Below are positions 1-64,000 of a stretch of DNA of 64,000 bases, in pieces. The DNA comes from an uncultured Actinomycetes bacterium (GTDB taxonomy: Bacteria > Actinomycetota > Thermoleophilia > Gaiellales > JALYLC01). The position numbers and the translations under genes were made by a program. Below the pieces are notes generated by a model. The model ran no database searches. It had not been told where the DNA came from and was given only the letters and a program-made list of their open reading frames with translations. How positions within the stretch are numbered: the first letter of the stretch is position 1; each line of letters starts with the position of its first letter. The stretch spans positions 2,487-66,486 of the forward strand of contig CAVOLG010000001.1 in assembly GCA_963696735.1 (NCBI GenBank), in the 5' to 3' direction.

Positions 1-27737: not shown

Positions 27738-29392
27738 GTGGCGTCGCTGTACCGCAAGCACCGCCCACGCACGTTCGCGGACGTCGTCGGGCAGGAGCAC
27801 ATCGTGCGCACCCTGCAGGCCGCGGTCGAGCAGGACCGGGTGGCCCACGCCTACCTGTTCGCCGGCCCGCGCGGGACGGGCAAGACGTCGCTCGCCAAGA
27901 TCCTCGCCAAGGCGCTGAACTGCGAGCACGGGCCGACGCCGACGCCCGACGGCACCTGCGAGCGCTGCTGGCGATCCACGACGCCACGCTCGCTCGACGT
28001 GATCGAGCTCGACGCCGCCTCCAACCGCGGGATCGACGACGATCCGCGAGATCGCGTCGAGCGCGCGTCGCTGCGCCCCGATCGAGGGCGCCGCGCAAGA
28101 TCTACATCCTCGACGAGGCCCACTCGCTCACGGCCGATGCCTCGAACGCGCTCCTGAAGACGCTCGAGGAGCCGCCCGAGAAGGTCGTGTTCGTCCTCTG
28201 CACGACCGACGCCGGCAAGCTGCTGCCGACGGTCCGCTCGCGCTGCCAGCGCTTCGCCTTCGCGCCGGCCCGGCGCCGGCGAGCTCGCCGACGGTGCTGC
28301 GCCGGATGCGCGACCGCCGAGCAGATCGAGGCCGACGAGGACGCCCTGCACCTGATGGCCCGCGCGGCGGGCGGGTCGTTCCGCGACTCCGTCGGACCAC
28401 GCTCGACCAGCTCGTCCACGCGTCACGCACGGCCACATCAGCGGCCGACGGACGTGGCCTCGCGTGCTCGGCCTCGTCCCCGAGCAGGCCCTCTCCGACC
28501 TGGTCGACCTGGTCATCGCCGGCGACGCCGGCGGCGTGCTCCGCCGCATCGACGAGCTCGCGGCCGGCGGCCAGGACTCTCGGCAGCTCTGCTCGGGGCG
28601 CTGCTCGAGCACCTGCGCCTCCTGTACCTGCTGCAGCACGCCGGCGAGCTGCCCGTCCTCGGCCGCCACCACGCAGGACCGCCTGGCCGTCCTGCAGCGT
28701 CAGGCGTCGCGCCATGCCGCCCGGGCGAGACGCGTCCGCGCGATCGACCTCCTGGTCGTCGCCCATCGCGAGCTGCGCGAGGGCTCCGACCCACGGCTGT
28801 CGCTCGAGCTGGCGCTGCTCAAGGCCGCCGCGCCCGCGGCCGAGCGAGGGCTCGACGCCCTGCTCGCGCGGGTCGAGCGGCTCGAGAGGCAGCGCTCCTG
28901 CCCCGGCGCGGCGCCTGCTCCGCCGGCGGCGCCGCGCCGGCCCGGCCCCCGTGGCCGAGCCGGAGGCGACGGCGGAGCCGGCGGCACCGGAGCCCGCGCC
29001 CGCCCCTCCCGAGCACCGGCCGACGCGCTGGCGGACGACACCGAGCTCGAGGGCCTGCAGGCCGCCTGGGGCGAGGTGGTCGAGCAGCTGAGCGGCCCCG
29101 CGCGGGCCGTCGCTCACCGGCTCGGCGCCCGTGGCCCTGGTGGACGGCGTCCTCACCATCGGCGTCAACCCCGTCCTCTACGGGAGTGCCGCCCGCCACG
29201 GGGGCGAGGTGGCGGCGGCGGTGGCCGGCACGCTTCGCGGTGCGCGTCGAGCCGGCCTTCGTGGCCAGCGAACGCCGACCCGCCCCGGCAGCGGCTCCGG
29301 GCGAGACGCCCGACGACCCCGGGCCGCTGGACGAGCGCGAGCTGGCAGCGCAGATCGTGCATACCTTCGACGCACGCGAGGTGGACGGGTGA
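27738..29392 (+). pseudogene. dnaX: DNA polymerase III subunit gamma/tau DnaX, many frame breaks
   Basis: GTG 27738: [51 protein letters not shown] (ORF 27711..28157). [56 protein letters not shown] is in the frame of ORF 28187... Domain III pieces are in ORF 28464... The C-terminus [17 protein letters not shown] ends at 29392. Confidence 0.85.
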
Positions 29393-29720
29393 GCTTCGAT
29401 CCGAACAAGCTGATGAAGCAGGTCCAGCAGATGCAGGCCGACATGGCAGCGCGCGCAGGAGGAGCTCGCCGAGGAGCGCGTCGAGGGCACGGCCGGCGGG
29501 GGCATGGTCACCGTCACCGCGTCCGGCTCGGGCGACATCGTGGCCATCTCGATCAAGCCCGAGGCGGTCGACCCCGAGGACGTCGAGATGCTCGAGGACC
29601 TGATCGTGGCCGCCGTCAACGAGGCCTCGCGGGCCTCCCAGGAGCTGCAGCAGAAGCGCCTCGGCGTCGCTCGCGGGCGGCCTCGGCGGCCCCGGCGGCA
29701 TCGGGCTGCCCGGCCTGTAG
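29389..29720 (+). pseudogene. ybaB: nucleoid-associated protein YbaB/EbfC, two frame breaks (about 29452 and 29670)
   Basis: GTG 29389 overlaps the dnaX stop (GTGA): [20 protein letters not shown]. Then [58 protein letters not shown] (ORF 29504.. frame). Then the tail [15 protein letters not shown] ends at TAG 29718-29720. Confidence 0.8.
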
Positions 29721-29735
29721 GGCAGCATTCGTCCC

Positions 29736-30335
29736 GTGCTCACGCCGGCCGTCGACGACTCTGGTCACCCAGCTCGCGCGGCTGCCGGGCGTCGGGCAGC
29801 GGACGGCGCAGCGCCTCGCGTTCCACCTCCTGCGCGTGCCCTCCGAGGACGCGATGGCGCTCTCGGACGCGATCCGCGAGGTCAAGGAGCGCATCGGCTT
29901 CTGCGAGGAGTGCTTCAACCTGGCCGAGGGCGACCGCTGCCGCTTCTGCCTCGACGCGCGCCGCGACCGCGCGCTGATCTGCGTGGTCGAGGCGCCCTCC
30001 GACATCGATCCCCATCGAGCGGACGGCCGAGTACCGGGGCCTGTACCACGTGCTCGGCGGCGCGCTGTCGCCGATCGACGGCATCGATCCCGCAGGACCT
30101 GCGAATCGCCGAGCTCGAGGCCCGCGTGGCCCGCGCGAACGGGACGCTCTCGGAGGTCGTGCTGGCCACGAATCCGACGATGACCGGCGAGGCGACCGCG
30201 CTCTACATCGCCGACCGGCTGCGGGACTCCGTGCGGGTGACCCGGCTCGCGAGCGGGCTCCCGGTCGGTGGTGACCTCGAGTACGCGGACGAGGTCACGC
30301 TCGGGCGCGCGCTGGCGGGACGGCGGGAGTTGTAG
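29736..30335 (+). pseudogene. recR: recombination protein RecR, three frame breaks (about 29760, 30012, 30090)
   Basis: Frames run 0 to 1 to 2 to 0: MLTPAVDD / [24 protein letters not shown]...[35 protein letters not shown] / [27 protein letters not shown] / QDLRIAELE...[18 protein letters not shown]...[20 protein letters not shown]. Confidence 0.88.
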
Positions 30336-30356
30336 GCGGGGCTTGGGGTCTGGGTT

Positions 30357-30390
30357 CTCTCGGGCGCTGATTCGGCCCGAGATTTTCTCT
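30357..30390 (+). terminator. rho-independent terminator candidate downstream of recR
   Basis: CTCTCGGGC-GCTGATTCG-GCCCGAGA hairpin followed by TTTT (30383-30386). Confidence 0.55.
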
Positions 30391-30665
30391 GGAGAGAACC
30401 GCTGCGGGTACGGGCGGCTCGGGGGCTGCCCGGGCACGGGCGGTCGAGGCCACGCGCGGTGCGGCGCCGCGCGGCGCCTGGCCTTCCCTCCTGGCCAGCG
30501 CTCTTGAATGCAATTGCACGGGCGACACGCGTGCACTTGCCTTTCGCGCCACCAACGCGCAGGACACCCAGCCCCGCCACCCTCCAACGCTGGCGGCGCG
30601 AGCGGCGATGGCTCATCGCCCGCCCGCCGCCGGTCAGAGCGACGTGAGGCGGCCGGCAAACCGCG

Positions 30666-31082
30666 TCAGTGCGCGATCTCCCAGATGTGACCGCCGGGAT
30701 CGCGGAAGCTGGCCGTGCGGATCCCCCAAGGTCGATCCATCGGCCCGTTCAGCAGCTCGACTCCCCGGGCCGTCAGCTGGTCGGCCATCGCATCCACGTC
30801 GTCCACGCGGAGCGTGAACTGGAGGCGGACGCCGACGTCGGGGGCGGCGACCGGGGCGGGCGCGACAAGCGCCGGCGCCTGACCCGTCTTGAGGAGGTTG
30901 ACGAGCGTGTCGCCGAACTCGAACACGGCCGAGTTGTCGTCCTCGAAGACGACCGGGATCTGGAAGACATCGCTGTAGAAGCGCTTCGCCGCTCCCAGGT
31001 CTTCGACGAACAGCGTGATCGCGGCGAGACCGCCGGGCCACGCTGCCTGGGAGGTCTCGCCGCTCTCAGTCGACTCGCCCAT
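30666..31082 (-). CDS. VOC/glyoxalase-family protein
   Basis: ORF track 138 aa. ITLFVEDLGAAKRFYSDVF ... LRVDDVDAMADQLTARGVELLNGPMDRPWGIRTASFRDPGGHIWEI. Confidence 0.85.
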   Translation of the reverse strand: MGESTESGETSQAAWPGGLAAITLFVEDLGAAKRFYSDVFQIPVVFEDDNSAVFEFGDTLVNLLKTGQAPALVAPAPVAAPDVGVRLQFTLRVDDVDAMADQLTARGVELLNGPMDRPWGIRTASFRDPGGHIWEIAH

Positions 31083-31160
31083 GGCGCATACCCATACCGC
31101 AAATCGAGGAGCGCGTGCGGAGGATGGGCGGGCGGCGATCGCTCGCCGCCCGCCGACCGT

Positions 31161-31622
31161 TCAGGTGCTCAGCAGCCGGTGGAAGAACGACCGGTACCGC
31201 TGCAACGACACGCGGAGGTCCTCGGTGGAGACGTCATCTCCGCTGCTCCACTGGTCCTCGAGCTTCTTCCGCTCCGCGGCGAAGGTCTCGGCCAGGGTCT
31301 TCATCAGCTCGGCCACGAGCGCGTCGGCCTTCTGCACCGAGTCGCGCGGCTCGTCCACGAAGCCGGCTTGGATCTCGTCCCAGCGCTTCGTGAAGTCCTG
31401 GCACTCCGCCTGCGAGACCAGCGCCTCGCGCCCGTTCTCCCCGGCGCCGGCGCCACCGTCCTGCTCCCGCCGGGCCGCGCTCTCCTGGCGGATCTCCTCG
31501 ACCGAGCGGTCGGGATCCGCATGCGGGCCGCGATCGTCGGGCGCGTCGTCGCCGTTGCCGGAGTCCTGAGGCTCGTCCGGCTTCGAGCCGGCGATGTCAG
31601 AGGTGGAGATCTGGTCGCTCAC
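31161..31622 (-). CDS. conserved hypothetical acidic protein (paralogous C-terminal module with 31619..32179)
   Basis: ORF track 153 aa. GTG 31622 overlaps the upstream stop (GTGA). Shares W..IQAGFVDEP..SV..ADALV and STEDLR....YR.FF..LL with its neighbour. Confidence 0.6.
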   Translation of the reverse strand: MSDQISTSDIAGSKPDEPQDSGNGDDAPDDRGPHADPDRSVEEIRQESAARREQDGGAGAGENGREALVSQAECQDFTKRWDEIQAGFVDEPRDSVQKADALVAELMKTLAETFAAERKKLEDQWSSGDDVSTEDLRVSLQRYRSFFHRLLST

Positions 31623-32179
31623 CGGGTCCCTCCGGCGTTCTGGGCCGCGGCGGCCGGGGTGCCGAGCAGGTCCTCGAACAGGGTCCGGTAGTGCACCATC
31701 CCCTGCCGCAGGTCCTCGGTGCTCGCCGTGCCCTCAGAGCTCGAGCGGGCGATGTCGCGGGCCGCGCGGTAGTTGTCGGCCACGTCGGCGTGGTCCACGG
31801 AGATGTCGGCCAGACGCTGGTCGAAGTCGTCGATCGGGTAGCCCCGGTCGCGCATGACGGCGGTGACGAGCGCATCGCCCTGGCTCACCGCGCCGGACGG
31901 GTCGTCGACGAAGCGCGCCTGCACGTCCTGCCACTGGTTGGCATAGCGGTCACGGGCCGCAGGGCTGAGATCTCGGATGTCGAGCTCTTCGCGCCGCTTC
32001 TCGCGGGCCACGAGCTCCGACTCTGCCGCGCGGCGGCCGCCGGCCTCATCCACCGTGCGGTCGTACTCGGGGCCGAACCGGTCGTGCAGCCGTTCGGTTC
32101 GCCGGCTGCGCATCGCGAGGTACAGCGCCGCGAGGACGATGACGGCGGCGATGATGACGATGACGATGATTGCGGTCAT
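31619..32179 (-). CDS. conserved hypothetical membrane-anchored protein
   Basis: ATG 32179 (GGAGGGA upstream) inside ORF 31619..32701. N-terminal TM helix MTAIIVIVIIAAVIVLAALYLA, then RFGPEYDRTV...WQDVQARFVDDP...STEDLRQGMVHYRTLFEDLL. Confidence 0.65.
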   Translation of the reverse strand: MTAIIVIVIIAAVIVLAALYLAMRSRRTERLHDRFGPEYDRTVDEAGGRRAAESELVAREKRREELDIRDLSPAARDRYANQWQDVQARFVDDPSGAVSQGDALVTAVMRDRGYPIDDFDQRLADISVDHADVADNYRAARDIARSSSEGTASTEDLRQGMVHYRTLFEDLLGTPAAAAQNAGGTR

Positions 32180-32260
32180 GTGCGTTCCCTCCAAACGTGT
32201 CGCAGGCCAGGTACCCGCCAGGACCGCGCCGAAACGACGCCTGGCTAGGGTGCGCCCGGG

Positions 32261-34676
32261 ATGAGCACCCTCGGGCTGAGCTCGGACGAGGCCGCGCGCC
32301 GGCTGGCCGAGCGCGGGCCTTCCGAGCCTCCGGCGTCGAGCCGGAGCGTGGCCTCGATCCTGCGCGAGAACGTCCTCACGCTGTTCAACCTCATCCTGGG
32401 CAGCTTCGCCCTGGCCCTGCTGGCCACCGGCCAGTTCGCGGACCTCGTGTTCGTCGTCGTCATCGTGGCCAACGCCTCCATCGGCATCGTCCAGGAGCTG
32501 TGGGCGAAGCGGCAGCTGGACCATCTCGCCCTGCTCGTCGCCCCTCGGGCTCAGGTCCTGCGCGACGGCCGGCCGATCGACGTCCCGGTGGAGGACGTGG
32601 TCGCCGGAGATGCGGTTCAGCATCCAGCCCGGGGACCAGGTCGTCGCCGACGGGACGGTGGTCGAGTCACGCGCCCTGCAGGTGGACGAGTCGCTGCTCA
32701 CGGGCGAGTCGGAGGCGGTGGCGCGGACGACCGGCGAGCCCCTGCAGTCGGGGTCCTTCTGCGTGGCGGGCTCGGGAACCTACCTGGCCGAGAAGGTGGG
32801 GGCCGACGCCTACGCGAACGAGCTCGTGGGCCTGGCCCAGGGCGACCGCCAGCCGCTCTCGCCCCTGCAGAAGGAGATCAACCGCCTCCTGCGGATCCTG
32901 CTGATCATCATGGTTCCGGTGGGCGGGAGCTTCATCGGCGCCCTGCTCGCCCACCAGGTCTCCACCCGGCAGGCGGTGTCCGAGGCCACGGCCGGGATCG
33001 TCTCCCTGATCCCCGAGGGCCTGGTGCTCCTGACCAGCGTGACCTTCGCCGTGGCGGCGGGACGTATGGCCCGGCTGGGCGGCCTGGTTCAGCGCCTGAA
33101 CGCGATCGAGTCCCTCGCCGGCGTCGACGTGGTGTGCGTGGACAAGACCGGGACCCTCACCGACGGGACGCTCCGCCTTGACGACGTCGAGGCGGTGAAC
33201 GGCGCCGGCCCCGAGGAGGCACGCCGCCAGCTGGCCCGGTACGCCGCGAGCATCGGCGCCCGCAACCCCACCGCCGACGCGCTCCACAGCGGCCTGGACG
33301 GCACGCCCAGCCCGGTGGCGGCGGAGGTGCCGTTCTCCTCTCGCTGGAAGTGGAGCGGCCTGACCTTCGCCCACGGGGGCGAGACGCTCGTCCTCGGCGC
33401 GCCCGACGTGCTCCTCGATGGGACCGGGTCCCCGGCCGTGGCCGCCCGCGCGTCCGAGCTCGCCCGCGAGCGCAAGCGCGTCCTCCTGTTCGCCCGGGCC
33501 GCCGCTCCGGTGGCCGAGCCGGACGGCGACTCCCTCCCCGGCCGGCCGCCCCTGGAACCGCTGGCCCTGGCCGTGCTCTCGGAGCGCATGCGCCCGGAGG
33601 CCGCGGACGCCGTGGCCTTCCTGCACGAGCGCGGCGTCGAGGTCAAGGTCGTGTCCGGCGACGGGCCCGACACGGTGGAGGCGGTGGCGCGCGCCGCCGG
33701 CATCGACACCGGCGGCAGGGCCGTGGCCGAGGCGGACCTGCCGCACGACGGGCCCGAGCTGGCGCGCGCAGCGGCCGGCGTGTCCGCCTTCGCCCGGGTC
33801 ACACCGGACGGCAAGCGGCGGCTGGTGGACGCCCTCCGCCGCTCCGGCAGGCGTGTGGCCATGATCGGCGACGGCGTCAACGACGTCCCCGCCCTCAAGC
33901 GCTCCGACGTCGCCGTGGCCCTCGCGTCCGGCAGCCAGATGGCCCGGGGCGTGGCCGATCTCGTACTCAGCGGGCCGGCGGCCTTCGGGGTGATCCCGGC
34001 GGCCATCGGCGAGGGGCGGCGCATCCTGCAGAACCTGCAGCGTGTGGCCAAGCTCTTCGTGGCCAAGTCGGTATTCGCGGCGACCCTCATCCTCACGGTG
34101 GGCGTGGGCGGCGGGACCTACCCGTTCCTGCCCCGGCAGCTGTCGCTGGCGGCCGTGTTCACGGTCGGCATCCCGGCCTTCGCCCTGGCCATGGCCCCGG
34201 TGGCCGGCCAGTCCCTGGCCACGGGCTTCCTGCGTGACATCTGGGAGTTCGCCGTCCCGGCCGGGGTGGTCACCGCCGCCGCCGTCCTCCTCGGCCACGG
34301 GCTCGTCCACACCTCGCTGGGGCGGTCGCTGTCCGAGTCGCAGACGACGTCCGTGACCATCCTGGTCTTCGTCAGCCTCTACCTCGTGCTCGTGCTGGAG
34401 TCGGGCGGCATGCGACGCTCACCGCGGCGGGCGCGCATGGTGCCGCTCCTCTGCGCGGGCGTGGCCCTCGCCTACCTGGCGATCCTCTCGTGGCCGGCGG
34501 CCCGCCACCTCTTCGCGCTGGCCGCGCCCACGGCGCTGCCCATGATCGTGGCGGTGATCTGCACGCTCTTCGCCATCGGCGCCCTCGGCGCCGTGGGCCT
34601 CTCGCTGACCCGGCCGGGAGGGGAGCGCATCGAGCTCGTCAATCCCTTCCGGACTCCCGGCCGCGACGCGCGGTGA
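32261..34676 (+). pseudogene. cation-transporting P-type ATPase (P2-like), one frame break near 32611
   Basis: ORF 32261..33181 gives the N part (LSSDEAARRLAERGPSE...). ORF 32610..34676 gives the rest, with TGESEAV, PEGLVLL, CVDKTGTLT and MIGDGVNDVPAL. Confidence 0.88.
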
Positions 34677-34706
34677 CGAGCGGCCGCGAGGAGCCTCGTC
34701 GACCGA

Positions 34707-34780
34707 TCGGGGTGCCCGGATTTGAACCGGGGACCTCTCCGACCCGAACGGAGCGCGCTACCAGGCTGCGCCACACCCCG
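34707..34780 (-). tRNA. tRNA-Pro (anticodon CGG)
   Basis: The reverse complement folds as CGGGGTG-TG-GCGC-AGCCTGGTA-GCGC-G-CTCCG-TTCGGGT-CGGAG-AGGTC-CCCGG-TTCAAAT-CCGGG-CACCCCG-A (74 nt, CCA not encoded). Confidence 0.95.
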
Positions 34781-34835
34781 CGCGCCGCCCAGTATCGCAC
34801 ACGCCTGCGGCCTGCCCCCGCGTAGACTCGCCGGC

Positions 34836-35597
34836 ATGGCCGCGCCCCGGGACGAGATCGTGGCGTGGCTCGACGACGAGCTCGAGATCGAGCGTTTCCG
34901 CGACTACGGGCCGAACGGCCTCCAGGTCGTCGGGTCGCCGACGGTCACCCGGGTGGCGGTCGCCGTCTCGAGCACGCTCGAGGCCTTCGAGGCGGCTGCG
35001 GCGTGGGGCGCCGACCTGCTCGTCGTCCATCACGGGCTCTTCCTCGACGGCCGTTCCATGCGCGTGGACGCGGTCCTGCGGCGCCGGCTGGAGGTGCTGT
35101 TCGCCGCCGACATGAGCCTCGCCGGGTACCACCTGCCGCTCGACGCACACCCGACGCTGGGCAACAACGCCCGGCTGGCGGCCGACCTCGGCTTGCTGGT
35201 CGAGGGCCGGTTCGCCGAGTCGCGCGGCGCCCCGCTGGCCGTGTACGGGTCGTTTCCCTCGCCCCTGCCGGTGGCCCGCCTGGTCGAGCAGGTCGAGGCC
35301 GTGACCGGGCGCGCCCCGATCGTCTTCTCGGGCGGCCCCGACCCCGTGCGCTCGCTGGGTGTGTGCTCCGGCGGGGCCGGCGGCTTCGTGGCCGAGGCTG
35401 CCGCGCTGCCCGTGGACGCCTACCTCACGGGCGAGCCCGAGGAGGACTCGAGGGCCATGGCCCTCGAGCTCGGCATCACGTACCTGGCCGGCGGCCACCA
35501 CGCCACCGAGACCCTCGGCGTCCGCGCGCTCGCGCGGGTGCTCGGGGAGCGCTACGACGTCGAGACGACGTTCGTCGACAGCGCCAACCCGGTCTGA
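34836..35597 (+). CDS. Nif3-like dinuclear metal centre protein (YbgI/GTP cyclohydrolase 1 type 2 family)
   Basis: ATG 34836 inside ORF 34722..35597. DYGPNGLQVVGSPTVTRVAVAVSSTLEAFEAAAAWGADLLVVHHGLF ... GYHLPLDAHP ... GGHHATE. Confidence 0.88.
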   Translation: MAAPRDEIVAWLDDELEIERFRDYGPNGLQVVGSPTVTRVAVAVSSTLEAFEAAAAWGADLLVVHHGLFLDGRSMRVDAVLRRRLEVLFAADMSLAGYHLPLDAHPTLGNNARLAADLGLLVEGRFAESRGAPLAVYGSFPSPLPVARLVEQVEAVTGRAPIVFSGGPDPVRSLGVCSGGAGGFVAEAAALPVDAYLTGEPEEDSRAMALELGITYLAGGHHATETLGVRALARVLGERYDVETTFVDSANPV

Positions 35598-35600
35598 GCC

Positions 35601-36221
35601 GTGGCGGCCGAGCTGTCCGGCCCCGCGCTCGCGCTGCGCCGCGAGATCATGGCCACCTTCGCGGCCACCGGCGCCCCACCCGAGGTGCGCGGGCATCCCG
35701 CCCTCCACGAGCTGGCCGCAGCGCACATCGTGGTCCTCGACGCCGACGGGCGGATCCAGATGGCCCACCCGTTCGCCGCGCCCGGCGGCGCAGCGGAGGT
35801 CAGGGCCGGGCGGCGCCGCTGGTGGGGCAGCTGCGCCTGGGACGGCCTGGGGTTGGTGGCGGCCCTGCAGCTCGACGATGCGACGGTGACCAGCAACGAG
35901 GTGACCCTGAGGCTGGACGACGGTGAGCTCCTCGACGATGCCTGGTTCCACATCGCCGTCCCGGCCGCCCGCTGGTGGGAAGACATCGCCTACACCTGAG
36001 CGACCATGCGGCTCTTCCGGTCGGAGGAGGACGTGGCGGCCTGGCAGGAGGCGTCGGGCGAGAGGTCCGGGGTCACGATCCCGGCCGCGCAGCTGCAGCG
36101 CCTGGGACGGGCGTGGTACGGCGACCGGCTGGACCCGGCCTGGCGGCCGCGCACGGTGGCCCAGTCGCAGGCGTTGCTGGAGGAGGCCGGCCTGAGCGGG
36201 CCGTTCTGGCGCCTCCGGTAG
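35601..36221 (+). CDS. MerB-like (alkylmercury lyase family) protein with a single in-frame TGA at 35997-35999; candidate selenocysteine codon, otherwise a nonsense-split gene
   Basis: ORF-track pieces 35601..35999 and 36006..36221 are in the same frame, separated only by TGA. The N part has WWGSCAWDGLG (MerB YAWCALDTL-like Cys/Asp). The C part has LFRSEEDVAAW (MerB FFASVPTAEDW-like). The TGA sits four residues before LF, where MerB has Cys159. Confidence 0.7.
36012..36029 (+). promoter_or_regulatory. SECIS-like hairpin candidate (CTCTTCC-GGTC-GGAGGAG)
   Basis: 7-bp stem (one G-U) with a GGUC tetraloop. It starts 12 nt after the TGA. The loop GU is at +24/+25 from the U of UGA, compared with +23/+24 in E. 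coli fdhF as I recall it. Confidence 0.4.
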
Positions 36222-36238
36222 AAGGGCCGGCGCGCCAG

Positions 36239-36267
36239 TGGACGACCGCCGAACGCACCGCTAGGAT
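36239..36267 (+). promoter_or_regulatory. candidate sigma-70-type promoter (TGGACG - 17 nt - TAGGAT)
   Basis: Hexamers at 36239-36244 and 36262-36267. Sequence-only guess. Confidence 0.3.
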
Positions 36268-36339
36268 GCGTGCGTGGACTCGCGAACGGACCGGTCCTGA
36301 CATTGCCTCGGGAGGCGGTCCACCCAGCGAGCCGAGCCG

Positions 36340-36377
36340 GAGCCCATCGACCTGCGCGATGGGCTCTCGTCGTTTTC
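36340..36377 (+). terminator. intrinsic terminator/attenuator hairpin
   Basis: Perfect 10-bp stem GAGCCCATCG / CGATGGGCTC with loop ACCTGCG, followed by TCGTCGTTTT. It lies 120 nt after the MerB-like stop and 24 nt before the RBS and ATG of the next small ORF. Confidence 0.6.
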
Positions 36378-36400
36378 GGGACGGAGAGGAGCGTGGTCAG

Positions 36401-36574
36401 ATGGCGAACCACCTGACGCCGGAGGAGATCTGTCGCGAGTTCGGGATGAAACGCGACGAGGTCATCCGGATCTGCGTCCAGGAGGGCGTACCCATCTACC
36501 ACGGGAAGATCGACAAGACCCTGTTCGGCATCGTCCGCGGCGATCAGCCGCGCGATCTGGCCGTCGTCAGCTAG
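36401..36574 (+). CDS. small hypothetical protein (57 aa)
   Basis: ATG 36401 with GGAGAGGAG upstream, inside ORF 35975..36574. MANHLTPEEICREFGMKRDEVIRICVQEGVPIYHGKIDKTLFGIVRGDQPRDLAVVS. Possibly HTH-like, family not recognised. Confidence 0.5.
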   Translation: MANHLTPEEICREFGMKRDEVIRICVQEGVPIYHGKIDKTLFGIVRGDQPRDLAVVS

Positions 36575-36644
36575 CCACGACCTGCCCCCAGCCCCGGCCC
36601 GGTGCCTGGCGCGATGATCGCCAGGACCGTGGTACCGTGGCCGC

Positions 36645-64000: not shown

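Follow-up and report, generated by a model that had tools for sequence, protein, structure and literature searches.

The question raised by this locus is how an in-frame UGA codon is to be read. The window, by which we mean the whole 64-kb stretch of DNA that was analysed, contains on its forward strand a MerB-like gene cut in two by a single TGA (35997-35999), and this codon could be an ordinary stop, a local error or a site at which selenocysteine (Sec) is inserted. A first-pass annotation had proposed the last of these and seen in the gene a candidate selenoprotein. This proposal is supported by the alignment of the UGA with the column of MerB Cys159, by the conservation of both the UGA and a hairpin lying downstream of it, and by the Cys-type forms used as controls. 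In our judgement, 35601-36221 is very probably a genuine selenoprotein gene, coding for an enzyme of the MerB superfamily in which Sec would replace the second catalytic thiol (Cys159).

The interrupted gene and its MerB-like product

ORFs 35601..35999 and 36006..36221 lie in the same frame and TGA 35997-35999 is the sole break between them; the frame check thus agrees with the first-pass annotation, which had described two ORFs in one frame, separated by a lone TGA and amounting together to about 206 aa. Read through, the putative MerB-like Sec gene (35601..36221, forward strand) starts with GTG, has its Sec codon at position 133 and ends with TAG 36219-36221, and its product has 206 residues, with 73 of them beyond UGA-133. 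Both motifs that had been picked out from the translation could be located in it: WWGSCAWDGLG corresponds to residues 74-84, and U-ATMR (U-ATMRLFRSEEDVAAW, after residue 132) runs from residue 133 onward. About 118 nt past the true stop, a terminator-like hairpin followed by a T-run (36339..36377, forward strand) is, to judge from its sequence, the probable 3' end of the transcript. It is the only site of its kind within 35300-36700, and none is present between the UGA and the TAG.

The same gene, with 73% identity, is found in a syntenic 48-kb JGI contig, where it has been called as two ORFs of 129 aa and 75 aa. The order common to the window and this contig is DnaX-YbaB-RecR ... P-type ATPase-NIF3-MerB-3D-domain protein-response regulator-PBP4-LigA-SurE. 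The P-type ATPase gene, at 32261-34676, is frameshifted in the window and intact in the syntenic contig. The RNA genes of the 64-kb window are those of tRNA-Pro and SRP RNA only. Clustering of the flanks of 81 loci revealed no conserved neighbours, nor any SAO, mer or sel genes in those flanks, and the 20-kb contexts of P0006, Solirubrobacter soli and one ENA contig likewise showed no conserved neighbourhood and no SAO, mer or sel genes. Furthermore, merR, merT, merP and merA were found neither in the window nor in the syntenic contig, S. soli and 160 other loci.

The family to which the product belongs was approached with the read-through protein, Cys being substituted for the stop in the Pfam query. 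The Pfam MerB family (PF03243) matches it across the stop, over residues 67-174 (E = 6.4e-18; 65.4 bits vs a cut-off of 27). NCBIfam and single-sequence PDB searches with the window protein gave nothing useful, and the MerB structures were reached by profile only. Among solved structures, a 31-sequence profile of full-length relatives leads to MerB2 5c17 (E = 2e-20), and it also matches MerB 3f2g and 1s6l (E about 1e-8). In the profile alignment, CAWD takes the place of MerB Cys96..Asp99 ('CALDT'), and the TGA column is that of Cys159 (3f2g 'QSfCS..HFFASVPTAEDW'); the first-pass annotation, which had set the UGA against Cys159, was right on this point. The codons for Cys78-Ala-Trp-Asp81 are situated at 35832..35843 (forward strand), and Cys78 and Asp81 would correspond to Cys96 and Asp99 of MerB (metal ligand, proton donor); C78, W80 and D81 are invariant in the relatives' alignments A1 and A3. 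The in-frame UGA itself (35997..35999, forward strand), read as Sec at residue 133, would be the equivalent of the catalytic Cys159 of MerB.

The fold was tested on a natural Cys homologue, P0041, which is 45% identical to the window protein. Its AF2 model (pLDDT 90.4, pTM 0.86) has MerB and MerB2 as its sole significant PDB neighbours (Foldseek TMt 0.61-0.68, E about 1e-10). As far as profile and model can tell, the 206-residue protein is a member of the MerB superfamily, the MerB fold being shown through the modelled Cys homologue.

Conservation of the UGA codon and of the downstream hairpin

A total of 181 relatives were retrieved from 5.8 billion proteins. More than 100 distinct protein clusters among them are 121-133 aa long, down to about 53% identity, and every short cluster that was aligned stops at one column, '...VPAxxWW[DE]DIxxT'. 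The codon at this column is TGA in 159/159 scorable related loci belonging to about six phyla, and never TAA or TAG. It is TGA in 81/81 cases when the window is taken together with the best 80 loci from one-genome-per-species GTDB contigs, and in 77/77 classifiable JGI metagenome loci. At their true ends, these genes have TGA in 41 cases (51%), TAG in 36 (44%) and TAA in 4 (5%). Past the TGA, the frame remains open and conserved for 55-89 residues and ends in '..GLxGxFWxL', and the tblastn alignments of the relatives extend to residue ~205 in 160 loci. The residue before the UGA is Thr in 157/159 loci; in the other two it is Ala or Ser, or Asn, and Cys never occurs there. The hosts are mainly Thermoleophilia (Solirubrobacterales, Gaiellales), together with Acidimicrobiia, Chloroflexia, Gemmatimonadales, Acidobacteriota and a few others. 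The gene is carried, for instance, by the cultured S. soli DSM 22325 (GCA_000423665.1) and by the near-complete MAG contigs CAWHEG010000031.1 (3.57 Mb), CAVRTK010000001.1 and CAVVDX010000002.1.

An alignment with homologues of the alkylmercury-lyase family had been suggested by the first-pass annotation as a check on the position of the UGA. In the full-length homologues taken from an exhaustive HMMER search (1605 hits), the UGA column is Cys in 46/49 and Trp in 3/49, and the predicted position stands, with UGA at it in all the orthologous loci scored above. At the DNA level, TGG (Trp) occupies the place of the UGA codon in three metagenome clusters.

A SECIS-type hairpin (36012..36029, forward strand; +16..+33) begins 12 nt after the UGA, within the codons L-F-R-S-E-E. 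It consists of the arm CUCUUCC (36012-36018), the loop GGUC (36019-36022), which starts at +23, and the arm GGAGGAG (36023-36029), so that its stem comprises 7 bp with one G·U. It is present both in the MFE fold and in the RNAalifold consensus. The hairpin is the one that the first-pass annotation had drawn (CUCUUCC-GGUC-GGAGGAG), and folding of the RNA, which had been recommended there, returned it in the MFE fold, but the energy of that fold is nothing unusual. The single-sequence value is ordinary for such a G+C content (z = -0.16), and the significance of the hairpin therefore has to be drawn solely from comparative data.

When 81 sequences were folded jointly with RNAalifold, the consensus was exactly the 7-bp helix +16..+33 with its 4-nt loop. 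Among 146 distinct sequences, the pair positions are paired in 96%, vs 52-68% after sliding the 3' arm, and the loop is GGUC in 142/146. Compensatory changes are seen at G18-C31 (CUGUUCC-GGUC-GGAACAG), with a Glu-to-Gln substitution balanced by a synonymous change in the Leu codon, at G19-C30 (CUCGUCC-GGUC-GGGCGAG) and at G22-C27 (CUCUUCG-GGUC-CGAGGAG); for pair 19-30, the combination of C19 with A30 is never seen (Fisher p = 0.0036). Synonymous sites tell the same: the third codon positions inside the hairpin (+18, +21, +24, +27) are 97-99% invariant, those outside 44-79%. The Arg codon of the hairpin is CGG in 78/79, as compared with a background of 27.7% elsewhere in the same genes, its Ser codon is TCG in 76/80 (38% elsewhere in the same genes) and its Leu codon is CTC in 100% (52% elsewhere in the same genes). 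On this comparative evidence, the hairpin is a selected RNA element. The window MFE fold also contains a tentative lower helix (36004..36036, forward strand), joining 36004-36008 with 36032-36036; it is paired in 75% in the relatives and missing from the consensus fold, and it was left out of the core model. No SECIS family of Rfam gave a match at gathering or E-value thresholds, and a scan of the window and the related flanks for a further in-frame TGA with a GGUC hairpin yielded nothing convincing.

In the fdhF element of Escherichia coli, the G and the U of the loop are the contacts of SelB. Read from E. coli K-12, fdhF has its UGA at codon 140 and its apical GGUC starts at +22, the loop of the window gene (+23) being 1 nt further from the UGA. 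Both hairpins are situated within the coding sequence just past the UGA and share the GGUC loop. Unlike the fdhF SECIS, the window hairpin has a perfect 7-bp upper stem that includes one G·U and lacks a bulged U, and apart from the loop the two are unrelated in sequence.

Three Cys-type relatives (P0172, P0041 and P0127) were compared at the DNA level as a control. In P0172 (L-L-F-R-S-D-E-H; CTG TTC CGC TCG GAC GAG) the loop is GCUC and the stem is broken; in P0041 an unrelated peptide follows the Cys (GCCUUCUGCGACGAGCGC) and there is no hairpin; P0127 (L-L-F-R-D-E-E-H; CTC TTC CGC GAC GAG GAG) retains a residual Leu-Phe/Glu-Glu stem with the loop CGCGAC. The first-pass annotation had cautioned that the LFRSEE motif alone might produce the hairpin. 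This holds for part of the stem complementarity, which comes free from the peptide, since P0127 retains a residual stem, but not for the GGUC loop, absent from all three relatives. Within this comparison, only the UGA forms have the GGUC loop and this exact set of codons. Moreover, RSEE is nearly invariant in the UGA forms and variable in the Cys forms, which suggests that it is the RNA that constrains the peptide, and not the reverse.

Competing readings of the UGA

If the gene is a selenoprotein gene, a ribosome arriving at UGA-133 would not terminate: SelB·GTP·Sec-tRNASec would bind the hairpin that begins 12 nt further on, with its 7-bp stem and apical GGUC, Sec would be inserted, and translation would proceed for 73 more residues. 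Cys78, Asp81 and Sec133 would form a MerB-type site, in which a metal(loid) would be bound and its bond to carbon cleaved by protonolysis. We infer, then, SelB-dependent insertion at UGA-133 and a metal-carbon lyase activity of the predicted Sec133 enzyme; the substrate of this candidate lyase need not be an organomercurial, because no mer or SAO context accompanies the gene.

As to the machinery that such decoding would use, ARAGORN found no tRNA-Sec in the window or in 160 related loci, and tblastn with E. coli SelA, SelB and SelD found no selA, selB or selD in the 64-kb window plus ~0.9 Mb of related flanks; the weak matches returned by these searches are PurM-like neighbours and one Tet(M)/EF-G-like GTPase (locus L158). 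This absence from window and flanks is neutral, because such genes are not expected beside a selenoprotein gene. Sec decoding has been documented in Actinobacteria (e.g., Rubrobacter), Chloroflexi and Acidobacteria (PMC1794560).

Three other readings have to be weighed against Sec insertion. The UGA could be the ordinary stop of a split gene, in which a 132-aa and a 71-aa chain (the latter from ATG 36006) would arise by termination-reinitiation and make up a two-chain MerB-like protein. The ATG, 6 nt past the stop and Met in most relatives, speaks in its favour, as do gene callers and RefSeq, which show two ORFs or a truncated protein; however, about 10 loci have an Ile codon (ATT or ATC) in place of this 'start', and no Shine-Dalgarno sequence lies upstream of ATG 36006. 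The stop, moreover, is TGA in 159/159 loci, whereas TAG and TAA terminate half of these very genes. The break would besides take away the catalytic residue itself (Cys159), a Cys in the full-length homologues, and both the hairpin and the synonymous-site constraint would be left unexplained, so that we hold a split gene to be very improbable. The hairpin likewise bears on the possibility that the UGA is recoded without Sec, a near-cognate tRNA (Trp or Cys) reading it, perhaps with stimulation by the hairpin, in hosts devoid of Sec machinery. No such machinery was found in the window and the ~0.9 Mb of flanks searched, and TGG variants with an intact hairpin do exist. Nonetheless, the loop has the sequence GGUC that SelB binds in fdhF, equally far from the UGA but for an offset of 1 nt, and the position is that of a catalytic Cys, at which Trp would be inactive. 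Furthermore, TGC and TGT are one step away, and where the Cys-type clades employ them the hairpin is lost. The TGG forms are rare, and they are preferentially found because only TGG forms get called full-length. Recoding of this kind has, in our estimation, a slim chance of being the right account.

The remaining reading is local. A base-call error or a nonsense change at the TGA had been raised by the first-pass annotation as a real alternative; the gene would then be a pseudogene in an error-prone assembly, and the window does hold a frameshifted gene or more, the P-type ATPase mentioned above being one. The TGA nevertheless recurs in each of the 158 other loci, even where protein identity falls to 38%, and more than 100 protein clusters, independent of one another, break off at the column in question. 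Because the TGA and the hairpin are conserved across the related loci, both an error of sequencing and a nonsense mutation are excluded, and we give a local artefact a negligible probability. Insertion of Sec at UGA-133 is accordingly the reading kept in what follows.

Relation to SaoL and MerB, and significance

The first-pass annotation did not know MerB-like proteins as a selenoprotein family; this has to be corrected, as SaoL (NF040728) is already an established MerB-like organometallic lyase selenoprotein (Haft & Gwadz; bioRxiv 10.1101/2022.07.06.499078; PMC13188914). SaoL has a Cys-Sec dipeptide, with the Sec aligned to MerB Cys159 (bioRxiv 10.1101/2022.07.06.499078), and it marks a nine-gene SAO locus confined to anaerobes (bioRxiv 10.1101/2022.07.06.499078; PMC13188914). 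The window protein resembles SaoL in belonging to the PF03243 superfamily and in the predicted Sec at the position of MerB Cys159, and for both the databases routinely show the gene cut at the UGA, with the frame resuming afterwards. On the other hand, the SaoL model (cut-off 140 bits) does not match the window protein, and relatives of its clade score 42-57 bits (maximum 56.8). The window clade has Thr-Sec where SaoL has Cys-Sec, the window protein continues for ~73 residues beyond the Sec, vs about 50 in SaoL, and the nine-gene SAO neighbourhood is missing. Hosts differ as well: soil Thermoleophilia, Acidimicrobiia, Chloroflexia, Gemmatimonadales and Acidobacteriota for the window clade, strict anaerobes for SaoL.

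With MerB proper (plasmid R831b; PDB 3F0P/3F2G/1S6L) and MerB2 (5C17), the window protein shares the fold, as modelled on the Cys homologue, the catalytic positions Cys96/Asp99/Cys159 and the motif '..F-x-S-x-x-x-x-x-x-W' past the second Cys. It differs from MerB in the Sec predicted at the Cys159 position, identity being about 20%, and in an extra conserved C-terminal segment of the clade, WYGDRLDPxWRPRT...GLxGPFWRL. The NCBIfam MerB models NF009710/NF033555 (cut-offs 193-200) do not match the window protein and give its relatives 34-51 bits; unlike mer-operon MerB, the genes of the window clade have no merA, merR, merT or merP nearby.

In the literature searched, no link of these taxa or of the clade to selenocysteine was found; the papers to which reviews refer for a 'MerB-like' selenoprotein (GOS 2008, ISME J 2016) carry no mention of MerB in their main text. 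Going by the sequences gathered, the clade is distinct from SaoL, large and apparently undescribed. It seems likely that it represents a second, undescribed clade of MerB-type selenoenzymes: stand-alone (without mer or SAO genes), with Thr-Sec, present in several hundred or more species-level soil genomes, mostly of aerobes, with a SECIS that shapes 'LFRSEE', and truncated in databases at about 125-130 aa. The window gene would be the founding example of this clade.

The consequences for annotation are direct. The S. soli copy, for instance, appears in RefSeq (WP_028062006.1) as a 121-aa truncated 'organomercurial lyase'; in hundreds of genomes the gene is entered either as a truncated lyase or as a pair of hypothetical ORFs, and a family model with UGA read as Sec would correct these entries. 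The gene would also be a clean example of a SECIS that constrains both the synonymous sites and a peptide motif of its own gene. After SaoL, it would be the second instance in which Sec takes the place of this MerB cysteine, and the existence of Cys and Sec clades makes it possible to test directly what Sec adds to the cleavage of the carbon-metal bond.

According to a recent review, selenoproteins are rarely retained by aerobic bacteria (PMC13188914). The selenoprotein proposed here is apparently widespread in soil Actinomycetota and their allies, which would imply Sec machinery in those lineages. If the reading is true, the decoding of UGA as Sec would be a widespread trait of Thermoleophilia, Acidimicrobiia, Chloroflexia, Gemmatimonadales and Acidobacteriota, and soil bacteria would possess a lyase that depends on Sec and acts on some metal(loid)-carbon compound, not necessarily an organomercurial.

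Variants at the probable Sec position and among Cys-type homologues

The Sec position of the MerB-like protein (UGA at window 35997-35999, Cys159 column of MerB) is occupied by Trp in three metagenome clusters (L081, L085 and P0147), all of which retain the LFRSEE/FFRSDE motif. In the two loci read as DNA (L081, 153-755; L085, 255-950), the codon is a true TGG, and the CUCUUCC-GGUC-GGAGGAG hairpin is unbroken; the Trp form of P0147 is known from protein sequence alone. These forms surface in searches because full-length protein calls go to such variants only, and they represent either base-call errors or recent loss-of-function alleles.

Among the full-length Cys-type homologues (alignment A4, P0121-P0267), the position of MerB Asp99 is Cys in 18 of 49, which carry a C-x-x-C together with a third Cys, and a few others are devoid of the Cys96 or Asp99 equivalents. 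These differences suggest that the Cys-type homologues comprise sub-clades of diverse function.

Apparent sequence errors and surroundings of the gene

The P-type ATPase gene at window 32261-34676 is broken into a pair of ORFs, 32261..33181 and 32610..34676, which overlap and lie in different frames. A syntenic 48-kb JGI contig (P0006 contig) carries it as a single intact gene (804 aa), which points to a frameshift in the window or an error in its assembly, consistent with the caveat of the first-pass annotation that the window contains sequence errors. Several ORFs of the ribosomal-protein, secY and map cluster (window ~47-64 kb) look fragmented.

Immediately upstream of the MerB-like gene, a long ORF (34722-35597, +) overlaps in its 5' portion with a tRNA-Pro(CGG) (34707-34780, -); the true start of the NIF3/DUF34 gene is probably near 34836 (MAAPRDEIV...), and its product on the syntenic contig (253 aa) has a matching start. 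Downstream, an intrinsic-terminator-like hairpin with a T-run (36339-36377, +), the sole such site in region 35300-36700, is situated ~118 nt beyond the true stop of the MerB-like gene. Further away, a bacterial small SRP RNA (27553-27651, +; Rfam RF00169, 58 bits) precedes the dnaX-ybaB-recR region, by synteny with the P0006 contig, and translations judged by eye give an F420-related cluster at 14373-18748 (CofE/FbiB-like ligase, LLM-class oxidoreductases and PPOX-class proteins).

Annotation of the C-terminal part

Most relatives have ATG as the codon two residues past Sec (window 36006-36008), and ~10 have ATT or ATC there. Because of this codon, gene callers assign the C-terminal 61-75 residues to a small ORF of their own, as on the P0006 contig, in Solirubrobacter soli and on an ENA contig. 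The RefSeq "organomercurial lyase" WP_028062006.1 is a 121-aa N-terminal fragment terminating at the UGA; it derives from S. soli DSM 22325 (AUIK01000001.1, L015 / L169 10001-10561), where the C-terminal 62 aa are a separate gene call. The cultured strain S. soli DSM 22325 is the obvious experimental organism.
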